Source: a phage. From it: DNA of 64,000 nucleotides. The notes below the pieces were generated by a model. It saw only the letters and a program-made list of their open reading frames with translations. It did not search any database and was not told where the DNA came from. Each line of letters opens with the position of its first letter. The first letter of the stretch is position 1. Both the position numbers and the translations under genes were made by a program. This document shows, in pieces, positions 1 to 64,000 of the stretch. The stretch is from the NCBI GenBank assembly GCA_032691205.1, contig GCA_032691205.1_4541.1. One strand, written 5' to 3'.

Positions 1-45
1 GCGAGCTTTAGTTCACTCTACCGAGGGCAATGACTGGGAAGATTA

Positions 46-249
46 ATGGCTTACAATTATTACTGCATTTATGCACATGAAAAGAAAAAAGGTGACACTG
101 GGACTAACGTTTATGCGGAGTCCGAATCTCATGCAAAAGAGATTGGTGCTATCCTTTTATCACGCTGGACTGGAAATAACTACAGTGCAGAAGATATGTT
201 TGCAGAAGTGGATTCTAGTATCCAAGAAGACAACATAACAACTACGTGA
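46..249 (+). CDS. hypothetical protein (67 aa)
   Basis: ORF track; co-oriented with downstream block; weak RBS. Confidence 0.4.
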   Translation: MAYNYYCIYAHEKKKGDTGTNVYAESESHAKEIGAILLSRWTGNNYSAEDMFAEVDSSIQEDNITTT

Positions 250-294
250 TATACTTATACTCCCTTTTCGGAGGGAGTATTTTAAGGAGGGATT

Positions 295-489
295 ATGCAG
301 AGCGGAGAAGAACTTTTAGAGAAACAATTCTCAACGCGTCAACAAGCTTTAAGTTATATGGTTTTTCTAAGCAATCTTGATGTGAATGAGATACTTTTAC
401 AGCGCGAAGGTAATTTCTGGAGCGTTAAATATCATGCAACAAGGTCTGTAATCTACCTGGAAGAGGCGGAATTCTCTTTGGTAGAATGA
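295..489 (+). CDS. hypothetical protein (64 aa)
   Basis: ORF track; RBS AAGGAGGG upstream of ATG. Confidence 0.55.
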   Translation: MQSGEELLEKQFSTRQQALSYMVFLSNLDVNEILLQREGNFWSVKYHATRSVIYLEEAEFSLVE

Positions 490-1076
490 TCCGAGGAGTA
501 GTTATGCGTTCAACTTTCACTGGCAAAATAAATGCTGGTTTGATTTTTACAGCAGTAAGCATTCTTAGCAAAAAGTTTAAAGTTGTTAACTTACCTGTGT
601 GTGTCGATTTCGATCATGTTTTTGATCCTTCGAACCCCACTCGTTGCATAGTAAGGAGTAATGTTGAAAACCCAACAGAAAATCTTTTTTATGTAACAAA
701 ACCATCTCAAAGCATACTTAACCAGGTTGAGGCGAAATTGATACCTAACGGTAAATATTACTCCTTTTTACCTTGTAAGTCGGTTGAAGTAGAGAATAGC
801 AATACTTTCGCTAATAACTTGTCTGTATTCGTTTTCTTTGTTTCACAGGAAGACGAAACAGATGAAATGGTAGCAACAGTGAGATCACTTTATGACTCTT
901 TAGGGGTTGTTTATAGTCAACAGGTGTGCGAAAATAATAAATCCTGTGTAGATTTCATTATCAACGGTATTTGTGTTTGTAGAGTAGAATCTTTTTGGCT
1001 GCACGATACATATGTGACTGTAGCAGAGGTTATATCTGAACCAAGATTTAGTCATGCGGTTTCGTTAATAATTTGA
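486..1076 (+). CDS. hypothetical protein (196 aa)
   Basis: ORF track; ATGA stop/start overlap with upstream gene. Confidence 0.55.
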   Translation: MIRGVVMRSTFTGKINAGLIFTAVSILSKKFKVVNLPVCVDFDHVFDPSNPTRCIVRSNVENPTENLFYVTKPSQSILNQVEAKLIPNGKYYSFLPCKSVEVENSNTFANNLSVFVFFVSQEDETDEMVATVRSLYDSLGVVYSQQVCENNKSCVDFIINGICVCRVESFWLHDTYVTVAEVISEPRFSHAVSLII

Positions 1077-1086
1077 GGAGGAAGGA

Positions 1087-1416
1087 ATGGAAATTACTAC
1101 AGAACAAGCCCTTATCGACGAGGGTCGTAAAATCTTAGAAAAGTATTTAGAGGAGATTCATAAAACCCCTGGCTATTTGGGTTGGAGAATTGTTGAAGCT
1201 GTAGATTTCCTTCCTCGTAACAGTAAAAGCGTCGAAATGCGATCTCTTTTCTTATTAGTAAAGGTGGATGGGGATACACCTTTTAAAGATGCCGCAGAAC
1301 ATATTGAAAAAGTTGAAGAGAAAGCTTATGCAGAATTTGCCGATCTTGTTTTAGAACAAGAGATTGAAGGAAAGGTGAATATTTTTATTTTCTTAGATTT
1401 TGAGGAGGATAAGTGA
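1087..1416 (+). CDS. hypothetical protein (109 aa)
   Basis: ORF track; RBS GAGGAGG upstream. Confidence 0.6.
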   Translation: MEITTEQALIDEGRKILEKYLEEIHKTPGYLGWRIVEAVDFLPRNSKSVEMRSLFLLVKVDGDTPFKDAAEHIEKVEEKAYAEFADLVLEQEIEGKVNIFIFLDFEEDK

Positions 1417-2156
1417 TCATACACAGAGAAATTACTGTTAAAAGCGATCAAGATCTTTTTATAATTGGAGATCTACACGGTTGTTATAATTTGTATGAAA
1501 AAGGAAAGGCAAAGTTAGGTATCCGAGATACAGATGTGGTTGTATCTCTAGGAGATCTTACTGACCGTGGAAAGCAAAACTTTCGTTGTGTTTTAGAATT
1601 TACTCGTAAACACAATCGCTACGCTATTCGTGGCAATCATGAAGACATGATGATTAAAGGTATGCTGGAAGGAGATCGTAGCTACTACGAGTGTTGGTAT
1701 CAAAATGGAGGATATACGGTCTTTGAAGAATGTGGTGAAGAAGGAGCTACAGCCTTAGCAATGATGACAGAAGATTTACCTGTTGTTCTCATTGTTAACT
1801 ACAGAGGCATGAAACTTGCGTTTATTCATGGTGGGTATCCATCTTCTTTGGAATATCTCCCTGTAACAGATATTCCAGAATACATTTCGAAGATGACAAA
1901 AACACAGGAAAACCGTTTTGCTGAAGCACTTATGTGGGACAGAGATATGGTAGACTGTGCTAAAGAGGGAATGAAACTTCCTGTTGTGATGGGTGTGGAT
2001 TATGTGTTTCATGGACACTCTTATGTAAAAACACCTATTATCAATGCGAATCGTGTTTATATGGATACTGGATCTGTGTTCAATAATAACTTAACATTTG
2101 CTTATTTCGATATGGACGGTGGTCTTCAATTTTATTCAACTCTTGAGGAGGATTAA
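1413..2156 (+). CDS. PPP-family metallophosphatase (Ser/Thr phosphatase or ApaH-like)
   Basis: Motifs GDLHG, GDLTDRG, GNHE in canonical order in the translation. Confidence 0.8.
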   Translation: MIIHREITVKSDQDLFIIGDLHGCYNLYEKGKAKLGIRDTDVVVSLGDLTDRGKQNFRCVLEFTRKHNRYAIRGNHEDMMIKGMLEGDRSYYECWYQNGGYTVFEECGEEGATALAMMTEDLPVVLIVNYRGMKLAFIHGGYPSSLEYLPVTDIPEYISKMTKTQENRFAEALMWDRDMVDCAKEGMKLPVVMGVDYVFHGHSYVKTPIINANRVYMDTGSVFNNNLTFAYFDMDGGLQFYSTLEED

Positions 2157-2464
2157 TGTATAAGATTACAATTATTCAAAGTGTAGGTAATATCCGTAAA
2201 GAAGTTATCTTAGAAACAGAAGATGTTAATCTTGTTCGTAAGATTGTTCTTAAGGAAGATAACCTGCAAGCTGTAGAATCAGATGCACCGAATCTTATGG
2301 TGGATCAAGAATATTCTGAACTTCGTCGTATTTTTGAAGAGATTCAGAAGAAAGAAACACAACCGACCATAAAACCTTTTGGTCCTTATGATCCGAGCAA
2401 TCCTAGCAGTCCTTGGATCATGAGAAATACGGAACCGTATACACCTTTTGAAATTACTTGTTGA
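2156..2464 (+). CDS. hypothetical protein (102 aa)
   Basis: ORF track; start overlaps upstream stop. Confidence 0.55.
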   Translation: MYKITIIQSVGNIRKEVILETEDVNLVRKIVLKEDNLQAVESDAPNLMVDQEYSELRRIFEEIQKKETQPTIKPFGPYDPSNPSSPWIMRNTEPYTPFEITC

Positions 2465-2471
2465 GGTGATT

Positions 2472-3053
2472 ATGGCAGAACTGTTCTATACGGGAGTTGG
2501 AAGTAGAGACATATCCGAAGAAGAGTGGGCTTTGATGGTAGGCATAGGGAAATGGCTTTCAAACCTTGGGTTTAAATTAAGGTCTGGGAAGGCAGAGGGT
2601 AGTGATTCTGCTTTTGAAACAGGTGTCCAAGAGTCTGAAAATCCTACTAACAAGGAGATTTATGTTCCTTGGGAAAATTTCAAAGGTAATCAGATTCCAG
2701 GGGATGTTATTGTTCTTGCAAAACCAGATACAATGAACTATGCTATCTCTGTGCAATGGATCAAAGATGTTCACCCAGCCTATGAAAAGCTTAAGCAGGG
2801 TGCTAGAAAATTGCACCAACGTAATGTGCATCAAGTGTTAGGTAGAGATTTGGAGAATCCTGCTCCATCATGTTTCTTGTTGGCTTGTGCTAATACTGAT
2901 AAACATGGAGATGCAAAAGGTGGAACAGCTACGGCTTGGAAGATAGCTAAAGCCAATAATGTTCCTTGTTTAAACATTCGTGGGAAAACAAAACAAGAGA
3001 TTTACGATTTTCTACGACCTTTGGTAATGAGGGCAATAACAAGTGATTCCTAA
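2472..3053 (+). CDS. SLOG/DprA-like Rossmann-fold protein (putative)
   Basis: Start moved to ATG 2472 (RBS GAGGTGA); motif GVGSR ... SGKAEGSD resembles DprA/LOG-type nucleotide-binding loop. Confidence 0.5.
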   Translation: MAELFYTGVGSRDISEEEWALMVGIGKWLSNLGFKLRSGKAEGSDSAFETGVQESENPTNKEIYVPWENFKGNQIPGDVIVLAKPDTMNYAISVQWIKDVHPAYEKLKQGARKLHQRNVHQVLGRDLENPAPSCFLLACANTDKHGDAKGGTATAWKIAKANNVPCLNIRGKTKQEIYDFLRPLVMRAITSDS

Positions 3054-3555
3054 ACGTAAACGTGGTGAACAAAGAACAAACTTGGCAGAAATCTTAGATT
3101 ACAACATGGTTAATGATGTGACAAAAGAAATTCTGCCTGTTGTAGAAAATATTCTTCAAAGAGGGTTACGATTCTGCTCGGATCGGGTGCATTTCATGTG
3201 GACACATAAAAGTGACTCCGCTTTGAATTTCTATCCTTTGGACTATACTCTGAACAATACGGAGATGAAAGATATCAACAAATACTTAATGGGATATAAA
3301 GATATAACAGAAACTGTTCTTGGAGAATTGGCAGAGATCTTGGCTAATGATATCCTTAGAAATATTAATAAGGCTCTTGACAGAAGTCCAGCAGGAGTAG
3401 TAGTATCTTTTGCTGTGCCAGATATGGTTAAATATGAGTCTACAATACCTAATAAAGCTTATGCCTTTCTTCGGAGAGACGTTCGTGGAAATGTGTTGGA
3501 GATGGAGTCAAACTACAAGATTGAGGAGGTTTTATGGCAGAGTTCGGATCAGTAA
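3043..3555 (+). CDS. hypothetical protein (170 aa)
   Basis: ORF track; GTG start. Confidence 0.5.
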   Translation: MIPKRKRGEQRTNLAEILDYNMVNDVTKEILPVVENILQRGLRFCSDRVHFMWTHKSDSALNFYPLDYTLNNTEMKDINKYLMGYKDITETVLGELAEILANDILRNINKALDRSPAGVVVSFAVPDMVKYESTIPNKAYAFLRRDVRGNVLEMESNYKIEEVLWQSSDQ

Positions 3556-3824
3556 CAAGTTTTGAAAGTAACTTCGTTACCGCTTGGGAAGCTTGGGATG
3601 AAATGGGTGTTGGGGAACTTTATTTTTACAATGTAACACTACGTCCAGAGTATGCTTACCTGGTACCAGAAGGAACAGTTCAAATTGGCATGTATTTGTC
3701 TTCTCAAGACGGTGTTGTTCAATTTGAGTTTTATTCTAACACAACGGACAACGAATTTACATACCGCGCATTTCATGTCAACATGTCTTTAGGAGAGGAG
3801 AAATTTTATGACGACCAAGTTTAA
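3534..3824 (+). CDS. hypothetical protein (96 aa)
   Basis: ORF track. Confidence 0.5.
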   Translation: MAEFGSVTSFESNFVTAWEAWDEMGVGELYFYNVTLRPEYAYLVPEGTVQIGMYLSSQDGVVQFEFYSNTTDNEFTYRAFHVNMSLGEEKFYDDQV

Positions 3825-4005
3825 AACAGTAGAAGAAGCCGTAAAAGCAGCTTATGAGGCTTTAGCGGAAGCAGAGCAGTTAGCAGATGAGACTGGTAAA
3901 GGTTTCCGTTTCTCCCCTGAATATGGGATGGGTGGTTATTATGATCCAGAAGACGAAAATGAGAACACTGGAACAAATTGGCATCCATCTTCTTTAAGTT
4001 GTTAA
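3808..4005 (+). CDS. hypothetical protein (65 aa)
   Basis: ORF track; RBS GGAGAGGAG upstream. Confidence 0.45.
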   Translation: MTTKFKTVEEAVKAAYEALAEAEQLADETGKGFRFSPEYGMGGYYDPEDENENTGTNWHPSSLSC

Positions 4006-4016
4006 TAGGAGGTAAA

Positions 4017-4286
4017 GTGGGAATCGAAGATATCAAAGGTTATAAACCGCATACCGATGACAAAATTGGTAAAGTGAATGCTATTAAAGATGCTGAAGTT
4101 CGATTAGGATTAATCTTTGATGCTCTAATGTCTGAATTGTGGGCTGAACTGGATGATTGTGAAGATTTGGAAGAGTCTACCAATATATCCACCCGCCTTG
4201 ACCAAATTTCAATAGCAAAGACTAAGTTGAAAGAAGCTTCTATGTGGGCCTGTCGTTCCGTTTTCCAACCAGAGGAGAAATACTAA
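4017..4286 (+). CDS. hypothetical protein (89 aa)
   Basis: Track ORF 3978-4286 trimmed to in-frame GTG 4017 preceded by AGGAGG. Confidence 0.5.
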   Translation: MGIEDIKGYKPHTDDKIGKVNAIKDAEVRLGLIFDALMSELWAELDDCEDLEESTNISTRLDQISIAKTKLKEASMWACRSVFQPEEKY

Positions 4287-4504
4287 TGAGTGATCGTAAT
4301 GTTGAAGAATTAACTGAAAAAGCCCAAGCTATTATGGCTTTAGTGGACGAACTTACAAAAGAAGCTGAAGATGCTGGTTTTGGTCTTAGTTTAGAAAATG
4401 ACGCAATCTGTTTTGAAGATTGGCAATCCTCTTCTTGTTATGGTGAAGGTGATGATGGTTTCGTCGTTAATTCTCAAGGCGTTTGGCACAGTAGTAGCTG
4501 TTAA
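4286..4504 (+). CDS. hypothetical protein (72 aa)
   Basis: Track ORF 4244-4504 trimmed to ATG 4286 (RBS GAGGAG; TAATG overlap). Confidence 0.5.
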   Translation: MSDRNVEELTEKAQAIMALVDELTKEAEDAGFGLSLENDAICFEDWQSSSCYGEGDDGFVVNSQGVWHSSSC

Positions 4505-4513
4505 GGAGAGATT

Positions 4514-4786
4514 GTGGAGTCTGAAGGCGAACTGCTGATAAAAAAGAAAGTTAAAGAGATGGAACAAGCACAAAGAAAGTTTCGTAAGGAGATTGAAGAA
4601 CTTTGTGAACAGTTTCAGGAACAAGCTTGGATAGGTGACTACGGTAACGGAGAAACTTATTACCCTACAGGAACGCCAGCCGCAGATCACTATATTGATT
4701 TCATTTGTGAAGATTATGGTGTAGAGTTGGATGAAAATGGTTTAACCACAAGAGGTGTTTGGATCTCTTCTTCCTCAATGTGTTAG
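4514..4786 (+). CDS. hypothetical protein (90 aa)
   Basis: ORF track; GTG start after AAGGAGAG. Confidence 0.5.
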   Translation: MESEGELLIKKKVKEMEQAQRKFRKEIEELCEQFQEQAWIGDYGNGETYYPTGTPAADHYIDFICEDYGVELDENGLTTRGVWISSSSMC

Positions 4787-4796
4787 TAAATAATAA

Positions 4797-4817
4797 CCCG
4801 CTTCGGCGGGTTTTTTA
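4797..4817 (+). terminator. rho-independent terminator
   Basis: cccgcttcggcggg hairpin followed by T7 tract. Confidence 0.7.
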
Positions 4818-4876
4818 TTGACAGGAATCTGGAAGCTTGATAAACTTAACCTATCAACCAATAGAGGAGAAATATT

Positions 4877-5818
4877 ATGGTGTTAATTGGTAGCCGTGCA
4901 TTGCAAATTCATGCTATGGACATGGGAAAAGACTTGTATCGCCCTTGTGTAGATTTAGATTACCTGTGTACAGAACAAGAGTGGGAAGAATTATCAAAAA
5001 TGTTCTCTCAAGACGAGTTTGTTGAACTTGTAGAACGTAAAGGGAACAAAGGCCATGTCAAAATGATAGCTGGCGCACATTTGGAATACGATATTGCTTC
5101 TCAAGGAGATAGCACAGAAGCTTTGATTAGTTATTGTGAAGATTCTGATGATGTTCGTCGAACTTACGCTGGACATGTTGTTGCTCCTTTAGATGTGCTC
5201 TACCTTCTTAAAATGAGTCATCGTTTTAAAAAGGATAGTCCTCACTTCTTTAAAACTATGAAAGATATTCATTTCATGCGGTCACTGGGCGCAAAGATCC
5301 CAGAAAATCTTAAGAGTATTTATGAGTTGCGTGAGAAAGAAACATACACTTACTCTCATCCGAACTTAAACGTAAAAAGTAAAGACTTCTTTAAAGGTGA
5401 TGAGGTTCCGTATGTTTATGATCATGATTCTATCCATGAAGCAATCGCGGTAATGGATGCTCCAGCATATAAATCTTATATGAAAGATGGAAGTGAAGTT
5501 ATGACCAGCAAAGAAAAGTTTTTTGCTCAACCAAAACATGTGCGCCTGTTAGGTGTTTATGAAGAAGCGTGTGTTTTGGCTTTGGAACGTTCACAAATTC
5601 CTTTCGGTGAAGAGATCGGAGGTCCAACCCCTAAGCAAAGTTTTATAATGGCTTTATCTAAAGTCTGCACATCCATCACTAGTGGTTGGTTTAGGGAATA
5701 TGCTTGGGAAAACCTTTATGTTGTTATTAAGCTATATGAAAACATGGGCGAAAACGACTATGTTGAACGTTTTAAAGCTAATCAACATGTAGTAAAGCCT
5801 TTTGAAGGAGGTTATTAA
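4877..5818 (+). CDS. putative nucleotidyltransferase-fold protein (313 aa)
   Basis: RBS GAGGAG; N-terminal GSRA...DLDY resembles Pol-beta-type NTase G[SG]-x-D-x-D motif (weak). Confidence 0.55.
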   Translation: MVLIGSRALQIHAMDMGKDLYRPCVDLDYLCTEQEWEELSKMFSQDEFVELVERKGNKGHVKMIAGAHLEYDIASQGDSTEALISYCEDSDDVRRTYAGHVVAPLDVLYLLKMSHRFKKDSPHFFKTMKDIHFMRSLGAKIPENLKSIYELREKETYTYSHPNLNVKSKDFFKGDEVPYVYDHDSIHEAIAVMDAPAYKSYMKDGSEVMTSKEKFFAQPKHVRLLGVYEEACVLALERSQIPFGEEIGGPTPKQSFIMALSKVCTSITSGWFREYAWENLYVVIKLYENMGENDYVERFKANQHVVKPFEGGY

Positions 5819-5819
5819 T

Positions 5820-6215
5820 ATGTGTGGATATCTTTCAGAAAGTTATTTCAAAGTGACGCATGAGGATTTAGAAAAAGCACGATTGAAACTGACAGCTATT
5901 ATTGAACACTCTAATACTGTTGATCACAGATTAAAGACTACTAAAGTATCTGTTCCTTGTTGGTTAGGTTTACGGCATAAAATAATGTCTCAACATGCCC
6001 ATGTTGTTCGAGAGATGCATGGTTGGTGTTGGTTTCACGATGTGGCTCTGCATTTTGGTTATATTACAGAAGAAGAGCATAGATTCTGTGAACTAACATA
6101 TCGTATTCCAACCCTTCACGATTTAGATTTGTGGAAGAAAGCAAACGAGATTTTTCTTACAGAAAGTGATTGGCGTAAAGTTATGGCTTGTCTTGAATGG
6201 AGGGGTAATGAGTAA
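5820..6215 (+). CDS. hypothetical protein (131 aa)
   Basis: Track ORF trimmed to ATG 5820 after GGAGG. Confidence 0.5.
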   Translation: MCGYLSESYFKVTHEDLEKARLKLTAIIEHSNTVDHRLKTTKVSVPCWLGLRHKIMSQHAHVVREMHGWCWFHDVALHFGYITEEEHRFCELTYRIPTLHDLDLWKKANEIFLTESDWRKVMACLEWRGNE

Positions 6216-6891
6216 AACAGTTTTGTCTATGTTTGACGGATCTGGGATCATGGTGTTACGTTATGCCGAAGCAGGTCACAAGTGTTTTTGTGTAAACGCT
6301 GATGAAGGGGATCACGGTAAATACGAGGTTAGGATGGAGCACCCAAACATAACCTATGTGAATGCCTGGATAGATTCTACATTCAACCCTGAAGATCATG
6401 GGATACCTAAACCCGATATTATTTTTGGATTTCCACCTTGCACTATGTTAGCAGGTAGTGGTAGCAAACACGAACGTAGCACAGAGGAATTAGATGAAGC
6501 TTTAGCTAATATTCGTGTAGTGGAAGCTTTGGGTAACAAATATAATGTTCCTTGGATGATTGAAAACCCAGTAGGTAAACTTTCAACCTTATGGCGTAAA
6601 CCCGATTTTTACTTTGATCCTTATGAGTATGGTGGGTATTTGTTTGAAGAGGAAGGAAGCTTTCATCCTAAAATGCCTACCCGTGATGGGTATACAAAGA
6701 AAACTTGTATTTGGCACGGCAATGGTTTTGTTCAACCAGTGAAGAAACCAGTAGATCATATAGGCTGCTTCTGGGGTTGGAAAAGCTTAGGCGGAGCTAG
6801 TGCAAAAACAAAACAACTCAGATCACTAACCGCACGTGGTTTTGCTCGTGCAGTGTTTTTGTCTAACAATCTTCTAGATAAGGAGAAATAA
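6208..6891 (+). CDS. C5-cytosine DNA methyltransferase-like protein (putative)
   Basis: Start ATG 6208 after GGAGGGG; motifs FDGSG, GFPPCT (PC-type) and ENP (ENV-like). Confidence 0.5.
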   Translation: MSKTVLSMFDGSGIMVLRYAEAGHKCFCVNADEGDHGKYEVRMEHPNITYVNAWIDSTFNPEDHGIPKPDIIFGFPPCTMLAGSGSKHERSTEELDEALANIRVVEALGNKYNVPWMIENPVGKLSTLWRKPDFYFDPYEYGGYLFEEEGSFHPKMPTRDGYTKKTCIWHGNGFVQPVKKPVDHIGCFWGWKSLGGASAKTKQLRSLTARGFARAVFLSNNLLDKEK

Positions 6892-7508
6892 TGTCAAATT
6901 CAAAACCAGTAGTTGCTTATCAAGTAGATCGTAATGATGGTGAAGGTAGTGTTGTAGTTTTTGATACACATGGTCTTGCAGCAAGACGCAAAGGTGCTTG
7001 TCTACTGGACATTGGTGGTGAAGATGAATACTGCACTGTACGTAGAGTAAAAGAATTTGATCAATATGCTGAAAAAGGTTTTGTACCCGTGAAAGCACTA
7101 TTAGAAGCTGGATGGTGGATACCTAGTGCACATGATTATGATATTTTGGAAGATACAGATGAATTCAACAGTGAAGATTTTGTTTTTTCTCTGGATGAAA
7201 AATGCGTTTGGAAGGACTGGGATGAAATGGAACGCCATGCTTATTTTATAAACGAAGCATTAGATCGTAAAACTTGGTTTGAGAATACAGTTAAAGCAGC
7301 GTATCCTCAATTTACTTTTACACAGTTTTGGGGTGGCCCACATCATATTACTCATACAGCATATTTCGAGTTCCCAGGCTCACGTTATAAAGGTACTGTT
7401 TATTGGGATTGGGACGAGGACAAAGAACCTTCTGCTCAAGACTTCCGTTGCTATGTTTGTCAAGGTGATCAAGAAGCCCTTGACAAATACCTACAAAGTC
7501 TGGTATAG
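6891..7508 (+). CDS. hypothetical protein (205 aa)
   Basis: ORF track; RBS AAGGAGA. Confidence 0.6.
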   Translation: MSNSKPVVAYQVDRNDGEGSVVVFDTHGLAARRKGACLLDIGGEDEYCTVRRVKEFDQYAEKGFVPVKALLEAGWWIPSAHDYDILEDTDEFNSEDFVFSLDEKCVWKDWDEMERHAYFINEALDRKTWFENTVKAAYPQFTFTQFWGGPHHITHTAYFEFPGSRYKGTVYWDWDEDKEPSAQDFRCYVCQGDQEALDKYLQSLV

Positions 7509-7525
7509 TGCCAACATCTGAACAA

Positions 7526-7556
7526 AGCCTCCTGTTTCAGGGGGCTTTTCTTTTAT
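7526..7556 (+). terminator. rho-independent terminator (imperfect stem)
   Basis: gcctcctg/cagggggc hairpin followed by T-rich tract. Confidence 0.5.
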
Positions 7557-7566
7557 AGGAGGGAAT

Positions 7567-8052
7567 ATGTTTCAAGTAAATGTCAATGTGCATAATAGTT
7601 ACTCTGATTGTGAAACGTGTGGCTATAATTCATCTAATGTTATTCGTATTAGTGGCGATTTAGGAGAAGCTTCTTTTGGAGAAGAAGCAAGTTGCTTTAG
7701 TGGTATGGATGCAGAATGGAATGATATTGCACATTGGTTAGTGAGCAAACTAAAAGAAAAAGAGAAACCATTTCCTACTCTGCTTGATCGTTCTCTTGTG
7801 GAAGATGCAGGTAAAGCATATGCAGACTATGCGTATGCAGACGGGAAATATTTGGAAGATGATAAGGCTAACCATTTGCTTTATGTTTATTATGAAGCTG
7901 AATCTGCCTACGATAATTATTACAGCATGTCTAACATCCTACGTCTGTTTGCAGAGTTTGATATTTATTTCGAAGTAGAATTTTCAGAAGATGATGTTTA
8001 TGAATATGATTCTTATGATCCATTTGAGGAGGAAGAATGCCAAGACGAGTGA
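7567..8052 (+). CDS. acidic hypothetical protein (161 aa)
   Basis: ORF track; RBS AGGAGGG. Confidence 0.55.
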   Translation: MFQVNVNVHNSYSDCETCGYNSSNVIRISGDLGEASFGEEASCFSGMDAEWNDIAHWLVSKLKEKEKPFPTLLDRSLVEDAGKAYADYAYADGKYLEDDKANHLLYVYYEAESAYDNYYSMSNILRLFAEFDIYFEVEFSEDDVYEYDSYDPFEEEECQDE

Positions 8053-8852
8053 TTTTTGTAAGTGGCGCAGGACTATCTGTGGATAGCGGTATCCCAGCTT
8101 TTAGAACAGATACTTCTTCAGGGGAGGCGTTATGGTCTTCTTATAATCTTTCTGAAGTCTGTGACATTTTCAACTTCCGTGACGGGTATCAGCAAGAACA
8201 AGGTATTCTTGATGCTATGGGCGGTTTAGATGCGGAAGGATATAACCTCTACCGTAAAACTCACGACTTTTACAATAAACGTCGCGCGGAATTAGAGAAA
8301 GTTGACCCGAATCCGGCACATCTTCAGATTGGGGAATGGTTCAAAAAACATGGTGCAGAAAAGATTATTAACATCACTACTAACGTTGATGACCTCCTTG
8401 AACGAGCAGGAGTAGATAGGGAAGAAGTGCTACATGTGCATGGTTTTCTTCCTGAAATTACTTTTCAAAGAAAAGCTGGACAACCTACAATTGTAAAAGA
8501 TGTTGGTTATCAAGCCATAGATGTAGATGACTACCATTATGTAAAACCTAATGTAATCTTCTTTGGGGAAGCTGCTCCACTTTACACAGATATGTATCAT
8601 ATTTTTGATACACTGACGGCTCAAGATATGGTTATCGTTGTAGGCTGCTCTAACCAAGTAATCAACTTCAACTGGGAACTCTTCCCTGCCCTGAATATTG
8701 GGGTTAAGATGGTTGTAGTTAACCCAGGTTTGAATTTTGTAGAACAAACTCTCTACGAAGAACGTGGAGTGCTTGTCTACCGAGAGAAAGCAGGAACAGT
8801 CTTCAGTGATGAAGGCTTTATCAAAATGGTTGAAGACCATTTAAACAAATAA
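8037..8852 (+). CDS. SIR2-family (sirtuin-like) protein lacking zinc ribbon
   Basis: Motifs GAGLSVDSGIPAFR, TTNVDDL..HVHG, IFFGE, VVGCS; no Cys pairs. Confidence 0.75.
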   Translation: MPRRVIFVSGAGLSVDSGIPAFRTDTSSGEALWSSYNLSEVCDIFNFRDGYQQEQGILDAMGGLDAEGYNLYRKTHDFYNKRRAELEKVDPNPAHLQIGEWFKKHGAEKIINITTNVDDLLERAGVDREEVLHVHGFLPEITFQRKAGQPTIVKDVGYQAIDVDDYHYVKPNVIFFGEAAPLYTDMYHIFDTLTAQDMVIVVGCSNQVINFNWELFPALNIGVKMVVVNPGLNFVEQTLYEERGVLVYREKAGTVFSDEGFIKMVEDHLNK

Positions 8853-8860
8853 ACCACTCA

Positions 8861-8883
8861 AGGGGCTTCGGCCCCTTTCTTAT
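8861..8883 (+). terminator. rho-independent terminator (weak T tract)
   Basis: aggggcttcggcccct hairpin then ttctt. Confidence 0.45.
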
Positions 8884-8895
8884 TAGGAGAACAAA

Positions 8896-9168
8896 ATGAC
8901 TGAAGAAATCCGTGATTACTACCTTGCACATTACGTTTACTACTTTGCTAATGCTACACAAAAAGGGGAAGGTAATCTTTACTTGGCAACAGGGCATGGA
9001 ACAGGTGTTAGGAAATCAAATATTGATAATGCCTTGGCTCAAGTGGCTGCTGGGCTAGAAGATAAACTTCAAATACCTGTAGTTGTAGTGATGCAAAACA
9101 TAAGTTACCTAGCAAGTTGTACTGAAACCGAATTTAACGCGTCTGAAACGCAATCTAACGAAGAATAA
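8896..9168 (+). CDS. hypothetical protein (90 aa)
   Basis: ORF track; RBS AGGAGA. Confidence 0.55.
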   Translation: MTEEIRDYYLAHYVYYFANATQKGEGNLYLATGHGTGVRKSNIDNALAQVAAGLEDKLQIPVVVVMQNISYLASCTETEFNASETQSNEE

Positions 9169-9171
9169 AAT

Positions 9172-9204
9172 AAAGGCACCCACTTGGGTGCCTTTTCTAT
9201 TTTA
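9172..9204. terminator. terminator hairpin at convergence of plus and minus blocks
   Basis: aaaggcaccc..gggtgccttt stem with flanking A/T tracts. Confidence 0.6.
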
Positions 9205-9237
9205 GAGCGTCTCTGTTCGATTTAGGTGGGTTCTAGC

Positions 9238-9468
9238 TTACTTGTGTAGTGCTCTCTCGTATAACTCAATGATCAATTCATCCTCTACTGTAATACGCGC
9301 CATTTGATCCGTCTTAAGTATTGTTGGTTGGTAGTGGTGCATTTCACTATTGATACTACAATCCCATTCGTCATAACCTAAATACTCTCCTACATGGACC
9401 TTAACCATAAAGGGAAACGGGTTATCTACCAAAAATGCCATACAACCTTCTTCGATTTTATTTAACAC
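9238..9468 (-). CDS. hypothetical protein (76 aa)
   Basis: ORF track. Confidence 0.5.
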   Translation of the reverse strand: MLNKIEEGCMAFLVDNPFPFMVKVHVGEYLGYDEWDCSINSEMHHYQPTILKTDQMARITVEDELIIELYERALHK

Positions 9469-9493
9469 ACGACCTCCTATTGCTATAGATATG

Positions 9494-9515
9494 AAAAAAC
9501 CCGCCGAAGCGGGTT
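9494..9515 (-). terminator. rho-independent terminator (minus strand)
   Basis: acccgccgaagcgggt hairpin; U6 tract on minus strand. Confidence 0.65.
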
Positions 9516-9559
9516 CTATTGCTACGATAGGATCACTATCCTATAGTATTGTTTCTGTG

Positions 9560-9841
9560 TCAAGCCTTAGCGTAGAAAAACTTCTCATATTCAGATTTTG
9601 TTACGATTGTGGGGCAACCTTTTGTTCCATCCTCGATAACAGGGGCTTCTACCATTCTGGTGTTGAATAAGCAATAAGTTCCACGCATGTAAATACCCAG
9701 TTTTGTTTCTACGATGTGCTCTTTACTTACGCTTGAAAACTTAATCTCACCATCGGAGTCTCTTATAGCAATAAGTGCATGTTCGGGCCAATCTTTTCCT
9801 TTTGCTCCTAAAGCATTATACAATTCTTGAACGAGTTCCAT
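9560..9841 (-). CDS. hypothetical protein (93 aa)
   Basis: ORF track. Confidence 0.55.
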   Translation of the reverse strand: MELVQELYNALGAKGKDWPEHALIAIRDSDGEIKFSSVSKEHIVETKLGIYMRGTYCLFNTRMVEAPVIEDGTKGCPTIVTKSEYEKFFYAKA

Positions 9842-9853
9842 ATGACCTCCTTA

Positions 9854-10027
9854 TTAAATAACAAATTTTTCTTCTTCTGGCTTATCGTAATCTGGAGAAT
9901 AAACATGTGCGGGATTAAAACCTTTAAAATTTCCGCGACCTTTACGTGGACAGTTGAATGTGCGAGCTTGATGATCCCCAAAAGATTTCCCACAATGCAT
10001 ACATTTAAAATCAGTGCGTTTAGTCAT
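9854..10027 (-). CDS. small Cys-rich (zinc-ribbon-like) protein
   Basis: Track ORF trimmed to ATG 10027 after AGGAG; CxxC...C pattern. Confidence 0.5.
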   Translation of the reverse strand: MTKRTDFKCMHCGKSFGDHQARTFNCPRKGRGNFKGFNPAHVYSPDYDKPEEEKFVI

Positions 10028-10190
10028 GCCATATCTCCTTTTAAAAGGCTGCACCTATTGAAGATGCAGCTTTGATAGATTATTTAGATGAGTCTAAAAT
10101 GTCTTTTACTTTTGCCGTGATAACGTCTTGATATTTGTTAATAAGATAGCCTACAACTACACCTACGATAAATGAAACCATTATTTCTCC

Positions 10191-10799
10191 TTATTTAAGT
10201 GGTGAGAGAACAATCTCTCGGTTTTTTAAGAACCAAAGCATGTCATCTTGATCATAGTCTGATCCCTCTGTAGTAGAATTTTTGATAGAATCAAAAAACC
10301 AACGAGGTATACCAAAACAACTTCCAGATGACTGTATGTCTTTCTGCGACATTTTAAATGTGATTGGAAAATCACAATTATCAATCTCTCGGATATCTGC
10401 TGAAGATAAGATTGTAACTTCAACCAGTTCGTCGTTAGATGTAGTATCGTTGTCTTCCTGAATAATGTCAAATGCTTTTTGCACATCTTTTGCATCTAAT
10501 GTTAAACCTGTGGCTTTCTGAAAAGCCGAAACAAAAATTAGAGCTTCTTCAGAGCAAGGGGCTTCCAGCAAATGAGCCATAATAGGTGACAAGCAAATGT
10601 TAAGATCTTTGTCATACCAACGAACAATCCATACAGGCGTTGCTCCGTTTTGTTTGTCACGAGCCAAAATTGTAACGTGCTGACCTTCTTCTGGTATATG
10701 ATACAAACCAGAAAAACCAGGGCCTGTAGTAGATTTTTTGACACGTGCTACGTGTCCAACTTCTAAAGGATCTTTACCATCCCAAATCTTCTCTTCCAT
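10191..10799 (-). CDS. hypothetical protein (202 aa)
   Basis: ORF track. Confidence 0.6.
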   Translation of the reverse strand: MEEKIWDGKDPLEVGHVARVKKSTTGPGFSGLYHIPEEGQHVTILARDKQNGATPVWIVRWYDKDLNICLSPIMAHLLEAPCSEEALIFVSAFQKATGLTLDAKDVQKAFDIIQEDNDTTSNDELVEVTILSSADIREIDNCDFPITFKMSQKDIQSSGSCFGIPRWFFDSIKNSTTEGSDYDQDDMLWFLKNREIVLSPLK

Positions 10800-10807
10800 A
10801 TAACCTC

Positions 10808-11071
10808 CTAAATAACATCTTTGAAATAGTGAATCACTTCAATATTATGGTACAAAGTGCTTCGCTCTTTTGTGTACTCTGTTTTAGTAACAAACACTTT
10901 TGCAATACCGTACTTATGTGCTGGTAGGTTTGGATTGGTTTGCATAATTTCTTTCACTACACTTATAGTTTCGTGCTCGGATTCCCAATAAGTGAAGTAA
11001 CCCTCACTATCAACGATTAAAGACTCGTTTTCAAGATCTACAAAACAGAAAAATATTGACGGATGGCTCAT
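10808..11071 (-). CDS. hypothetical protein (87 aa)
   Basis: ORF track. Confidence 0.55.
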   Translation of the reverse strand: MSHPSIFFCFVDLENESLIVDSEGYFTYWESEHETISVVKEIMQTNPNLPAHKYGIAKVFVTKTEYTKERSTLYHNIEVIHYFKDVI

Positions 11072-11232
11072 TCTTTTTCTTCAACCTTCCTCAAAGCTTT
11101 TTGATCGAATATGGCGTGTTGCAATTCCCCGTTTTCATCGAACCAAGTTACTTTACAGGATTCACCATAACTTTCTATTACTGTCATTTGTTTGTTTGCA
11201 CCTTTAAGGCAAACCACATCACCTACTTGCAT
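11068..11232 (-). CDS. small protein (53 aa), not in ORF track
   Basis: Own translation MQVGDVVCLKGANKQMTVIE...; ATGA overlaps at both ends. Confidence 0.45.
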   Translation of the reverse strand: MQVGDVVCLKGANKQMTVIESYGESCKVTWFDENGELQHAIFDQKALRKVEEKE

Positions 11233-11681
11233 CATGATTGAGTTCCTTTTTGTTTTTCAATAGCTGCACGAATTTCTGCTAAAGGTTCTGCTACCAAATC
11301 TTCAACTTCTTGGATTTGTTCATTCATCACATCACGAACCATTTGAATCCGCTCTTCAAGGGAAACAGCAAGTTCATCTGCATAAGCCATATTAAGAACG
11401 TGGTAGAAATTTTCTTGTGCACTTAAAGCACCAGATAACAAATAATCCTGATCTTCCTCTGGTAAAAGCATGTGTTGCTCATATTCAGCAAAAGTGTTTT
11501 TGTTAATCTCAAGCAAAGCACCCATCATAACATCATACTGATAATCTTTATGACCAGGATTGTTTAAAATAACATCTTCAAAGATATTAAGAAGAATCTT
11601 AGTAACAAAAGCATTGTTTTCGGCACCTTCCATCTGACGGATTACCGTGATTACTTCTTTTTCTTTAACGTTTTGGCTCAT
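11232..11681 (-). CDS. hypothetical protein (149 aa)
   Basis: ORF track. Confidence 0.6.
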   Translation of the reverse strand: MSQNVKEKEVITVIRQMEGAENNAFVTKILLNIFEDVILNNPGHKDYQYDVMMGALLEINKNTFAEYEQHMLLPEEDQDYLLSGALSAQENFYHVLNMAYADELAVSLEERIQMVRDVMNEQIQEVEDLVAEPLAEIRAAIEKQKGTQS

Positions 11682-11871
11682 AGTATTTCTCCTCTGACTC
11701 TGCTTGGATATAACCCGTGGTTTTGCACGGATTACACTCGTAGATTTGACCTACATCCGCCATAACATACCCTGCACCACCACAATAGGGGCAAGGCATA
11801 GGAGGACAAGGTATGGACGTAGTGATTGTTACGACATTATCAATTTTCAACATTTTCGCCATTATTACCAT
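11665..11871 (-). CDS. small Cys-rich protein (68 aa)
   Basis: ORF track; CPPMPCPYCGG and CNPC motifs. Confidence 0.5.
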   Translation of the reverse strand: MVIMAKMLKIDNVVTITTSIPCPPMPCPYCGGAGYVMADVGQIYECNPCKTTGYIQAESEEKYYEPKR

Positions 11872-12113
11872 TCCGCTATTAACGTCAAACCAAGTGCATC
11901 GTTAAAACGCTCAACATTTGAGTATAGGTATGGAGGGGTTATTTGCTCTAAAATTTGTGCTGCTTCCACTTGGTGCTCTATGTTTTGAGAAGTTCGGGCA
12001 TAAACTAAGACACCCATTTTATTCAAAATAAAAACAGAATCAGACCCATCCAGCTTATCAACGGCTGCATACATTTTAGTCATATCTTCTCCTGGATTAC
12101 CATTCAGCAACAA
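11865..12113 (-). CDS. hypothetical protein (82 aa)
   Basis: ORF track. Confidence 0.5.
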   Translation of the reverse strand: MLLNGNPGEDMTKMYAAVDKLDGSDSVFILNKMGVLVYARTSQNIEHQVEAAQILEQITPPYLYSNVERFNDALGLTLIAEW

Positions 12114-12312
12114 GACTAGGATTCATAGCAAAAGCTTTGAAATTTGTTATGTCATGACTAACATTAAAACTAACACCTTTTACTTTCTCTAGTATTTGAA
12201 CTTTTGTCTCTCCGTCCCACGGTAGGATGATAACACCATCTCCTGTGATCAACCACCAATGGTTCTCTCCATCTCGTGAATCTTTTGCTTTGTATAGAAA
12301 ATTGGAACTCAT
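12097..12312 (-). CDS. hypothetical protein (71 aa)
   Basis: ORF track; RBS GGAGGAAG. Confidence 0.5.
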   Translation of the reverse strand: MSSNFLYKAKDSRDGENHWWLITGDGVIILPWDGETKVQILEKVKGVSFNVSHDITNFKAFAMNPSLVAEW

Positions 12313-12349
12313 TCTTCCTCCTGTTCGGTATTATTCACCTGTGAGACAC

Positions 12350-12379
12350 AATGTAACACAAGCTTTGTGAGTTTGTCAA
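12350..12379 (-). promoter_or_regulatory. sigma70-like promoter (TTGACA N18 TACATT)
   Basis: Read on minus strand upstream of gene 12097-12312. Confidence 0.5.
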
Positions 12380-12513
12380 GGATCTAATTACATTCTACAG
12401 AAGAAGAGGGTTAATAACTATAGGAATAGTCTTACTATAGGTGCAATACTAGTTAAGACTTAGATTGATAGGTAAGACTTATCTTAAACAGATAATTGAT
12501 AGGTGAATCAGCA

Positions 12514-12571
12514 TTGACTTTTTCAAAAAAATATGGTACCCTAAACATATGTTTACGAGCGATAGCGAGTA
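12514..12571 (+). promoter_or_regulatory. conserved promoter-leader element, copy A
   Basis: TTGACT N17 (TG)TACCCT then 14 nt then GAGCGATAGCGAGTA; near-identical to copy at 48479. Confidence 0.45.
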
Positions 12572-12672
12572 GTAGATTTCTATATAATAATGTTTCATGT
12601 TACTCACGATAGTGAGGTATGAAACGTAAGTGAAGGTAGATAAACTATGATCATCTATCTACCATCTATTAA

Positions 12673-12882
12673 TCAGTATAGATCCAATGTTAGACTAACA
12701 GTTATCCAACAAACAATAACAGTCCATATAACAAGTAATGATCTACAAACTACATCCCATTCAAATACATTGTATGTTAACCATTCTCCCATCACAACAC
12801 AAGAACCTAACCAACATCCAACAATAACTATAATCCAATAAAAGAATCCTACAGTAGAGTATATAGCAAAAGCTTTTAACAT
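12673..12882 (-). CDS. small hydrophobic membrane protein (69 aa)
   Basis: ORF track; strong RBS GGAGGAAAG; hydrophobic translation. Confidence 0.5.
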   Translation of the reverse strand: MLKAFAIYSTVGFFYWIIVIVGCWLGSCVVMGEWLTYNVFEWDVVCRSLLVIWTVIVCWITVSLTLDLY

Positions 12883-13295
12883 CTTTCCTCCAGAAGTTGT
12901 TCAACAGTTTGACGAGTATGATTGTCCCAGTAAACCTTAGTGAAGTCAAGAGTCCCTTGTTCGTTTCTCTTAGTTTCGAAGAAGTATCCGCCTTCTCTTT
13001 CTACTCTGTCTCTAATGTGCTCTATAAGGTGCTTTTTACAAGATGCTGATAAACAATAGTCATACTCCCCACGAAGCAATGCTATAGCTGCAAGCCTGTT
13101 ATCACCAACTTGAGATATTGTCCAAGAAAGCATACTACCTTTTATACCTAAAGGTGTTTGTCGAATGGAATATCCACCATGCCGACTGATAGAAATTATG
13201 GCAAGTGGTTCTCCTGTTAGGGATCTTCCTAATGCACCTTCTGTTGGACTTCCTTCAATAACACGTTTGAAAAAAGCTTTGATCTTACCTAACAT
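12876..13295 (-). CDS. hypothetical protein (139 aa)
   Basis: ORF track. Confidence 0.6.
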   Translation of the reverse strand: MLGKIKAFFKRVIEGSPTEGALGRSLTGEPLAIISISRHGGYSIRQTPLGIKGSMLSWTISQVGDNRLAAIALLRGEYDYCLSASCKKHLIEHIRDRVEREGGYFFETKRNEQGTLDFTKVYWDNHTRQTVEQLLEERC

Positions 13296-13312
13296 AAGTC
13301 CCCCTTAAAAAC

Positions 13313-13447
13313 TTACTTGTTTAAAGTATCTCTTACTTGTTCTGCTTGACGTTTAGTAATAAAAGTCCCAACCGAAACGTTAAATTCATTGACTACAGAG
13401 AACGATCCATCACGATTCTCACGAATATTAAACAATTTCTTACTCAT
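13313..13447 (-). CDS. small protein (44 aa), not in ORF track
   Basis: Own translation MSKKLFNIRENRDGSF...; RBS AAGGAGGT. Confidence 0.45.
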   Translation of the reverse strand: MSKKLFNIRENRDGSFSVVNEFNVSVGTFITKRQAEQVRDTLNK

Positions 13448-13643
13448 TTCTACCTCCTTCGATGCTTTGTGCCGTACCATCCCAAGCCATTAGAATATTT
13501 GCCAATAGTTCACGAGGCTCTTTAAACCAAACTTCCATTTCATCAAGAATCTCGTCCGTGTCGTAAGTATAACCTGGAACACCAAGTTCGCATTTCTTAA
13601 GATAGCTTTCTAACCAGCGGTGATAATTCTTAACCCCATTCAT
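13440..13643 (-). CDS. hypothetical protein (67 aa)
   Basis: ORF track. Confidence 0.5.
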   Translation of the reverse strand: MNGVKNYHRWLESYLKKCELGVPGYTYDTDEILDEMEVWFKEPRELLANILMAWDGTAQSIEGGRNE

Positions 13644-14016
13644 ACTGTGCTACCTTTTCTTTTACCCAATCTACACGATCTTTATCATAATGTTGAGTGC
13701 CAAGGAAAAGACCATTGTGGAAACTTTCCTCACCGAAAGGATAAATCGGATCTAAACCATCTTCTTCAAATAACATTTTTAGTCTCTGTGATGTAGATTT
13801 CTTAGTCTCTGAGTTGTAGTTTGTGGTTATAAGCCAATCTTCCAAACAACGACACAAACCTTGACGAGAATCCCAAGGAAAAACACAATCTCCAACAGGA
13901 GCTTTTTCCGCCCATTCCAACCAGCCTTTAAAAAAGTTATACAATATGTAGTCTTCAGTGTAATACATTAGCGCCTCCTTTACGTATACAATAACACCCC
14001 GAAGAACGGGGTGCAA
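13630..14016 (-). CDS. paralog family A member (FY..W / GLC / PF / WVxDR)
   Basis: ORF track; shared motifs with 5 other ORFs. Confidence 0.6.
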   Translation of the reverse strand: MHPVLRGVIVYVKEALMYYTEDYILYNFFKGWLEWAEKAPVGDCVFPWDSRQGLCRCLEDWLITTNYNSETKKSTSQRLKMLFEEDGLDPIYPFGEESFHNGLFLGTQHYDKDRVDWVKEKVAQYEWG

Positions 14017-14019
14017 CTG

Positions 14020-14631
14020 TTATTTAATCTGTTTGAAAATTTCGTTTGGAACGGTACCGTTTAAAATACCTTCTACGATCTCCTGTGCAGACGTGTAAGA
14101 GAGTCCAAAAGAAGCTACGCCTAAAATTGCCTCCTTCAAAGGATCTGGCAGGGGTTCAAAATTACCTGCAACAAAGCCACCTGCACAAGCAGCGCCTTCA
14201 TCATCCCAGAAAACAACTGCTACATCGTTACCATGCGAAGTTGTGCGATGTGCAATAACTTCAACTTCTGTTCCTTCTTTAGGAACAGAATAAGAACTGT
14301 CCCAAGAATATCTTTCCAAATCAGGAACAAAGATAACCTTTTCACCTACTGGCGGCAGTTCACAACGATAATACCAAGAATTTTTTTCGTTCATTGTTTT
14401 ATTTTCCTCCACGTCTTCAAAAGTAACGATCCAATCGTAGCCGTAAGAAAACGGATATTTTAGATCTAAAGAATAAGTTTGACCTAGATCGTCCTCAACA
14501 AGAACCATCCTGTCAAAGTTTGCGATGTTAGGATTATGTTTAATGATAGGGTATGTTTCCCCTACAGTAAATTGCCCCAAATGGTAAAGTTCATCTCTCC
14601 AAGTAATTTGGATATGAGTGCATTGAATCAT
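14020..14631 (-). CDS. hypothetical protein (203 aa)
   Basis: ORF track. Confidence 0.6.
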   Translation of the reverse strand: MIQCTHIQITWRDELYHLGQFTVGETYPIIKHNPNIANFDRMVLVEDDLGQTYSLDLKYPFSYGYDWIVTFEDVEENKTMNEKNSWYYRCELPPVGEKVIFVPDLERYSWDSSYSVPKEGTEVEVIAHRTTSHGNDVAVVFWDDEGAACAGGFVAGNFEPLPDPLKEAILGVASFGLSYTSAQEIVEGILNGTVPNEIFKQIK

Positions 14632-14635
14632 AAAA

Positions 14636-14908
14636 TCACCCCCAAGAAATATTTATATATCTTACAATGTTTGCACTGTCTAAAGCCATGTTTGCACCAC
14701 ACCCACGCTCGCGCCAGTAACTAACAATACCTTCACAGATACTCTCTTGTATCTTCTTATCACTTGGCATTTCTAGTATAAGACTTGGGTTGTGGATGTT
14801 TATGTTATAATATCCTTCCTCTGCGGCTTGAGCTACCAATTTACTTACTTTTTCAAAGTACGGGGAATTAGTGGCATCTGCCATTGTTTTTAAGGTTTGT
14901 CTATCCAT
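14636..14908 (-). CDS. hypothetical protein (90 aa)
   Basis: ORF track. Confidence 0.55.
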   Translation of the reverse strand: MDRQTLKTMADATNSPYFEKVSKLVAQAAEEGYYNINIHNPSLILEMPSDKKIQESICEGIVSYWRERGCGANMALDSANIVRYINISWG

Positions 14909-15273
14909 TATTCTGCCTCATCATAGAAGAAATCCAACTCTTGTTCCAGTTGTTTAACTCGATCCTTAACCCACTGTACACGTTTTTCATTAAACATGCA
15001 ACGTTTTTCCTTACACTCTTGCTCAAAAGATTTTGCTGTGTTAAACGGGAAAGTTGTATCTAAACCAGCATTTTCAAAACTGGCTAATTGCATACCATAA
15101 ACAGAATATGCTAAAGAATGATCGGCTCGAAATTCATCACTTATATACATACGTAGACCTCGGCATAAGCCAACATCAGCGTAACCACTTTCTCGTGGAA
15201 AGAGACGGAGGTGTTCTAACCAATTATTATAGAAATCTAAAAGAATCCTCTTACACTTCAAATCAATTGTCAT
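14908..15273 (-). CDS. paralog family A member
   Basis: Track ORF trimmed to ATG 15273 after AAGGAG; GLC, PFN, WVKDR motifs. Confidence 0.6.
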   Translation of the reverse strand: MTIDLKCKRILLDFYNNWLEHLRLFPRESGYADVGLCRGLRMYISDEFRADHSLAYSVYGMQLASFENAGLDTTFPFNTAKSFEQECKEKRCMFNEKRVQWVKDRVKQLEQELDFFYDEAE

Positions 15274-15673
15274 AAAAAGTTTCTCCTTCATCGAACAAGT
15301 TGGCAAGATTGTTCACCGCAATTTGGGTGGAAAGAAGACAACTGTTTGCAGACACATAAGCACGGGCTATTTTGTAAACATAAGCTTTCGTATTGCAATC
15401 TTCTAAAATCGGAAGACTTTCATCGATAGCATCTATAACACTAAACATCACATCTAAAACTTTAATGGTGAGTGTTGTATTTGTATCTTCGTAACCTTTT
15501 TCAATCCGACCTGAATAGAAAGTATAGTCCTCAACAGTTCGTCGTTTAAATTGGCGCATAAAATCAGAACCATCTGTAGCAGAATTGAACAAATTTTCAA
15601 AAAATACCTCCCATCCGGCAAAAAGGGCTGACAGCATGATTAAGTGATCTACAGATTCATTTTCTTGTTTCAT
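15263..15673 (-). CDS. hypothetical protein (136 aa)
   Basis: ORF track. Confidence 0.55.
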   Translation of the reverse strand: MKQENESVDHLIMLSALFAGWEVFFENLFNSATDGSDFMRQFKRRTVEDYTFYSGRIEKGYEDTNTTLTIKVLDVMFSVIDAIDESLPILEDCNTKAYVYKIARAYVSANSCLLSTQIAVNNLANLFDEGETFYDN

Positions 15674-15681
15674 ATCCTCTC

Positions 15682-16359
15682 CTATTTAATGTTCAATCTA
15701 GCACACAAGCGAGAAACAGTTTTAGCATCCCACTTACCACCACGTGCTGTTGCGATTTTCTTACTATTGAATTTTTCAGCAATAGTTTTGTAAGGTGTAT
15801 TTAAATCTCTAAGGATCTCCAAGCGTTCACGGAATGTCTCTGCAAAAGCGTCTGCTTTAACAGAATTGTATTCCATTTTTCCTTTTCTACGTGCAGCGGC
15901 AGTTTTAGGATTAGCACTGCCTAATAAAACACCTTTGCTTTTTGCTACAGCAAGACCCTTTTTAATACGATCAGCAATACCTCTGACTTCTTGTTCAGCC
16001 AGAACAGACAGAAGCTGTATAACCATTTTATCTGCATCTGGCATGATGGCTATCTTAACATCGATCATTTCTAGAAGAGTTGCTACGGAGGCGTTGTTAC
16101 GACCCAAGCGGTCAACTTTAGCTACCAATAAAGTTGCTCCGGTAGCTTTACACATTTCAACCGCTTTGACCAGTTCCTTACGTTGCTTCCAATCGCCCTT
16201 ACCCGAATAGTATTCAGAAAATTGACCAATAACTTCAGCATCAGGCACAGAGTCTAAGAAGTAACGGATATCGTTCTCTTGGCTCTCCATACCATATTGT
16301 GCCTCACCTTTTTTCTGTTTAGAAAGACGACTGTAAACAACAAACTTTTTCATAACCAC
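15682..16359 (-). CDS. small serine recombinase (resolvase/invertase family)
   Basis: N-terminal VYSRLSKQ..GMESQ and RLGRN motifs; C-terminal HTH-like region. Confidence 0.75.
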   Translation of the reverse strand: MVMKKFVVYSRLSKQKKGEAQYGMESQENDIRYFLDSVPDAEVIGQFSEYYSGKGDWKQRKELVKAVEMCKATGATLLVAKVDRLGRNNASVATLLEMIDVKIAIMPDADKMVIQLLSVLAEQEVRGIADRIKKGLAVAKSKGVLLGSANPKTAAARRKGKMEYNSVKADAFAETFRERLEILRDLNTPYKTIAEKFNSKKIATARGGKWDAKTVSRLCARLNIK

Positions 16360-16423
16360 TCCTAAACCATTGCTGTATTCTCACTTTACAAAACGAATAA
16401 ACACTTGTCAAGGTATTTATTAT

Positions 16424-16636
16424 TTACAGCCATTCTACTTTTAAGCAGTATTCTTCGACATGTTGTTTACGCTTGTTTTTGTCTATGTAAGTGTATTCAA
16501 CAAATGTCCCAAGATAATCCTTGTCCACATTGTGTTGGCTATTAATTGGACATTTAGTACGACAAACCCGTTGCCACTGACGAAGAATTACGGTTTTGTT
16601 TTTAGGATCAAAGGGATGAGGGTAATGTGCCTTCAT
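16424..16636 (-). CDS. hypothetical protein (70 aa)
   Basis: ORF track. Confidence 0.5.
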   Translation of the reverse strand: MKAHYPHPFDPKNKTVILRQWQRVCRTKCPINSQHNVDKDYLGTFVEYTYIDKNKRKQHVEEYCLKVEWL

Positions 16637-16960
16637 TCATGCCTCCTGTTTTAGTCGAAAAATATTTTGAATAACGAGAGATGTATAGTTATCACTTAGT
16701 CCCATAAGTTCTACTTCCAAGTTTCGAATATCTTCCACCGTAGGAGGATATGTTGGTAAAAATGCTTGAGCATTACCAGATCCAACCTCATTGCTGTAAG
16801 CAGTTGTAAAATTGTAAGATACAAAACATGAAACACCTTTTTGTCGGTACCCGATTAATCGACGAATACACCAGATAAGAGCCAAACCTATGAGAACACC
16901 TCCTAAACCAGCTAACAAGAAGGATAAGTTCATAATAGCTTCGTTAACAACTGCTTGCAT
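16637..16960 (-). CDS. membrane protein (107 aa, one TM helix)
   Basis: ORF track; hydrophobic stretch LSFLLAGLGGVLIGLALIW. Confidence 0.55.
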   Translation of the reverse strand: MQAVVNEAIMNLSFLLAGLGGVLIGLALIWCIRRLIGYRQKGVSCFVSYNFTTAYSNEVGSGNAQAFLPTYPPTVEDIRNLEVELMGLSDNYTSLVIQNIFRLKQEA

Positions 16961-16970
16961 TCTTTTCTCC

Positions 16971-17270
16971 TTAGTTATGTAAACCCAAATGTGCTACAAC
17001 TTCTCTACGATAAGATAACTGCATAGCGATTTTATAGCCAGGATGAAAACCATTTACATCAATGTCATCAAACCAAACCTCAAATGAACCGTGTTTAAGA
17101 GTCATTAAGTTAATATACCATTCAATAGTATAATGATCGTTAGCAATACCTTCGATGTAAAATTCTCGACAACAGTGAGATAAATCTTCACTTGTTTCAC
17201 GTTTCCAGTCTTTGATAGCACCCTTCTCTTTGGCTTTATTCAGAATGTGGATCAGGTCTTCAACTTGCAT
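16971..17270 (-). CDS. hypothetical protein (99 aa)
   Basis: Track ORF trimmed to ATG 17270 after AGGAGAG. Confidence 0.5.
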   Translation of the reverse strand: MQVEDLIHILNKAKEKGAIKDWKRETSEDLSHCCREFYIEGIANDHYTIEWYINLMTLKHGSFEVWFDDIDVNGFHPGYKIAMQLSYRREVVAHLGLHN

Positions 17271-17280
17271 ATTCTCTCCT

Positions 17281-17835
17281 TTAGTTCCAACTAATAATGA
17301 TGTGTTTGATAATCCCAAAAATACTGTGCTCTGCGGTTGCCAATGTTACATCCAAACCTTTTGCACGTAGTATTGTAGCTACAACATTTGCCCCTCTTTT
17401 CTGTTCACTTATCTGTTCATAAGAAGAAGGGTTATTGCACAAACCAAAACTGGAAGGTTCAAAGTATTTTTCAAACTTCCCTTGTTCCGCACAATCTTCA
17501 ATCTCTAATAGAACGGCGTCTACCATTTCAGTAAAATGGGAATTTGCTTGCAGTGCTTTATTACGCAGTTTATCACGTAAACTTCCCGTAGATTCTTCCT
17601 GCTCTTCTGTCTGTCCCTCTTCACAGAAAGGATGAAGTTCAGCCCAGTCCCAAGCATCTCCTTCTAAAGCAAATGGAGTGTTGTAATTGAAGAAAGTGCA
17701 GCGCGGATATTCCCCGTTGAAAGAATCTTTCAGCAGAATATATTTCTTACCATTTGCATGGAAGAGTTCTCCTTTGATAACCTTACCTACAAGGATATCG
17801 CTGTTAGTGGAACGGGTGCAAATAAACTTTTTCAT
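17281..17835 (-). CDS. hypothetical protein (184 aa)
   Basis: ORF track. Confidence 0.55.
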   Translation of the reverse strand: MKKFICTRSTNSDILVGKVIKGELFHANGKKYILLKDSFNGEYPRCTFFNYNTPFALEGDAWDWAELHPFCEEGQTEEQEESTGSLRDKLRNKALQANSHFTEMVDAVLLEIEDCAEQGKFEKYFEPSSFGLCNNPSSYEQISEQKRGANVVATILRAKGLDVTLATAEHSIFGIIKHIIISWN

Positions 17836-17897
17836 GATTTTCTCCTCTTTGTTTCGATGAGATGATTATGACAAAGACAAATCCTTCTGTCAACGAT

Positions 17898-18119
17898 TTA
17901 TTTCCATTCCCCTTGGTGTTCTTTGATTTCATAAGAGTAGTATTCGAACATGCTCATACAAACCACACCAGACATTTCTAAACAAAGAGGTTTACTATTA
18001 TAAAAGGCACTTATCATTCTTCCAGCTTTATCTGCTGACTCTTTAGTATCACATCCGCAAACTGTTCTCACCCAAGGATCAGGGCCATCATATTTAAGAC
18101 GTACAATCCACATGATCAT
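17898..18119 (-). CDS. hypothetical protein (73 aa)
   Basis: Track ORF trimmed to ATG 18119 overlapping upstream TGA. Confidence 0.45.
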   Translation of the reverse strand: MIMWIVRLKYDGPDPWVRTVCGCDTKESADKAGRMISAFYNSKPLCLEMSGVVCMSMFEYYSYEIKEHQGEWK

Positions 18120-18343
18120 TCTTCCATCTCGAACCATTCAGGGAACACTTTGTGGAAGACACGTGTTGTTTCTAAGAGAAATTCCAACTCTTTTTCCAAG
18201 TCTGGGTTCCAACCATTTATTTTAACACGGATTGCCAATGTACTTGCACGGCGACTCAATTCTTGACAGATTGGATCACGCAGAACTATTGAATCATAAA
18301 ACTGACAAACAGCTTCAAGTTCATACCAGTTATAATCCGACAT
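18116..18343 (-). CDS. hypothetical protein (75 aa)
   Basis: ORF track. Confidence 0.5.
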   Translation of the reverse strand: MSDYNWYELEAVCQFYDSIVLRDPICQELSRRASTLAIRVKINGWNPDLEKELEFLLETTRVFHKVFPEWFEMEE

Positions 18344-18669
18344 TATTCATCCTCCTCTGCAATACGATCTCTTACCCAATTAATTCTGTCCACGTTCAGG
18401 TGACAGGCATCTGTATCTGACTCTAAGACATATGCATCGTAGTTCTCATTGAAAGGGAGTCCTTGATTCAACCCTTTATGGTAAAACTGTGCGTGCATTT
18501 CATCTGACAAGGTTGTTATAATGGGGTTGTAATTACCTCTGTGCACATAATCGAACAAGTTGGCACACAAACCACAATCCCGCCGAAAAGGTTTACCATC
18601 AGGAGCACCAACATCAATCCATGCTAGATAAATTTTATAAAACTCCATCAAATCTTTACTTGTTTTCAT
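18343..18669 (-). CDS. paralog family A member
   Basis: ORF track; FY..W, GLC, PFN, WVRDR motifs. Confidence 0.6.
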   Translation of the reverse strand: MKTSKDLMEFYKIYLAWIDVGAPDGKPFRRDCGLCANLFDYVHRGNYNPIITTLSDEMHAQFYHKGLNQGLPFNENYDAYVLESDTDACHLNVDRINWVRDRIAEEDE

Positions 18670-19013
18670 TATTTTACCTCGATCACGTTGATAAATACAT
18701 CTTCACGACAATCTTTATCGTCCCCGTAGATTTGACCTAATCGTACACATGCGTTAAAGGCGGATTTTGCGGGAATTTGATATTTACGGACAGGACCATT
18801 GTCTTTTGTGTAGGAAACCTCAAAGAGACGAATAGTGTCATCCTCAATTACATGAAACCGACCACAATCCATAATCAAAGAGATACACAGGGTATCCCCT
18901 TCTTCGTCTGTAATATAAAACAAACCTGGATTATCTATAACTTGGGAAGCTAGATACTGCTTACCCTCTTTAAGGAACTCGACAGAAGACTCTGCACATA
19001 AAAGTTTAATCAT
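18669..19013 (-). CDS. hypothetical protein (114 aa)
   Basis: ORF track. Confidence 0.55.
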   Translation of the reverse strand: MIKLLCAESSVEFLKEGKQYLASQVIDNPGLFYITDEEGDTLCISLIMDCGRFHVIEDDTIRLFEVSYTKDNGPVRKYQIPAKSAFNACVRLGQIYGDDKDCREDVFINVIEVK

Positions 19014-19074
19014 TTTTCTCTCCTTATCTGTGTTGATAATGTATGTATACCATACATAAAAGAAATGTCAAGGT

Positions 19075-19275
19075 TTATCGACACAGATAGTTGTAACGAT
19101 CCGCTTTATCCTCTGCTTCAGCAAAGTCAGCAATCAAGGAAGTTTTGAGTTCTTCCAACTCTTTCACCCAAGAGTCGTAATCGTTCTGTGTTTCTCCAAT
19201 AGTTTGGAGAAAACAATCGTCGTAGCCAATAGACATGGCTAACTCGATAATACGTTCCAGTTTTTCTTCCATCAC
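19075..19275 (-). CDS. hypothetical protein (66 aa)
   Basis: ORF track. Confidence 0.5.
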   Translation of the reverse strand: MMEEKLERIIELAMSIGYDDCFLQTIGETQNDYDSWVKELEELKTSLIADFAEAEDKADRYNYLCR

Positions 19276-19634
19276 TTCTCTCCTTCTACAGACTTCTGTT
19301 TAACATAAAAGTAAGCACCACGAGCAAGATACAAATCATGTTCAATATCGCTCACAGGAAAACCATCTGGATTTTTAAAACCGTCTTCTACAGCCAAAAT
19401 GAGAGATCGTAAACTGATAGCTAACAACTCCATTTGATCTTGTAGTTTTCTATTTTCTGCATAAAGGTTTTTGCATTTTTGTTCTGCATTTTTCCATTGT
19501 TCTAATGCATGATCATAGTTTCGCATAAGGATAGCTTTTTCTTGTTCACGTTTAAAAGTTTCTTCACAAATGAAACCCGTGCCTAAACCAGTTTCTTCAT
19601 CTTTGACAAATACTTCAACAAAATCTTTAGACAT
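19272..19634 (-). CDS. hypothetical protein (120 aa)
   Basis: Track ORF 19272-19754 trimmed to ATG 19634 (RBS AGGAG) to avoid overlap with 19636-19899. Confidence 0.5.
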   Translation of the reverse strand: MSKDFVEVFVKDEETGLGTGFICEETFKREQEKAILMRNYDHALEQWKNAEQKCKNLYAENRKLQDQMELLAISLRSLILAVEDGFKNPDGFPVSDIEHDLYLARGAYFYVKQKSVEGEK

Positions 19635-19635
19635 A

Positions 19636-19899
19636 TTATCTCCTATTTGCTTTTGGATACTCCCAGCCCTCTGGGAGATCTTCTTTACACATCCACTCAA
19701 AAGGCCAGCGACAATAACTGTGCCACTTCCCATCGAGATACAAGCAATCTTCATCTACTGGTCCACAAGGATTGATAACTACAACACACCCTTTTGCTCG
19801 CCAATACTGAACTATTTCGGGGTAAAAGCAAGAAACGTCGGTCCACTCCCAAATACGTTCATCATTCAAACGATATGCTGCTGGCAATGTTTCTTTCAT
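19636..19899 (-). CDS. hypothetical Cys/Trp-rich protein (87 aa)
   Basis: ORF track. Confidence 0.5.
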   Translation of the reverse strand: MKETLPAAYRLNDERIWEWTDVSCFYPEIVQYWRAKGCVVVINPCGPVDEDCLYLDGKWHSYCRWPFEWMCKEDLPEGWEYPKANRR

Positions 19900-19903
19900 A
19901 TTG

Positions 19904-20362
19904 TTAAACCTGAATCAAAGAGTCACGCCAATTACGGCTGTCTCCTTCTCCTAAATACCAACAATCTGCAACATTGATTACTTCATAAGGAATACGCCAA
20001 GCATGAACGAAATCTGGAATCTCTGGCTTATGACTGTAACCATAACGATCACCACTTGAATCTGTTGTAATATAATTAACAAATTCAGGAACATCTAGAG
20101 TTTCACCTTGATATTGCACACGCTTAAACCCTTCTTCTACCTCCTTTGGCAAACCTTCTACTAGACAAGCAAGAAGTTGAATGTGAGGACAAGTGAAGTC
20201 TTGTCCTGGATAACGTGAACGAATATCGTCTAACAATGCGATCACAGCATCTAATAATTCTTTATAATCCTCGTATCTTACAAATGTCCCTTCTGTAGGG
20301 TCATCTTTACATAGAGGCCAAGCATCACTCCAATTTACACCATAATGTTTAACTTTAGACAT
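19904..20362 (-). CDS. hypothetical protein (152 aa)
   Basis: ORF track. Confidence 0.6.
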   Translation of the reverse strand: MSKVKHYGVNWSDAWPLCKDDPTEGTFVRYEDYKELLDAVIALLDDIRSRYPGQDFTCPHIQLLACLVEGLPKEVEEGFKRVQYQGETLDVPEFVNYITTDSSGDRYGYSHKPEIPDFVHAWRIPYEVINVADCWYLGEGDSRNWRDSLIQV

Positions 20363-20449
20363 TTAAACTCCTATTCATAAACTAAGCTACCTAAAAGAAA
20401 TATACACACAGTGAAAAATATGATTTCGAACATCTTACGGTGAACTCTC

Positions 20450-20848
20450 TTAGTGTTGAGTACAATCAGCTTCTAGAGTAAGAACATTTGTTATTGTTTT
20501 ATCATTTTTAAGAAATGCAAACCAAGCTAAAGTGTCCCGATATTCTGTGCGTAGCATAACCACTTCAGTAGTGCCAATAAATTGTTGTGAACCGTACATA
20601 GCACTACCATCTTTACTTTTTTCTCCTGTGTATTGCAGAATGCCACTCATCAAAGCACCACCTGAATTTTTAAGGATAAAGGAGTTATCTTTATTAATGA
20701 CAACAGAAGCCATTTTCTTAGGACCAGAAATCACTTCACCTTTCAGATTTTTAACAACCACATCTGACACACACTCATAAACTTGAGACGCATTTGCTGT
20801 TCCAAGTGATGCAATGAGTAACAAGAAACCTACGATGATCTTTTTCAT
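20450..20848 (-). CDS. secreted/periplasmic protein with signal peptide (132 aa)
   Basis: N-terminus MKKIIVGFLLLIASLGTANA. Confidence 0.6.
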   Translation of the reverse strand: MKKIIVGFLLLIASLGTANASQVYECVSDVVVKNLKGEVISGPKKMASVVINKDNSFILKNSGGALMSGILQYTGEKSKDGSAMYGSQQFIGTTEVVMLRTEYRDTLAWFAFLKNDKTITNVLTLEADCTQH

Positions 20849-20943
20849 ATAAACTCTCCTCTTTATTTACCCGACGCGCCCCTGTTGGGCGGAAAGGGTT
20901 GTACGCAAAATTTTTAGCTCCAATCGTCGGGTGTCCCGACTCC

Positions 20944-21150
20944 TTACGCTTTTAATGTTTTAACAGAATGACAAGCTTTGCAAACAATAACCGGAACAAG
21001 TTCATCTCCATTATCCGCATAAATCACTGTTTTCTTCATTTCGCCACCGCATGAACAATACTCTGTATGATCCGCAGGAATATTAAATATTCCGTAATCA
21101 CTTTCATACTGTTTCTTACATATGGACACTGCTTTCGTAAAACAAGACAT
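20944..21150 (-). CDS. small Cys-rich protein (68 aa)
   Basis: ORF track; CSCGG and CKACH. Confidence 0.5.
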   Translation of the reverse strand: MSCFTKAVSICKKQYESDYGIFNIPADHTEYCSCGGEMKKTVIYADNGDELVPVIVCKACHSVKTLKA

Positions 21151-21152
21151 GC

Positions 21153-21374
21153 CTACTCCGCAAGAACATTCACTTCGTCAGAGAAGAATACGTAATCACA
21201 ACCTTCCCAAACATCTTCTTCAAACCACTCCCATCCCTCAACTTTGGACATTTCTTCTATCGTAACAAAGAATGTTGTCATATCATCGCTAACAAGATGT
21301 GCTTCAACAACAAAAGGAATCTGAACATTCTCAAAACCAACATAACCCAATACATCACAAACTCTAATTTTCAT
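21153..21374 (-). CDS. paralog family B member (EWFxE...DYVFF)
   Basis: ORF track; similar to 25461-25691. Confidence 0.5.
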   Translation of the reverse strand: MKIRVCDVLGYVGFENVQIPFVVEAHLVSDDMTTFFVTIEEMSKVEGWEWFEEDVWEGCDYVFFSDEVNVLAE

Positions 21375-21375
21375 A

Positions 21376-21576
21376 TTATGCTCCTTTGTAGATTATGTTG
21401 GTGCGTTCACACTCTGCTACCAGCAAGCGATTAGCAATGTTGTCCATAGGAACATCAATCTCTACGCTCCAGGCATTGATATACACTTCTTCAATCTTTG
21501 CTCCAAGCATTTGTGCGATCAAAGCAACAGCCCCAGCATATTCAAGTTTAATCTCAATTACCATTTTGCACCTCAA
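21376..21576 (-). CDS. hypothetical protein (66 aa)
   Basis: ORF track. Confidence 0.5.
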   Translation of the reverse strand: MRCKMVIEIKLEYAGAVALIAQMLGAKIEEVYINAWSVEIDVPMDNIANRLLVAECERTNIIYKGA

Positions 21577-21578
21577 GG

Positions 21579-21779
21579 TTATTTATCTTGCTTGTATCTT
21601 ACAAGGCGATCACACTCCAGGTCAAGAAATTTCTCCGCATTTCGTTCATGTTTGAGCACAATACATTGTTCTTTCCAGTCTGTAGCTCTTTGCTGCGCTG
21701 CTCCTGGGTCAAAATCCCAAAGCCATGCCGCGAAAAGAACAACCATAACAATTACCAAGAAACTAAACACTATTGGCAT
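21579..21779 (-). CDS. small membrane protein (66 aa)
   Basis: Track ORF trimmed to ATG 21779 after AGGAGG; one hydrophobic helix. Confidence 0.5.
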   Translation of the reverse strand: MPIVFSFLVIVMVVLFAAWLWDFDPGAAQQRATDWKEQCIVLKHERNAEKFLDLECDRLVRYKQDK

Positions 21780-22084
21780 TGCACATCCTCCTGTGTAGCA
21801 TGATCTTTTACCCATTTTATACGGGCAGCATTCAAATGCAATAGCCCGTTTCTTTGTGCAAAATCATATTTAAACCAGTCTCCGTCATCAAACGGGTATT
21901 CTTCAGACAACCCTGCTTCGCGGAATTGCATTTGCATTTCATAATTTAGATCATCATAGCCACCAGACCAAAGATAGAGGCAACTGCACAAACCTTTATC
22001 ATGCCAGAAAGGATTATTATCTGGAGCACCAGCTAACAGCCAATTATGATAGGCTTGATAAAATTCTTTAAGTTCCTCTGACAT
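21770..22084 (-). CDS. paralog family A member
   Basis: ORF track; FY..W, GLC, PF, WVKD motifs. Confidence 0.6.
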   Translation of the reverse strand: MSEELKEFYQAYHNWLLAGAPDNNPFWHDKGLCSCLYLWSGGYDDLNYEMQMQFREAGLSEEYPFDDGDWFKYDFAQRNGLLHLNAARIKWVKDHATQEDVQCQ

Positions 22085-22282
22085 TTAGCCTCCCGTATGC
22101 AGTGTTGAAAGATACACAGCAAAAGCATTCTCGGCTGTTTTCACCTCCTCTTCAAGATCTTCACGCTCTGCTGGCGTTAGCGCATTTCGCACAGCAGCGT
22201 CTGCTTCTCGGATTTTTCTTACTAAACGTGAAACATCTTTCAGTTGTTGAAAAGTAGCCATAATCTTTCTCCTTTTAGTCAA
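22085..22282 (-). CDS. hypothetical protein (65 aa)
   Basis: ORF track. Confidence 0.5.
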   Translation of the reverse strand: MTKRRKIMATFQQLKDVSRLVRKIREADAAVRNALTPAEREDLEEEVKTAENAFAVYLSTLHTGG

Positions 22283-22508
22283 ACCAGTTGTATTCAGAAG
22301 GGTAACGAGCGTAGTTTGGCTTGTACCCCAGCCTTTTCATCTTAACAGACATACGAGTGAAGCCAAAGGTTGTTTTGCCCTTAGACATAAACTTCTTCCC
22401 ACTCTTCATTGGCTTCTTAGGATTTTTGATCGTCTGGTGTAACGCTCGCGCAAGCCACAAAGTGTATGCACTCGGTACCTGATTAACTTTCATCTTGTTA
22501 CCTTTCAT
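22275..22508 (-). CDS. basic hypothetical protein (77 aa)
   Basis: Track ORF trimmed to ATG 22508 after AAGGAGGT. Confidence 0.5.
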   Translation of the reverse strand: MKGNKMKVNQVPSAYTLWLARALHQTIKNPKKPMKSGKKFMSKGKTTFGFTRMSVKMKRLGYKPNYARYPSEYNWFD

Positions 22509-22518
22509 CGATACCTCC

Positions 22519-22746
22519 TTAGTGAACTTCGTGCCAAGTGCCAAACTCTTCTGCTGATACTTTAGGAACGGCATGAGTTTCTCGGTATTTGTTTAAAGCT
22601 TTCTCAACGGCTGTAGCAAAAATATCTTGAGATTTGTGAGGCATATAATAAGCGCGTCCCATATATGCCAGTGCATCACGTAATTCTTCTGCTTGCTCTT
22701 GTGTAACTGTCAATGTGATAGTAACCATTATTTCACCTCCGACCAA
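22519..22746 (-). CDS. hypothetical protein (75 aa)
   Basis: ORF track. Confidence 0.5.
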   Translation of the reverse strand: MVGGEIMVTITLTVTQEQAEELRDALAYMGRAYYMPHKSQDIFATAVEKALNKYRETHAVPKVSAEEFGTWHEVH

Positions 22747-23027
22747 TCAATAGTGATCCACTCGTATGCCCCGTTCAAATCCATTTCTTTATAAACAATA
22801 AGCCCACGCTCACGAAGAATTGCTACTGCTTCATCCATCCATTTCACCTGATTGTAGATTTCCCCTGGGTGGGTAGGGGAATTATCCAGACCAAAATCAG
22901 ATGGCGTGAAATTTCTTGAAGAGTTTCCCGCTCGTGCTTCAGCAAAACATGTCTCGATCACTTCTTCAACAGGGAAGTTGAAGGAAGCTTCTTTTGCAAT
23001 ACGGCGTAACTGTTCGGTCAGATTCAT
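22728..23027 (-). CDS. hypothetical protein (99 aa)
   Basis: ORF track. Confidence 0.55.
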   Translation of the reverse strand: MNLTEQLRRIAKEASFNFPVEEVIETCFAEARAGNSSRNFTPSDFGLDNSPTHPGEIYNQVKWMDEAVAILRERGLIVYKEMDLNGAYEWITIDWSEVK

Positions 23028-23054
23028 TTTATTCTCCTTTCGATGTGCGAAACA

Positions 23055-23492
23055 TTATAACAGATCTAATGCTTTCAACTCTTCTTTCAATGATTCAGGC
23101 AGGTCACATTCAATGTCAATCAGAGATAACAAGTGACCAACAATGCCTTCCAGATGTTGATACTCACTATAACTTATAAATTCAGAATTGTAAACAGAAA
23201 CATCCTTAGTTTCTTTCACAACTTCCCCCGCAGACACGCACATAAAAAAGTTACGCTCTCCGCGAGCTAACAATATCTCCCAACTCCTGAACGGATACTG
23301 TCCAGCTTCAATAATATCCCCGCTGTCCAATAAAGTCAATGAGCAAACAGACCCTGATTCACTAACATCTTCGACGCGGAAACAAGACCCTTCAATCAAA
23401 GCTGCCATTTTGAAATTTTCATCAGAGATCATAGAGAAAGCTTCACATGCAGCTTTGCTTTTGAAACAGTAAACAGCATTAACTTTGAACAT
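23055..23492 (-). CDS. paralog family C member (MFKV..VY.F N-terminus)
   Basis: ORF track; tandem with two related ORFs. Confidence 0.6.
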   Translation of the reverse strand: MFKVNAVYCFKSKAACEAFSMISDENFKMAALIEGSCFRVEDVSESGSVCSLTLLDSGDIIEAGQYPFRSWEILLARGERNFFMCVSAGEVVKETKDVSVYNSEFISYSEYQHLEGIVGHLLSLIDIECDLPESLKEELKALDLL

Positions 23493-23501
23493 AATAGCTC
23501 C

Positions 23502-24287
23502 TTATTTTATTACCGCAGTAGGCTCAATACTAACAACACCAATACGCTCATAGATCTCAACAGTAGAAATTGGGTATTCTTCCTTCATCTTTTTTGCTTC
23601 TGTGGCGATCTCTTCGTAAGAATGTGACACCAGTTGGACATTCATACCTTTAACAATAGCATAGTGTTTAAAATTCTCTGCGGGTTCCTCTTGTTTAGGC
23701 TCAACAGCATCTTTAATATTTTTAAAGTAAGGGTTATCGCTTTTGATTAGCAGTGCACAAGCTTCCTTGAACCAGCCTTCACCTGCTACATGATTTGTAT
23801 TACATACAAGCCTACGGATTGCTGTTACATCTTGTCCAACCATCTTTGTGATCACGAAAGGATCATCGCCAATAAGATCGGAAATTTTTCGGTTTACATT
23901 GTTTGTCGTTTGTCCGCCGTCAATATAATTGGCGAAAAGCTTACGATCTTGTTCACTTGCAAACTTATAGACACCACCTTCTACAAAGACACAGCCTCCT
24001 GTAGGAGAATCTTCATAATCTTCAGGAGTATGTTCTTCAAAACGAGTATAATCCATACAACTTACAAGCTTATAACCTTCAGGGAAAAGCCCAGAACCAG
24101 CTTCGATGATTTTATTTGTGTCTAATACCTTCACCTTAGATACAGAACCAAGAAAATCAACATCCAAAACTTTAAACTTGCTATCTTGAATGCAACCTAC
24201 AAAGAAAGCGTTACCAATACTAGCTTTACCAAAATTCTTTTTGGTATCTTCCGATTTGAAATTATAAACAAAACCTACTTTAAACAT
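23502..24287 (-). CDS. paralog family C member (261 aa)
   Basis: ORF track; N- and C-terminal similarity to 24300-24758. Confidence 0.6.
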   Translation of the reverse strand: MFKVGFVYNFKSEDTKKNFGKASIGNAFFVGCIQDSKFKVLDVDFLGSVSKVKVLDTNKIIEAGSGLFPEGYKLVSCMDYTRFEEHTPEDYEDSPTGGCVFVEGGVYKFASEQDRKLFANYIDGGQTTNNVNRKISDLIGDDPFVITKMVGQDVTAIRRLVCNTNHVAGEGWFKEACALLIKSDNPYFKNIKDAVEPKQEEPAENFKHYAIVKGMNVQLVSHSYEEIATEAKKMKEEYPISTVEIYERIGVVSIEPTAVIK

Positions 24288-24299
24288 AACATTCTCCTT

Positions 24300-24758
24300 T
24301 TAAACAAAAGATACACCGATGGTAGCAACAACCATACGTTTATAAACTTCAACCTCTTCTGTAGGATTAGCCATTTTATGCTCTGCGGCTTCTTTCAAAG
24401 CTTCTTCATAACTTTCAAATCCAGAAATACAGGTGTCATCAGTCATTACAACATACCACTCTTCTTTTGTTGTATCAACAGGTTCTTCTTGGGGTTTTCC
24501 ACGACCACCACGAACACCACCGTCAACAAAATAATCTATATGAGCAGAATTGATTATGTAACGATCCCCTTCACCAGCAGTGATAATACCATCTCTCATA
24601 CCTATTACAACCATTGACAAGATATTACCATTTGCATCAGTGCTCAACACCTCGAAAAAATTCTCTCCAATGATAGCCGCAATACTGCTATCAAAGGTAG
24701 AATATAGTCGCATATAATCCTCATCCTGGAAACGGTAGACATGACCTTCTTTAAACAT
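24300..24758 (-). CDS. paralog family C member (152 aa)
   Basis: ORF track. Confidence 0.6.
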   Translation of the reverse strand: MFKEGHVYRFQDEDYMRLYSTFDSSIAAIIGENFFEVLSTDANGNILSMVVIGMRDGIITAGEGDRYIINSAHIDYFVDGGVRGGRGKPQEEPVDTTKEEWYVVMTDDTCISGFESYEEALKEAAEHKMANPTEEVEVYKRMVVATIGVSFV

Positions 24759-25212
24759 TGCTCTCTCCTCCTAACTCATCATACCATTTCAAAGCGTCTT
24801 TTGGAAGCATACCAAAATCTTCTTTTAGTTCTTTTTCAATCTCTTCTTGCATTTCCATCAGCGTTTTCAGTTGACGGACTTTTTTGTGCATAGCCACATT
24901 CCTTTCATTAAGGTTTGTCACTACATTATTTGTACGACTCGGTGGAAATGACAAAGGTTTCACGGGAAGATAATCTTCGATATTATCTAGTGCGTTACGA
25001 AAATTATGATCCAAGAAACGCACATCTACACGATTGTAATCAGCAGCTACAACAGTGAACACTTTAAACGGCACATTGGATAAAGTATGTTGCACACAGA
25101 CAGTACCCATATTACCTTCAATTTTACTGGTAACTTCCAGCAAACCTGTATGAGCACTAACATAATCGTGAACACATTGCACATAAGCTGCCAGTATAGT
25201 GAATTGTCTCAT
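24751..25212 (-). CDS. hypothetical protein (153 aa)
   Basis: ORF track. Confidence 0.55.
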   Translation of the reverse strand: MRQFTILAAYVQCVHDYVSAHTGLLEVTSKIEGNMGTVCVQHTLSNVPFKVFTVVAADYNRVDVRFLDHNFRNALDNIEDYLPVKPLSFPPSRTNNVVTNLNERNVAMHKKVRQLKTLMEMQEEIEKELKEDFGMLPKDALKWYDELGGESNV

Positions 25213-25457
25213 TTTCTACCTCCCCATAATGCTAACATTTTATTGAAAATGGAAACGCGTCGTGCGCGAGATGCCATATCATAATTCATTCTTTCCGTCT
25301 CTGCAAGAAATTGATCTACTGTAATCAACGCTTCTGTCTTCTCTTTCAGAGTTTGCATATTCATCCATTCACATTCAGAGTACCAATTATCGAAATACAA
25401 ACTATCGAGAAGATCCATTGCTGCTTCATTCTGTTGTGGTGTGATCATTGCACACAA
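25209..25457 (-). CDS. hypothetical protein (82 aa)
   Basis: ORF track. Confidence 0.5.
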   Translation of the reverse strand: MCAMITPQQNEAAMDLLDSLYFDNWYSECEWMNMQTLKEKTEALITVDQFLAETERMNYDMASRARRVSIFNKMLALWGGRK

Positions 25458-25460
25458 CCT

Positions 25461-25691
25461 TTAATAGACAATTTCATATTCGTGAGGAAAGAAAACATAA
25501 TCTTCCCCTTCTCGTGCATCTATCTCGTCCCAAAACCATTCCTGCACTTCCATCATCTTCGAGAATCGCACATGAGCAAGCCCACTGTATTCCACAGTAG
25601 CTTCCAACACAAGTGGAAATTTTGCATGTGCCAATCCTTTATAACCACCATCATTCTCAATACGAATTTTCATGCGTTTCATGTTATGCAT
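25461..25691 (-). CDS. paralog family B member
   Basis: ORF track; EWFWDE..DYVFF. Confidence 0.5.
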   Translation of the reverse strand: MHNMKRMKIRIENDGGYKGLAHAKFPLVLEATVEYSGLAHVRFSKMMEVQEWFWDEIDAREGEDYVFFPHEYEIVY

Positions 25692-25893
25692 CCTTCAGAC
25701 CCTTAATAAAGTAACGACCAACCGGATTCCCTCGGAAGTATTCGTTAATGAAATCGATAACACACGTTTCACTGCCTGTCACAACGGACGGCTTAAAGTT
25801 TTGGAATTCTACAACTACACGGCTGGCTTTAGCCAGTGCTTGCACACGTGTAGGATCAGTCAAGAACATTGTGACAGTTTTCAAATTCTTCAT
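25684..25893 (-). CDS. hypothetical protein (69 aa)
   Basis: ORF track. Confidence 0.5.
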   Translation of the reverse strand: MKNLKTVTMFLTDPTRVQALAKASRVVVEFQNFKPSVVTGSETCVIDFINEYFRGNPVGRYFIKGLKDA

Positions 25894-25942
25894 TTCATCT
25901 CCTCATTGGCTATCTGTTATGTCATCCATTATACAAACATCT

Positions 25943-26311
25943 TTATTCAATGCAAGCATTATTTGCATCTTCAATCCGATCTTTCACCCACTGAAGACGT
26001 AACGTGTTGGTATGACACGCCAAGTTTATACACTCTGAAAGGTAATCCATGCAATCCACATTGAACGGAAGATTGTAGTCCAGCCCTGCACATGTAAATT
26101 GTTTCCTCATTTCATATTTCAAACGGTCCAACAAATGATCACGCCATTTTCTATCTTCTTCTCTAGGTGTATCACCAACAAAATCATCTACATAATCTAC
26201 CAGACAACCACATAAGCCACTCGTTGTGCGATTCATTGCAGGATAGTTGGCAATCCATGCTTTATAGAAGCGAAGCAATGTTGCACTGCTCAACGGAATA
26301 CTATTTGTCAT
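25943..26311 (-). CDS. paralog family A member
   Basis: Track ORF trimmed to ATG 26311 after AAGGAGAG; GLC, PFN, WVKDR. Confidence 0.6.
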   Translation of the reverse strand: MTNSIPLSSATLLRFYKAWIANYPAMNRTTSGLCGCLVDYVDDFVGDTPREEDRKWRDHLLDRLKYEMRKQFTCAGLDYNLPFNVDCMDYLSECINLACHTNTLRLQWVKDRIEDANNACIE

Positions 26312-26645
26312 CTTTCTCTCCTTCATAATCTTGAATTCTATCTAGCACCCATTGTATACGATGTTTGTTTTTATGGCAAATATGTTTTTTATGTTCAAAG
26401 GTGTATTCCTCATAACCACCTTCATTAAACGGGAAATTGTAATCCAATCCTGCACCAATAAACTGTGATTTCATCTCCTGTTGTAGACGAGGTAACAGTT
26501 CATCAGGATATGTTCCCTCTACATACTTAATCAAACATATGCACAAGCCACTCGTTGTGTGACCTTCTACCTCACCAGCAAGCCAAGCTTTGTAAAACTT
26601 CATTAGACGTAAACTACTTAACGGAACATTTTTACTCTCTTGCAT
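26301..26645 (-). CDS. paralog family A member
   Basis: ORF track; FYKAW, GLC, PFN, WVLDR. Confidence 0.6.
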   Translation of the reverse strand: MQESKNVPLSSLRLMKFYKAWLAGEVEGHTTSGLCICLIKYVEGTYPDELLPRLQQEMKSQFIGAGLDYNFPFNEGGYEEYTFEHKKHICHKNKHRIQWVLDRIQDYEGEKDDK

Positions 26646-26985
26646 GACAATCTCCTCTCATCGTTAGCCATCTTTCATGGCAATCATCAATCACCAACAT
26701 CATACGATCAATCTTAAGGAATTACAATCGAATTATCATAGGGGATTCCTATCAATTATCCCATATATACCGATTATTTTTGACACCCCCACTCTTGTAT
26801 AAAAAGTAACCCAAAATATCTACGGGGAGAGATTATTTCGACACACCCTGTTTCATGGCAATCATGGCAAGAATATCTAATAGAATCAATATGATATGGC
26901 AAAAATCATGGCGCATACGTAAGAAGTGCTTAACGCGAATTTTCGGGCCGTCAGGTCCACGCAGCGACAATTCCCAAATATCATG

Positions 26986-27008
26986 CGAATGAGAATAATT
27001 ATCATTCG
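26986..27008. promoter_or_regulatory. Fur-box-like palindrome (candidate operator)
   Basis: cgaatgagaataattatcattcg, near-palindromic. Confidence 0.3.
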
Positions 27009-27338
27009 TATTCAATGACTTATGCAAGGCTCATGCCAACATAGCGACAAGGTGGGCCACCTGATTATAAATCACACAAACACTTATTTATCAATGGCTT
27101 GGCAACTTCATCATATGACGGAACAATGTCAACTGATCCCGCTCATGACAAGCAGACTATTATTTATATGAGAATGATTATTATTTAAACGTTTATTAAC
27201 ATAAAAACTAAAATAAATCAAGATTATTCTGATTTTATTTACGTTTAAGAGAAGGTGCTCAACATATCGCGTAGCGATAGTATTCGCCCCCAAAATTATT
27301 GACTTTTATTCTATTATGTGCATAGTGTGCAATGTATC

Positions 27339-27357
27339 GGAATGATGATAATCATCC
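27339..27357. promoter_or_regulatory. Fur-box-like palindrome (candidate operator)
   Basis: ggaatgatgataatcatcc. Confidence 0.3.
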
Positions 27358-27400
27358 TCCCATTGCCCCCATAATTATTGCCATGCTAATTGTTTCCTTA

Positions 27401-27423
27401 CATAATCATTACAATGATTATTG
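27401..27423. promoter_or_regulatory. inverted repeat ATAATCATT/AATGATTAT
   Basis: cataatcattacaatgattattg. Confidence 0.3.
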
Positions 27424-27901
27424 TTATTGCGCTAATGTTATGATCTTGGTAATTACATATAATGCTAATAATAAGCCAGCGCAATAAGTGTAAGCGTCAT
27501 TACGCTTGCAATTATTGCAAGCTACGCAGTAACAAGAAATAACCGTCACCGATGGTTATGATTGTTGGGGTGTAGTTGGCTTATTATTAGCTCGCTATGT
27601 GTCCGGCATAGCGTGCTAATGATGACTCTGTGAATGATTCGTTTTGTAATGATTTCATTCAGGCACTATTTTGCTAATAGTTATTATTTTAATGGTTTCG
27701 TTTGTTATTGTTCGTTAGTTGGTTGTTTTGTCGTGTTATCGTTATCTTGCTTAGTATTCATCATGGTTCGATTGTTTGTCGTTATCAATCATCTTGCTAT
27801 TATTCCTTTGATTATGATTAGTTTGCTTATTGTTTTATGTTGTTTGTTGGTTAGTTGTTGCGAACTATTATCAACATTATAATTATGCGCTTATATTGCA
27901 T

Positions 27902-27937
27902 AGATAATCATGGGTAGATGATAATGGTTATCATTGC
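27902..27937. promoter_or_regulatory. tandem Fur-box-like sites
   Basis: agataatcatgggtagatgataatggttatcattgc. Confidence 0.3.
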
Positions 27938-28142
27938 ACTAGAAAGGAGGTAAAAGGGTGTTTTTGATGGTTTGTTGTTGGTTGTTGATCGATTTTAACC
28001 GCTCTAAATGGCTCTCTAACAGCCTGTAACCCTGGGAGGTATGGTTATTCGTTTGCTGGTTGATTAGCTCGATACCGCAATTTATTCAGTTTTGTTCTGT
28101 GTCGGTTTTCCATAGGCGGAATCTATCAACATTGTTCGGGGC

Positions 28143-28169
28143 AAAAAGAAAGGGCGCTCGGTGCGCCCC
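28143..28169 (-). terminator. rho-independent terminator (minus strand)
   Basis: gggcgctcggtgcgccc hairpin; U-rich tract on minus strand. Confidence 0.6.
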
Positions 28170-28184
28170 TTGTTTTGTTGTCGA

Positions 28185-28604
28185 TTATAACGCTTCATAG
28201 ATTGAGTAGATCCGGTTTGCCAGGTCATTACGAAAGCGGAATTTTTCATCACGTTTAATCATCAGATCCTTAAAACCGTATTCTTTCAATGCTTCATTAA
28301 CTTTATGGCGGCAAACGTTCATATTATCCTGCGCGTCACCAATAAACTTATTACTGTGATGCATTGCTTTGATCTCTTCCTCTAATACCAGGGCAACTAC
28401 ACGGATCGGATCAAGCTGATATGCGGTAACATCCATGCGGCATTGTAAACGGCTTTTAACATCGTTTACCGGATACACTGCAACCTCTTCCCCGTCAACG
28501 TTCACGATAACCAATTTACCATCAATTTCGAAGCCTTTGGCGGCGCTACCGTGACAAAAAGCGTTATCGAAGGAGTAAGCTGGATTATTTGATTTAATGT
28601 TCAT
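28185..28604 (-). CDS. hypothetical protein (139 aa)
   Basis: ORF track; RBS AAGGA. Confidence 0.6.
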   Translation of the reverse strand: MNIKSNNPAYSFDNAFCHGSAAKGFEIDGKLVIVNVDGEEVAVYPVNDVKSRLQCRMDVTAYQLDPIRVVALVLEEEIKAMHHSNKFIGDAQDNMNVCRHKVNEALKEYGFKDLMIKRDEKFRFRNDLANRIYSIYEAL

Positions 28605-28639
28605 GGTGTTGTCCTTTGTTTCGTTTCGTTGTTTGCTGC

Positions 28640-28672
28640 CAGTGAGTTAAATATAATATAACGCCGATCCCC
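28640..28672 (-). promoter_or_regulatory. promoter with -35 inside a hairpin (TTGACA ... TATTAT)
   Basis: Minus-strand read cccctaTTGACAgggg...TATTAT upstream of 28185-28604. Confidence 0.45.
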
Positions 28673-28715
28673 TGTCAATAGGGGATAGCGCATTATTTAC
28701 ATTTCTTTACGTTAA

Positions 28716-28732
28716 AGGGCGCTTAGTGCGCC
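28716..28732 (-). terminator. GC hairpin downstream of 28746 gene (possible terminator)
   Basis: gggcgcttagtgcgccc. Confidence 0.4.
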
Positions 28733-28745
28733 CCCTTGTATAATC

Positions 28746-29114
28746 TTACTTTGTGCGGTTGTGAACGTTATCGCGTTCAACCATCAGGGCAAGGCGGATC
28801 AGTTGATCAGTTGTATCGCGTAAATTGTCGGGCCATGTTTTACTGTTCCAGCTATCCAGGTTTGATTGTATATAGGTTTCAATGGCTTGATCCATACTAT
28901 CAAACAAGTTTTCCTCCAAGCTCTCGGCTGTTTCACACTGGAAAGCATTAGCGACACTGTTAATCAATAAGCAAGCCAGTAAATCAGCATTACGCCAATT
29001 TTTACGGATAGTTTCATCTGTCAGATAACAAACGAGATTAACCTTTGCGCCAGTGGTTGACGTTGCGATCACTTCTTGTGCTTTTTCAAGTGCTTTAATT
29101 GCTGATTTGCTCAT
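28746..29114 (-). CDS. hypothetical protein (122 aa)
   Basis: Track ORF trimmed to ATG 29114 (RBS AGAGGA) so that it begins downstream of the promoter cassette. Confidence 0.55.
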   Translation of the reverse strand: MSKSAIKALEKAQEVIATSTTGAKVNLVCYLTDETIRKNWRNADLLACLLINSVANAFQCETAESLEENLFDSMDQAIETYIQSNLDSWNSKTWPDNLRDTTDQLIRLALMVERDNVHNRTK

Positions 29115-29131
29115 TTTATTTTCCTCTTTGT

Positions 29132-29192
29132 GGGCTTGCTGTATTGCTCGCCCTACGTGATAAATAATAATGTAAGCGTGATCCGGTGTCAA
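29132..29192 (-). promoter_or_regulatory. PeSL-like cassette (degenerate hairpin + TTGACA promoter)
   Basis: -35 tgtcaa at 29187-29192 (plus-strand spelling); gccctacgtg box. Confidence 0.45.
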
Positions 29193-29321
29193 TAGGTAGG
29201 ATTGTAAAGATTTGATAGTTTATCTCTTTGATGTTTTGTTGTTTGATAGGTATTAGCTATCGATATATAGCGGGATCTTCCGGTGATTATCTTCCCCTGC
29301 TCCCAGGTGCCGCCCGTTCAA

Positions 29322-29355
29322 TAAGTATAACAAAAAACAGGACAAAAACAAGCCC
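29322..29355 (-). terminator. rho-independent terminator (minus strand)
   Basis: aacaggg...ccctgtt hairpin; T-rich after it on minus strand. Confidence 0.45.
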
Positions 29356-29367
29356 TGTTTATTTATC

Positions 29368-29502
29368 TTAAAACCAGGTGCCAACCGTTTCCAATAGGTC
29401 GCTGACTACTAGGACAACATTGATCAGCACATGTTCAACCATGAAGGGGATAAGCGCCAGCGTTGCTACTACGATCCCCATTGTGATGATTACCTTTCTC
29501 AT
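29368..29502 (-). CDS. small membrane peptide (44 aa), not in ORF track
   Basis: Own translation MRKVIITMGIVVATLALIPF...; ATGA overlap with upstream gene. Confidence 0.4.
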   Translation of the reverse strand: MRKVIITMGIVVATLALIPFMVEHVLINVVLVVSDLLETVGTWF

Positions 29503-29789
29503 TGTTGGCGGTTTACGTAAGCTTTACCGTTTACGGTCATCGGTATGGCCTCAAGGTCTGGATCTCCCTTAAGGTCGCGTGCAAGCTCACCGCAGCGGGT
29601 ACCCTCGAATCCGTAGTACTCTGTTGTGCCGTCCTGGAAAGTTTTAGCGGCAAGGCATAGGCGATAATTAACGCCGATCCGGTTTATTGCGTTGATATCG
29701 GTTAGCGCGATGGATTCTGGCAACTCATTAGCCAGTACAGGCGCGTTAATACCAACAACCAGGGCAACTACTGCGATCATCTTTTTCAT
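29499..29789 (-). CDS. small secreted protein with signal peptide (96 aa)
   Basis: N-terminus MKKMIAVVALVVGINAPVLA. Confidence 0.55.
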   Translation of the reverse strand: MKKMIAVVALVVGINAPVLANELPESIALTDINAINRIGVNYRLCLAAKTFQDGTTEYYGFEGTRCGELARDLKGDPDLEAIPMTVNGKAYVNRQQ

Positions 29790-29843
29790 GCGTCTATCCT
29801 CTTCCTATTGCGTTTAATGGGGTGTTACCGCCCCGCTTATGGT

Positions 29844-30080
29844 TTATTGATTGATGTTATGATGAAAGTTATTTTCTTCAATAGCTTTTAAAATAAAAGC
29901 CGTGATCGCTTTCGTGTCTACTTGTTCGAACGTATCAGAATAAGCCCAATAATAATCATCCCCTACTTTCGGCGGGTAAACCTGGACAAGGAGATCGCCA
30001 CCTGGTTGATCTATAAGCTCAACATGCAAGCCGGATGATTCAGCGGTTTTAACGGCGTTTAATACTGTTGCAATACTCAT
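29844..30080 (-). CDS. hypothetical protein (78 aa)
   Basis: ORF track; GC hairpin in 5' leader. Confidence 0.55.
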   Translation of the reverse strand: MSIATVLNAVKTAESSGLHVELIDQPGGDLLVQVYPPKVGDDYYWAYSDTFEQVDTKAITAFILKAIEENNFHHNINQ

Positions 30081-30124
30081 AATCTTTTCCTTTCTGATGT
30101 GGGGCGTTGCCGCCCCTTTGTTGA

Positions 30125-30424
30125 TTAGATCGCTGTTTCCAGTAGTTCGGCTAACGTCTTACCGCCTGATAGTTGGTCTAACGTTTGCTCTTCTGGCAAG
30201 AAATTAGCTGATATTAAACCAACTTGATTTCCTTTGTGCCAGTTAGCCTGGCGGATGATTCCATCCTTTAAAGATTTTACCGCCATTGTGCAACCGTCGC
30301 CAAATGATTCATTTTTATGGTCCATCACTTCATAAGCGCCCAGTTTGCTGCTGTTAGGCACCATTAACGCGAACACATCACCAACAACCAGTTTTTCTAC
30401 GGTAACAATAGCGATAGTTTCCAT
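30125..30424 (-). CDS. hypothetical protein (99 aa)
   Basis: ORF track; RBS GAGGAAAG. Confidence 0.55.
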   Translation of the reverse strand: METIAIVTVEKLVVGDVFALMVPNSSKLGAYEVMDHKNESFGDGCTMAVKSLKDGIIRQANWHKGNQVGLISANFLPEEQTLDQLSGGKTLAELLETAI

Positions 30425-30442
30425 TTTACTTTCCTCATTATC

Positions 30443-30498
30443 GGCGGCACCATTGCCGCCCTACGTGGTAAATATTAGCACACTGCCGATCTGTGTCA
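30443..30498 (-). promoter_or_regulatory. PeSL-like cassette: TTGACA N17 TAATAT promoter + stem-loop ggcggcaccattgccgcc
   Basis: Hairpin 30443-30460; -35 at 30493-30498. Confidence 0.6.
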
Positions 30499-30505
30499 AT
30501 ACTTT

Positions 30506-30892
30506 TTATTCAATATAAATCAAATTATCTTCACCAATGTAAGCCGACACGTTCGGCATAAACTTAGCTGCATTTGTTAGGCGGTTGGCTGTGTTAGTGG
30601 TGTATATTTCAGGGCGATCCCAAAAGCCTACGCCGTGACTGTTACGGGTAAAATGTAAATCATTCCCGATCTGGTTGGCTGTTGCGCCGTCGCTCATTGC
30701 CTCAGAGATAGCGGCAAGATTAGCATTAATAAAGGCTGTTACATCCTGGGCGATCCGTTCGTCCGCGCTAGGAGAAAAATCATAATCAGTCATGTCATCT
30801 ATAAAATTACCTTCATGATCCCTTGCGGATTCAGCAAAAATAAAGGCTTCTTTATAACCGTTGATGATTTCAATAATGATTTCTGTTTTCAT
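30506..30892 (-). CDS. hypothetical protein (128 aa)
   Basis: ORF track. Confidence 0.6.
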   Translation of the reverse strand: MKTEIIIEIINGYKEAFIFAESARDHEGNFIDDMTDYDFSPSADERIAQDVTAFINANLAAISEAMSDGATANQIGNDLHFTRNSHGVGFWDRPEIYTTNTANRLTNAAKFMPNVSAYIGEDNLIYIE

Positions 30893-31104
30893 GCTGTACG
30901 CTCGACAATAATAATAGTTTGCGGGATCTCATTTTCTACTACTAACAAGGCTTTTTTCTGCGTAATAGATATTTTAACACGTTGTAACGTGGCGGTAAAG
31001 TCTTTCATCTCATTATGCGCGGATTTAGTGCAATGCCAGATCTCAGGCTTACCTATTTGCAAGCCGCGTAAAAATTCTGTTTTACCTGTCTTATTCGTGA
31101 TCAT
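30889..31104 (-). CDS. hypothetical protein (71 aa)
   Basis: Track ORF (TTG start) trimmed to ATG 31104 after AAGGTG. Confidence 0.5.
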   Translation of the reverse strand: MITNKTGKTEFLRGLQIGKPEIWHCTKSAHNEMKDFTATLQRVKISITQKKALLVVENEIPQTIIIVERTA

Positions 31105-31114
31105 TTGATTCACC

Positions 31115-31219
31115 TTAACCAATACCGTGGGAAGATAGGATCATATTAGCCATAGTTGCAACCAATCCAACCGATAACGCCAGGCCAACTATTACAACCG
31201 TGAAAATTTTCTCTAACAT
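31115..31219 (-). CDS. small hydrophobic peptide (34 aa), not in ORF track
   Basis: Own translation MLEKIFTVVIVGLALSVGLVATMANMILSSHGIG. Confidence 0.35.
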   Translation of the reverse strand: MLEKIFTVVIVGLALSVGLVATMANMILSSHGIG

Positions 31220-31237
31220 GATTCTACCCTCATTAAT

Positions 31238-31299
31238 GGGCGTTGCCTTATTGCCCCGCCCTACGAAATACATTCTATCAGATAACAAATTATCGTCAA
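31238..31299 (-). promoter_or_regulatory. PeSL-like cassette (variant hairpin gggcgttgcc..gccccgccc)
   Basis: -35 cgtcaa at 31294-31299. Confidence 0.5.
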
Positions 31300-31442
31300 G
31301 ATTTATTTTTTACTTCCCAAACGGAAAATTCGCTGCCTGTTGGGATCATCTTTTTAATCTTGTTTGCTGCCGCTACCAGGTCAACGGCTTGCACTGTAAT
31401 AATATAACCAATTGTCGAGGCTGTTGCGTTGAAAGTTTTCAT
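31296..31442 (-). CDS. small protein (48 aa), not in ORF track
   Basis: Own translation MKTFNATASTIGYIITVQAVDL...; stop lies within the downstream -35. Confidence 0.4.
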   Translation of the reverse strand: MKTFNATASTIGYIITVQAVDLVAAANKIKKMIPTGSEFSVWEVKNKS

Positions 31443-31486
31443 TATATTATCCTTTAATACAGGCGGGATTAATCCCGCCTTATTAA

Positions 31487-31657
31487 TTACTCTTCATCGT
31501 CGCCGTTATAGTATTCAATGCCGTTTTCATCGGTTACAGTGATGTTAACGCCACCGATAGCAACACGATCACGGGCAAACGTCATAGCTTCATTTAAATC
31601 TTCAGACCAAAAAATATTGTGACCTTTGCGCGATACATAAAACATAGTCGGGATCAT
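31487..31657 (-). CDS. hypothetical protein (56 aa)
   Basis: Track ORF trimmed to ATG 31657 because the cassette hairpin lies inside the track ORF. Confidence 0.45.
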   Translation of the reverse strand: MIPTMFYVSRKGHNIFWSEDLNEAMTFARDRVAIGGVNITVTDENGIEYYNGDDEE

Positions 31658-31680
31658 GATTTGTTTCTCTTCTGTTGTGA

Positions 31681-31741
31681 GCGGTGGACCATTCCGCCGC
31701 CCTATGTGGTAAACTTTACTACGTTGTTTGCGTGCTGTCAA
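31681..31741 (-). promoter_or_regulatory. PeSL-like cassette (hairpin gcggtggaccattccgccgc)
   Basis: -35 tgtcaa at 31736-31741. Confidence 0.55.
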
Positions 31742-31742
31742 A

Positions 31743-32078
31743 TTATTTTTTAATGTTTTGCCCTACAAAATTAATCATTTCCTTAAGCTGTCTCTCTGTC
31801 ATGATCGTACCTGGTAACTCTTCTTTAATTTCTTCCGGTAAATAAATATTACCGCGCCAGGTTAACAAACAACCGTTTTGATCTTCGCAGATAGAATAGG
31901 AAAACATCCACTCGCAATCATTTTCAAGCTCCCAAAAACACAAAAAGTCTTCTTTCCCTAAGTTTTCAACGGTTAAACATAATCCGCGACGTGCTGCATA
32001 ATTAGTTAGGCTTTTTGTGATTTTCATGATTTTTCTCTCTTCTTGTGAGCGGCACCATTGCCGCCCTACAAGATACAT
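31743..32078 (-). CDS. hypothetical protein (111 aa)
   Basis: ORF track. Confidence 0.55.
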   Translation of the reverse strand: MYLVGRQWCRSQEERKIMKITKSLTNYAARRGLCLTVENLGKEDFLCFWELENDCEWMFSYSICEDQNGCLLTWRGNIYLPEEIKEELPGTIMTERQLKEMINFVGQNIKK

Positions 32079-32104
32079 ATTACCAGACTAAGCCGACTTG
32101 TCAA
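32049..32104 (-). promoter_or_regulatory. PeSL-like cassette (hairpin gcggcaccattgccgcc)
   Basis: -35 tgtcaa at 32099-32104. Confidence 0.55.
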
Positions 32105-32105
32105 A

Positions 32106-32216
32106 CTATTTTTTCTTTTTCTTTGCTTCCAACCGTCTAAGGTTACGGCTTGACTTATTGCGCAAGGCGCTTAGATCGTCGTACCCTTTCCATGCTTGCA
32201 TATCTTTCGGATTCAT
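32106..32216 (-). CDS. small basic protein (36 aa), not in ORF track
   Basis: Own translation MNPKDMQAWKGYDDLSALRNKSSRNLRRLEAKKKKK; RBS AAGGGG. Confidence 0.35.
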   Translation of the reverse strand: MNPKDMQAWKGYDDLSALRNKSSRNLRRLEAKKKKK

Positions 32217-32225
32217 GTTATCCCC

Positions 32226-32387
32226 TTACTTGTTAGCCGGATTATATGCCAGGACCGCGCCGCTTGCTTTCACGCTTTCCGCTTCATAGTTGCGCAGATC
32301 GTTTTCTGTAAGGTTGAGCGCGATCACTTCCTCGATCTCAACGTCAGCGGCAAGGGCGATCTCTTTGATAATGTCTGTTGTTTTCAT
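32226..32387 (-). CDS. small protein (53 aa), not in ORF track
   Basis: Own translation MKTTDIIKEIALAADVEIEEVIALNL... Confidence 0.4.
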   Translation of the reverse strand: MKTTDIIKEIALAADVEIEEVIALNLTENDLRNYEAESVKASGAVLAYNPANK

Positions 32388-32397
32388 AGTACGCACC

Positions 32398-32517
32398 TTA
32401 TAAGATGATTGATAAGATAGTGATAACGAAAGCGATTATACTGATGGCAAATGTCATCTTTTTACCTTCGGATACTGCCGGATTCTCTACCGTGTATTCT
32501 ACTGTGTACTTGCTCAT
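32398..32517 (-). CDS. small membrane peptide (39 aa), not in ORF track
   Basis: Own translation MSKYTVEYTVENPAVSEGKKMTFAISIIAFVITILSIIL. Confidence 0.4.
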   Translation of the reverse strand: MSKYTVEYTVENPAVSEGKKMTFAISIIAFVITILSIIL

Positions 32518-32537
32518 CGTGTAATCCTCTCGTTTGC

Positions 32538-32597
32538 TTTGGGAACTATTCCCGCCGCCCTATGAATTAAATATACACTATCTCAAAATGATTGCAA
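32538..32597 (-). promoter_or_regulatory. PeSL-like cassette (hairpin gggaactattccc; -35 TTGCAA)
   Basis: -35 at 32592-32597. Confidence 0.5.
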
Positions 32598-32613
32598 GCC
32601 TTTTTCTAAATTT

Positions 32614-32928
32614 TTATGCAGTAAACAAACCATCATTTACAACGGCGGCGATGATCTCCCGCGCCATTGATTCAGGGAAAGGGGCGCTATAGTCCTGGCT
32701 TGTCTCATCGGTATCAGTGATCCAATGATAAGCTAACGAGTAAAAGCCTTTACTAACTGTTTTCAGTGAGATGACGATCACTCGGTCAAGCTTATTGGTG
32801 AATGTTGCCGTTAATGTGTTACCCTCCTGCGTCATGTTGGACAAGTAAGCGGGATCATTAATCAGGGAAAACATTAGCACGGTGTTAGCTTTACTCATGA
32901 TTGCATCCTCAAAGGGGCGCGGCACCAT
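32614..32928 (-). CDS. hypothetical protein (104 aa)
   Basis: ORF track. Confidence 0.55.
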   Translation of the reverse strand: MVPRPFEDAIMSKANTVLMFSLINDPAYLSNMTQEGNTLTATFTNKLDRVIVISLKTVSKGFYSLAYHWITDTDETSQDYSAPFPESMAREIIAAVVNDGLFTA

Positions 32929-32974
32929 TGCCGCCCTACACGATAACTATAACACAATGTAAAACAGGATCAAC
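32917..32974 (-). promoter_or_regulatory. PeSL-like cassette (hairpin gcggcaccattgccgcc; -35 TTGATC)
   Basis: Hairpin about 32919-32935. Confidence 0.45.
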
Positions 32975-33176
32975 CTTTATTTTTCCACGGTGTCAGCTTG
33001 TTAATCATTGGTGATAAATAGCGTTTACCAACGTAAAACAGCACGCCAACTGATGCAACGGCGGCGATCTCATGCATAGCCGACGGGAAACGGGTATCAT
33101 AATAAGATCCAATAATAGCAATAGCGGCAACGGCTGCAACGTCGATAATGATTTTTTCTTGTTTTGCGGTGATCAT
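32970..33176 (-). CDS. small membrane protein (68 aa)
   Basis: Track ORF trimmed to ATG 33176; two hydrophobic segments. Confidence 0.45.
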   Translation of the reverse strand: MITAKQEKIIIDVAAVAAIAIIGSYYDTRFPSAMHEIAAVASVGVLFYVGKRYLSPMINKLTPWKNKG

Positions 33177-33196
33177 AATATTTACCTTTTTGTATG

Positions 33197-33256
33197 GTGG
33201 GGGAACTATTCCCCGCCTGATGTAATACAGTTTAACAGGTCCGGTTATGGTGTCAA
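33197..33256 (-). promoter_or_regulatory. PeSL-like cassette (hairpin gggggaactattcccc)
   Basis: -35 tgtcaa at 33251-33256. Confidence 0.55.
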
Positions 33257-33262
33257 CCACTT

Positions 33263-33448
33263 TTAAAGATATTTTATACTGATAACGTTTTCCGGTTTAA
33301 CCTTGTTGTGATGTGCATCAACATAGATCAAACCATCGTCAGAAAAGCCCAGGATCACGCCCTGCGCAATAAAACCGTATTCGTCACGGTAACGCACGGC
33401 TATTTTTAACGTTGCGTTGTAGGCTGTTTTAAGCTCGCTTAAAGTCAT
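33263..33448 (-). CDS. hypothetical protein (61 aa)
   Basis: ORF track. Confidence 0.5.
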   Translation of the reverse strand: MTLSELKTAYNATLKIAVRYRDEYGFIAQGVILGFSDDGLIYVDAHHNKVKPENVISIKYL

Positions 33449-33465
33449 CTTTGTTTATCCTCTAC

Positions 33466-33496
33466 ATGTAAAAAGAAAGGGCGCTTGGTGCGCCCC
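33466..33496 (-). terminator. rho-independent terminator (minus strand)
   Basis: gggcgcttggtgcgccc hairpin; U tract on minus strand. Confidence 0.6.
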
Positions 33497-33504
33497 TTAT
33501 TATG

Positions 33505-33651
33505 TTAATCCTCTAAATCCATCCAATTATATTTGTCACTCTTCCCGCGCTTTGTTTTATTGCGCTTGTCGCCTTTGCGGATCACTTCCTCGTTCCAGGC
33601 CTTGCGGATCTTGGAAGATTGAATTTTTTCTGCGCGATTAGATGTATTCAT
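33505..33651 (-). CDS. small basic protein (48 aa), not in ORF track
   Basis: Own translation MNTSNRAEKIQSSKIRKAWNEEVIRKGDKRNKTKRGK... Confidence 0.4.
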   Translation of the reverse strand: MNTSNRAEKIQSSKIRKAWNEEVIRKGDKRNKTKRGKSDKYNWMDLED

Positions 33652-33671
33652 TTTGTTTCCTCTTCATATGA

Positions 33672-33724
33672 GCGGCACCATTGCCGCTATATTGTTAATT
33701 TAAGCTGTTTTGTAAAATTGTCAA
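33672..33724 (-). promoter_or_regulatory. PeSL-like cassette (hairpin gcggcaccattgccgc)
   Basis: -35 tgtcaa at 33719-33724. Confidence 0.55.
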
Positions 33725-33730
33725 GGTTTA

Positions 33731-34084
33731 TCATTCATAAGAGCAAGCAAGGATCACGCCTGCAATATAAAGCCAATAATTTTCCCTTTCTCGTTGGATT
33801 TTATCATCGCTGCTATTCTCTTTAATGTATCCCCAGGATGTTAACAAGCGATCAATTTCCCAATATTCGAAAGCGATATTGATATCTGATGGCAAACCTT
33901 GTAACCATGATGCAAGTGCTTTAACAATACTATAATTAAAACGTGATTGGTTATCAGGGTACCAGTACTCGGAATTAAAACGGCGCATCAATTCCGCGAT
34001 CTTCTCTTTTTCGGTTGTAATACCGTAATCATTAAAATCGATAGCGGCAAGTATGTACTCTTTAATTGCATTTTGTGCTTTCAT
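33731..34084 (-). CDS. hypothetical protein (117 aa)
   Basis: ORF track. Confidence 0.55.
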   Translation of the reverse strand: MKAQNAIKEYILAAIDFNDYGITTEKEKIAELMRRFNSEYWYPDNQSRFNYSIVKALASWLQGLPSDINIAFEYWEIDRLLTSWGYIKENSSDDKIQRERENYWLYIAGVILACSYE

Positions 34085-34103
34085 GGTCTTTCTCTCTTTT
34101 TGA

Positions 34104-34160
34104 GCGGGAACTATTCCCGCCCTACGTGTAACAGTTTACTAAAAATTAAATCGGTGTCAA
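34104..34160 (-). promoter_or_regulatory. PeSL-like cassette (hairpin gcgggaactattcccgc)
   Basis: -35 tgtcaa at 34155-34160. Confidence 0.6.
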
Positions 34161-34163
34161 GCT

Positions 34164-34385
34164 TTATTTTGTTACTACCATTTGGTACCCTGTTTCAATG
34201 TTAGTAAATACTGTTATTCCGTCCTGGCGTTCACTCATTAGCATACAAGGCGCTAACATCCTTTCTACTGCCTTGCACTCATTGTAAACGGCGGTTATGT
34301 CTCCTGCGGCCTTGTCTTCTGTGGTGAATGTATCGTTTACGTAAACCTGACCAGCGACAACGGCGACAATAGCGAAAGTGATCAT
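34164..34385 (-). CDS. hypothetical protein (73 aa)
   Basis: ORF track; begins ATGATCACTTT like the next ORF. Confidence 0.5.
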   Translation of the reverse strand: MITFAIVAVVAGQVYVNDTFTTEDKAAGDITAVYNECKAVERMLAPCMLMSERQDGITVFTNIETGYQMVVTK

Positions 34386-34459
34386 GATGTTTCCTTGTTA
34401 GTAGTGGTTTCTCTTCTCTATAGCGCCCATTATAAGGCGCTATAACGAAAAGTCAACGA

Positions 34460-34627
34460 TTATTTTTTAAGGCTTAAAGTACCTAACTTGTCAGCATGAC
34501 GCAGACCAGGGAAGATCCATTTTCCTGATTCATCTTTTACAGGGGCTTTAAGCGTAGCGCCCAGGTTGGCGGCGTTAACTTTACGGGCAACGTTGCGAGC
34601 GGCTTCACGGGTAGTAAAAGTGATCAT
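34460..34627 (-). CDS. small protein (55 aa), not in ORF track
   Basis: Own translation MITFTTREAARNVARKVNAANLGATLKAPVK... Confidence 0.4.
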   Translation of the reverse strand: MITFTTREAARNVARKVNAANLGATLKAPVKDESGKWIFPGLRHADKLGTLSLKK

Positions 34628-34651
34628 GATGTTTTCCTCTTCTCTTTGTTA

Positions 34652-34713
34652 GGCGGTGGACCATTCCGCCGCCTTGATGTAATACAGTTTACTTTATTTT
34701 TGCAGTATTGCAA
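34652..34713 (-). promoter_or_regulatory. PeSL-like cassette (hairpin ggcggtggaccattccgccgcc; -35 TTGCAA)
   Basis: -35 at 34708-34713. Confidence 0.55.
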
Positions 34714-34718
34714 GCGTT

Positions 34719-34931
34719 TTATGAAATAATCGTCAAAGTAAAATTGTAATCACCTGATTGGTACAATACTTTATCACCGAACGTTCCAACACGTTTAACA
34801 TTGCAATATATACCCATAACACTTTTTACATCTTTGATATTCTTCACGCCTGTAATATCTTTATTAAAATGATCGTGATCAGAAAATAAAACTTGACTTG
34901 CATTTTTTAACAGTGTGCGGATATTAGCCAT
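34719..34931 (-). CDS. hypothetical protein (70 aa)
   Basis: ORF track. Confidence 0.5.
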   Translation of the reverse strand: MANIRTLLKNASQVLFSDHDHFNKDITGVKNIKDVKSVMGIYCNVKRVGTFGDKVLYQSGDYNFTLTIIS

Positions 34932-34956
34932 CGTGATAATCTCTCTTCTGTTGTGA

Positions 34957-35012
34957 GCGGCACTATTGCCGCCCTACGTAATACAGTTTACTCTTTTTCT
35001 TTCCCGTGTCAA
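34957..35012 (-). promoter_or_regulatory. PeSL-like cassette (hairpin gcggcactattgccgcc)
   Basis: -35 tgtcaa at 35007-35012. Confidence 0.6.
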
Positions 35013-35021
35013 CAATCTTTT

Positions 35022-35249
35022 TCAGATTAATTCATCCAGGCATAACAGGCGATCAACGTTGAGATCGGTCAGGCTGATGGTTGGCACCTGGTAGGATTCG
35101 ATGTACTCGACGCTTGCATATTCCCCAAAATTAGCAATAGCCCACTTATTCAAGATCTCACATACATCATTAATCTTTTTGTTTGTTACAACTGCAATAA
35201 CCTGGGAAGTGCCAACGGTGCCGGATACGCGAACAATATTGATAGCCAT
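35022..35249 (-). CDS. hypothetical protein (75 aa)
   Basis: ORF track. Confidence 0.5.
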   Translation of the reverse strand: MAINIVRVSGTVGTSQVIAVVTNKKINDVCEILNKWAIANFGEYASVEYIESYQVPTISLTDLNVDRLLCLDELI

Positions 35250-35270
35250 AATCTTTAATCTCTCTGTTGT

Positions 35271-35330
35271 TGGCGGGAAACCACTTCCCGCCCTATGTGA
35301 TACATCTTACACTAATTTTAAACGTTGTCA
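35271..35330 (-). promoter_or_regulatory. PeSL-like cassette (hairpin ggcgggaaaccacttcccgcc)
   Basis: -35 tgtcaa at 35325-35330. Confidence 0.6.
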
Positions 35331-35340
35331 ACTGTTTTTA

Positions 35341-35580
35341 TTACATTCCAACCATCGCGGCGCGGATCGCAGTTTTACTATACTTAAAGCCGTCTGGCGT
35401 TGTAGTGATTCCATCCTGTTTCAAACGGTAGCACATTAAATCAGCCGCCTGATCTTTATTACCGCACTCATTGATCAATCCCAATGCAAACCGATACAAT
35501 CCCTCATCGTTATTAATCCACAGGCTTACATTCCAATGAGTTTTGTTTTTGTGACCGTTGTACATTTTAGATTTAGCCAT
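35341..35580 (-). CDS. hypothetical protein (79 aa)
   Basis: ORF track. Confidence 0.5.
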   Translation of the reverse strand: MAKSKMYNGHKNKTHWNVSLWINNDEGLYRFALGLINECGNKDQAADLMCYRLKQDGITTTPDGFKYSKTAIRAAMVGM

Positions 35581-35604
35581 GATTTTTCTCTCTTTTTCAG
35601 TGAG

Positions 35605-35663
35605 GCGGGAAGTGTTCCCGCTCTCTATGTAATACAGTTTACTCTTTTTATTCGTGCTGTCAA
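35605..35663 (-). promoter_or_regulatory. PeSL-like cassette (hairpin gcgggaagtgttcccgc)
   Basis: -35 tgtcaa at 35658-35663. Confidence 0.6.
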
Positions 35664-35669
35664 TGCTTT

Positions 35670-36023
35670 TTATAAATCTTTTTTACGTTTTACATCGCTT
35701 GCATGACTGTATACAGCGATCCCATTATCACGACAAAAACGGGTAAGGTATGATCCGCGTGAAAACTCTTTCCCTTCCAGGTCAACAACCTTGCTAAATT
35801 CTTCCAGGGCAACGGTATCAAAATGATCACCATAACCATATTGAAACGGCACGTTAACAACTTCAATCAATTTACCGCCGATCTCAACGTCCACGCTTAA
35901 AGAAAAATATGTGTTACCGTAGGACTGTTGAAACCAGCGACGGGCGCTAATGTGAACGGCTTCAATCTCACCAATTTTAAATTGAGTGTTACCCAGGATC
36001 GCAACGTTGATATTTTTAGCCAT
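35670..36023 (-). CDS. hypothetical protein (117 aa)
   Basis: ORF track. Confidence 0.55.
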   Translation of the reverse strand: MAKNINVAILGNTQFKIGEIEAVHISARRWFQQSYGNTYFSLSVDVEIGGKLIEVVNVPFQYGYGDHFDTVALEEFSKVVDLEGKEFSRGSYLTRFCRDNGIAVYSHASDVKRKKDL

Positions 36024-36048
36024 GATTTTTTCTCTCTTTTTGGTTAGT

Positions 36049-36100
36049 GGGAAGTGTTCCCGATAAAAGTTATTATGCTTATACTATCGTTTTTTGTCAA
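36049..36100 (-). promoter_or_regulatory. PeSL-like cassette (short hairpin gggaagtgttccc)
   Basis: -35 tgtcaa at 36095-36100. Confidence 0.5.
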
Positions 36101-36119
36101 TAGTATAAGACTAAAACTT

Positions 36120-36299
36120 TTAACGATAATCGTCGTAGGCTTTATTAACCTGGCGAATATAACATTCGAAAGCGAGATCAATAGAATCATATTCCCGCAC
36201 ATAATCCCCGTAAGAAACTACATACACACCTTTTTGATCCTCAAACGTCATGATGATAGAATCCAGGCCGATGATTTCAGTTTTAGCGATGATAGTCAT
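36120..36299 (-). CDS. small protein (59 aa), not in ORF track
   Basis: Own translation MTIIAKTEIIGLDSIIMTFEDQKGVYVVSYG... Confidence 0.45.
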   Translation of the reverse strand: MTIIAKTEIIGLDSIIMTFEDQKGVYVVSYGDYVREYDSIDLAFECYIRQVNKAYDDYR

Positions 36300-36320
36300 A
36301 ATAATAACCTTTTTATTGTT

Positions 36321-36377
36321 GGCGGCACCATTGCCGCCCTACGTGATAAACTATACCAGAATTTTAAACAGTGTCAA
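36321..36377 (-). promoter_or_regulatory. PeSL-like cassette (hairpin ggcggcaccattgccgcc)
   Basis: -35 tgtcaa at 36372-36377; -10 TATAGT. Confidence 0.6.
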
Positions 36378-36387
36378 ACGTTTTTTC

Positions 36388-36633
36388 TTAGTTTGCGAAA
36401 TATGGCGCGGCGGCTGATGCCGTTAATCTCCAAGTGATTTGGCTATCGATCAAGTATTCTTCATTCTTGATCCGCACGGTATCAATCGAGAAGTTACTGA
36501 AAGGCTTGCTCTTGATTTTACGAACAACCGTTACACGACGGTTATTTTTCATCTCTTTTAACTGAATCCAGGCGTAACCTTTTTCATTGACAAATATTTC
36601 ATTGTGATTGGTGATAGATGATAAGTGTTTCAT
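36388..36633 (-). CDS. hypothetical protein (81 aa)
   Basis: ORF track. Confidence 0.5.
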   Translation of the reverse strand: MKHLSSITNHNEIFVNEKGYAWIQLKEMKNNRRVTVVRKIKSKPFSNFSIDTVRIKNEEYLIDSQITWRLTASAAAPYFAN

Positions 36634-36654
36634 GATTTGTTTCTCTTCTGTTTT

Positions 36655-36714
36655 GAGCGGTGGACCATTCCGCCGCCCTATGTGTTACATCTTACTACTT
36701 TTTTAAACATTGTC
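36655..36714 (-). promoter_or_regulatory. PeSL-like cassette (hairpin gcggtggaccattccgccgc)
   Basis: -35 tgtcaa at 36709-36714. Confidence 0.6.
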
Positions 36715-36724
36715 AAGGATATTT

Positions 36725-37006
36725 TTAACTATATGATCCACATCGTTCGCAGTAGTGATCATCGTCGTCATCTGCTACCTGGCTGATAAAATGATCTACC
36801 TTTGCTTTCAAATTATTATAATTGCTTTCTACTTCCTGTAGTCGTCGTTGGTAGTATTCCAGGGCTTGCACATAGGCCATTTGTTCGGTTTTAGCTTGCA
36901 CAGCTAAATTCATGCCGCGCGTTTCATCGTATAACCAATAACCATCATTACATTCACTAATAGATAGTGTAGGGCTTAGTTTTTCGTGACGGATAACCTT
37001 GCTCAT
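36725..37006 (-). CDS. hypothetical protein (93 aa)
   Basis: ORF track; C-terminal CERCGS. Confidence 0.55.
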   Translation of the reverse strand: MSKVIRHEKLSPTLSISECNDGYWLYDETRGMNLAVQAKTEQMAYVQALEYYQRRLQEVESNYNNLKAKVDHFISQVADDDDDHYCERCGSYS

Positions 37007-37016
37007 GGTGTGCCCC

Positions 37017-37124
37017 TTACTTCAAAATGATTGTTGTGATAACTGCTACGGTGATCCAAAATGGAACGGCTAGAATGATAGCGTTAATCGTTCCAACCGT
37101 CAAACTATTTCCTTTATTAATCAT
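37017..37124 (-). CDS. small membrane peptide (35 aa), not in ORF track
   Basis: Own translation MINKGNSLTVGTINAIILAVPFWITVAVITTIILK; RBS AAGAGG. Confidence 0.4.
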   Translation of the reverse strand: MINKGNSLTVGTINAIILAVPFWITVAVITTIILK

Positions 37125-37153
37125 TGTAAGCCTCTTGCATAATTTCACTATGA

Positions 37154-37210
37154 GCGGCACCATTGCCGCCCTACGTGGTAAATATTATGCCAGTGGCGGC
37201 GATATGTCAA
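37154..37210 (-). promoter_or_regulatory. PeSL-like cassette (hairpin gcggcaccattgccgcc)
   Basis: -35 tgtcaa at 37205-37210 overlaps stop of upstream gene. Confidence 0.6.
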
Positions 37211-37773
37211 AGACTATTTTCAAAGTTTTCTAGTGCGATCCTTTTTTCTTCCTCTGTCGGCTGATAATCAGGAAAAGCATCAACACACAACAACGGCGGG
37301 ATCTCTTCGTACTCTTCCTCTTCCGTTGTCTCCTCGTCTTCCTCCTGGGCTATGGCTGCAATTTTGGCTAATTTTCTTTCAGCTTGAATCAATTTACCAT
37401 CAAGTACGTTTTTTGCCATGTTGTAAGCGGTCCAGGTGATGCGCTTACTTTCCAGGGCCTGATCGAGCGCCGCTATCTTGCTGGGGTATTCATCCAGGAC
37501 ACGAAAAGCCGGATCAACTTTGTACAAAGGATTATCTTTCGCGCCGTCGCTCGCATCTTCCGCACTGGATAAATCAGCGTTACCATTTGCCAGCCAGCCA
37601 GGGCGCACATAACGCGCTTTTACGTTGCCGTTACTACGTGCTAATCTGTTACCTATTTGCTCACCGCTATATCCCGTGGATTCATCGATAAGATGATCGG
37701 GAATGATGCGCGGATCATCTGCTTCATGTTTTACCCAAGACTGGATCACATATTCGCGGCCCATATTAACCAC
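37207..37773 (-). CDS. hypothetical protein (188 aa), acidic C-terminus
   Basis: ORF track. Confidence 0.6.
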   Translation of the reverse strand: MVNMGREYVIQSWVKHEADDPRIIPDHLIDESTGYSGEQIGNRLARSNGNVKARYVRPGWLANGNADLSSAEDASDGAKDNPLYKVDPAFRVLDEYPSKIAALDQALESKRITWTAYNMAKNVLDGKLIQAERKLAKIAAIAQEEDEETTEEEEYEEIPPLLCVDAFPDYQPTEEEKRIALENFENSL

Positions 37774-38023
37774 CTTTTTTCAACAATTGGCATACTTTAA
37801 AAAGACTTGCTGAATCCTTGCAAGGGTAGAAAGATGTACGATAATCACGTACGCCAACCTTGCGGATCTCGATGTTCTCGCATGTTGTTTGATCAAAGAT
37901 ATTTATTTCATCACGCCCCCTTATATAAACATAGTGGGGATGTATTAACGCATATTTTGCTAATCTGTAAAAAGCGTTATCTTTGAACGCGATCACGTGA
38001 CCTTTTAATTTGATGTAAAACAT
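37766..38023 (-). CDS. hypothetical protein (85 aa)
   Basis: ORF track. Confidence 0.5.
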   Translation of the reverse strand: MFYIKLKGHVIAFKDNAFYRLAKYALIHPHYVYIRGRDEINIFDQTTCENIEIRKVGVRDYRTSFYPCKDSASLFKVCQLLKKGG

Positions 38024-38041
38024 TCTACCACCTTACAAATA

Positions 38042-38096
38042 GCGGGAACTATTCCCGCTTTATGTAACATATTAACAAATTATTCGTTAATGTCAA
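38042..38096 (-). promoter_or_regulatory. PeSL-like cassette (hairpin gcgggaactattcccgc)
   Basis: -35 tgtcaa at 38091-38096. Confidence 0.6.
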
Positions 38097-38099
38097 GCC

Positions 38100-38372
38100 T
38101 TAAAGCAAAAACGCTACATCTTGCGCTTTTAGTGTAGTATCAACCATTTTCGGGCTTTTATAATCAACAAAGCGCGCGGTTTTTTCAATAGCGAAACCGA
38201 GATAATCTTGCTTGTTGAAATTACATTCTTTCTTAAATGTTTCCCGTGCAATGGCAATCGCTGCGTCCAGGGATAAACGCCCGTCAATATTGATATTAGC
38301 GAAAGATCCGCCACCGCTCATAGGTTTACCAGTTGTGCCAGCTACGATCATTGTTGCGCTATATGATGCCAT
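38100..38372 (-). CDS. hypothetical protein (90 aa)
   Basis: ORF track. Confidence 0.5.
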   Translation of the reverse strand: MASYSATMIVAGTTGKPMSGGGSFANINIDGRLSLDAAIAIARETFKKECNFNKQDYLGFAIEKTARFVDYKSPKMVDTTLKAQDVAFLL

Positions 38373-38407
38373 GATGATAATCTCTCTTCTGTTACGAGCG
38401 GGAAACC

Positions 38408-38466
38408 ACTTCCCGCCCTATGTGATACATCTTATCAGGTTGTTGTTTGTTGTCAATACTTTTTAT
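38408..38466 (-). promoter_or_regulatory. PeSL-like cassette (hairpin gcgggaaaccacttcccgc)
   Basis: -35 tgtcaa at 38461-38466 overlaps stop of upstream gene. Confidence 0.6.
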
Positions 38467-38660
38467 TCTATCCCTGCAATTTGATTAACGCGCTTGCATT
38501 TTGTAGCGTGCTGGTCTTCTGTAATGACTCCCATTTCTAACAGGGAATCAATGAAAGATAAAACCGTTTCATGATCATCCTGGGGATGACTGAACTCAGT
38601 AAAACCGTTTACTATTACGTTGATTTGTCCAGCTTTCGCCACAATGTGCAATGTTGCCAT
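38463..38660 (-). CDS. hypothetical protein (65 aa)
   Basis: Track ORF trimmed to ATG 38660 (RBS GGAG) because the cassette hairpin lies inside the track ORF. Confidence 0.45.
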   Translation of the reverse strand: MATLHIVAKAGQINVIVNGFTEFSHPQDDHETVLSFIDSLLEMGVITEDQHATKCKRVNQIAGIE

Positions 38661-38681
38661 GATCTTAACTCCAAATAGTGA

Positions 38682-38738
38682 GCGGCACCATTGCCGCGCT
38701 ACGTGGTAAATATTATGCCGCCACCTGGCGAACGTCAA
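38682..38738 (-). promoter_or_regulatory. PeSL-like cassette (hairpin gcggcaccattgccgc; TTGACG N17 TAATAT)
   Basis: -35 at 38733-38738. Confidence 0.6.
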
Positions 38739-38847
38739 CCACTTTTTCAATCTTTTTTATTTTCTTTTTGCTTGCTATATATAAAGGAAAGGGTTATCAT
38801 CTTTCTACCGCGCCAACCAGGGCGCACAACAAAGAAAGGGCGACACC

Positions 38848-39114
38848 ATGACAAATACTACATTACATCTTATGCACTCATTGGGCTGGCAAGGCGGCAC
38901 GGTGCACCAGGTAGCAAGCGCAACGGGCTTAAAGGTTGAAACCGTTCTCAACCTATCAGATTATAAGGTCGAGGATAGTTATCAATTACAAAGTTACACG
39001 GGCGGTTTTACCTGGGCGCGTGAAGGTGGGAAAGAAAGCAATATACCACATTGGGGAAAAGGTGATATTCATTTTTGGCTAGGTGTCCTGACCTGGCAAG
39101 AAAACAAAAAATAA
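38848..39114 (+). CDS. hypothetical protein (88 aa)
   Basis: ORF track; RBS AAGGG; isolated plus-strand ORF between minus blocks. Confidence 0.4.
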   Translation: MTNTTLHLMHSLGWQGGTVHQVASATGLKVETVLNLSDYKVEDSYQLQSYTGGFTWAREGGKESNIPHWGKGDIHFWLGVLTWQENKK

Positions 39115-39116
39115 TC

Positions 39117-39145
39117 TTGACAAGCCCAGGGATAGGGCTTATACT
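39117..39145 (+). promoter_or_regulatory. consensus sigma70 promoter TTGACA N17 TATACT
   Basis: Exact -35 hexamer; 17-nt spacer; -10 TATACT. Confidence 0.6.
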
Positions 39146-39151
39146 GTTTTA

Positions 39152-39370
39152 CATACAGAAGAGGAAGCGCCACCCCACGGCGTAAAGGCGGGGCTAACAT
39201 ACCAGGGGCACTGGTTGGAAGGTTGATCGCCGGTAGGCTGGGCGCTATATATTTGTAAAGAAATGTAAAGATAAAATAATCGCTTGCTTTCCTGGCTGGA
39301 TCTGTTATTCTTATTACATGGCGAGGGGACACGGGAGCGCGAGACAAACACCGCCCCTGCGCGTCATTCT
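39152..39370 (+). ncRNA. candidate structured small RNA (GC-rich island downstream of promoter)
   Basis: GC-rich self-complementary segments (gcgccacc..ggcgc; gaggggac..cgcccctgcgcg) with no convincing ORF. Confidence 0.3.
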
Positions 39371-39394
39371 CTAAATGAGAATGATTATCATTTA
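39365..39394. promoter_or_regulatory. palindrome CATTCTC-taaa-TGAGAATG plus Fur-box-like AATGATTATCATT
   Basis: 16 of 19 positions match the Fur-box consensus as I recall it. Confidence 0.3.
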
Positions 39395-39434
39395 CCTTAT
39401 CAAATAAGAATAAATCTCATTTATAAACTTAAAT

Positions 39435-39478
39435 GCGAATCATTATCATTTGCATTTCCATATGAGAACTCTTCTCAT
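39435..39478. promoter_or_regulatory. Fur-box-like site and ATGAGAA-ctc-TTCTCAT palindrome
   Basis: gcgaatcattatcatttgc ... atgagaactcttctcat. Confidence 0.3.
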
Positions 39479-39501
39479 TCTCACCTGCATAAAAATTTTT
39501 G

Positions 39502-39544
39502 TAAACTTTAAATTTTGCTTTTGTACTTTCATTTTTGTAAAAGC
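39502..39544. repeat. direct repeat copy 1 (about 43 bp)
   Basis: taaactttaaattttgcttttgtactttcatttttgtaaaagc. Confidence 0.55.
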
Positions 39545-39639
39545 AAAAAAACTTTAAATACTGTGGGCGCGCAAAATTTTTAAAATTTTCCTTGACTTTT
39601 GAGTTTTGTTTTGTATCTAACATTTTAAGATAATTTTCC

Positions 39640-39679
39640 TAAACTTTAAATTTTGGTTTTCAACTTTCACTTTTGTAAA
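39640..39679. repeat. direct repeat copy 2
   Basis: taaactttaaattttggttttcaactttcacttttgtaaa. Confidence 0.55.
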
Positions 39680-39921
39680 TTCTTAAAAAGTTTAAATAAT
39701 TTGAGGGATTTTTGAGATAATGGATAGTGGGAATTTGATATAACCTTTAATCTTATTAGTAGACCTTCAGGAACCCACCTAGATCGAATCCTAGTGATGC
39801 AAACTGAAAAAGATAAGTGTTTGTATAGGACAAAATAACAGGCTCTCTACGGTGCTGTAGGAGCCTTATTTCTGTGCTACAAAGTGACACCTTTGTTCTA
39901 AAAATGAAAAAAGTTAAAATA

Positions 39922-40464
39922 TCACAAATATCGTCTTTGCGGTATTTTGTCTGGGAAAAGTATTTCGATCAGTTTATTATGATATTTGCCTAAAAGATTC
40001 TGCCCTTTCCAGGTGGCAGGGTTTAGCACCCCTGGTTCATACATCCCCATTCCAATTCCGTAAACCTTATCGTAGGGGCTTGCTTCAACAAACGTTTTGT
40101 ATTGGTAAAGGTGTAAGTCTGCATACAAATCTGGATTCTGTACATATTTCAAGCATAAACCTCGCATAACAATACGCTCACGGTTCTCTTCCCATACATT
40201 GTTATCAAAATCCGACACTGCCCTACCCATACGTTTGTAATAAGCTTGGATCTTCTCATCTTTCCGTATCAAACTATGAGTCAGAATAGCCTGTGCAGTG
40301 TTGTGGTCATTAAAAAGCAAAGCTTTACGCCACATCATATATTGTTCGACACAATTAAATGTCTGATTGTAACCTGGTTCGGTTTCTGTAAAGGGTGCAA
40401 TATACCAATTACTAAAAACATCTTTATGTGAAAAGAAGAATACATAATCATCAGTTATTCGCAT
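39922..40464 (-). CDS. NADAR/YbiA-like (DUF1768) domain protein
   Basis: FFFSHKDVFSNWY, EQYMMWRKALLF, KRMGRAVSDFDNNVWE and EASPYDKVYGIG match the NADAR pattern as I recall it. Confidence 0.65.
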   Translation of the reverse strand: MRITDDYVFFFSHKDVFSNWYIAPFTETEPGYNQTFNCVEQYMMWRKALLFNDHNTAQAILTHSLIRKDEKIQAYYKRMGRAVSDFDNNVWEENRERIVMRGLCLKYVQNPDLYADLHLYQYKTFVEASPYDKVYGIGMGMYEPGVLNPATWKGQNLLGKYHNKLIEILFPDKIPQRRYL

Positions 40465-40675
40465 TTTTCATGCCTTCTAAAACTTTAGCTTGCCCGTCTT
40501 GAAAAGCTTTCATCAGAACTATCTTAAGATTGATTTCCAAACGTTCTTCATCCTCTCTATAACAATCCAACACTGCTTTAAGTTCATCATAGTGGTTCAG
40601 AATAGGTTTAAAGATTTCATGGTCTGCTAAACGTGCCATAGTTTCTCCTTTGTTAATCCATCCACCAGTAGCCAT
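40451..40675 (-). CDS. hypothetical protein (74 aa)
   Basis: ORF track. Confidence 0.5.
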   Translation of the reverse strand: MATGGWINKGETMARLADHEIFKPILNHYDELKAVLDCYREDEERLEINLKIVLMKAFQDGQAKVLEGMKNANN

Positions 40676-41018
40676 AAACTGCGTCTGCGTCGATGAGTTT
40701 GTGTTTGTTGTTCCGCATGTAGTCTAAGATAAGTAGACGTTTATTGTATCTGGAGAGATTATGACCCTCTTTTCCGCCATAGTCAAAATATTTTGCAAGA
40801 TCTTTACACTCAAACAAAATCAGTTCGGGAGTTTCTTCACACTGGTCTGTCTGGTACACTTGACGAATGATCATGTATACATCGTCGTCTTCCGCTAAAT
40901 GCTCTACTGGTCCACATCCAGCAGGAACAAATTCATAGTCCCATCTGATCAGATGTTTCTCTACTGCTTCAAAGAAGTCCATTCTTTCGTTGCGCATAAT
41001 TTGAACGTCAACTAACAT
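40653..41018 (-). CDS. hypothetical protein (121 aa)
   Basis: ORF track. Confidence 0.55.
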   Translation of the reverse strand: MLVDVQIMRNERMDFFEAVEKHLIRWDYEFVPAGCGPVEHLAEDDDVYMIIRQVYQTDQCEETPELILFECKDLAKYFDYGGKEGHNLSRYNKRLLILDYMRNNKHKLIDADAVYGYWWMD

Positions 41019-42472
41019 GTTTCCTCCTCTCTCATTATTCCACCTGCTTGGTTGATAGCACTTAAGACGATAGCCAAATCCTCGCGCAGGAAGGTTTCAC
41101 TATGACCATCTTTCATGTGCAAGCGTTCTACACAGCCAATAGACGGTAGAATCTGATCAGTCTTAGACTTTAGCTTACTCTCTAACGCCCTGCAAGCTTG
41201 GTAGGACGGCAGATCGAACAATGCTATACGGCGCATAGAGTAATTGTTGTTTGCATTCTGCCCTTTGATCCTGATATCACTGTCCTTTGCAATCCCCAAC
41301 TTGTAAGCTCCCGTGTCTTCTCCGTACTCATCAAGAATAATATTGATGTAAAATTCTTGCATATTTCTGTTCTTACAGCCTGGACAACCTTTCCCATTGA
41401 GATAATCGGTAGGTGTGATCGTTTGCTCTCCATGCTCCCTACATAGATATTTAAACTTGCTGTTATTGCTTACCTTATCAATGAATCCTATAAATTGATC
41501 CCCTCGTTCCTGGCAAGCTTTGGTCATACGGTAGGCCCATTGTTCAGGAGTGTAATGATAATATTTAGAACAACGGCAAGGAAGGCCACCCCTTTTCAAA
41601 TGACTCATCTTCATCTCAAATTTATTATCGCATAAGCCTTCTTTACAATAATCATCCTCTGCACATATAGGACATTCTACAGTCCAGTAAACCTGACGAC
41701 CTAATCTATCTACTCTATCGCTACGATAATATTTACGCTCTACATTATCAGGACAAGCTTTTATAAAATCTTCAACATGTTGTTTATCCTCCATTGTATT
41801 CCTTTGTTTCGTCATTTCTCTTTGACAACTGTAGCATCCAGTCCCTTGTTTAGCACTGTTTACAGTGGTAGTGCACCATTGACCATGAACCTTACACTCA
41901 CAAATCAACTTAGTGCGGGAACCGTTCCACGGTTCCACATAGCCTCTAACAATCCAGGGTTTTTCTTTATAAGCTTCTTCTACTTCTTCTTTATGTTTCT
42001 CCCATGCAATCGATGTTCTTTCTCTGTTTGCTTCTCCCATACACTTCCTGCATCCACTCCCGTTTTTCGCAGAAGATATAGAAGTAGACCTCCACTCCCC
42101 ATGTAAAGCACAACAACAAACCAGTTTAGTATTCCATCCTTTCCATTCTCCGTGCCATCCTGTAACAGTCCAAAACTTACCTGCCTGATTGTAAGTGGTT
42201 TGCACTTCTTCTTTATATTGCTCCCAGGTTTTTGATTTGTTTATAGATACTGCTTTACTTATAATCTCCCTACCGCATTCTGGACAACCCCTCCCTAGTT
42301 TAGCGGTATTTATGCTTGTTGTTTTCCATTCTCCATGCAGAGCACAGATGCATCTAAGTTTAGTTTTATTGCCGTTCCACGGCTCAATATAATCTACAAC
42401 AGTCCAAGACTTACCTTGATAAGCTTGTTTTATATCTGTTTTATATTGTTCCCAAGTGACTATTTTTGGCAC
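41012..42472 (-). CDS. zinc-ribbon tandem-repeat protein with C-terminal T5orf172/GIY-YIG-like domain (putative)
   Basis: Three-plus repeats of W.V..Y.EPWNG..TKL.C.C..HGEW.TT....AK.G.GC..C; C-terminus FYINIILDEYGEDTGAYKLGIAKDSDIR. Confidence 0.6.
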   Translation of the reverse strand: MPKIVTWEQYKTDIKQAYQGKSWTVVDYIEPWNGNKTKLRCICALHGEWKTTSINTAKLGRGCPECGREIISKAVSINKSKTWEQYKEEVQTTYNQAGKFWTVTGWHGEWKGWNTKLVCCCALHGEWRSTSISSAKNGSGCRKCMGEANRERTSIAWEKHKEEVEEAYKEKPWIVRGYVEPWNGSRTKLICECKVHGQWCTTTVNSAKQGTGCYSCQREMTKQRNTMEDKQHVEDFIKACPDNVERKYYRSDRVDRLGRQVYWTVECPICAEDDYCKEGLCDNKFEMKMSHLKRGGLPCRCSKYYHYTPEQWAYRMTKACQERGDQFIGFIDKVSNNSKFKYLCREHGEQTITPTDYLNGKGCPGCKNRNMQEFYINIILDEYGEDTGAYKLGIAKDSDIRIKGQNANNNYSMRRIALFDLPSYQACRALESKLKSKTDQILPSIGCVERLHMKDGHSETFLREDLAIVLSAINQAGGIMREEETC

Positions 42473-42527
42473 ACCTCCCCCTTTAGCTATTAGTGCGAGC
42501 CTACAACAAAAGAATAACTAAAATCCC

Positions 42528-42554
42528 TCCATAACAAATGCCCCTTGCGGGGCA
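42528..42554 (-). terminator. possible terminator hairpin (minus strand)
   Basis: atgccccttgcggggcat. Confidence 0.45.
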
Positions 42555-42560
42555 TCTTTA

Positions 42561-43700
42561 TTAGAACACGCTACCAAGTGTAGTGGAACGTTGTGTTACA
42601 GGCTCCAGCACCACTCGCAGAGTGTTTCCTGGTGTAGTGCTCATCACCAGAATCTTACCACCTTCAATCAGATCACAAGTTAGACCATCAGCAGTTGCAC
42701 ATAGATCAATATGTGGATCGCCATCTTCGTCTAGGATAACATAACTGTTGGTTTCCATTGCTTCCACTTCATCATCTTTCAAGCTTTGCAGATAGATGTT
42801 CAGGGAACAAGCACCCGACAAAAACTTAGTAGGGGTGAAGTCGTGCCAGTTATTGATCCAATTCACCTTCAAGGTTTTGCCATTAGCTACGATAGAAGCC
42901 ACATTCCATTTAGCATCGTTGCCTAAAGAAATACCCATCATTTCAAGACATTCTTTAAAAGTCATTTTTGGATAGAAATTCAATTCTTCTACAATGCCTT
43001 GAATAACATCGAAAGACAACTCTGTGCTAACATCCCATAAACGTTGGAAGTTATCTACGTGCTTTTTATTTACCAAGTTCTTATCCAAGTAATCTAACAT
43101 GGTTTCACTAGACAGTTTATCGTAATTGAAACTGTAATAGATACGACTAGGACGGTTTACAAAATATTCCGAGATATAGCCACTATTTTTAGTGAGGATG
43201 TAAAGTTTATTCCCACTTCCTGTTCCATCCAACAAGGTCAACAGTGCTTCCTGATCTTCTTTTTTAGCGTACACTTTATCAAATTCGTCAAATAAAACAA
43301 CAGCACGATCTGTAATTTTACTCATAAATTCTAAGAATCCAGCATCTGTGTAAGGTTGTGTAACCAAAATGGTTGGAATACCTAAACCTTCTGTGGACAT
43401 TAAAGACATGCTAATCAGTTTAGCTAACATCGTCTTACCACTGCCCTTTGTCCCTGTCAGTAACACCCCAGTATTTTTACCTTCTTTACTACGACGAGCA
43501 AATGTTTTAATAACATGTGCGGCGCGGTCTTTAGTTTCCCCATAAAGAGTGTTCGGAAGAGAGAAACTTTCGCCACGCACTAAAGAGTAGTTACCGTGCG
43601 GATCGCAGTTGACAACCCAAACTCCAGCAGGAAGTTTATTAGCTTCAACGCCATATTCCTTATTTACAACAGCCACATCTCCAAAAATAGTGTATTTCAT
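42561..43700 (-). CDS. P-loop NTPase (AAA-like ATPase)
   Basis: Walker A GTKGSGKT; Walker B-like VVLFDEFD. Confidence 0.7.
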   Translation of the reverse strand: MKYTIFGDVAVVNKEYGVEANKLPAGVWVVNCDPHGNYSLVRGESFSLPNTLYGETKDRAAHVIKTFARRSKEGKNTGVLLTGTKGSGKTMLAKLISMSLMSTEGLGIPTILVTQPYTDAGFLEFMSKITDRAVVLFDEFDKVYAKKEDQEALLTLLDGTGSGNKLYILTKNSGYISEYFVNRPSRIYYSFNYDKLSSETMLDYLDKNLVNKKHVDNFQRLWDVSTELSFDVIQGIVEELNFYPKMTFKECLEMMGISLGNDAKWNVASIVANGKTLKVNWINNWHDFTPTKFLSGACSLNIYLQSLKDDEVEAMETNSYVILDEDGDPHIDLCATADGLTCDLIEGGKILVMSTTPGNTLRVVLEPVTQRSTTLGSVF

Positions 43701-44086
43701 TAGAACGTTTCTCCTTTTAAAATAATTACTGTAAACTTTGCAGTTTTTTCACTCTTAATATTCTTGATTAATAAGTATTCTCCTCCAGGGGCATCTTTAT
43801 ATTGTTTAATAGCTACTATTTCATTTTTGCAAGTGGCTATAATCGAATAAAAAGGACGTTCCGTGTTATCTTCTTTTCCTGTATATGCCTCAACATCTTT
43901 ACACTCTTCTAGAACACCATTTCCAGGTGTATAGTAAAATTTGTTGCCTGTGATCACAACATCTTTACCAATATCCGTTTTAACTGCTACAAATTTTTGA
44001 GCGTAAGTGGTGAAGCTTACGGTAGCCAGCAATGTGGCTAAGATTAATTTTTTCATAAACTTCCCTCCTATTCCCACAACATACAA
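43700..44086 (-). CDS. secreted/periplasmic protein with signal peptide (128 aa)
   Basis: N-terminus MKKLILATLLATVSFTTYA; RBS AGGAGGGAAG. Confidence 0.6.
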   Translation of the reverse strand: MYVVGIGGKFMKKLILATLLATVSFTTYAQKFVAVKTDIGKDVVITGNKFYYTPGNGVLEECKDVEAYTGKEDNTERPFYSIIATCKNEIVAIKQYKDAPGGEYLLIKNIKSEKTAKFTVIILKGETF

Positions 44087-44232
44087 ATCGCAGCGACAAA
44101 CATATTAGCAATAGCCGCACCAAGAACTATAAACATCGCCAGTTCTGAACAATATTCACCAACCAGAGGGGATACTATTGCACAAAGTAGTCCCAATGTC
44201 AAACACAAATTGATGATGAAGTTTAAAATCAT
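44068..44232 (-). CDS. possible small membrane peptide (54 aa), not in ORF track
   Basis: Own translation MILNFIINLCLTLGLLCAIVSPLVGEY...; overlaps next gene by 19 nt. Confidence 0.3.
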   Translation of the reverse strand: MILNFIINLCLTLGLLCAIVSPLVGEYCSELAMFIVLGAAIANMFVAAICMLWE

Positions 44233-44241
44233 ATTCTCTCC

Positions 44242-44433
44242 TTACAACCAACCCTTTGCCCGGTAGCCTTTAGAAAATCCATCTTCCCATTCTTCGAATT
44301 CCTTTTTGTGTGTCTTTGGACAATATGGATTTACTTTATTAAACATACCAAACTTGAACCCTGCGGTATACCCTTTCTTAAAAGCTATTGATTCTAAAGA
44401 GATCATATTCTTTCTCCTCTTAGAACTCGACAA
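44242..44433 (-). CDS. hypothetical protein (63 aa)
   Basis: ORF track. Confidence 0.5.
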   Translation of the reverse strand: MSSSKRRKNMISLESIAFKKGYTAGFKFGMFNKVNPYCPKTHKKEFEEWEDGFSKGYRAKGWL

Positions 44434-44671
44434 TGATTTTGTCTAAGTGTTCTGCTTCAACTTGGGATAATGTTAACACCTGCACCAAACCTCTGTCAAT
44501 GCCTAATTTGATCACTTGCAAATAATCACCGAAAAGATCAGAGATTTCAATCTGGTGTTCAGTAACCACCACGACCTCGTTACCCTTGGTATACTCTCTC
44601 CAGATTCGTCCACACTTGTAAATGAAATCTTTCTGGTCTTCACTGATCATCTTAGGCTTAACGCTTAACAT
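44420..44671 (-). CDS. hypothetical protein (83 aa)
   Basis: ORF track. Confidence 0.5.
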   Translation of the reverse strand: MLSVKPKMISEDQKDFIYKCGRIWREYTKGNEVVVVTEHQIEISDLFGDYLQVIKLGIDRGLVQVLTLSQVEAEHLDKIIVEF

Positions 44672-45027
44672 TACATACTCCCGTATTCTGGTTCAATATT
44701 ATGTTTACGACAAATGGTATCCCAACGTTCATTACCAAAACTTCTTCCATGTAGAGCGTTAAATGCGAAATGCTCTGCCAACCACAATACTACATCATCA
44801 GGATCTGTGTCAAGAGGAATTCTAAACTCTCGATCATAACGCATACGCAGAATAAAATCCTTATCATCTTCAAGGAGATACATGTGACTTTTAGCCCGTG
44901 ATGCCAAATCAAAGAAAGGAGGCTCATCTTTCCAAACGTGACGCTCAACTTCAACACCATGATCAACTACCAGAGTAGCAATCACCTCTCTCATTTCTTT
45001 ACTAAACATATTACCTCCATTAACCAA
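44671..45027 (-). CDS. hypothetical protein (118 aa)
   Basis: ORF track. Confidence 0.55.
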   Translation of the reverse strand: MVNGGNMFSKEMREVIATLVVDHGVEVERHVWKDEPPFFDLASRAKSHMYLLEDDKDFILRMRYDREFRIPLDTDPDDVVLWLAEHFAFNALHGRSFGNERWDTICRKHNIEPEYGSM

Positions 45028-45208
45028 TTAGTTCAACCGATTTGCAAATGTAAATCCAAACTGGAGTGAGCATAAGAGCTATACCGAATACACAATTCCA
45101 CTTAATTCCCATTTCCTCTATTAGAGACATGATTAAGCCAACAGCACTAATAATCAGATAGATCCCTAAGAAAGCCATTGTGAAGAATTCAGACATATTT
45201 AGCTCCAA
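45020..45208 (-). CDS. small membrane protein (62 aa)
   Basis: ORF track; two hydrophobic segments. Confidence 0.5.
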   Translation of the reverse strand: MELNMSEFFTMAFLGIYLIISAVGLIMSLIEEMGIKWNCVFGIALMLTPVWIYICKSVELIG

Positions 45209-45555
45209 AGATTATCAAAATAACTAGCGAATAAAAGACGGCCCTCTAATCGTGCCTTCCTTTGATCTTCAGCATACACGATTTCTGGATTACCACTATC
45301 AATAAAAGCATTCTCCATCTTTTCTAAAATATTTAACCACTCTCTTCTACCTGTCTCCTCTTCTTCATCTGTATACGGCGCACTTCTATTTGGATACAAA
45401 ACACGCATCAGTTTAGTGGGGATCATGACAAACGTGCTATTGTTTGCCTTCTCACGGAAGGCTTTAATTCCTGCATAGATTACCTTCCCCAAAGCTGCAT
45501 CCAAATCCATCAGGTCACTTTCTTCTATTTGAATTTCATCGTGTACAATTTTCAT
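45199..45555 (-). CDS. hypothetical protein (118 aa)
   Basis: ORF track. Confidence 0.55.
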   Translation of the reverse strand: MKIVHDEIQIEESDLMDLDAALGKVIYAGIKAFREKANNSTFVMIPTKLMRVLYPNRSAPYTDEEEETGRREWLNILEKMENAFIDSGNPEIVYAEDQRKARLEGRLLFASYFDNLWS

Positions 45556-45839
45556 CGTGCCTTCTCCCGATCTGCATCTAATTTCAACAAGAAAGCTGTA
45601 TACTCTTCCGAACCTTGGTGTAAAAACATGCGATAAGAGCTTACCAGTTTCTTCGTTGTCGTATAACGTTCCATTTCCCCAACAACACCTCCACCTAGTG
45701 TGTAGAGCACAATACCTTCAACTCCAACATAGGTTACTACTTCAACCAAATCTGTGTTATCCCAATAGTAGTTAGGTGACACAATAAGATCGCCCACTGC
45801 CAGTTTAATGTTTGCTACTTCATCTTGTGAATAATACAT
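45552..45839 (-). CDS. hypothetical protein (95 aa)
   Basis: Track ORF trimmed to ATG 45839 after GAGGAG. Confidence 0.5.
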   Translation of the reverse strand: MYYSQDEVANIKLAVGDLIVSPNYYWDNTDLVEVVTYVGVEGIVLYTLGGGVVGEMERYTTTKKLVSSYRMFLHQGSEEYTAFLLKLDADREKAR

Positions 45840-45876
45840 TTGGTTCTCCTCTCTTAATTGATGGAAATAGTATACC

Positions 45877-46368
45877 TTACCACATAATCTCGCGCAACTC
45901 TTTTTCTTCTTTAAAATTACGCAAGTTTTCCAGTGCACGGTTTAGGTCTTCTTCCGTCTCTGCTTTCTGGACTTTTTCCATCATTTTTGCAACAATATTT
46001 TTCTTAACTTGCAAATCTGGAACAGGCATACGTTTTTCCATTTCATAAACTTCTCGTTTATGGCGTTCCTCCATCTCTGCTTTTTCTTTTACCCAATCCG
46101 CCTCGTCCATTGCACCTTTGCAGACACAAGTGTAACCTTTAATAGTATAATCACCATGTTCAATACCAGGTTGAAGAGCTAAGGCTTCATTACCACAATA
46201 CGCGCACAACGGACGACCTGGCATTTTCAAAGTTTTGGTAGCCTTAGCGCCACATTGACTATCCCAGCTTGTTTTATAACTGGAACCGTTGTCTCCGTGA
46301 GAACGACCAACCAAGAAGTTACGGAAGAAACCCATAGCACGTTCGTCAATGTAATCAGGGTAAGCCAT
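45877..46368 (-). CDS. Cys-rich hypothetical protein (163 aa)
   Basis: ORF track; CAYCG and CVCKG motifs. Confidence 0.55.
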   Translation of the reverse strand: MAYPDYIDERAMGFFRNFLVGRSHGDNGSSYKTSWDSQCGAKATKTLKMPGRPLCAYCGNEALALQPGIEHGDYTIKGYTCVCKGAMDEADWVKEKAEMEERHKREVYEMEKRMPVPDLQVKKNIVAKMMEKVQKAETEEDLNRALENLRNFKEEKELREIMW

Positions 46369-46380
46369 TATATTCTCCTT

Positions 46381-46674
46381 TCACATTAAGACACGTTTTG
46401 TGTCGATGGGTGCATTATCAAACATGTTAAGAACATTGTCAAGCAGTTTTACTAATTCGTTTGTAATTTGTTCCTTTGAACGGGAGGAAGTGAGCACTTT
46501 GCTTTCACCAACAATATGCATAACTTTTATAGGAGCGTCTAAAATGATGTTGTGCTGACGATCCTCTTCAAAAGAAGCCAACCATTTCTCATTGTTACCG
46601 TGCAAGGCTACAATCACACCAAAACCGTTAATTGTTTCAGAAATATTCTTAGTTGCTAAAGTAATGTTCATCAT
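46381..46674 (-). CDS. hypothetical protein (97 aa)
   Basis: ORF track. Confidence 0.55.
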   Translation of the reverse strand: MMNITLATKNISETINGFGVIVALHGNNEKWLASFEEDRQHNIILDAPIKVMHIVGESKVLTSSRSKEQITNELVKLLDNVLNMFDNAPIDTKRVLM

Positions 46675-46729
46675 CTACCTCTCTTGTTAATGTTCATACA
46701 TGATACCTGAAAATAATTTCAGATCAAGT

Positions 46730-46757
46730 ATTGACATACTTTTTAATCTTGTTAAGA
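46730..46757 (+). promoter_or_regulatory. sigma70-like promoter TTGACA N16 TAAGAT in divergent region
   Basis: Upstream of the plus-strand block starting at 46789. Confidence 0.55.
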
Positions 46758-46788
46758 TCAACTCCTACCAAACAAAAGGAGAAAACAA

Positions 46789-47232
46789 ATGCAAAACATC
46801 CAAAACATCAAACTGACTTGGCCCGAAGCTAAAGAAGCAATGAAGGAAGGTAGACGTGTTGAGCACCGCCATTTTTGTGGTGGCGAATGGTTTGAGATGC
46901 GAGATGGTGTTATTCTCGACGAACAAGGTTATAACATGGAAACTTGGTTCAGAGGGGAAGCTTGGCAGGAAGAGGGTTGGTCTGTAATTGAAAAAGAGGA
47001 CAGTAAGGAAGAAGGCGTGTTGTCTAATGTAGAACGCGAGGTGAGGGAAACAAAGACACCTGTTTTGGATTTTGTATACCTGGAAGAACTTGTGGCAGCA
47101 TCTTTTGTAGCAGGAAACCTTTGGAATACACCTGTTAGCCGACTGGAGAACCAAAATAACCCGTCTGCTCGTAATCACAAGCTTTATAAGGGTAAAGGTC
47201 ACAACAAATTAAAGAAAGGAAAGAAGAAATGA
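46789..47232 (+). CDS. hypothetical protein (147 aa)
   Basis: ORF track; RBS AAAAGGAGAA. Confidence 0.6.
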   Translation: MQNIQNIKLTWPEAKEAMKEGRRVEHRHFCGGEWFEMRDGVILDEQGYNMETWFRGEAWQEEGWSVIEKEDSKEEGVLSNVEREVRETKTPVLDFVYLEELVAASFVAGNLWNTPVSRLENQNNPSARNHKLYKGKGHNKLKKGKKK

Positions 47233-47375
47233 TCTACAAAAACAAGTTCACTGGTTGTCTCCGTAAATTTATCGATAAGAAAGGGTTTGTTTCTCTTGAC
47301 AACGGGGTTACATGGACAGAGAATGGCACTTCAGAACAGTTAATCAAAGCTTTGCCTTACTACGAGGAGGTTTAA
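47229..47375 (+). CDS. small protein (48 aa), not in ORF track
   Basis: Own translation MIYKNKFTGCLRKFIDKKGFVSLDNGVTW...; ATGA and TAAATG overlaps. Confidence 0.45.
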   Translation: MIYKNKFTGCLRKFIDKKGFVSLDNGVTWTENGTSEQLIKALPYYEEV

Positions 47376-47699
47376 ATGTCAAACAGTCTGTTTAGCGTGT
47401 CAATTGCACCACGTGTCAATATCCGTTGTCAGTTTGTTACTTTACCTGGTGTAACGCATATCACATTAGAATACGATCCTCGCTCACGAGACAACCCAAT
47501 CACAGGGAAAATTGATTGTGCTTATGGTGATTTTGTTATGGATCACCAAACCATCTTATGCTGTGTGCAACGCTTACAGGCAGGATCTTTATACATCTTT
47601 AAGAAAACTGTGTTCCAAGAGATTGCTCAAGCAGTTGAAAGTGGTATGGAGACTCTTAACGCTATGATTGAAGCAGCCAACAAGAAGGAGGTTTTATGA
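47376..47699 (+). CDS. hypothetical protein (107 aa)
   Basis: ORF track; RBS GAGGAGG. Confidence 0.55.
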   Translation: MSNSLFSVSIAPRVNIRCQFVTLPGVTHITLEYDPRSRDNPITGKIDCAYGDFVMDHQTILCCVQRLQAGSLYIFKKTVFQEIAQAVESGMETLNAMIEAANKKEVL

Positions 47700-47956
47700 C
47701 ACTTTATCACGTAACTACAGAAGGCGACTGTGAAGGCCGCACTACAAAAGATTTGGGGTATGTTGAAGCAGATTCACCTGAACATGCTATCAAATACCTG
47801 CATTCCATCGGGAAGTATGCGGGTTATGAGTATACTATCTACGAGGTTGAAATTATTAACCTTATACAAGTGGCAACTCCTATGGCAGAGTTGAAACATC
47901 TTAAGGCAAAAGTAAGACCTGGTATAGTGTCCGATTACAAAGGGGAAGTAAAGTGA
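47696..47956 (+). CDS. hypothetical protein (86 aa)
   Basis: ORF track; RBS AAGGAGG. Confidence 0.55.
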   Translation: MTLYHVTTEGDCEGRTTKDLGYVEADSPEHAIKYLHSIGKYAGYEYTIYEVEIINLIQVATPMAELKHLKAKVRPGIVSDYKGEVK

Positions 47957-48165
47957 GTGGATGGATTAAAGTATCTGGTACTGAGGATGTTCCTATCGGA
48001 GAGTGGCTTGTAATCATGGCAAACGGCAAGAAGGGATTCTGTGAAGTTAACAAAACACGCAATGGCACGATAGCTGTTATCAATGGTCATTTTTATTTTG
48101 ACTTGGCACCTGTGATCGCATACCATGAACTACCAACATATGAAGAGGAGATTAACAATGGCTAA
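47953..48165 (+). CDS. hypothetical protein (70 aa)
   Basis: ORF track; GTG start. Confidence 0.5.
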   Translation: MSGWIKVSGTEDVPIGEWLVIMANGKKGFCEVNKTRNGTIAVINGHFYFDLAPVIAYHELPTYEEEINNG

Positions 48166-48475
48166 CAAAGAACCACATGTATATACTGCACTGGTAAAAC
48201 ATTTGAACAAAGAACGTAACAGGATCATTGCAGATTATCGTAAATTTAAACGTAGTAGTCTAAATCGTAAATACATGCCACATGCAGCTTTTGACGCTAC
48301 ACGTGCAGTGTTTCGTGCAAAGATTGCGGAAATGGATAATCTGCTTAAGCTTGCACGATTATCTATTCAGGCATCCAAAGTAACAGGGGTCACTCACTTC
48401 TTTGACTTCGATACTAAAGCACTATATGCACCAGAAGCAGGTGAACAATTGATTTATCTACTTACCAAAAAATAA
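48158..48475 (+). CDS. hypothetical protein (105 aa)
   Basis: Track ORF trimmed to ATG 48158 after GAGGAG. Confidence 0.55.
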   Translation: MANKEPHVYTALVKHLNKERNRIIADYRKFKRSSLNRKYMPHAAFDATRAVFRAKIAEMDNLLKLARLSIQASKVTGVTHFFDFDTKALYAPEAGEQLIYLLTKK

Positions 48476-48478
48476 GTG

Positions 48479-48536
48479 TTGACTTTTTTCAAAAAATATG
48501 CTACCCTAACCCCGAAGGGTCGAGCGATAGCGAGTA
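48479..48536 (+). promoter_or_regulatory. conserved promoter-leader element, copy B
   Basis: TTGACT N17 (TG)TACCCT then 14 nt then GAGCGATAGCGAGTA; same spacing as copy A. Confidence 0.5.
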
Positions 48537-48651
48537 TAGATTATGTAATAGATTAATCTCTATCGTTAGATGTTCGAAGAACAGAGATTTAAGTACTTGT
48601 TCTTATCGGTAGATGATCGTAAGATCAAGAACAATAATAGGAGAGTGTGTT

Positions 48652-48849
48652 ATGTTAGTCAGTGAAATACTACCTGACTCTAATGGTAATCAGATCACTA
48701 TTGATTGGTTTCCTGGTACTGGTACGCTAGATCTAACTGCTGAATGGTCTGGTGATATTTATGGAGAAGGTGTATTATCATTGTCTACAGAACAAATGAT
48801 CATCCTTCGTGACTTCTTAATTAGTTTAGATCTAGGAGAAAACAAATGA
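48652..48849 (+). CDS. hypothetical protein (65 aa)
   Basis: Track ORF trimmed to ATG 48652 after AGGAGAG. Confidence 0.5.
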   Translation: MLVSEILPDSNGNQITIDWFPGTGTLDLTAEWSGDIYGEGVLSLSTEQMIILRDFLISLDLGENK

Positions 48850-49115
48850 GTAAAACTTCTGTTGAGTTTATCGAGAAATCCCCTGTTCCAAAGTTATACC
48901 GTTTATCTGAAATTGAACCTATGTCTGTTTTCTACTATTACATTGCAGAAGTAGATGAACAAGAACGGGAATACTATTTGGCTACAGATACAGGTGCAGT
49001 GTGCTTAACAGGTTCTCGTGCAGGAGAATACATTGTGAATAGTCGTTTTAATGAAGCAGACTCCTGTTGGGCTAAGGTTGAAACTAAGATTGTCATCAAC
49101 ATCACCAATCATTAA
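48846..49115 (+). CDS. hypothetical protein (89 aa)
   Basis: ORF track. Confidence 0.55.
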   Translation: MSKTSVEFIEKSPVPKLYRLSEIEPMSVFYYYIAEVDEQEREYYLATDTGAVCLTGSRAGEYIVNSRFNEADSCWAKVETKIVINITNH

Positions 49116-49197
49116 GACTAATCTGACAAAGAGTTACTTGACATGTGCAAAGCTCTTTGTGTAGAATAAAGATTCACTTACTAAGGAGATTTTATAA

Positions 49198-49395
49198 ATG
49201 GCTACAAAGAAACAGAAAATGAAATGTCTTACTCTCACTGAACTGGGTCAAGCTTCCAACTGCGTTACTGTTGGTAAGATTTATTCTACAGTTCTTGATA
49301 AAGACAACAACAGTTTTACTTTCAAAGATGATAACGGAAACCCTCAAGTTGGAATCTACCCTTCCTGTGCTTTTGGTACTTGGGAAAAAGTTTAA
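49198..49395 (+). CDS. hypothetical protein (65 aa)
   Basis: ORF track; RBS AAGGAG. Confidence 0.55.
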   Translation: MATKKQKMKCLTLTELGQASNCVTVGKIYSTVLDKDNNSFTFKDDNGNPQVGIYPSCAFGTWEKV

Positions 49396-49414
49396 TTAAC
49401 TGATCGGAGGGAGT

Positions 49415-49588
49415 ATGCAAGACAAGAAAAACAATGTTCGTTATGCTTTGTACGGACGTATGGGCGTAGATTGTGAATGGAGACTTCTGTTACAGCGTAT
49501 TCCCTCTTATCAAGAAGCTATGACGAAGCGAGAACATTATAAGAAGACGTGGAGACACGTTGTTTGCAAACATTACGAGGAGGCATAA
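49415..49588 (+). CDS. small protein (57 aa), not in ORF track
   Basis: Own translation MQDKKNNVRYALYGRMGVDCEWRLLLQ...; RBS GGAGGGAG. Confidence 0.45.
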   Translation: MQDKKNNVRYALYGRMGVDCEWRLLLQRIPSYQEAMTKREHYKKTWRHVVCKHYEEA

Positions 49589-49896
49589 TGAGCACATTAT
49601 CAACAGCAGTCAAGTTCCACCAAGATTATGAAGAAGCTGTCAAAGATGCTGACAATCCTTCCTCATTAGTGTTTGAGGATCGTACAGGTTTGAAGTGGGT
49701 TAAATCTTTCGATGAGATCTATTTCTGGTATCCGCAGGGAGCCACAAGCGATAGTTCTCTGTATAGCTACGAACTGGAATACCGTGGCCCTGTAGACGAA
49801 GATGAAAACTTTATCATGTATTTCGTAAATAATGGTTGCGGTGAAACGTTTAATGTTGTATTCTCTAAAGCAGATGAGTCTGACGAGGAGGTGTAA
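49588..49896 (+). CDS. paralog family D member
   Basis: Track ORF trimmed to ATG 49588; FIMYFVNNGCGETFNVVF similar to next gene. Confidence 0.55.
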   Translation: MSTLSTAVKFHQDYEEAVKDADNPSSLVFEDRTGLKWVKSFDEIYFWYPQGATSDSSLYSYELEYRGPVDEDENFIMYFVNNGCGETFNVVFSKADESDEEV

Positions 49897-50201
49897 TGTT
49901 GTATAACCCGACTTTAAGCTTGGCAGTTGCAGCCCACATGCTGTACAATGATTCTGTGAAGGATGAGTTGTCGCCTGTGAGTTTAGCTTTCTATCTGATA
50001 GACAGGGATTGGATGTTCTCTGGCGAGGATGAAATCTACTACGTAAATTCACGCGGTTTTATTGAAAGTTTTGAACTTGAACATCGCGCACCAACAGCAG
50101 AAGATGATCGTTTTATTATGTTCTGTGTAAATGATGGTTACGGAGAGGTATATGACGTAGTATTCTTCAAAAACCGACAGAAGACTGAAGAGGAATTCTA
50201 A
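49896..50201 (+). CDS. paralog family D member
   Basis: ORF track; FIMFCVNDGYGEVYDVVF. Confidence 0.55.
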   Translation: MLYNPTLSLAVAAHMLYNDSVKDELSPVSLAFYLIDRDWMFSGEDEIYYVNSRGFIESFELEHRAPTAEDDRFIMFCVNDGYGEVYDVVFFKNRQKTEEEF

Positions 50202-50564
50202 ATGAAAAGGCTACTTTGTGTCCTGATGTTGATGATTGCCACCAATGCTACAGCCGCCCGTGATGGTTTCAAGATTGGGGTGGAAGGTAGCCAATTCTTC
50301 ACTTGGTATGGTGGGGAGGCTGTCTACCAAGTGGATGATAAAAAGTATAACTGCAAGTTTGATCGTATAGATCGTGGAGTGGATAATTGGGGTGACGCTT
50401 ACAAAGCCACAGGTTTCTATTGCACAAAAGATTTATATATTACAGTCAAAGAACCACAAGACAACAGAAAGGTGTTGTTCATTGTGGTAAACCCTGCTAA
50501 ATTTGAAGAACGTAAAGCTTACTATGCAGATATGTTCATTGAATACAAAAAGGAGGAAAAATGA
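50202..50564 (+). CDS. secreted protein with signal peptide (120 aa)
   Basis: N-terminus MKRLLCVLMLMIATNATA. Confidence 0.6.
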   Translation: MKRLLCVLMLMIATNATAARDGFKIGVEGSQFFTWYGGEAVYQVDDKKYNCKFDRIDRGVDNWGDAYKATGFYCTKDLYITVKEPQDNRKVLFIVVNPAKFEERKAYYADMFIEYKKEEK

Positions 50565-50923
50565 GAGAAACAATCGTAGATGTTGTTATTAATGGTCAAC
50601 GTTATGTGCCTGTTGTAGAGAAAGCTGAACCAGATGCTTTAGATGTTGTTTTTGAAGACGATGATCTTGGCACTGTTACTGTGCGTGAATATTTCAGACG
50701 ACTGCTCTCTACGCTTTGGGAAGAAGAAGATAGTTTCAGTGGAAAACGCCCTTTCGGTAACTCTTGCTGGCAGTTCGATTTGATTATTGGTTTGATCGAT
50801 GCTGGGTACCTGGAAGGTAAAGTTTATCGTGACGAAGATGGTGGTATAGAAGATACCGACTATGATCGTGAAGAAGCAGATAAACTCATCCAGGGTCTGA
50901 TCGCACGTATGTGTTTAGGTTAA
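50561..50923 (+). CDS. acidic hypothetical protein (120 aa)
   Basis: ORF track. Confidence 0.55.
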   Translation: MRETIVDVVINGQRYVPVVEKAEPDALDVVFEDDDLGTVTVREYFRRLLSTLWEEEDSFSGKRPFGNSCWQFDLIIGLIDAGYLEGKVYRDEDGGIEDTDYDREEADKLIQGLIARMCLG

Positions 50924-50924
50924 T

Positions 50925-51293
50925 ATGAAGGTATTAAACTTTTACCATTTAGGCAAAACAATCCCAGAAGGTGCTGTTTATATTGGTAGAGCAATGCCAC
51001 ACATGGGGCTAAAAGCCTCCAAGTTTGCAAACCCTTTTAAGTTAAAAGATGATGAACCACGAGGATCAACTATACAAAGGTATAAAGAGTGGTTGTGGGA
51101 GCAAATTCGTTGTGGTAAGATCACTCTTGAAGATTTATTAGGGTTAGAAGGGAAAGATTTAGTTTGTTTCTGCTCACCTCAACCTTGTCATGGAGATGTA
51201 TTGGTAGCAGCCGTAGCTTGGGCTAGAAAAGAGTGGGACAAAAGGCATCCTACTTATGTAGACAATTATTGGATTTGGGAGGAGAATTTTTGA
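50925..51293 (+). CDS. DUF4326-like protein (putative; CFCSPQPCHGDVL motif)
   Basis: ORF track; motifs YIGR, SKFANPF, CFCSPQPCHGDVL. Confidence 0.5.
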   Translation: MKVLNFYHLGKTIPEGAVYIGRAMPHMGLKASKFANPFKLKDDEPRGSTIQRYKEWLWEQIRCGKITLEDLLGLEGKDLVCFCSPQPCHGDVLVAAVAWARKEWDKRHPTYVDNYWIWEENF

Positions 51294-51643
51294 AAAATAT
51301 TATTGATGTGGATGTGTTTGGTATCACAACACTACAAGACAAACAAGCAACATTGTATTATCATAAAAAAGAGGACCAAGCTTACATCTACATCGGGGCA
51401 GAAAAGTTTGGTGTCGGAGATATGGTTTTAAATGTTGAAGGAGATCTTCCTTTAGAACAAAAGTTGAAAGTTTTTCGTTTCACAGGAGATGTTAAACTAG
51501 ATGGCGTTATCGCAATCCTACAAGAAGACCATTATTATATGGTAACTTTCGTTACTCCTGCTTTCTCTGGCCTTAATGGAGAAGAAGCTCTTAATGATGT
51601 TATTATCTTAAAGATTGGTAATGCTCTAAACGATGTAAACTAA
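51290..51643 (+). CDS. hypothetical protein (117 aa)
   Basis: Track ORF trimmed to TTG 51290 after GGAGGAG. Confidence 0.45.
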   Translation: MKNIIDVDVFGITTLQDKQATLYYHKKEDQAYIYIGAEKFGVGDMVLNVEGDLPLEQKLKVFRFTGDVKLDGVIAILQEDHYYMVTFVTPAFSGLNGEEALNDVIILKIGNALNDVN

Positions 51644-51650
51644 AGGGGGA

Positions 51651-52166
51651 GTGAGTATGTTCTTTGATGCAAATTCTCTTTTTGTATCTACAGCAGGGCA
51701 GTCTGCTGTTAATGCAGAATTTGAGGAAAGAGAAGAATGGATTGATAATCACAACTACGATCCAAGTAATTTAAACTGGTGCAGTTTGGATGTTGGTAAT
51801 CTTAGTAGAGATAATGCACTTAGAGCATACTACTCTGTATATACTGTTGACAATCTTTATCAATACTACGTGTTTCGTAGTCTTATTGTTAATCTTAATT
51901 TAGCTGGACGTTTAAAGAACAATAAGGCATTCACATTGGGACATTATATTCCCTTCCGTAAAGGTGGTGTGCATTTTCCATGCAATTGGATTATTCAAAC
52001 ACGAAAAGAAAACAGTTTAGCAGGAGACACCATGCCAAGATTTAAAGATAAGTGGACATGGGAAAAACAAATGGGGTACATTAATGCACATTTGCCACCT
52101 AATCTAAAAGAACCTTACGCCAGCAGAGCTAAGGAAATGATGAGGATTGTCAAGAGTTTTTATTAA
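51651..52166 (+). CDS. HNH-type nuclease-like protein (putative)
   Basis: HYIPFRKGGVHFPCNWIIQTRKEN resembles the His-Me finger pattern. Confidence 0.5.
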   Translation: MSMFFDANSLFVSTAGQSAVNAEFEEREEWIDNHNYDPSNLNWCSLDVGNLSRDNALRAYYSVYTVDNLYQYYVFRSLIVNLNLAGRLKNNKAFTLGHYIPFRKGGVHFPCNWIIQTRKENSLAGDTMPRFKDKWTWEKQMGYINAHLPPNLKEPYASRAKEMMRIVKSFY

Positions 52167-52180
52167 GAGAGGAGAAATAC

Positions 52181-54811
52181 GTGTCTACACAATTGAGTTT
52201 TACACCTACTGATGAACAATACGCTATTGAAAGCGGGTATAAAGAAAATCGTTTCGTTACAATTCAAGCTAAATCTGGATCAGGTAAAACGTCAACACTG
52301 TATATGTTGGCTAATGGCACAAATGATAGTATTCTATATTTGGCATTTAACAAAAGTATGGCAGAGGAAGCTCGACGTAAAATGCCGCCCAATGTTATGT
52401 GCCGAACGCTACATTCAATCTGTTACCAACGTCTTCCACAAAACCTTCGACACAAATTGTCTCGTCCAGAAGGTCAATATGTTAACGTAGCTGGAACTGG
52501 TAGTGAGATTGCCAAAAAATTCAAGATTCAGAATTTGATTGATAAGAATGGTAAAGTGCTACTGACTCGTGCAATGATCGGGTTAATGGTAAAACAAACT
52601 TTAGCTAAATATGAGTTTTCTGACGATGAACATATTGGACATAAACATTTTCCTAAAGTGCATATGTCAGATCTTAAACGTAAGAACATCAACGAACAAA
52701 AACTTATTAACGAAGTTGTTAAATATGCGAAGCAACTTTGGCGTGAGCGTATTGATCCTAAATCAGAAACCATTATGACTCATGACACCTATGTGAAACT
52801 CTTTGAATTGAGTAAAGAAGATTTAGGATACGATATTATTTTTGGAGATGAATTCCAGGATGTTAACCCTGCATTCCTGTCTATCCTTCGCAATGCTAAA
52901 TCGGCTAAACGTATTGTTGTTGTGGGTGATGAGTTTCAGTGTGTGTCTGAGAACACTTTGCTTAACACTGAACAAGGGAAAGTTTTAATGAAAGATCTTC
53001 AGGTCGGGGATAAAGTAGAGTCTTACTTAAACGGTAAAGTGGTGTTTAAAACAGTCACAAACAAAACTTTATCTACTCGAACAGAAGGCAGAAACATTAT
53101 TACATCCAAAGGGAATACGTTAGACATGACTCACAATCATCGCATATGGGCTTCTTCTTACACTTTAAAAGAAGACCAAATGATTGTTTACCTTATGTGG
53201 AGAAAAGATTTAGGCTTTCGTGTAGGAATTACTAACAAATTCGATGATAAAGAAGGTTTTTCTAAACTGGGGCAACGTACACGTTCTGAAAAAGCACAGA
53301 AATTGTGGGTGTTGGATATTGTTGAAAACCGTGAAGCTGCTATGGAAAAAGAAATGGCATACAGTTTACAATATGGCATTCCTACTTGTGTATTTGAAGC
53401 AAGTTCACGCAGTATTAATCAAGAAAGGGTCAATAACATTTTTGAACAATTCGGACAAAACGGTTTTAAACTTTTAGAGGATAAAGATTATCATTTTGAC
53501 TATCCTCATTGGCACAGTATTAACTCTTCAACAGAGAATCGCAAAATGCTTACTGTCTCACTGCGTGCTCAAGGTAAGAAAGGGACTGAGGTGCACTTTG
53601 AATGGACAGAAGAAGAGATGCAGATTTTCGATACTTTGGTAGAGGCAGGTGTTAAGATAAGTAATGCTAAAAATGCAGGTCGTTTCCGTGTTCGTAAGTA
53701 TTTTGCATCTTATAGTGAAGCTTTAACTTTCGCAGAAGAAATTTTAACTATTATTCCTTTCGCCTCTTTGAAAGAGTCTATGGCATCTGTAGATGGTGTA
53801 AAGTATAACTTAATACCTGCCGCAGGATTGTTTAAAGGAATGTCTGTGCTTGTTAAAAACGGGGATACTGTTGTTGCTGAAGAGATTGTAGAGATTGAAG
53901 ATACTCAAGGTTTCTACTATGATGTAGAGATTGAAGATACTGCAAACTTCTTTGGGAATAACATTTTAAGTCATAATTGTATCTACCAGTTCCGAGGTAG
54001 TTCTAATATGATGGTTGAGACTGCCACATATGGGGTTGAGTTGCCTCTGACAGCTTGTTTTCGCTTTGGTCCTAAAGTTGCGGACATTGCTAATGCGATC
54101 CTTTCTGATCGCTCACCTCTGAAGCATCCGCTGGTAGGGAAAGGTTATGATACTGTCACTGGAAGTTTTCATTCTGATGTGGTAGATTATAGTAAACCTT
54201 ACACCATTATTTTCCGTAAGAATTTGACCCTGTTGCTCGAAGCTATGGATCGAATCGCTAACGGAGAAGAGATTATTATTAACGTAGATACCAAAGATTT
54301 CATTTCTATGGTTGATAGTGTTAATGCTTTACGTAGAGGTGATTTGGACAAAGTTAAGCATGAGACAGTTCTACCTTACACTTCTTGGGAAGAATTTGTA
54401 GAGTGTGCAGAATCAGATCCTGATGCAAAACGACTTTTAAACATCGTTGTTTCTGGTAAAGCTAATAATATTGCATACACTTTACGTATGCACCGTAACT
54501 CTCCAACGGCTAAAGTTACTTTAACTACAGCCCACAAATCAAAAGGTTTGGAATGGGATCAGGTTATTGTTGCAAATGACTTCCCTTCTAATTATGATAA
54601 GAAGGGTGAGTGGGTAGGTCTTGAAGAATCAGAACGAAATCTTCTGTATGTTGCACATACACGTTGTATTAAATGTCTGCAATGGAACCGAACTGTTCAA
54701 GAGATTTTAGACATGCATCGTTTAGGTAAGAGCACGGCTCCTGTATCTGAAGAAGATAAGCTTATAGCTGCCCTTGCTCGTAAGATTAATCAAATCAGAG
54801 AGGATCGTTAA
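52181..54811 (+). CDS. UvrD/Rep-like SF1 helicase interrupted by an intein
   Basis: Walker A SGSGKTST; VVGDEFQ then intein then CIYQFRGSS (motif III); TAHKSKGLEWD; YVAHTRC. Confidence 0.8.
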   Translation: MSTQLSFTPTDEQYAIESGYKENRFVTIQAKSGSGKTSTLYMLANGTNDSILYLAFNKSMAEEARRKMPPNVMCRTLHSICYQRLPQNLRHKLSRPEGQYVNVAGTGSEIAKKFKIQNLIDKNGKVLLTRAMIGLMVKQTLAKYEFSDDEHIGHKHFPKVHMSDLKRKNINEQKLINEVVKYAKQLWRERIDPKSETIMTHDTYVKLFELSKEDLGYDIIFGDEFQDVNPAFLSILRNAKSAKRIVVVGDEFQCVSENTLLNTEQGKVLMKDLQVGDKVESYLNGKVVFKTVTNKTLSTRTEGRNIITSKGNTLDMTHNHRIWASSYTLKEDQMIVYLMWRKDLGFRVGITNKFDDKEGFSKLGQRTRSEKAQKLWVLDIVENREAAMEKEMAYSLQYGIPTCVFEASSRSINQERVNNIFEQFGQNGFKLLEDKDYHFDYPHWHSINSSTENRKMLTVSLRAQGKKGTEVHFEWTEEEMQIFDTLVEAGVKISNAKNAGRFRVRKYFASYSEALTFAEEILTIIPFASLKESMASVDGVKYNLIPAAGLFKGMSVLVKNGDTVVAEEIVEIEDTQGFYYDVEIEDTANFFGNNILSHNCIYQFRGSSNMMVETATYGVELPLTACFRFGPKVADIANAILSDRSPLKHPLVGKGYDTVTGSFHSDVVDYSKPYTIIFRKNLTLLLEAMDRIANGEEIIINVDTKDFISMVDSVNALRRGDLDKVKHETVLPYTSWEEFVECAESDPDAKRLLNIVVSGKANNIAYTLRMHRNSPTAKVTLTTAHKSKGLEWDQVIVANDFPSNYDKKGEWVGLEESERNLLYVAHTRCIKCLQWNRTVQEILDMHRLGKSTAPVSEEDKLIAALARKINQIREDR
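52940..53977 (+). other. intein (346 aa) within helicase motif III, possibly with a homing-endonuclease domain
   Basis: Starts Cys (CVSENTLL), internal TLDMTHNH block, ends ...NNILSHN followed by Cys. Confidence 0.7.
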
Positions 54812-55063
54812 ATGGCAGGGTATCACATAACAGACATTAAGAAACAATCTTACGGAAGCATAGAAAAGATTAAAGAGGAAGTGGAAGAACTTTTCGATGC
54901 TGTTGAACAGGATTGCAAAATAATGCAACTTGTTGAACTATCTGATATTATAGGTGCTGTCGAGGGAGTGTTAGAACAACAGTTCCCAGGTACGACTTTA
55001 CAAGATTTGATCATTATGTCAAACATTACTAAACGTGCGTTTCGCACAGGAGGAAGGTCATGA
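54812..55063 (+). CDS. MazG/HisE-like NTP pyrophosphohydrolase (putative, 83 aa)
   Basis: EE/ExxD-rich helices IEKIKEEVEELFDAVEQD ... VELSDIIGAVEGV. Confidence 0.45.
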   Translation: MAGYHITDIKKQSYGSIEKIKEEVEELFDAVEQDCKIMQLVELSDIIGAVEGVLEQQFPGTTLQDLIIMSNITKRAFRTGGRS

Positions 55064-55617
55064 ACACAGGTGTGATTGCCGAAGCCATCCAGAGTTATGG
55101 ACGCTTTGCTGAAATGTTAGATGTTCCTTATTTAGTGGATGCAGATATTTTGGCATTCACACTGCCACCTGGCAAAGAAGATGCTCCTTTGGGGCATCCT
55201 AATGGGAAGTTTTATGTTGCCAGTGCCGAGCAATCATTCTTGCAAATGGAAAAGGATGGCTACGAGTTTATCGCTGGTCATCCCTACATGGCCCTGACAC
55301 CATGTTACCGCACAGAGGAAGTGTTGGATGATTCTCACTTCAACATCTTCTTGAAGCTGGAGTTGATTGAGTTCTATCCCAGCTTTGGTGAAGTGAAAGA
55401 GTATGCCGAAGAAATGCGATACTTCTTCTGGACCTACTACAAAGTCCAAACAAGAATTGTAGAAACAGAAATAGGGCTTGACGTGGAAGACATGAATGGT
55501 TTAGAATTAGGGTCATTCGGAACAAGATTGTCCCCACAAGGTCATCCATATATTTATGCAACAGCCATAGCCGAACCTCGTGCATCTATGGCAATTAACA
55601 GGAGGAATCATGATTAA
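55060..55617 (+). CDS. hypothetical protein (185 aa)
   Basis: ORF track. Confidence 0.55.
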   Translation: MNTGVIAEAIQSYGRFAEMLDVPYLVDADILAFTLPPGKEDAPLGHPNGKFYVASAEQSFLQMEKDGYEFIAGHPYMALTPCYRTEEVLDDSHFNIFLKLELIEFYPSFGEVKEYAEEMRYFFWTYYKVQTRIVETEIGLDVEDMNGLELGSFGTRLSPQGHPYIYATAIAEPRASMAINRRNHD

Positions 55618-56995
55618 TAAATTTGCCCGTAAACAGGAAGTTGCTGAAGCAGCACGTCGCGCTGGTGTGTATGACAAATTGTGTGAAGGTATTGTGAAGG
55701 TGTATGGCTGGGAGGGAGAAGATGATCCAACCTGTTCAGGTGATTTTGCAATGAACGATATGACCTTCCCATATATTTCCTACAATGCCTCCACTGGTGA
55801 AATAAACGGTGTAACCAGCACCAGTGTTGATCGTTATCCAGACGCAGAACAAACCACAGGAGGTTACATGTTAGATCTGATTCTTAAGAAATCAGGGTTA
55901 TTGGGAATCGAAGACGTTTTCGTAGATGCAGATAGTTTATCATTAGGAGATGTTGTTAAACTACTGGTAGACTTTAGATTTGCAACAGGTAAAAGCTTCT
56001 GGAAGCCAGAAGATGCTGAACGTTTGAAGACAATCGATCCAAGTATGTATGAACTGCCACAATATAAAGATAAACAATTCCGCAAGGTTATCTTCTTTGA
56101 TCGTCAAGCAGGCTTAGATGCAATGCATATTGAAGTTGGGGATTTACCACGCCCACACTCTGCTGCTACTGGTGATCGCGGCCTTGTAGAAGTCACGGCT
56201 CAAGAATTTAAAAATATGTTTGCTGCGAAATACGATGAAGCTGCGCCTGTGCCAAGTATTGAAGAGCAAGAGGAAGAACAGTTTGTAGCGGAAGATACTG
56301 CATTTGAATATCTGCCGAACACAGGTGTTATGCCTTCAGAAGATTTCGTGCAGGTTCGCTTCAACAATGGTCAAACAGATGTTGCTAAGGGAACAGTATT
56401 CACTTGGAATATCGACAATCTGGAAGAGTGGGCGATTAAAGAATACTTCATTCTCCCGCGCACGGCAAAATACAACTATAATAATGGTGGACACCGCCCT
56501 TGTGGTGGTCACGTAGAAGTTCTCTTTCGTGACGGAACTACGGATAGTGGATCGGCTACGCATTTCACTTGGGGTCATGTTGGATATGATCGGGATATTG
56601 TTGGTTGGCTTCCAACTAACAACCCTAAACCACGTTACCGTAAGCCTCGTAAGAAGCCTCCGGTAGGTAAGAAGAGTGTCGTTCGTGTCCTCTACACTAC
56701 GCAACAGACCTACACATTTAAAAATGTGGTAGACGTGCAAGTAACCGAGGAGCGAGTTTATATCCAATATGATCGTGAAGTTACAGAGGGTATCAAAGAA
56801 TCGGTTACTACCGAAATTGAAAATAAGCTTGTTATGGCAATCATTGTGGAAGAAAGTAAAGTAGAGAACGGTAAAGCCTATACTGTTCGTGATAGCTTCT
56901 TGCGTAATATCGATGGAACCTGGGATTACAATGGACACGATGGGACCGCTGTGAAGAACGGTAAGATCATGGGAAGACAATTCCTCTCCAAATGA
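55610..56995 (+). CDS. hypothetical protein (461 aa)
   Basis: Track ORF trimmed to ATG 55610 after AGGAGGAA. Confidence 0.6.
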   Translation: MINKFARKQEVAEAARRAGVYDKLCEGIVKVYGWEGEDDPTCSGDFAMNDMTFPYISYNASTGEINGVTSTSVDRYPDAEQTTGGYMLDLILKKSGLLGIEDVFVDADSLSLGDVVKLLVDFRFATGKSFWKPEDAERLKTIDPSMYELPQYKDKQFRKVIFFDRQAGLDAMHIEVGDLPRPHSAATGDRGLVEVTAQEFKNMFAAKYDEAAPVPSIEEQEEEQFVAEDTAFEYLPNTGVMPSEDFVQVRFNNGQTDVAKGTVFTWNIDNLEEWAIKEYFILPRTAKYNYNNGGHRPCGGHVEVLFRDGTTDSGSATHFTWGHVGYDRDIVGWLPTNNPKPRYRKPRKKPPVGKKSVVRVLYTTQQTYTFKNVVDVQVTEERVYIQYDREVTEGIKESVTTEIENKLVMAIIVEESKVENGKAYTVRDSFLRNIDGTWDYNGHDGTAVKNGKIMGRQFLSK

Positions 56996-57004
56996 TAAAA
57001 CTTA

Positions 57005-57028
57005 AAGGCGCACTTTGCGCCTTTTTTG
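57005..57028 (+). terminator. rho-independent terminator
   Basis: aaggcgcactttgcgcctt hairpin followed by T6. Confidence 0.7.
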
Positions 57029-57098
57029 ATTTCCCTCAAAGCTTTTTTCGGTTGAAAGAGGTAGAATAATAGTTCTACTCACAAAATAAGGATTAATA

Positions 57099-57971
57099 AT
57101 GAAAGATTTGTACCAAGATGTTTTTTCTTTTTTAGATCGCACTTCAGAAACATACACTAGAGAGAATGCAAACAAACCTTCCCACCTTGTTAACACGCAC
57201 AGGGATCTCTTGGCGGGGATTTTAAGCAAACATATGGCAATGACACAGATACTGCCAAAAAACTTGTCAGAGTGGCATACAGAAGGTTTTGGACATATTC
57301 ACGACTTGGATTATCTGCTCTCTCCTCTTACAAACTGTTGTCTTGTTAATTATCAAGATATGTTAGAGAATGGTTTTAAGATCGGTGCTGCACAGATAGA
57401 AAAACCAAAATCTATTGGAGTAGCTACTACAGTGCTAACTCAAATCATCCAAGCTGTTGCCTCCAGTCAGTATGGAGGTCAGACGTGTGCTCACATTGAT
57501 AAAGGTCTTAGTCCTTATGTTGAAGCCAGTTTCCTTAAAAACATGGAGATAACCAAACGTCGCTACGGTTGTTATGCAAGGAAAGAAGCCCTAGAAATGA
57601 CCGAACAAGATGTATATGACGCTATGCAAACTCTCTTGTATCAGGTTAACACTTTAATGAGTGTTAATGGACAATCTCCTTTTATTACAATCAGTATGGG
57701 TCTGGATACCTCTGTTTTTGGCAGAATGATCACAGCTAACTATCTTAAAGTGCATAGTAACGGTCTAGGCAAAGATCATGTAACGCCTGTATTCCCTAAA
57801 GTTATTTTCTTTTTACAAGAAGGTGTTAACATGAAACCTAGTGATCCTAACTACGACCTTAAGCAACAAGCTTTGGCATGTTGTGCTGATCGTATTTATC
57901 CAGATTTTATTTCTGTTCCTTTGAACAAAGAAGTTACGGGATCAGCAGATGGTACCGTTACGAGTATGGGT
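57099..57971 (+). CDS. nrdD: anaerobic ribonucleoside-triphosphate reductase, exon 1
   Basis: NrdD-like N-terminal translation; exon ends at ...VTSMG (codon ggt ending in T) before the in-frame stop. Confidence 0.8.
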
Positions 57972-58740
57972 AAACTATAACTGCTCATGTAAAATCTGCC
58001 TAAACGGGGGAACTCTCAACGAGACAATCCCGTGCTAAACGTAACAGAACTCCCAACACAGAAGAAGGGGGTACTGATATGAGAAAACAAATTCGTGATT
58101 TTGAAGGGTATGAAATTGACGAGCTTGGAAATGTTTATTGTACCAGGTATAAGGATGAAAGAATCCTTCGCTCGTGGGAAGAAATAAACACAGGATACCA
58201 ACTTGTCAGAATACGTAAAAACAAGAAAACTGTTTGCTTTCGGGTGCACAGACTTGTAGCTGAAGCGTTTTTACCCAATCCAGACAATTTACCTTATGTG
58301 AAGCATAAAGGTGACAATAGGAAAGACAACAGTGTATACAATCTTGAGTGGGGATCTTGTCCAGACAACACGCAAGAGGGTTACGATAATAACTGTTATG
58401 CTTTCTATACAAGGTGTCACAGTGTAAAAGCTACTCATAAGGCTACTGGTGAAGTTTTTTACTTTAAAAGTCTGAGATGTTGTGCTGACGCTTTAGGGTT
58501 GGACAGAAAAAGAATATCTGCAATCTTAAAGCGAGGAGCACCAAATAATTATGATTATGAGTTCTGTTACGAAATGCCTAACGACTAGCTGTGATGAATG
58601 TAGCAGCGTAGGGTGTAAGCCTATGACACCCCAAATGGTAGACATGCTTTAAGCATGAAGATATAGTCTGATCTGCATGGTGACATGCAGCAGCACGTAA
58701 TGGTGCGGGAGCGGCCTTGCGAGCCACTTTGAACATAATG
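57972..58740 (+). mobile_element. group I intron in nrdD (boundaries inferred)
   Basis: Splits the conserved ...TSMG/CRSFL... junction; ends in G; contains an HNH endonuclease ORF. Confidence 0.6.
58079..58588 (+). CDS. intron-encoded HNH homing endonuclease
   Basis: YEIDELGNVY (NUMOD4-like) and HRLVAEAF..VKHKGDNRKDN..NLEW (HNH_3-like). Confidence 0.8.
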   Translation: MRKQIRDFEGYEIDELGNVYCTRYKDERILRSWEEINTGYQLVRIRKNKKTVCFRVHRLVAEAFLPNPDNLPYVKHKGDNRKDNSVYNLEWGSCPDNTQEGYDNNCYAFYTRCHSVKATHKATGEVFYFKSLRCCADALGLDRKRISAILKRGAPNNYDYEFCYEMPND

Positions 58741-59682
58741 TGTAGAAGTTTCTTGTCGTACTATGCCACCGAACAAGGAGAAAAATATGATGGACGATTC
58801 AACCTTGGAGTAGTTTCTATCAACTTGCCTCTGATTGCTGCGGAAGCGAGAAGTAAAGGAGAATCTTTCACCGATCTTCTTAATAAACATATGGAGATAG
58901 CCTACGATGCTCACATGTTACGTGTAAACCGTATCAGACATACCAAAGCATCGGAAAACCCTATTCTTTTCATGGAAGGGGCTTTAGCGCGTTTAAATGC
59001 CAACGATGAAATTGGTGCTTTGTTTGAAGGTGGTTATGCTTCTATTAGTATTGGTTATGTAGGTCTTGCCGAAGCTTTGGAAATCCTTTATCCAGAGGAA
59101 AAAGATAAAAAGGAACTAGGTAAAAACATTCTGCAACATATGAAAGATGTGTGTGCTGTGTTTAAAGAACGATCTAAGTTGGCATTTAGTCTTTATGGAA
59201 CTCCAGCAGAATCCTTGTGCTATAAATTTGCAACAGCTTTAAATGAAAAATATCCAGGTCTGGTAGAAAGAGACTATCTTACTAATTCTTTTCATCAACC
59301 TGTAGGGTTGGTAACAAATCCTTTTGAAAAATGGGATTATGAAGCAGGTTTTGCACAGATTAGCAATGGTGGTAACATAAGTTATGTCGAAACACCAAAC
59401 TTAAAGAATAACTTAGAAGCTTTGGAGACTTTAGTAGACTACGCTTATGAACATATTCACTATTTTGGTATTAATCAGCCCGTGGATCAATGCTTTAAGT
59501 GTGGTTTTCATGGAGAATTTAAGGCAACGGCTAAAGGGTTTGAGTGTCCTGATTGTGGCAACCATGAAGAAGAAACTATTTCTGTAGTTAGACGTGTATC
59601 AGGGTATCTTTCTGCCCCTAATTCACGGCCTTATAACAAAGGTAAAATGCAGGAAGTTTTGCAAAGGGAGAAACATCTTTGA
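58741..59682 (+). CDS. nrdD: anaerobic ribonucleoside-triphosphate reductase, exon 2
   Basis: C-terminal Cys cluster CFKCGFHG..CPDCG and glycyl-radical motif RVSGYL. Confidence 0.8.
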   Translation, partial: CRSFLSYYATEQGEKYDGRFNLGVVSINLPLIAAEARSKGESFTDLLNKHMEIAYDAHMLRVNRIRHTKASENPILFMEGALARLNANDEIGALFEGGYASISIGYVGLAEALEILYPEEKDKKELGKNILQHMKDVCAVFKERSKLAFSLYGTPAESLCYKFATALNEKYPGLVERDYLTNSFHQPVGLVTNPFEKWDYEAGFAQISNGGNISYVETPNLKNNLEALETLVDYAYEHIHYFGINQPVDQCFKCGFHGEFKATAKGFECPDCGNHEEETISVVRRVSGYLSAPNSRPYNKGKMQEVLQREKHL

Positions 59683-60149
59683 ATTTTGCAGGATATGAAC
59701 CTGTAGATCTTATTAATGGTGAGGGAGTTAGGTGCTCCCTCTGGGTTAGTGGTTGTAGCCACGGTTGTCGTGGCTGTTTTAACCAGAAAGCCTGGTCTTA
59801 TTCTTATGGGAAACCGTTCACTAACGAAAATGTAGAGCAAGTTTTAAAAGATTTGTCAAGACCATTTGTAAAAGGTTTAACAATTTTAGGAGGAGAACCA
59901 TTAGATCCGCAGAATATTTACAATGTTAAAAACCTTATAGAAAAGGTTAGAGACGTTTATGGGTCAAGCAAAGATATAATGGTGTATACAGGATATACTT
60001 TTGAGGAAGTGCCTTTGTATATTAAAAATCTTGTTGACATTATTGTAGACGGAAAGTATGAAATAAACAATCCAACCACAAAACCTTTCAGAGGGTCAGA
60101 TAATCAAAGATTATGGACCAAAACGGCAAGTGGTTGGCAATCAGATTAA
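59679..60149 (+). CDS. nrdG: anaerobic RNR activating protein (radical SAM)
   Basis: CSLWVSGCSHGCRGC motif; immediately downstream of nrdD. Confidence 0.8.
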   Translation: MNFAGYEPVDLINGEGVRCSLWVSGCSHGCRGCFNQKAWSYSYGKPFTNENVEQVLKDLSRPFVKGLTILGGEPLDPQNIYNVKNLIEKVRDVYGSSKDIMVYTGYTFEEVPLYIKNLVDIIVDGKYEINNPTTKPFRGSDNQRLWTKTASGWQSD

Positions 60150-60162
60150 CTTAGGAGGTTTC

Positions 60163-60354
60163 ATGGTTACATATTTTGCTGTAGGAGATAGAGTAGGGAC
60201 GGCAGGAGAACTTTTGAAGAACAGTGATCGGGACGTTAAGGACATTCTTGCAACCCTTGCGGATATTTTACAAAGAAAAGAGTTGCTTTCTGATCGAGAT
60301 GTTGCTAAATTACTTGATATCGGAGGAGATGAACTTCAAAGACTTCCATTTTAA
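60163..60354 (+). CDS. hypothetical protein (63 aa)
   Basis: Track ORF trimmed to ATG 60163 after AGGAGG. Confidence 0.45.
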   Translation: MVTYFAVGDRVGTAGELLKNSDRDVKDILATLADILQRKELLSDRDVAKLLDIGGDELQRLPF

Positions 60355-60369
60355 GTGAGGAGATAAGTA

Positions 60370-60975
60370 ATGCAACATAGTGTAGTAGTCAATATGCCGA
60401 ATAGTGGGGATAAATCTTTTGGTGTCCCTGCTAAAAAAGTGTGGAAAGCCCATTTTCATCTTACTTTATCTAACGTTAGTTCTGAAGAGTTGATGAAAGC
60501 AGCTAAGATTATTGGTGCCAAATGCACAACAATTGATTTACATCGGGATACAAAGTCTCAACGTGATCGTATGTTAACAAAGTATCAAAGCGATCTCGAC
60601 ACTACTTTAATGTTGCAGTGTGTAGAAAAACTTGAGAATGCAGGTTTCAATGTTGTTCGTTACAAACTGGAACGAATGTTTAAACATGTTGCCTGTGTTC
60701 TTTTCATGGATCTAAGTAAAGAAAATTATGGAGAAGTTCACATTAAGACTTCAGCAAGTGATCCCGAAGTAGAAACAAACTTCTTCCGTATTTCTTCTAA
60801 TGCTGAAGAAATTGATTACCGATTTTATAATGCTCGCTTATATTCCGCAGAAGATAAGTTGCGTTTCAATGAAGCGTATGATATGCTCTTGAACAGTGGG
60901 ATACAGATAAAAGGCTACCACATAGAACAAGTTGTGGTAGACAGTAACTTAAATCTTGATGCGTGGTGGGCCTAG
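60370..60975 (+). CDS. hypothetical protein (201 aa); one HxTx motif
   Basis: RBS GAGGAG; FHLTL resembles a 2H-phosphoesterase motif but no clear second copy. Confidence 0.55.
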   Translation: MQHSVVVNMPNSGDKSFGVPAKKVWKAHFHLTLSNVSSEELMKAAKIIGAKCTTIDLHRDTKSQRDRMLTKYQSDLDTTLMLQCVEKLENAGFNVVRYKLERMFKHVACVLFMDLSKENYGEVHIKTSASDPEVETNFFRISSNAEEIDYRFYNARLYSAEDKLRFNEAYDMLLNSGIQIKGYHIEQVVVDSNLNLDAWWA

Positions 60976-60976
60976 T

Positions 60977-61633
60977 ATGACAATAAAACATATTTCTTTT
61001 GATGTATGGAATACTCTTATTTCTGCCAATCAAAACTATGCAGATGCACGTACGCACACTATTGCTACATATGGTAGAATGTCTGAACGTGCGGCAAAAG
61101 AAGCATATAAAGATGCCAAAGAAATTATGGATAATGCTGCACTAAATGGGTGTGCAGAAGGTGTAGCATATGCATGGAATATGTTGGGAAGAAAGATAGG
61201 TTTAACCCCTGTAGAATCTGCACAAATGCGTTTTGAGTGTGAGCAATGGTTTCTTAAATTTCCTCCACATATCGCTTTAGATTTGCCAGTTTGTTTGCTA
61301 TACTTGTCTGGTAAATATGATCTTAGTATTAAAAGCAATACTAATTTTATATCTGGGGATATTTTGCGTCGTGCTTGTATGTTCGACAGTTGGAATTGTT
61401 TTGAATTTATGCATTTTTCAGACGAACATCTGTTATGTAAACCAGATCCTAGATTCTTTGTTAGGACCGCCACATATTCAAGCATTCCTTTGAAGGCTGA
61501 AGAGATTTTACATGTTGGGGACAGCGAAGAATTTGATGGTAAATGTGTTGACATAGGGATTAACTTCTGTCATATTAAGAACCCTAACGATTTACTAGAG
61601 AAACTTAAAAGAGGAGAAATTGTAAATGCGTAA
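60977..61633 (+). CDS. HAD-like hydrolase with non-canonical motif I
   Basis: FDVWNTL (second Asp replaced by Trp), KPDP, GDS. Confidence 0.55.
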   Translation: MTIKHISFDVWNTLISANQNYADARTHTIATYGRMSERAAKEAYKDAKEIMDNAALNGCAEGVAYAWNMLGRKIGLTPVESAQMRFECEQWFLKFPPHIALDLPVCLLYLSGKYDLSIKSNTNFISGDILRRACMFDSWNCFEFMHFSDEHLLCKPDPRFFVRTATYSSIPLKAEEILHVGDSEEFDGKCVDIGINFCHIKNPNDLLEKLKRGEIVNA

Positions 61634-62453
61634 TCAAACTCAAATTTTTGCAAATAAATTTGATGACCTGGAAACTGCTACTTTTGATATCAAAGACTAT
61701 TCAAAATTGAAATTTGGTTGTAACCAAGCTGCGCGTCGTATGGGTAAAGAATTGGCACTTCAGTTTTTTGCTCAAGTGGCAATGAAACATATTGGGGAAC
61801 AATTTGTTATCATCCCTTCTCCTTATAACCATGTGCACAATGCTGCAACAATGATGACAGATCATTTTATTAATTACTTTAATATGTTGCAAGCACAATA
61901 TGATCAAGGTCGTTCAGCAGAACTGGATATTATTCATCGTAAAGTTAGCTATATCAACGATTATGGTTTCTTGGATAAAGCTAGTCGTAAGAAACTTATT
62001 GATGGGGATACATTCTACTGCAACAAAGAATTCTGGGGTGATAAGAAGCTTGTGTTCATTGATGATGTAAATATCACCGGAACTCATGAAGACAAACTGA
62101 TTGAGATTCTTGATGAAAATCAAGTTAAAAATGATGTTTACTTCTTGTATTTTGCAAAATATGAAGGTAATCAAGCAGATACTGAAGCTAAACTGAATTT
62201 TAACTACATCAATACACCAGAAGCGTTTGTTAAAATGATTAATGAAGAACGTGATGCACAGTGTCTTGTTCGTCCTATTAAGTATCTTATGGGCCAAAAT
62301 CACGAAGACTTCAAAATCATTCTTAGCCAATTGCCACACTACTATGTAGAGCAACTTTTCTTCGGATGTTTGGGAGAAGGTTACAACCGAATTTCAAAGT
62401 ATGCTGAAAACTTTGAATTCTTGGATCGTTACACAAAACAACACATTCTGTAA
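61626..62453 (+). CDS. type I phosphoribosyltransferase-fold protein (putative)
   Basis: KKLVFIDDVNITGTHEDKL resembles the PRPP-binding loop. Confidence 0.55.
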   Translation: MRNQTQIFANKFDDLETATFDIKDYSKLKFGCNQAARRMGKELALQFFAQVAMKHIGEQFVIIPSPYNHVHNAATMMTDHFINYFNMLQAQYDQGRSAELDIIHRKVSYINDYGFLDKASRKKLIDGDTFYCNKEFWGDKKLVFIDDVNITGTHEDKLIEILDENQVKNDVYFLYFAKYEGNQADTEAKLNFNYINTPEAFVKMINEERDAQCLVRPIKYLMGQNHEDFKIILSQLPHYYVEQLFFGCLGEGYNRISKYAENFEFLDRYTKQHIL

Positions 62454-62466
62454 TAAGGAGCTAAAA

Positions 62467-62940
62467 ATGCTTAAAATGAAAACAGGTAATCTTATTGATG
62501 CCGCTAAAGCAGGTGAAGTAACTGTTATTGCTCATTGTTGCAATTGTATGTGTAATATGGGAGCAGGAATTGCTCCGCAAATTAAACGAGCATTCCCTTA
62601 TGCATATGCGGCAGATTTAGACACAATGGCTGGTGATCAAAGTAAGTTAGGTTCTTTTAGTTTAGGGGTGCCAGACGAACAATCAGACCCTTTGGTATAT
62701 AATCTATACGGGCAATACCGTTACGGATACAATGCTAAAGGTCGTCAGTTGGACTATGATGCACTTTACGATGCACTAATAGCTATGGCTAATGATTTGC
62801 TTCTCCGTGACCAAAAATGTAAGATAGGTTTACCTATGATTGGAGCGGGACATGCCGGAGGTAATTGGGCTATCATCCAAGTGATGATTGAAGAAACTTT
62901 AGTAAAAACAGGTCACGATGTGACTATTTATAAACTTTAA
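62467..62940 (+). CDS. macro domain protein (ADP-ribose binding/processing)
   Basis: Start ATG 62467 after AAGGAG; VIAHCCNCMCNMGAGIA and GLPMIGAGHAGG. Confidence 0.7.
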   Translation: MLKMKTGNLIDAAKAGEVTVIAHCCNCMCNMGAGIAPQIKRAFPYAYAADLDTMAGDQSKLGSFSLGVPDEQSDPLVYNLYGQYRYGYNAKGRQLDYDALYDALIAMANDLLLRDQKCKIGLPMIGAGHAGGNWAIIQVMIEETLVKTGHDVTIYKL

Positions 62941-62952
62941 GAGGAGATTAGT

Positions 62953-63174
62953 ATGGGTGTTTTTGCAGGTATTGTTGCAGTGGTAAGCTTTTTTGTTATT
63001 GCTTTTATGCTTAGTTTGATTCCAGCTTGGTTACTGTTGCTGGCTTACAACTATGTTGCTGAAGTTATGGGTCATGCAGATATCACTGTCCCAGTAACCT
63101 TCTGGACCGTGGTTTGTGTTTCGTTTATTTTGGCGGTATTACGAGGAATCTTTTCCTCTCATTCAACAAAATAA
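62953..63174 (+). CDS. small membrane protein (73 aa, two TM)
   Basis: ORF track; RBS AAGAGGAG. Confidence 0.55.
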   Translation: MGVFAGIVAVVSFFVIAFMLSLIPAWLLLLAYNYVAEVMGHADITVPVTFWTVVCVSFILAVLRGIFSSHSTK

Positions 63175-63177
63175 GTG

Positions 63178-63236
63178 TTGACATAGTTCTTAAAAAGAGT
63201 AAGATATATCACATGAAGCGGGGAATAGTTCCCCGC
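63178..63236 (+). promoter_or_regulatory. PeSL-like cassette on plus strand: TTGACA N16 TAAGAT + stem-loop gcggggaatagttccccgc
   Basis: Hairpin 63218-63236 is the same family as the minus-strand cassettes (reverse complement of gcgggaactattcccgc type). Confidence 0.55.
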
Positions 63237-63252
63237 AAAGAGAGGAGAAAAG

Positions 63253-64000
63253 AATGCAACTCGGTTTCCCAATTATTGATGTAGTTGTTTTAGTTGGTAT
63301 TTTAGCATTGTCTATTGGTATCGATTTCTTTGGTCATAAAGAGAATAAAGAAATTGGAATTAAATCTGCTTTGCTTTGGTCTGTTTTTTGGATTGCTTTA
63401 GCTTTAGGGTATTACGCATTCATTTGGGTAGAACATGGTAAAGAGTTTGCCGCGCTTTTCCTAAGTGGCTATGTGTTGGAAAAGAGTCTTTCTGTAGATA
63501 ACCTAATGGTGTTCATGGCAATTTTTGCAAGCTTTGGAATTAAGAGCACACATCTCCAACATAAGATTCTACTTTGGGGGATTGCAGGAGCCATTGTCTT
63601 CCGAGGTATTTTTGTTGCAGCAGGGACCGCTTTGTTTAACCTTCATTGGTCGGTCCAAGTGTTGTTCGGTTTGATTGTAGCTTGGTCTGCCGTGGCTATC
63701 ATCAAAGGTGGTGACGAAGAAGAGGATATTGATTACTCTAAACATTGGGCTGTTCGTTTAGTAGGTAAAGTTCTGCCTGTGCACAATGCACTGGATGGTG
63801 AAAAGTTCATCACCATTAAGAATGGTATTAAATATGCAACTCCTGCTCTTCTTTGTGTGTTTGTTATTGAGCTTACAGATATTGTCTTCTCTTTTGATTC
63901 AGTTCCGGCTGTGATCGGTGTGACACAAGAACCTCTGCTAGTTTATTCTGCAATGCTGATGGCTGTTCTTGGTTTACGTGCACTTTTCTTTGTGTTAAGT
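63253..64000 (+). CDS. TerC-family integral membrane protein (partial, runs off window end)
   Basis: Own translation from ATG 63253 (RBS AGAGGAGAA): multiple TM helices; not in ORF track because no stop. Confidence 0.6.

Follow-up and report, generated by a model that had tools for sequence, protein, structure and literature searches.

Several replication origins are activated by transcription, among them ori-lambda, the T7 primary origin, T4 oriF and oriG, and ColE1 RNA II. Native Fur sites overlap, lie 6 bp apart and are located over the promoter (PMC2189734). Palindromes are conserved in the injection-stop region of phage T5, with no function given for them, and the same region has paired DnaA boxes within large inverted repeats and is located in the terminal repeat (10.1101/866236). 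Literature searches on Fur boxes in T5-like or rV5-like phages, a phage Fur decoy, a phAPEC8 transcriptome and a Vequintavirinae origin returned nothing for the locus described here.

The locus lies within a window of 64 kb (the whole stretch of DNA analysed, 64,000 nucleotides) from a phAPEC8-like phage, genus Phapecoctavirus. Positions 39115-39921 are a real, widely conserved and gene-free 0.8-kb region of this large virulent E. coli phage, and from its sequence we infer a role in control. Both the list of open reading frames and the annotation of relatives agree with the preliminary description that the flanking genes converge (38848-39114 on the plus strand, 39922-40464 on the minus strand). 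The features are listed here with the upstream gene, followed by the elements from P1 to the terminator in their order on the plus strand.

38848..39114, plus strand: upstream gene of 88 aa, phrog_19316, from the list of open reading frames; hypothetical in relatives, no function assigned
39117..39145, plus strand: predicted promoter P1, TTGACA-N17-TATACT; 11/12 consensus match, conserved across lineages
39164..39236, plus strand: module A, a predicted structured RNA of ~73 nt, based on covariation and a covariance model
39255..39269, plus strand: putative CpxR box, an exact match to the consensus GTAAAGAAATGTAAA, GTAAA-N5-GTAAA, just 5' of P2
39284..39311, plus strand: putative promoter P2, TTGCTT-N16-TATTCT; weak by consensus, position conserved (GCTTG ... 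TATnnT)
~39318..39372, plus strand: module B, a G-rich leader with a predicted 5' stem-loop; support is for the outer stem
39373..39480, no strand assigned: array of four candidate Fur-type operators, consensus AAATGAGAATnATTCTCATTT, starting at 39373, 39402, 39431 and 39460
39494..39703, no strand assigned: AT-rich direct-repeat block of ~210 bp, 19-26% GC, with a 72-nt repeat twice, a 34-nt repeat family in three copies and AAAAnTTTAAATA twice
~39827..39875, no strand assigned: predicted bidirectional intrinsic terminator, hairpin AGGCTCTCTACGGTGCTGTAGGAGCCT, with T-runs on both strands

The 88-aa gene product has no Pfam match, phrog_19316 being the match found. The gene is the sole other rightward unit within a leftward early-gene block, and its stop adjoins P1. 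In most related loci a plus-strand gene ends ~50 nt 5' of module A, but its family varies with lineage (phrog_19316, DUF7170 or none).

Conservation of the locus reaches deeper than that of the surrounding genes. Positions 39151-39420 retain 67-77% identity in members of the Vequintavirinae that are otherwise widely divergent, and in very distant relatives the predicted P1 start site is where DNA similarity sets in. The locus is intergenic or unannotated in PVP-SE1, rV5, CR9, Seu621 and Kashira. Module A is found paired with the box array across the Stephanstirmvirinae, most Vequintavirinae and metagenomic relatives, and the 29-bp-phased array accompanies it in nearly all lineages, even where the intervening sequence has been replaced. 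Neither the modules nor the array has a match among 5,426 E. coli genomes, and a host-derived origin was rejected on this basis. Matches in plasmids consist of single sites, Fur-like or due to chance, and of one sequence that is probably a phage wrongly labelled as a plasmid. Each module occurs once in the window, and no tRNA or tmRNA genes were found. The divergent gene junction at ~46.7 kb was considered and dropped, having neither a large intergenic region nor repeats.

The preliminary description had noted some 200 nt of GC-rich sequence after the first promoter. This is correct in composition, in that 39150-39249 has 59% GC against ~39% around it, but two separate modules make up the tract, with an AT-rich promoter region (39250-39315) between them. 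The non-template strand is G-rich across both, with a GC skew of +0.19 to +0.30.

Module A is the better defined of the two. The predicted fold has an invariant closing helix CGGCG/CGCCG and a long irregular hairpin, and probably contains a pseudoknot, CCC(C)/GGG(G). Its covariance model has a single match in the window (88.7 bits, E 3e-18). In the alignments 91.6-96.9% of cells are paired, compared with 22-53% when the partners are slid, and none of 500 shuffles reached the observed percentage paired or the covariation score. The compensatory pairs include 37-62 (AU in 16, GC in 10) and the pseudoknot pair 14-29 (CG in 19, AU in 6). Folding with covariation from related phages had been proposed as a check on the candidate RNA, and it shows the secondary structure of module A to be kept via compensatory changes. 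The folding energy is unexceptional (z = -0.09). A search of Rfam, also proposed, connected the candidate to no known family: there was no match at the gathering threshold in the whole window, and at E<=10 the matches on 38700-40000 were at chance level, with none on modules A or B. A known RNA family was thus rejected. On this covariation, module A is a new structured RNA family, with ~40 distinct sequences so far. It has the properties of a structured noncoding RNA in general, which in module B are supported for the outer stem alone.

The outer stem of module B, AUGGCG/CGUCAU, is at its 5' terminus, and there is an invariant CACC-N5-TG. This stem is 88% paired, compared with 23-50% when slid, and three of its pairs are changed on both sides. 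Its many G-U pairs favour the plus strand. RNAalifold found no consensus structure for module B, the registers of the inner helix varying among lineages. Folded jointly with the first box of the array, the module gives z = -3.8.

The promoter that had been described right after the stop of 38848-39114 is present and conserved in relatives. There are 10 sites matching at least 11/12 promoter positions in the window, P1 among them, compared with 3.1 in shuffled sequence. The P1 spacer contains a GC hairpin (39122-39140) that resembles a terminator; its sequence differs among lineages while the hairpin is kept, and it could double as the terminator of the upstream gene. P2 did not reach the cut-off of the consensus scan and is therefore assigned from its conservation: in alignments A1 and modAB the GCTTG is invariant and is followed at constant distance by TATTCT, TATTAT, TATATT or TACTAT. 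We suggest that P2 is a second tandem rightward promoter of the sigma-70 type. Neither the list of open reading frames nor the related loci show a plus-strand gene 3' of P1 and P2 for such a transcript to express.

The CpxR-type box lies 5' of this second promoter, and at the level of the motif it fits a CpxR site. Exact GTAAA-N5-GTAAA sites occur twice in the window, at 39255-39269 and at 28710-28696 on the minus strand, with 0.35 expected. In ~30 of 41 unique related loci the box keeps a constant distance of +22 from the module A end, the pentamers being invariant and the 5-nt spacer variable. The E. coli cpxR-cpxP intergenic region contains the same motif.

The most striking element is the array. 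It consists of four 21-bp palindromes, similar to TGAGAATnATTCTCA, exactly 29 bp apart. Two Fur-like boxes had been reported; the better of these, at 39377-39395, does match GATAATGATAATCATTATC at 16/19 positions, but the count was two too low. The perfect palindrome ATGAGAA-ctc-TTCTCAT, reported separately, is there and is the fourth member. Sites matching the Fur consensus at 16/19 number 2 in the window, compared with 0.08 expected. In a reciprocal analysis, 45 kb of E. coli K-12 was searched with a PWM built from 64 phage boxes. The top 4 matches, and 7 of the top 8, fall within just 726 bp of this sequence, namely the fepA-fes, fepD-entS and fepB-entC intergenic regions. The PWM thus recovers Fur-regulated enterobactin promoter regions, which argues that the palindromes are, at the level of the motif, Fur-type operators. 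They fit both the Fur box and the 7-1-7 inverted repeat. The phage boxes depart from the Fur consensus at symmetric position 4 (G/C), favouring G over its T (TGAGAAT rather than TGATAAT).

The boxes do not overlap the -35/-10 or the start of a regulated promoter. They lie ~55-160 nt 3' of the predicted P2 start and ~220-330 nt 3' of that of P1, and because they are downstream of both promoters the geometry does not suggest classical Fur repression. A weak promoter-like site on the minus strand (39505-39477, 9/12 match) overlaps box 4. The 29-bp phase is kept in relatives, and is present in T5-like phages too.

Beyond the array is the AT-rich block, at which the two rightward promoters are directed, as would be expected at an origin. 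Its 72-nt repeat copies (39494-39565 and 39632-39703) are 82% identical. The 43-bp direct repeat of the preliminary description does occur in two copies, but is only the core of this longer unit. The repeat motifs are conserved within the Stephanstirmvirinae, and other lineages have different repeats at the same place. The sequence AAANTTTAAATA occurs twice in the whole window, both times in the AT-rich repeat region; it was considered as a general phage promoter motif and rejected, being restricted to this locus. Type III antitoxin-like repeats, CRISPR-repeat mimics, a CsrA or Hfq sponge and a resemblance to the 16S 3' end were considered and dropped: the repeats are not tandem and their motifs are not conserved across lineages.

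The terminator at 39827-39875 was missed by a simple terminator scan, probably because the stem has a bulge. In phage ASO2A the annotation places a rho-independent terminator at the homologous position. The leftward NADAR operon ends at the 39827-39875 terminator, and the predicted P1 and P2 transcripts would meet no good stop before it: between 39237 and ~39827 there is no terminator other than weak AU hairpins formed by the boxes. There is therefore no intrinsic terminator directly after the structured part, as there would be in a terminated bacterial-type small RNA. What follows module A is instead P2 and the second module, the first good terminator being ~600-700 nt away. The suggestion that the region specifies a regulated small RNA or an origin is thus well supported as regards an RNA, but not a simple terminated small RNA. 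As regards an origin, the architecture fits, with promoters facing AT-rich lineage-specific repeats, but the other expected features are lacking. DnaA (TTWTNCACA) and IHF (WATCAANNNNTTR) consensus sites are absent from 39001-40000, no recognisable initiator gene adjoins the locus, and there is no GC-skew switch at it, the cumulative skew tracking gene orientation. An origin could equally well lie at 26.6-28.2 kb, in a second ORF-free region with similar boxes. A ~2-kb intergenic region of the related phage Bas54 has been reported to tolerate no transposon insertions. Judged by the layout of the locus in the records of the related Bas57 and Bas58, that region does not correspond to it, the size and the orientation of the flanking genes being wrong.

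On the basis of this analysis, we hypothesise that the region is a conserved noncoding control locus transcribed by the host polymerase, with Fur as a gate and with transcription directed into the AT-rich block as in a transcription-activated origin. This is the reading that we favour, tentatively, and with the chances somewhat against it. Host RNA polymerase would start at P1 and P2 early in infection, giving a noncoding transcript of ~0.55-0.72 kb. Iron-loaded Fur on the phased array would act as the gate, by roadblock or occlusion, and would set how much transcription enters the AT-rich repeats. Transcription into this block may open or prime it, as at ori-lambda, the T7 primary origin, T4 oriF/oriG and ColE1, and the G-rich structured 5' modules may stabilise the RNA or set up an RNA-DNA hybrid. 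Through the locus, a cis-acting phage function would thereby be tied to the iron status of the host, and perhaps to Cpx envelope stress. That the repeats are lineage-specific, as iterons are, speaks for this; that the boxes lie over no -35 or -10, and that DnaA and IHF sites, a skew turn and an initiator gene are missing, speaks against it.

Alternatively, the product itself may be what matters, with module A, with or without module B, excised from the P1/P2 transcript as one or more stand-alone regulatory RNAs that act in trans on targets in host or phage, or bind a protein. The AU-rich repeats would then be part of the same long noncoding RNA, for instance a sponge for an RNA-binding protein, and the Fur and CpxR sites would regulate its synthesis. 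A strong conserved promoter and a structure kept by covariation are what such an RNA should have, as are the conserved single-stranded purine-rich stretches GAAGAGGAA and GGAAGGUGGAU (highly conserved in alignments A2 and A5). In some phages (P7_Pc, L029 and L067) there is also a diverged second copy under a promoter of its own, as expected of an RNA gene, and related loci have up to three tandem rightward promoters with nothing translatable 3' of them. We nevertheless consider it a doubtful possibility. Neither module is followed by a terminator within the first ~600-700 nt, there is no similarity to an Rfam family or to E. coli sequence, so that no target or partner can be named, and rV5 proper lacks module A while keeping the boxes and two module-B-like units. 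A protein-coding explanation, in which the locus is a decayed pseudogene or a small minus-strand gene that annotation has missed, is extremely improbable. The statement that there is no ORF holds in that no frame is conserved, although minus-strand ORFs of 70 and 92 aa do exist and some GenBank records annotate a CDS in one; most length classes of module A also differ by multiples of 3. However, comparison of homologues found no reading frame open across lineages or even between close relatives, whose minus frames differ (44 and 101 codons, for example). Several lineages have stops 3-23 codons from the anchor, and near-identical phages are separated by 1-nt indels. The substitutions in module A compensate for base pairing, so the alignments do not show the pseudogene decay that had been named as a possible refutation. 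The minus-strand ORFs are an artefact of the purine-rich plus strand.

The remaining alternatives concern the DNA. The phased Fur sites, multiplied by replication, might serve as a decoy or sensor that titrates Fur or recruits it architecturally, the promoters and RNA being secondary. Titration would de-repress host iron uptake and so supply phage iron enzymes, and the T5 injection-stop region may likewise recruit Fur architecturally. Each genome has at least 8 strong boxes (the four in the array plus 26987, 27166, 27916 and 53476). Their sequence and 29-bp phase are common to phages of different enterobacterial hosts and to the unrelated T5-like phages, a pattern more in line with a conserved host protein than with a phage protein that co-evolves. 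E. coli genomes contain no comparable array, and the T5 palindromes are conserved and unexplained. Even so, we regard a decoy as unlikely: it leaves the covarying RNA structure and the fixed order of promoter, RNA and boxes unaccounted for, titration capacity cannot be calculated from sequence, and the preference for G over T in the boxes may point to a protein other than Fur. That protein could be encoded by the phage, with the palindromes or repeats as its operators or iterons and the likeness to Fur boxes coincidental. The small plus-strand gene just upstream in most related loci, the systematic departure from the Fur consensus at one symmetric position and the lineage-specific downstream repeats would be in keeping with this. 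It is distinctly improbable, however, given that the upstream gene family changes among lineages while the box sequence stays the same, that T5-like phages have the boxes but not these upstream genes, and that the phage-derived PWM finds genuine Fur-regulated promoters.

It is worth considering what a Fur-gated locus would imply more widely. Two unrelated phage groups, the rV5/phAPEC8-like myoviruses and the T5-like siphoviruses, may carry phased high-affinity Fur operator arrays in noncoding regions, with which they read iron or titrate Fur, the myovirus array being hard-wired to an undescribed pseudoknotted RNA family. Taken as a whole we rate this proposal as fairly unlikely. In either group the array would gate a step in cis (origin firing, or in T5 perhaps the injection stop) or titrate Fur, and titration as phage genomes multiply would re-programme host iron uptake. 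Annotation hardly ever extends to the noncoding regions of large virulent phages. If Fur does bind the array, the locus would clearly exemplify a strictly lytic phage that has built a host metal regulator into its own programme, and would offer a concrete, testable candidate explanation for the palindromes conserved in the T5 injection-stop region. The behaviour of therapeutic-candidate phages (relatives of phAPEC8, phi92, rV5 and PVP-SE1) at infection sites poor in iron would also be affected. Module A lends itself to description and curation as a new RNA family.

Compared with known systems, the locus combines familiar parts in a different arrangement. The phage boxes belong to the same palindromic motif class as the E. 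coli Fur operators (the 19-bp Fur box and the 7-1-7 inverted repeat TGATAATnATTATCA), but unlike native Fur sites they are discrete 21-bp palindromes in strict 29-bp phase, downstream of promoters. The T5-like Repeat Region 3, or injection-stop (iss) region, is likewise large, conserved, noncoding and packed with repeats, and has the same palindromes, some of them 29 bp apart; BLAST against T5-like phages gives 72-85% identity over 55-110 bp. The T5 region also has paired DnaA boxes, a LexA-like palindrome and a position in the terminal repeat. No paired DnaA boxes are found at 39001-40000, so that the palindrome arrays alone are shared, and T5 lacks both module A and module B. We know of no two-step injection in phAPEC8-like phages.

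In linking a noncoding RNA with Fur sites, the locus recalls Fur-repressed small RNAs of the RyhB type, although here the Fur sites are not over the promoter, and there is no adjacent terminator and no Rfam match. A structured RNA immediately 3' of an early promoter is also found in HK022 put, which differs in having downstream genes to antiterminate into. An exact GTAAA-N5-GTAAA 5' of the -35 is shared with CpxR-activated promoters of the cpxP type; its distance to the -35 varies from ~5 to 14 nt among lineages, compared with 16 nt in cpxP, and its orientation with respect to the promoter is not that of cpxP. Relative to the transcription-activated origins, the palindromes resemble host Fur sites rather than phage initiator sites, and a GC-skew switch is lacking. 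The likeness to these origins lies in promoters directed into AT-rich direct repeats and in a G-rich, structured predicted transcript, and extends in the case of ori-lambda to four palindromic protein sites adjoining an AT-rich block.

Comparison with related phages shows the locus at 39115-39921 to be conserved and noncoding, with promoters, a new structured RNA, Fur- and CpxR-type motifs and lineage-specific AT-rich repeats. The preliminary description of the region is confirmed as a whole, and the region is more regular than had been noted.

Features of the locus and of the window
26646-28184: second ORF-free region (about 1.5 kb) in the same leftward block, with Fur-type boxes at 26987, 27166, 27215, about 27340 and 27916
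28710-28696, minus strand: second exact GTAAAGAAATGTAAA, 18 nt upstream of a TTGACA-N17-TATATT promoter (28677-28649, minus strand)
38848-39114, plus strand: 88-aa gene, ending directly before P1
39117-39145, plus strand: promoter P1
39164-39236, plus strand: module A, structured RNA
39255-39269: GTAAAGAAATGTAAA, CpxR-type motif
39284-39311, plus strand: P2, inferred promoter
39318-39372, plus strand: module B, G-rich 5' stem-loop
39373-39480: array of four 21-bp palindromes
39494-39703: AT-rich block of direct repeats
39922-40464, minus strand: NADAR-domain gene downstream of the locus (PF08719 the only domain matched, E 8e-36)
53476-53498: solitary Fur-type box AGAGGATAAAGATTATCATTT within a rightward gene block, its minus strand matching the Fur consensus at 16/19

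Between about 46.4 kb and about 9 kb the genes of the window point leftward, and the 88-aa gene and the locus form a rightward island within this early block. A megablast search with 38800-40000 matched 147 phage records. The best matches, with 94-98% identity along the whole query, were about 150-kb genomes of Phapecoctavirus (phAPEC8-like phages in Stephanstirmvirinae). Annotated relatives have no CDS, or sporadic short ones only, between the small plus-strand hypothetical gene and the minus-strand gene, and in all lineages the end of the next minus-strand gene lies about 700-1100 nt from module A, without an intervening plus-strand gene. One relative's record has a repeat_region, and in another a rho-independent terminator is annotated towards the right end. 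The product of 39922-40464 is named 'GTP cyclohydrolase II' in several GenBank records, a label probably transferred from fused bacterial homologues. The gene at 41012-42472 (minus strand) encodes a 486-aa protein, annotated in relatives as hypothetical only, with several repeats of a module of about 60 aa ending in CxxC (pattern W..Y...W.V..Y.EPWNG..TKL.C.C..HGEW....S.AK.G.GC..C), then a distinct C-terminal domain.

Sensitive blastn with 39115-39921 found 383 phage records. Close relatives align over the entire query and Justusliebigvirus over the first 58%, while Vequintavirinae (PVP-SE1, CR9, and phages of Pectobacterium, Klebsiella, Serratia, Enterobacter and Erwinia) align over about 39151-39420 only, at 67-77% identity, and there too the stretch is intergenic. 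The similarity starts at the predicted P1 start site, and conservation of this depth points to an RNA. A common plan was derived from alignment A1 and a 24-sequence alignment, and runs in the order P1, module A, TTTGTAAAGAAnTGTAAAGA, GCTTG...TATnnT (P2), module B and palindromes. The first palindrome after module B is strongly conserved, with more behind it. The promoter reported earlier, TTGACA-N17-TATACT, was borne out as P1 (11/12 positions), as was the GC-rich tract (59% GC at 39150-39249, against 19-26% at 39400-39700). Sequences matching at least 11/12 positions occur at ten sites in the window, compared with 3.1 in shuffles. In the alignments P1 has a GC hairpin within or around its spacer. 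By consensus P2 is a weak promoter, which the scan did not pick up; it is therefore inferred from its conserved position. Some lineages have a third rightward promoter directly behind the boxes.

Long open frames on the minus strand of the locus are annotated in some records, which is a consequence of the purine-rich plus strand. Relative to a fixed anchor no frame is open across lineages: frame 0 runs for 101 codons in one Mydovirus-like contig against 44 in a close relative, and for 3-23 in several lineages. The hairpin loop has 1-nt indels between near-identical phages. Coding was rejected on the basis of the lineage-inconsistent frames and these indels, and it is highly improbable that the locus is a pseudogene or a hidden protein gene.

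Pattern scans of IMG/VR and metagenomes extended the loci with module A to about 40 distinct sequences. The structure predicted by RNAalifold has a long irregular hairpin and a closing helix, CGGCG/CGCCG, that does not vary. In 18 sequences 96.9% of cells are paired, compared with 22-53% in controls with slid 3' partners. Both sides have changed in six pairs, and the covariation score was reached by none of 500 shuffles. In 26 sequences the figures are 91.6% and 26-51%. Here pair 37-62 is AU in 16 and GC in 10; for a pseudoknot pair joining the 5' C-run to the hairpin-internal G-run the counts are 19 CG and 6 AU. The closing helix, being invariant, is neither supported nor refuted by covariation, and a local hairpin, CGCC/GGCG, is a potential competitor. 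In folding energy module A does not stand out (z = -0.09). Searched with a covariance model, the window has a single copy (39164-39236, 88.7 bits); the model also recovers diverged second copies outside its input at about 40 bits, with no match in the rV5 proper or T5-like loci searched. Two of the checks suggested in the preliminary description were run: Rfam gave no match for module A, and folding with covariation from relatives showed pairing kept through two-sided changes. On these comparative grounds module A is a structured RNA. Nothing similar was found in E. coli genomes. A diverged form, with another terminal hairpin and the CCA/UGG pseudoknot pairing retained, occurs in L007 (Pectobacterium phage P7_Pc, 1706-1777) and in two further related phage loci, L029 (6302-6373) and L067 (1696-1767). 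L007 and L029 have it in addition to the canonical copy, and in L007 this extra copy has its own TTGACA promoter.

For module B RNAalifold gave no consensus structure. In its outer stem, which begins near +2 of the P2 transcript, pairing reaches 88%, compared with 23-50% in slid controls, and three pairs are changed on both sides. G-U pairs are frequent; these would be C-A mismatches on the opposite strand, which indicates that the plus strand is the one folded. The 3' arm could alternatively pair into the first palindrome (z = -3.8). The rV5 proper group (rV5-type Vequintavirus L005, L016, L017 and L037) lacks module A; a further module-B-like unit, complete with a palindrome, stands in its place, giving two tandem units, each of a promoter, a module-B-like leader (GGGAGACAAnCACC) and a Fur-type box.

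Two Fur-like boxes and a perfect palindrome had been described as separate elements. The sites stand, but they belong to one four-member family, with start-to-start spacings of 29, 29 and 29 bp (repeat finder). The 19-bp Fur consensus matches 39377-39395 at 16/19 positions. The consensus of 64 distinct boxes from related loci, AAATGAGAATnATTCTCATTT, has the 7-1-7 Fur box form, with one symmetric position favouring G over T. In a reciprocal test the 64-box matrix was run against a 45-kb segment of the E. coli K-12 genome with 39 genes (600-645 kb). The four top-scoring hits all lie in the intergenic regions fepA-fes, fepD-entS and fepB-entC (726 bp in total), as do seven of the top eight; the remaining intergenic DNA scores far lower. 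These are Fur-regulated promoters of the enterobactin cluster (PMC2189734). By their sequence, the four palindromes are Fur-type operators. The 29-bp phase is found again in almost every lineage, and array and module A occur together even in loci whose intervening sequence is replaced. Counted from module A, the array begins at +130 to +140 in most lineages, and one metagenomic group has it at +376 to +517. E. coli 'plasmid' CP057073.1 (137,565 bp, an rV5-like size), probably a Vequintavirus genome deposited as a plasmid, matches the array at 17389-17460. In small IMG/VR contigs of an unrelated phage group (L034, L035, L039), the -35 of a TTGCAT-N17-TATAAT promoter at a gene end is overlapped by a lone Fur-type box, AAATGAGAATGATTATCACTT; this is the classical geometry of Fur repression.

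The motif at 39255-39269 is an exact GTAAA-N5-GTAAA, the consensus for CpxR. Two exact copies occur in the window (0.35 expected). The promoter beside the second reads into gene 28604-28185, and the box spacing resembles that of E. coli cpxP, where the cpxR-cpxP intergenic region carries GTAAAACAACGTAAA 16 nt from the cpxP -35. About 30 of 41 unique loci have both pentamers unchanged, always at +22 relative to module A, while the five bases between them vary. This is the signature of a bipartite protein site, with CpxR as candidate binder.

The 43-bp direct repeats noted earlier are indeed repeated, but their extent differs: the unit is a 72-nt repeat in two copies (82% identity). A 34-nt repeat is present in three copies. 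Throughout Stephanstirmvirinae the AT-rich block has the conserved, recurring motifs AAAAnTTTAAATA and AAACTTTAAATTTTGSTTTT; AAANTTTAAATA is absent elsewhere in the window. In other lineages this position is occupied by repeats of other kinds, frequently palindromic units resembling GAAAAATTTTTC and direct repeats of 35-70 nt.

Up to three promoters face a block with nothing to translate, so that the functional output would appear to be transcription of or into the block. We tentatively favour a transcription-activated, iteron-bearing origin with the phased Fur array as a gate, which would control passage from the promoters to the repeats. Several observations count against an origin here. DnaA and IHF consensus sites are absent from 39001-40000, there is no GC-skew switch, and no initiator gene was identified at the locus. 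The region 26646-28184, with a strongly G/T-rich asymmetric tract at 27690-27990, is an alternative candidate origin. A transposon-insertion-free intergenic region of about 2 kb, reported in Vequintavirus Bas54, is different from the present locus, which in the related Bas57 and Bas58 records has leftward genes on both sides, with gene numbers about 35 lower (by the numbering used in these two records, not that of Bas54).

A processed trans-acting RNA from the locus is the leading rival reading, only slightly less favoured than the origin. The array has an unusual geometry, of discrete sites 29 bp apart downstream of both promoters, and might be a Fur decoy or an architectural DNA element, which we consider unlikely. 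Set beside the reciprocal scan, operators for a phage protein seem a poor prospect.

T5-like phages match 39364-39461 at 72-85% identity (blastn). In T5-like phage VEc33 the match lies within the extensive noncoding portion of the terminal-repeat region and adjoins TTATCCACA pairs (DnaA boxes) and a ACTGTATATTTATACAGT palindrome (SOS-box-like); scanning with the box matrix gives five to six boxes in that portion, some of them spaced by 29 bp. Fur-type palindromes lie in this noncoding terminal-repeat or injection-stop region at 1480-1800 of the VEc33 locus (L014) and 1045-1620 of the HildyBeyeler locus (L015). A comparative study of the T5 region found palindromes and repeats conserved, with function unassigned; it takes up DnaA, and Fur is absent from its text (10.1101/866236). 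The T5 literature covered mentions neither Fur nor LexA for the injection-stop region, and none of the literature searched reports Fur sites in phages of the T5-like or rV5-like groups. Four things appear to be undescribed in that literature: the RNA family, the strict 29-bp periodicity of the boxes, the conserved association of RNA with array in two myovirus subfamilies, and the sharing of the array with the T5 injection-stop region. Individually, sigma-70 promoters, Fur-like boxes and AT-rich repeats are of known kinds, and in overall architecture the locus most closely resembles transcription-activated, iteron-bearing origins.

Follow-up and report, generated by a model that had tools for sequence, protein, structure and literature searches.

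An orphan NADAR gene of a phAPEC8-like phage that probably encodes a guanine ADP-ribose eraser of the AdfN^Bas60 lineage

We analysed a stretch of phage DNA of 64,000 nucleotides (the window) and found that it carries a gene for a NADAR protein of 180 residues. With a probability of about three in four, this protein would be a stand-alone NADAR glycohydrolase of the AdfN^Bas60 lineage that removes guanine ADP-ribose from phage DNA and acts against the DarTG1 system. This function was proposed because the orthologue AdfN^Bas60 neutralises DarT1 and rescues phages on DarTG1 hosts; the enzymatic activity, the substrate and the role in infection of the window protein are what we infer from this orthology. 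Phage NADARs that act against DarTG1 were published in 2025, so the idea itself is no longer new, and the window protein is an expected new member of that family.

Results

Source of the window and features of interest

The window is from a Phapecoctavirus, a phAPEC8-like myovirus of the subfamily Stephanstirmvirinae. Over 3.5 kb surrounding the NADAR gene, the sequence shared 96-99% identity with ZCKP1, nieznany, ESCO13, Schickermooser, phAPEC8_ev052 and others, and the NADAR protein was 100% identical to gp254 of EF1-1. At an identity of at least 80%, the gene was found in about 71 phage records. A literature search returned no paper tying Phapecoctavirus to NADAR or DarTG. The features discussed below are as follows.

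39922-40464, minus strand: coding sequence of the NADAR (AdfN-type) protein, from the list of open reading frames; ATG start, 180 aa
40473-40478, minus strand: AGAAGG resembling a Shine-Dalgarno sequence, 8 nt 5' of the NADAR ATG, from sequence inspection; putative function
39829-39866, minus strand: candidate intrinsic terminator, from RNA folding; putative function
40150-40400, minus strand: mosaic (recombinant) patch in the NADAR gene, about codons 21-110, from sliding-window identity
62467-62940, plus strand: macrodomain gene, Tk.4/AdfM-like, of the DarG/SCO6735/TARG1 group, from homology; predicted function

The NADAR gene is an orphan at the end of a probable operon

The open reading frame had exactly the coordinates given in the initial annotation, to which we add the strand (minus). 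All three segments that had been named there as NADAR hallmarks were present in the translation, namely FFFSHKDVFSNWY (aa 9-21), EQYMMWRKALLF (aa 40-51) and EASPYDKVYGIG (aa 127-138). The ATG start was supported by three observations: the AGAAGG upstream of it, a 14-nt overlap between the NADAR start and an upstream ORF of 74 aa (40451-40675), and the N-terminus MR(I/V)TD, which was conserved in the alignment of NADAR homologues. The AGAAGG is situated within the 3' end of the 74-aa ORF, and the overlap suggests translational coupling of this ORF to the NADAR gene.

About 55-95 nt 3' of the NADAR stop codon we found the hairpin GGCUCCUAC-AGCACC-GUAGAGAGCC (39866-39840), followed by the U-run UGUUAUUUUGU (39839-39829). 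Folding of the minus-strand RNA from 39790-39925 gave a minimum free energy of -33.1 kcal/mol (z=-3.75), and none of 200 shuffled sequences was equally stable. A simple consensus terminator scanner made no call at this hairpin. We regard 39829-39866 as the probable intrinsic terminator of a minus-strand operon. As the hairpin and U-run lie 3' of the stop codon and the start overlaps the preceding ORF by 14 nt, the NADAR gene appears to close an operon of small genes on the minus strand. A scan for sigma-70 promoters was uninformative, with 26 sites against 22.5 expected.

No tRNA gene was found around the NADAR gene or in the gap of about 800 bp downstream of it. In the same regions no Rfam family reached its gathering threshold, and the only hit was at chance level (E=0.2). 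Pfam detected no ART domain in the three genes upstream or in the two closest ORFs downstream, and no ART (a cognate DarT) was listed near the NADAR gene in annotated relatives. The NADAR gene of the window is a phage-encoded orphan, with no cognate DarT alongside.

The protein has the NADAR fold and an intact active site

The initial annotation had proposed a NADAR/YbiA-like gene and named the NADAR/DUF1768 profile as a way to check it. This identity was borne out by strong profile matches, by the NADAR fold and by conserved catalytic residues. PF08719 was matched with E=7.8e-36 (124.2 bits; cutoff 35.1) over residues 11-161 of 180 and profile positions 3-154 of 163, and it was the sole Pfam domain. 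NCBIfam TIGR02464 scored 113.1 bits (cutoff 73.7), and in PHROGs the protein matched phrog_1017 (E=7.5e-52), a family of unknown function. PDB entry 8BAU was matched with E=3.8e-15 from the single sequence and with 1.4e-34 from a profile. Membership of NCBIfam DS32_2, 'NADAR family anti-phage protein', was rejected (17 bits; cutoff 240).

The AlphaFold2 model, built from an alignment of 53 homologues, had a pLDDT of 95.4 and a pTM of 0.89. Two PDB structures were matched by the model, 8BAU (TM 0.78, E=1.2e-9) and 2B3W (TM 0.66), and nothing else. The best match, 8BAU (28% identity), shows ADP-ribose bound to the NADAR of Phytophthora nicotianae (PnNADAR), a stand-alone protein of a eukaryote with unknown physiological role that lacks the Stephanstirmvirinae insertion described below.

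Schuller et al. 2023 (PMC11543638) listed the residues of 8BAU that contact ADP-ribose, and the catalytic glutamate and lysine of the family are E43 and K50 in PnNADAR and E88 and K95 in E. coli C7. When these positions were transferred with HMMER alignments, the ADP-ribose contacts mapped one-to-one, and the E43/K50/E125 triad of PnNADAR corresponded to E40/K47/E127 of the window protein.

PnNADAR E43, window E40: catalytic/ADP-ribose residue
PnNADAR K50, window K47: catalytic/ADP-ribose residue
PnNADAR K75, window K77: ADP-ribose residue
PnNADAR R79, window R81: ADP-ribose residue
PnNADAR Y84, window F86: ADP-ribose residue
PnNADAR D86, window N88: ADP-ribose residue, the only position counted as changed
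PnNADAR W89, window W91: ADP-ribose residue
PnNADAR R93, window R95: ADP-ribose residue
PnNADAR E125, window E127: catalytic/ADP-ribose residue
PnNADAR D130, window D132: ADP-ribose residue
PnNADAR W133, window Y135: ADP-ribose residue

E40, K47, K77, W91, E127 and D132 were invariant in alignments of 42 and of 53 homologues. R81 and R95 also mapped to 8BAU, and they grouped with E40, K47, K77, W91 and D132 as invariant or nearly so among the 53 homologues. Because the residues of the ADP-ribose site map onto 8BAU and stay invariant in homologues, the window protein holds all features known to be needed by a catalytically competent NADAR. The PF08719 match, the confident model and the conserved ADP-ribose and catalytic positions together make it an unambiguous member of the NADAR superfamily.

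GenBank records name the NADAR gene variously: some give 'hypothetical protein' or 'COG3236', whereas EF1-1, ESCO25, AV125 and others have 'GTP cyclohydrolase II'. The reading as GTP cyclohydrolase II comes from database labels only, and these derive from RibA/RibD-NADAR fusion proteins (COG3236). Pfam gave NADAR alone in the window protein, with no cyclohydrolase II domain at E<=1, and the model matched NADAR structures only. Since the protein holds no such domain, we rejected the label as an annotation artefact and give this reading no weight.

The protein is the syntenic orthologue of AdfN^Bas60

Johannesman et al. 2025 (Nat Commun 16:1598; PMC11825919) described gp30.3 of phage T4 (AdfN^T4) as a NADAR DNA ADP-ribosylglycohydrolase that is necessary and sufficient against DarTG1, and they tested two further, unrelated phage NADARs, AdfN^Bas32 and AdfN^Bas60. 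Each of the two neutralised DarT1 in uninfected E. coli and enabled RB69, T5 and Bas25 to plate again on hosts with DarTG1, but gave no help against DarTG2. The evidence for AdfN^Bas60 is from ectopic expression only. In the same work, AdfN^Bas60 grouped with bacterial NADARs that are neither YbiA nor DarG1.

Bas60, Bas61 and Bas62 are phi92-like phages, now placed in Justusliebigvirus, a sister genus of Phapecoctavirus in the Stephanstirmvirinae. AdfN^Bas60 is bas60_0111 (QXV83846.1) of Escherichia phage PaulScherrer/Bas60; we equated the two through the annotation and through the protein identity of 98.4% among Bas60, Bas61 and Bas62, whose NADARs (bas60_0111, bas62_0106) are 98-100% mutually identical. 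Over 172 aa, the window NADAR and bas60_0111 shared 59% identity (E=2e-69). Relatives of the window phage and Bas60 also shared the gene order, with an AAA/FtsH-like ATPase, 1-3 variable genes, the NADAR gene and then about 800 bp without good ORFs.

A search of 5.8 billion proteins returned a top tier of 83-98% identity, which comprised the Phapecoctavirus alleles, and a second tier of 52-60%, whose members came from contigs of phage size (about 140-157 kb) and included the Justusliebigvirus form of 183 aa. All else was at 48% identity or less. In a neighbour-joining tree the two tiers formed one clade that includes the window protein and AdfN^Bas60. Among the NADARs sampled, a 7-residue insertion (window aa ~66-72, ...EKxQAYY) was found in that clade only. 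The identity of 59%, the gene order, the common clade and the common insertion identify the window protein as the syntenic orthologue of AdfN^Bas60.

The two proteins are alike in being stand-alone phage NADARs of about 180 aa with identical catalytic residues in the same genomic slot, and they obtained similar profile scores (PF08719, 125 bits for AdfN^Bas60 and 124 for the window protein; PADLOC PDC-M42C, 117 and 121 bits). They differ in genus (Justusliebigvirus versus Phapecoctavirus) and in 41% of their residues. In AdfN^Bas60 an insert lengthens the N-terminal hairpin (APKYNNSITSS) by about 7 residues, and the C-terminal tails of the two proteins are unlike.

The lineage differs from YbiA, DarG1 and the T4-type NADAR

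We compared the window protein with three other kinds of NADAR. E. coli YbiA (2B3W) belongs to the same superfamily, has a glutamate at the equivalent catalytic position and hydrolyses guanine-ADP-ribose (G-ADPr) in vitro. A YbiA-type housekeeping N-glycosidase, which destroys reactive intermediates of the riboflavin pathway as directed overflow or damage control, would agree with the name of TIGR02464, 'riboflavin biosynthesis intermediates N-glycosidase', and with E127, as the de Souza/Aravind scheme defines YbiA-like NADARs by a glutamate at this position. The window protein was, however, 29% identical to E. coli YbiA over 96 aa only, and the family profile was much closer to PnNADAR (1.4e-34) than to YbiA (2.4e-15), a preference of about 62 bits. 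The published grouping of AdfN^Bas60 also argues against this function, as does the genomic context: riboflavin (rib) genes were absent from the annotated neighbourhood, the protein is single-domain with no rib fusion, and such an enzyme would be of no obvious use to a lytic phage. YbiA itself is a housekeeping protein from a LexA-controlled operon and gave no rescue from DarT1 in vivo (Cihlova et al. 2024). We consider a YbiA-type function of the window protein very improbable.

DarG1 proteins, such as those of E. coli C7 and G. lovleyi, have the same fold and catalyse the same reaction, the reversal of guanine-N2 ADP-ribosylation by DarT1. DarG1 is encoded beside DarT1 and has an N-terminal extension; its catalytic aspartate (D171 in E. 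coli C7), used in place of the conserved glutamate, lies two positions ahead of it. The residue two before E127 in the window protein is F125. A reading as DarG1 was rejected, as the gene has no ART neighbour and the NADAR domain starts at residue ~8-11, which leaves no N-terminal extension.

AdfN^T4 has the same proposed job as the window protein, that of an orphan phage NADAR clearing G-ADPr and countering DarTG1. The two proteins had no detectable pairwise similarity (BLASTP E=4.6). AdfN^T4 belongs to Pfam PF08010, Phage_30_3 (237 bits), which the window protein did not match, and it has a histidine at the position of E127. The closest kin of AdfN^T4 is DarG1, and its full activity needs the T-even context, whereas AdfN^Bas60 works alone. 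A T4-type NADAR was rejected on the missing PF08010 match and on E127. By sequence, the window protein is placed in the AdfN^Bas60 lineage and is not a T4-type NADAR, a DarG1 or a close relative of YbiA, and this placement agrees with the grouping of AdfN^Bas60 among non-YbiA, non-DarG1 NADARs.

Proposed reaction and its likely target

If the window protein acts as AdfN^Bas60 does, a DarTG1-type system of the host, or another guanine-specific DNA ADP-ribosyltransferase, would put ADP-ribose on the N2 of guanine in phage DNA, and this modification would block phage replication and transcription. The NADAR protein would then bind the ADP-ribose, with the pyrophosphate held by K47, K77, R81, W91, R95 and D132, the adenine stacked on F86 and the distal ribose between E40 and E127. 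Cleavage of the N-glycosidic bond between the ribose and N2 of guanine would give back unmodified guanine and lift the block. The predicted target is the lesion and not the toxin; the variant of DarT1 would therefore be irrelevant, and the thymidine-ADP-ribose left by DarT2 would not be acted on.

The reversal of DarT-type guanine ADP-ribosylation suggested in the initial annotation gained support from this orthology, as the 59% identical syntenic orthologue AdfN^Bas60 neutralises DarT1 (PMC11825919). The rescue of DarT2 toxicity proposed there as a test of the NADAR gene was aimed at the wrong target. Every NADAR tested was inactive on thymidine-ADP-ribose, and AdfN proteins do not counter DarTG2 (PMC11825919; Cihlova et al. 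2024); the NADAR gene therefore belongs with DarT1/DarTG1 and not with DarT2.

YbiA and T4 gp30.3 were active on G-ADPr in vitro and gave no rescue from DarT1 in cells (Cihlova et al. 2024), and in vivo efficacy is thus not guaranteed by the chemistry in vitro. At 59% identity, the specificity of the window NADAR in vivo could differ from that of AdfN^Bas60. NADARs also hydrolyse G-ADPr on RNA, and some hydrolyse cytidine-ADP-ribose (C-ADPr; PMC12945103), so the range of natural substrates may exceed the DarT1 lesions, which may not be the sole or main natural substrate of the window NADAR.

A broader or different ADP-ribose eraser, whose main substrate is something other than DarT1-modified DNA, partly overlaps with the anti-DarT1 function. 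Its substrates would be small immune signals derived from ADP-ribose, or guanosine- or cytidine-ADP-ribose that other ART toxins or defences produce on RNA or DNA. It is favoured by the finding that C-ADPr is removed by NADAR-family and YbiA-type enzymes and RNA G-ADPr by all families (PMC12945103), and by the argument of Iyer et al. 2022 (PMC9503650), who saw soluble ADP-ribose derivatives as the main targets of Macro, SLOG, Nudix and NADAR proteins in phages and proposed such signals for most phage NADARs. The 121 bits on PADLOC PDC-M42C, the NADAR component of a candidate defence system other than DarTG, point the same way, and homologues of the window NADAR are very common in large myoviruses of Gram-positive hosts (719 phage records). 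However, the tested orthologue AdfN^Bas60 was sufficient against DarT1 and DarTG1, a soluble signal has been demonstrated as substrate for no NADAR in the literature examined, and the NADAR gene had no SLOG, Nudix or NAD-salvage neighbours. We regard this broader function as unlikely.

Conservation of the residues that bind ADP-ribose would also suit a non-enzymatic inhibitor that binds ADP-ribose and blocks an NADase defence effector. Such a precedent is the inhibition of Retron-Eco1 by a phage NADAR without catalysis, as Carabias et al. 2024 are cited by Johannesman et al. to have found. In the window protein and its homologues, however, none of the catalytic residues (Glu, Lys and Glu) varies and purifying selection acts on them, a constraint that mere binding would not call for, and the orthologue AdfN^Bas60 acts on DarT1 lesions. 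A purely binding role is, in our estimate, extremely improbable, and the removal of guanine ADP-ribose from phage DNA is the function that we prefer.

The NADAR gene is mosaic and under purifying selection

The sliding-window identity of the NADAR gene was examined against four phapecoctaviruses. In the patch at 40150-40400, the nucleotide identity to alleles of the phAPEC8 type was 74-82%, and the flanks were 98-100% identical. The patch had dS=0.96 and dN=0.13, giving dN/dS=0.13; for the NADAR gene dN/dS was 0.13-0.14, even across this old recombinant patch, indicating purifying selection. Between the window allele and that of Schickermooser there were 16 amino-acid differences, all within aa 6-90, the span in which the EF1-1 and phAPEC8 allele types differ, and none changed a catalytic residue. 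The clade-specific insertion and residues beside the ADP-ribose site fall within the divergent part (aa 34-90). Diversifying selection in an arms race was rejected on the values of dS and dN/dS. These values, with no catalytic change, mark the patch as an old allele that was exchanged by recombination while purifying selection acted on it.

A macrodomain gene accompanies the NADAR gene in the genome

The initial annotation had also pointed to a macrodomain gene at 62467-62940, with which the phage might carry both known classes of DarT-reversing activity. The gene proved to be real, and its coordinates agree with those annotated in ESCO25. The Pfam Macro match was marginal (22.8 bits; cutoff 22), but further comparisons clearly showed a macrodomain. 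The product was 37% identical to T4 Tk.4 (E=2e-21), and it matched the PADLOC DarG model (E=1.6e-10) at profile positions 1-144 of 329 alone; T4 Tk.4 gave the same footprint and score. It corresponds to the macro part of DarG only, without the DarT-binding C-terminal domain. Its best PDB matches were SCO6735 (5E3B, 1.1e-12), DarG of T. aquaticus (5M31, 9e-7) and TARG1 (4J5R, 3.5e-6). SCO6735, DarG and TARG1 are the three enzymes tabled as reversing thymidine-N3 ADP-ribosylation (PMC12945103). The region of the catalytic lysine of DarG (TKKHW) aligned with YGQYR in the window macro protein, and SCO6735 has IGQHG there; the mechanism of the macro protein may thus be SCO6735-like. We infer that the macro gene is a candidate thymidine-ADP-ribose DNA hydrolase.

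The macro gene is 22 kb from the NADAR gene in a separate operon, where it follows a ComF-like PRTase in the cluster of the anaerobic ribonucleotide reductase. A reading of the macro/PRTase pair as the NAD+ pathway NARP3 was rejected, as NARP3 consists of PnuC and NadR.

According to a 2025 preprint (10.1101/2025.11.20.689424), T4 needs Tk.4, renamed AdfM, to resist DarTG2. Like the window phage, T4 has both a NADAR and the Tk.4/AdfM macrodomain. Since the macro protein resembles Tk.4 and the same pairing occurs in T4, the idea that the phage carries both classes is reasonable and is supported by homology. The pairing differs from that of T4 in that the NADAR partner of the window phage is from another lineage. 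The right toxin for the macro protein is DarT2/DarTG2, and for NADAR it is DarT1/DarTG1.

Discussion

The pairing of a NADAR with a Tk.4-type macrodomain suggests a combination that recurs in unrelated large myoviruses. The Stephanstirmvirinae NADAR clade has its own 7-residue insertion adjoining the ADP-ribose site, and its alleles are deeply diverged and recombining. A tentative extension, which we hold to be possible but rather unlikely, is that this clade is a broad de-ADP-ribosylase of nucleic acids (G-ADPr and C-ADPr, in DNA and RNA) that forms with the Tk.4-like macrodomain a two-enzyme eraser kit. Such a kit would have been assembled independently of T4, because the phapecoctavirus NADAR stems from another NADAR lineage.

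The finding opens no new question. With it, the AdfN^Bas60 lineage extends to a second genus, Phapecoctavirus, and a widespread mis-annotation is corrected: dozens of GenBank records call the gene 'hypothetical protein' or 'GTP cyclohydrolase II'. phAPEC8-like phages are often considered for therapeutic use against avian-pathogenic and multidrug-resistant E. coli and Klebsiella. The probable presence of a guanine eraser (NADAR) and a thymine eraser (macro) in these phages would help to predict their host range on DarTG-positive strains.

Surroundings of the NADAR gene

The region around the gene coding the NADAR protein, a candidate ADP-ribosyl-DNA glycohydrolase (39922-40464, minus strand), contained the following features.

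38848-39114, plus strand: 88-aa ORF
38900-39100: divergent patch within the 88-aa ORF
39115-39921: intergenic gap
40150-40400: divergent patch within the NADAR gene
41012-42472, minus strand: protein of 486 aa in which the CapR homology domain (PF21817) occurs five times

Both divergent patches were sharply bounded and showed 72-82% nucleotide identity to other phapecoctaviruses, against 98-100% in their surroundings; in the patch of the NADAR gene, dS was 0.96 and dN/dS was 0.13. The patches look like recombinational mosaicism.

The AT-rich gap of about 800 bp lies directly downstream of the NADAR gene, and its position was conserved in phages EF1-1, Bas60, and Bas62. No convincing ORF, Rfam family, or tRNA was found in the gap, and several promoter-like hexamers were present on both strands. 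A possible reading of the gap is a divergent regulatory region.

The gene of the CapR-repeat protein, which RefSeq labels "endonuclease", is located two genes upstream of the NADAR one. Its slot was variable among phages: phiWec179, Bas60, and Bas62 had another or a shorter gene there.

Intron-like insert in nrdD

The gene of anaerobic ribonucleotide reductase, nrdD, was split at position 263 of the Pfam NRDD profile.

57099-57980: nrdD, first exon part
57972-58740: insert of about 769 nt
58079-58588: HNH/I-HmuI-like endonuclease ORF, inside the insert
58717-59682: nrdD, second exon part

Comparison with phage ESCO25, which lacks the insert, revealed that the opening codons of exon 2 were recoded in the window. 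A group I intron core was detected in the insert (RF00028, 39.3 bits, E=2.5e-8), with a score under the gathering threshold of 50 for this family. The last base of exon 1 was T and that of the insert was G, which fits the expectation for a group I intron. The insert resembles the nrdD intron of T4.

Phosphoribosyltransferase gene beside the macro gene

The Tk.4-like macro gene was found directly downstream of another gene, with 13 nt between them.

61626-62453, plus strand: ComF-like phosphoribosyltransferase, 275 aa (Pfam PRTase_3, 143.7 bits)

This gene is named "orotate phosphoribosyltransferase" in GenBank. In some Vibrio phages, a homolog of the macro gene adjoins ribose-phosphate pyrophosphokinase. 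The pair in the window could be an ADP-ribose/PRPP-related module.

NADAR homologs in databases

Orthologs of the NADAR gene were repeatedly mislabelled "GTP cyclohydrolase II" in GenBank (EF1-1 gp254, ESCO25, AV125, KMB37, and others), and in a single case, phage Eryne, "DNA methyltransferase". The only near-correct labels were "putative YbiA-like N-glycosidase" in the BASEL phages and a few instances of "NADAR family protein".

Four unannotated records of about 146 kb (MG065639, MG065645, MG065656, and MG065689), deposited as "Campylobacter phage" with C. jejuni as the host, coded a NADAR whose identity to the one from phi92-like Justusliebigvirus phages of E. coli was 98.9%. These records may reflect wrong host attribution or contaminated isolates.

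The window NADAR and AdfN^Bas60, the NADAR of phage Bas60 and a tested anti-DarTG1 factor, each scored about 120 bits with PDC-M42C, a PADLOC model for one component of a candidate defence system that is uncharacterised. These scores indicate that the bacterial side also uses NADARs of such a general type outside DarTG1.

Follow-up and report, generated by a model that had tools for sequence, protein, structure and literature searches.

Proteins that combine CapR/DUF723 zinc-finger repeats with a T5orf172 domain have been described as putative homing endonucleases (Netter 2021, PMC8096241; Barth 2023, PMC10448857). Among them are the HEGs of the Vibrio phage ICP1 (Gp130, Gp165, Gp121, Gp174 and Gp53), which carry CapR/DUF723/DUF4379-type repeats in their N-terminal part and T5orf172 in their C-terminal part and which, like the protein described here, are putative nucleases known from their sequences. 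The only member of the family with proven in vitro cleavage is Odn (ICP1 Gp88), a protein of 226 aa acting in anti-satellite defence, whose cleavage is abolished by the exchange E180A (Barth 2021, PMC8263062). CapR, with which the PLE satellite represses the capsid operon of ICP1, is derived from the same HEG family but is a stand-alone DNA-binding transcriptional repressor of 15.5 kDa without a nuclease domain. Its signature consists of a CxxC...CxC motif with a spacer of 24-26 aa, and Cys-to-Ser mutants together with EMSA have shown that the four cysteines are needed for DNA binding (PMC8096241).

The window analysed here is a stretch of 64,000 nt belonging to Phapecoctavirus, a phAPEC8-like E. 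coli phage, and thus to another phage lineage, infecting E. coli and Klebsiella, than Vibrio phage ICP1. The open reading frame of 486 aa given in a preliminary description of this DNA was confirmed and lies on the minus strand, starting with GTG (42472-42470) and ending with TAG (41014-41012). The gene and its surroundings comprise the following features:

41012..42472, minus strand: complete gene, putative CapR-module/T5orf172-type homing endonuclease (ORF list)
42561..43700, minus strand: upstream neighbour, conserved AAA ATPase (Pfam AAA, 8.7e-7)
42538..42555, no strand assigned: G+C-rich palindromic, terminator-like hairpin just past the ATPase stop codon (terminator scan)
40653..41018, minus strand: downstream neighbour, ORF of 121 aa whose start overlaps the endonuclease stop (ORF list)
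41016..41029, minus strand: RBS (GGAGGAGG) and ATG of the 121-aa ORF, inside the last codons of the endonuclease gene (EEETC*) (sequence)

As in ICP1, the gene is free-standing and adjoins a conserved gene, the AAA ATPase, which we count as an HEG-like feature; according to Barth 2023 (PMC10448857), HEGs often lie inside essential genes or near them. It is named “hypothetical protein” in most GenBank phage records and “endonuclease” in RefSeq. The latter name is also carried by gp194 of Klebsiella phage ZCKP1, which shares 98.7-99% DNA identity with the gene, and by PHROG 681, which matches the 486-aa protein over its full length at 9e-84. The gene sits within a co-directional block and overlaps translationally with the 121-aa ORF, for which no Pfam match was obtained. 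No sigma-70-like promoter was found in front of the gene, and the hairpin upstream of it carries a terminator annotation in ASO2A and Schickermooser. Neither the module array nor the nuclease domain has a paralog elsewhere in the 64-kb window.

The 486-aa protein was found to hold five zinc modules of two kinds, followed by a C-terminal nuclease domain:

42263..42460, minus strand: R1, aa 5-70, canonical type C-x-C-x2-H...C-x2-C (repeat comparison)
42029..42232, minus strand: R2, aa 81-148, canonical type (repeat comparison)
41813..42010, minus strand: R3, aa 155-220, canonical type, with which the conserved core begins (repeat comparison)
41564..41788, minus strand: R4, aa 229-303, CapR-type CxxC...CxC with C267, C270, C299 and C301 (Pfam CapR)
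41366..41554, minus strand: R5, aa 307-369, degenerate canonical copy, C344-x2-H347...C363-x2-C366 (shuffle statistics, HMM)
41015..41365, minus strand: GIY-YIG-fold/T5orf172-type nuclease domain, aa 370-486 (model and conserved residues)

R1 to R3 are Cys/His modules of approximately 66 aa which, together with a helical linker, produce a repeat period of about 75 aa. They are 45-53% identical to one another (R1 shares 53% with R2 and 50% with R3), BLAST assigning E-values between 1e-24 and 1e-31 and Smith-Waterman alignment, against 500 shuffles, z-scores of 25-38 (29-38 for R1, 25-29 for R2 against R1 and R3). The three clear repeats reported earlier are hence far beyond chance, and the motif quoted for them, W.V..Y.EPWNG..TKL..., fits R1 and R3, and R2 with small changes. 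These repeats were missed by self-BLAST of the protein and were exposed by small-word pairwise BLAST and shuffle statistics. A recent tandem duplication was considered as their source and rejected in view of a nucleotide identity of 57-60% and a third-position identity of 38-52%. R2 shares 61-69% identity with the opening repeat of phiWec179, P0002, P0003, P0008 and P0010, and is the copy nearest to the repeat at the N-terminus of the other proteins of lineage A that were compared.

The fourth, degenerate copy of the preliminary description corresponds to R5, which aligns to R1 to R3 with z 5-9 and E-values between 1e-7 and 2e-4 and is detected at an i-E of 0.025 by an HMM built from these modules. 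The count of four repeats did not hold, since R4 constitutes a fifth module of a different kind, lacking any pairwise similarity to R1-R3 or R5 (z about 0). Pfam CapR (PF21817), a family built around CapR itself, matches the protein in five stretches with 98.1 bits, the cut-off being 24.2, and the best stretch (aa 257-302) lies within R4. R4 shares the CxxC...CxC motif with CapR, its spacer between C267-x2-C270 and C299-x-C301 being 28 aa, slightly above the published range. Among 20 homologs C267 and C301 are invariant and C270 and C299 at least 90% conserved, and the same set shows C193, C213 and C216 of R3 and all four putative ligands of R5 to be invariant. The conserved ligands suggest that the modules bind zinc and DNA.

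In the full-length AlphaFold2 model (pLDDT 84) all five modules adopt a fold of a helix and three strands. R1, modelled with an additional short helix, reaches a pLDDT of about 70-80, and values exceed 90 from R3 onward. A Foldseek search of the full-length model against the PDB returned nothing significant, the weak top matches being tandem dsRBD proteins (E 0.02-0.2). RNA binding was considered on account of these matches and of Pfam DSRM_2, which stayed below its threshold (E 0.068), and was rejected, as they reflect only a shared alpha-beta-beta-beta-alpha module topology. The NCBIfam search yielded solely a sub-threshold YnfU zinc match. The zinc-ribbon label given to the repeats earlier is amended, the modules being better assigned, as a prediction, to zinc fingers of the CapR/DUF723/DUF4379 type, of which DUF4379 is a probable treble clef according to Pfam.

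The C-terminal segment FYINIILDEYGEDTGAYKLGIAKDSDIR, previously singled out as nuclease-like, was located at aa 374-401. The AlphaFold2 model of aa 367-486 (pLDDT 89.9) shows an alpha/beta fold whose antiparallel sheet has three strands and whose elements follow one another as beta1-beta2-alpha-beta3-alpha, which is the GIY-YIG fold, so that the nuclease-like C-terminus on which the preliminary description had staked its proposal was indeed found. Foldseek ranked SLX1 and At-HIGLE first for this domain, with weak, non-significant E-values. Both are structure-specific eukaryotic DNA-repair nucleases with a RING/PHD partner domain, and at an identity of 10-15% the likeness implies no functional link. 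At the motif level Y375, R401 and E431 are present, the Tyr of YIG is replaced by Lys (K391-L-G393) and Gln405 occupies the position of His31 in I-TevI. The motif is therefore probably a T5orf172 variant, that is, a non-canonical GIY-YIG motif. Among 143 family representatives, which are 20-39% identical, K391, G393, R401, E431, D455, G456, E459 and T460 are invariant and Y375 is at least 90% conserved. In comparison with I-TevI and the T4 GIY-YIG HEGs (Seg proteins) the domain order is reversed, the nuclease of I-TevI being N-terminal, and a five-fold zinc-module array takes the place of the zinc finger, alpha-helix and HTH with which I-TevI binds DNA.

The resemblance to T5orf172 claimed earlier was substantiated in spite of the fact that Pfam T5orf172/MUG113 (PF10544/PF13455) does not match the 486-aa protein even at E <10 and that close relatives reach 16-18 bits, under the cut-off of 20. 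Across the family T5orf172 matches 33 and MUG113 22 of the 143 representatives (E <= 0.01; best 6e-5 and 5e-6, respectively). ICP1 Gp130 matches the nuclease domain with 83.5 bits (E 6e-28), and a tblastn match to the “putative homing endonuclease” Gp165 of about 1e-23 covers aa 175-479. Profile alignment by hhalign with Odn, Gp53, Gp121, Gp165 and Gp174 is weak (score 25.3, probability 22%, P 9.5e-4), and 20 column-shuffled control profiles scored 7.6-15.8. An earlier hhalign result (97%, E 7e-11) was discarded because its ICP1 set had included Gp130, which belongs to the subfamily of the query, and a row for Gp5, which lacks the domain. The similarity to Odn is thus remote, but all motifs are in register: K-[IV]-G, R, E and E-[TW]-F align with those of accepted T5orf172/MUG113 members, Odn sharing K-[IV]-G, the Arg, the Glu and S/V-E-T-F, and E431 aligns with its catalytic E180. 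PDB profile and single-sequence searches with the nuclease domain and the whole protein returned nothing useful, and a word-index homolog search using the Odn nuclease domain was empty. What sets the domain apart from the ICP1 HEGs in general is its divergent Gp130 type, and this type is shown to account for 782 cluster representatives, a sizeable T5orf172 subfamily largely missed by Pfam.

The slot downstream of the AAA ATPase is occupied in 60 of 60 listed Phapecoctavirus records as well as in 4 of 4 Justusliebigvirus genomes examined, in which a member of the endonuclease family again directly follows the ATPase. The ATPase protein is 100% identical across Phapecoctavirus and 64-65% identical in Justusliebigvirus, and is the anchor of the slot in both genera. 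In the Phapecoctavirus records the slot spans 3202-3701 nt, and an empty site would measure about 2200 nt. None of these 60 records and 4 genomes has an empty site, so the presence/absence signature of HEGs is missing; the only phage without a gene in the slot was the distant Serratia phage BF. Two deep allele lineages with an identity of 33-39% occupy the slot between flanks that are 96-98% identical, and alleles differ in carrying one to three N-terminal modules. As in the ICP1 HEGs, repeat numbers vary and domains are shuffled, and a zinc-module array of the same kind was also found fused to another nuclease domain. The locus differs from the ICP1 HEGs in its comparatively long array of five modules and in a slot that is never empty and holds two deep lineages.

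The alleles appear to be replaced in the manner of a cassette with sharp, variable boundaries. The DNA homology between the two lineages resumes exactly at the RBS and ATG of the 121-aa ORF, which form the 3' boundary of the exchangeable cassette. The tail EETC is conserved in both lineages because the RBS and ATG are embedded there. The 5' boundary region is the hairpin at 42538..42555, which is retained in iGC_PHA_EC001; in phAPEC8, tuntematon and SKA64 a different hairpin stands there, and the ATPase gene diverges over its final ~25 nt as well. It appears from these sequences that some alleles exchange the terminator and the end of the ATPase gene too. In pairwise comparisons tracts of near-identity are centred on the gene. 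A recent sweep, considered because the gene is nearly identical between phages with diverged ATPase genes, was downgraded: across 10 genomes the diversity of the gene (pi 0.0071) is about equal to that of the ATPase (0.0098), and the population as a whole gave no sign that a sweep had occurred recently.

All 10 phage copies that were compared have an intact reading frame, and alleles of the second lineage likewise showed no frameshift or stop codon. The variable codons of the gene comprise 16 nonsynonymous and 15 synonymous ones, as opposed to 2:34 in the neighbours (Fisher P 2e-5); for the 121-aa ORF the ratio among the 10 genomes is 1:10. The excess is concentrated in R1 and R2 (10:5), and aa 1-80 hold 6 of the 16 nonsynonymous ones, but the contrast of R1-R2 with the rest of the gene is not significant (P 0.16). 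This high nonsynonymous share and the failure of Pfam to recognise the nuclease domain would suit a decaying, non-functional HEG remnant subject to neutral drift. Such a remnant is nevertheless very improbable given the intact copies of both lineages, the pairwise pN/pS of about 0.24 with 0 nonsynonymous versus 3 synonymous differences in the nuclease domain, the active-site and zinc-ligand residues that are invariant over deep divergence, and the confident predicted folds. The ORFs are intact and under partial purifying selection.

A role as a DNA-binding regulator, whose array would bind a promoter or operator and whose nuclease would be silent or rarely used, is suggested by CapR and by I-TevI, which doubles as repressor and nuclease (discussed in Barth 2023, PMC10448857) and represses its own promoter. 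The CxxC...CxC motif needed for DNA binding in CapR is present in R4, and the gene is permanently resident in a co-directional block in which it overlaps the next ORF. However, CapR lacks the nuclease domain that is kept here with conserved catalytic-motif residues and an N:S ratio of 1:3 among the 10 copies. A regulator would not need a nuclease, and its retention therefore counts against a pure regulator. As no operator-like repeat was identified either, we regard this role as improbable.

Somewhat better supported, yet still unlikely, is a domesticated targeting nuclease that cuts the DNA of competitors (a co-infecting phage, a satellite or the host) as ICP1 Odn cuts the PLE origin, in which case an arms race would diversify the zinc-module array. 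Odn-like anti-satellite T5orf172 nucleases have already been proposed for Phapecoctavirus Mt1B1_P17 (Barth 2023, PMC10448857). The same slot is fixed in two genera whose ATPases are only 64% identical, and the gene is intact with invariant catalytic residues, which favours a domesticated nuclease because a purely selfish HEG at fixation is expected to decay. The replacement excess over the neighbours and the variable number of N-terminal modules would fit as well. On the other hand, relaxed constraint explains the raised N:S ratio equally well, homing between alleles would also yield cassette-like allele replacement, and the zinc modules are of the generic HEG type, unlike the captured RepA_N-type specificity domain of Odn. 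A related proposal, which we hold to be slightly less likely still, is that the gene serves the Stephanstirmvirinae as a resident, diversifying allelic weapon: each nuclease would cut satellites or, in marker exclusion, co-infecting relatives whose slot holds the other allele. Two ancient lineages with one to three swappable zinc modules would then be retained in one fixed slot, where gain, loss and replacement of modules might shift the target specificity.

Taking these observations together, we consider the gene product to be, rather probably, a modular homing-type endonuclease that is free-standing and belongs to the CapR-module/T5orf172 family within the GIY-YIG superfamily. For homing speak the diverged alleles between conserved flanks, the sharp breakpoints, the near-identity tracts and the neighbouring ATPase; against it stand the slot without empty sites, the similar diversity of gene and ATPase, the missing Pfam T5orf172 match, the weak hhalign and Foldseek results and the lack of a sigma-70-like promoter. 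The earlier suggestion that DNA-binding modules fused to a nuclease indicate a homing endonuclease or a targeting effector agrees with the published description of the family (PMC8096241, PMC10448857). In such an enzyme the five independently folded zinc-binding modules, four of the type C-x2-H...C-x2-C and one of the CapR type CxxC...CxC, would be joined by helical linkers and read an extended DNA site, and the C-terminal domain would cut DNA nearby by means of Y375, R401 and a metal bound to E431. Judging by analogy from other phage HEGs, the cut would presumably fall in co-infecting relatives at or near the junction of the ATPase gene and the 121-aa ORF. Recombinational repair from the genome of the cutter could copy over the gene with short flanks, and this copying would both maintain and exchange the alleles in the slot.

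The protein kind has already been described in other phages, and the find is thus real and fairly ordinary; new are the slot occupancy across two genera, the two deep lineages, the sharp boundaries and the replacement excess, mostly in the outer modules. A gene mostly called “hypothetical protein” in GenBank phage records obtains a firm annotation. If each module reads a few base pairs, the array may, speculatively, become of interest for programmable nucleases. Since these phages are therapy candidates, nuclease-driven exchange in co-infection bears on the stability of phage cocktails. The slot of Phapecoctavirus and Justusliebigvirus represents a natural experiment with the same flanks, two deep lineages and one to three extra zinc modules, which could test how modular zinc-finger arrays set the target specificity of HEGs and whether “fixed” HEGs persist via phage-phage competition.

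The region 39500-44500 of this phAPEC8-like myovirus (genus Phapecoctavirus, subfamily Stephanstirmvirinae) shares 98.7% identity with Klebsiella phage ZCKP1 and about 97-98% with some twenty E. coli phages. It contains, as proposed in the preliminary description, an open reading frame for a 486-aa protein:

42561-43700, conserved AAA ATPase gene, the upstream neighbour
41012-42472, minus strand, gene of the 486-aa protein, GTG start

The orthologue is annotated as "endonuclease" in RefSeq and the gene as "hypothetical protein" in most GenBank records; PHROG 681 ("endonuclease") matches the protein over its full length (9e-84). The GTG start is located 1 base 3' of a Shine-Dalgarno-like GGGGAGG run (window 42473-42480), an unusually tight spacing, and the haplotype of phages WPEC4 and ASO2A differs within this run at 42475-42477, which might affect the translation efficiency. 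In Escherichia phage vB_EcoM-Ro121lw (record L018, 1024-2352) a shortened CDS of 1329 nt is annotated; since the full 1461-nt ORF is intact, a truncation was rejected in favour of a start-site discrepancy in the annotation.

The protein is predicted to carry five zinc modules upstream of its C-terminal domain:

R1, aa 5-70, canonical module
R2, aa 81-148, canonical module
R3, aa 155-220, canonical module
R4, aa 229-303, different module, C267-x2-C270...C299-x-C301
R5, aa 307-369, degenerate canonical copy, C344-x2-H347...C363-x2-C366

R1, R2 and R3 are 45-53% identical to one another (BLAST E 1e-24 to 1e-31; pairwise Smith-Waterman z 25-38 against shuffles), and their duplication is old, given a nucleotide identity of 57-60% with only 38-52% at third positions. 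R5 is a genuine but degenerate copy (z 5-9) whose cysteine/histidine set is invariant among homologs. The three repeats and the degenerate copy described from the sequence were thus recovered, but R4 had been overlooked as a further, different module: it resembles none of the others in pairwise comparison and gives the best match to Pfam PF21817 ("CapR homology domain"), which matches five stretches in all (98 bits). In the full-length AF2 model (mean pLDDT 84, >90 from R3 onward) each canonical module is a three-stranded sheet preceded by a helix and followed by a short one, with helices linking the modules; Foldseek and sequence searches of the PDB returned no solved structure resembling the array. 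The sole look-alikes of the alpha-beta-beta-beta-alpha topology of R1-R3 and R5, all non-significant, were tandem dsRNA-binding-domain proteins (Foldseek E 0.02-0.2; Pfam DSRM_2 E 0.068), probably a coincidence of topology.

The C-terminal domain had no match in Pfam, NCBIfam and PDB sequence searches. However, the model of aa 367-486 built from 14 homologs is confident (pLDDT 89.9), with the element order beta-beta-alpha-beta-alpha...beta-alpha, and its top two Foldseek hits, with weak E-values, were SLX1 and At-HIGLE. The domain profile retrieved 782 cluster representatives among 1.8 billion proteins, always in C-terminal position. In 143 representatives 20-39% identical to the query, the invariant residues include K391, G393, R401, C427, E431, D455, G456, E459 and T460, with Y375 conserved to at least 90%; Pfam detected T5orf172 in 33, MUG113 in 22 and CapR in 123 of these. 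Among the putative T5orf172 homing endonuclease genes (HEGs) already published, ICP1 Gp130 scored 83.5 bits against the family HMM, and aa 175-479 matched ICP1 Gp165 in tblastn (~1e-23). The hhalign match to "classical" ICP1 T5orf172 domains only was modest but in register (P 9.5e-4; score 25.3, against 7.6-15.8 for shuffled controls). In Odn, the origin-directed nuclease of ICP1, the residue aligned with E431 is E180, and the E180A mutant does not cut DNA in vitro (PMC8263062). Fold and motifs therefore support a predicted T5orf172-type GIY-YIG nuclease, as the preliminary description had suspected, and the domain belongs to a divergent T5orf172 subfamily at the detection limit of Pfam.

This architecture is of an already known kind. 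Netter et al. 2021 (PMC8096241) traced CapR, a repressor encoded by the PLE satellite, to the zinc-finger region with which ICP1 T5orf172 HEGs bind DNA, and showed that DNA binding by CapR needs its four cysteines. In Barth et al. 2023 (PMC10448857), CapR, DUF723 or DUF4379 (in places printed DUF4397) zinc fingers occur in 87% of 229 T5orf172 HEGs, often repeated as "beads on a string", with repeats gained and lost and domains swapped. Mt1B1_P17, placed in Phapecoctavirus by our searches, is one of three related E. coli phages in which that paper also notes Odn-like T5orf172 proteins. A CapR/I-TevI-like regulator appears a rather improbable function for the 486-aa protein.

Related modules were also found in other contexts. 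The 665-aa homologs P0027 and P0028 carry DUF723/DUF4379-type arrays related to R1-R5 on a different C-terminal nuclease domain (PHROG 559, 9084 and 7140, annotated as HNH, homing and intron-encoded nuclease; D...E-Y-D...H motif; very weak match to the AbaSI endonuclease domain), which shows that the nuclease domain attached to this type of DNA-binding scaffold is exchanged. The metagenomic homolog P0002 (669 aa, 22-kb contig) joins a lineage-A-like member (63% identical to the query) head-to-tail to a second complete copy with a lineage-B-like nuclease domain, and is either two tandem HEGs read through or a genuine fusion. In the ICP1 reference genome (L022, 2635-3420) annotated Gp5 shows no T5orf172 motifs in its last 135 aa, in agreement with Barth et al. 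2023 (PMC10448857), where gp5 frameshifts are reported for more than half of ICP1 isolates.

Between the ATPase gene and a 121-aa ORF that has its RBS and ATG within the last codons of the 486-aa gene, the slot was filled in all 60 phage records listed (of 72 matching), by the 486-aa allele in 23 and by alleles of about 326-402 aa in the remainder. The alleles form two deep lineages: A comprises the 486-aa allele and that of phiWec179 (337 aa; 67% mutual identity), B those of phAPEC8 (394 aa), iGC_PHA_EC001 (402 aa), tuntematon (332 aa) and SKA64 (326 aa; 60-75% mutual identity). Lineages A and B share 33-39% identity, yet their flanks are 96-98% identical. Neither lineage has a fixed number of N-terminal canonical modules (three or one in A, two or one in B). 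DNA homology between the lineages ends abruptly, on the 3' side at the RBS of the downstream gene and on the 5' side at the terminator hairpin that follows the ATPase gene; in phAPEC8, tuntematon and SKA64 the replaced stretch also takes in this hairpin and the final ~25 nt of the ATPase gene. Justusliebigvirus, the sister genus, has an ATPase 64-65% identical to this one and, immediately after its gene, a family member of 329, 390 or 397 aa; in the distant Serratia phage BF a tRNA takes its place.

Variable codons over ten genomes (N, nonsynonymous; S, synonymous)
486-aa gene, whole: N 16, S 15
R1-R2: N 10, S 5
Nuclease domain: N 1, S 3
ATPase: N 2, S 34
121-aa ORF: N 1, S 10

The 486-aa gene is intact in all ten copies compared, with a pairwise pN/pS of ~0.24 between two sub-haplotypes whose nuclease domains differ at no nonsynonymous and three synonymous positions; neutral decay of the gene is very unlikely. 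The N:S counts of this gene differ significantly from those of the ATPase (Fisher P 2e-5); within the gene, R1-R2 do not differ significantly from the remainder (P 0.16). In some phage pairs near-identity tracts are centred on the gene (window versus ZCKP1, one difference over 40482-42619; WPEC4 versus ASO2A, none over 40953-42871). However, at the population level the gene (pi 0.0071) is about as diverse as the ATPase (0.0098), and a recent sweep is therefore not claimed.

The 74-aa ORF (40451-40675, minus strand) exists in two very different haplotypes among close relatives, with ~56-60 differences in ~190 nt between WPEC4 and the window or ASO2A and a divergent patch likewise in SKA64, and is a second small replacement cassette beside the slot. 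The 180-aa ORF two genes downstream of the 486-aa gene (39922-40464, minus strand) encodes a NADAR domain (Pfam 7.8e-36; "GTP cyclohydrolase II / COG3236" in many records) with a hypervariable patch (pi up to 0.14 at 40100-40400) among ten phages otherwise ~98% identical, which suggests mosaic replacement or diversifying selection. The sign of the GC skew switches near 8-10 kb and once more near 46 kb, fitting changes in transcription direction. The segment at ~28-38 kb has a higher G+C (0.41-0.43) and an AT skew that is strongly negative. Within the 64-kb window neither tRNA nor tmRNA genes were found.

A domesticated, diversifying nuclease targeting competitors or satellites, like Odn, would agree with a slot that is permanently occupied in two genera, with catalytic residues that do not vary and with outer modules that evolve fast, and we regard it as a less probable though serious alternative. 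The nuclease fold and motifs, the CapR modules and the published family bear out the earlier reading of a homing endonuclease or target-recognising effector, and we infer zinc binding, DNA binding, cleavage, a target site and homing. The available parts of Netter et al. 2021 and Barth et al. 2023 do not discuss this gene or its slot; relative to the literature found, only the locus-level pattern is new. The 486-aa protein is probably a free-standing, active homing endonuclease of the T5orf172 type that would read a long DNA target through its five zinc modules, and the allele replacement in its slot may be the trace of homing or of recombination between co-infecting relatives.
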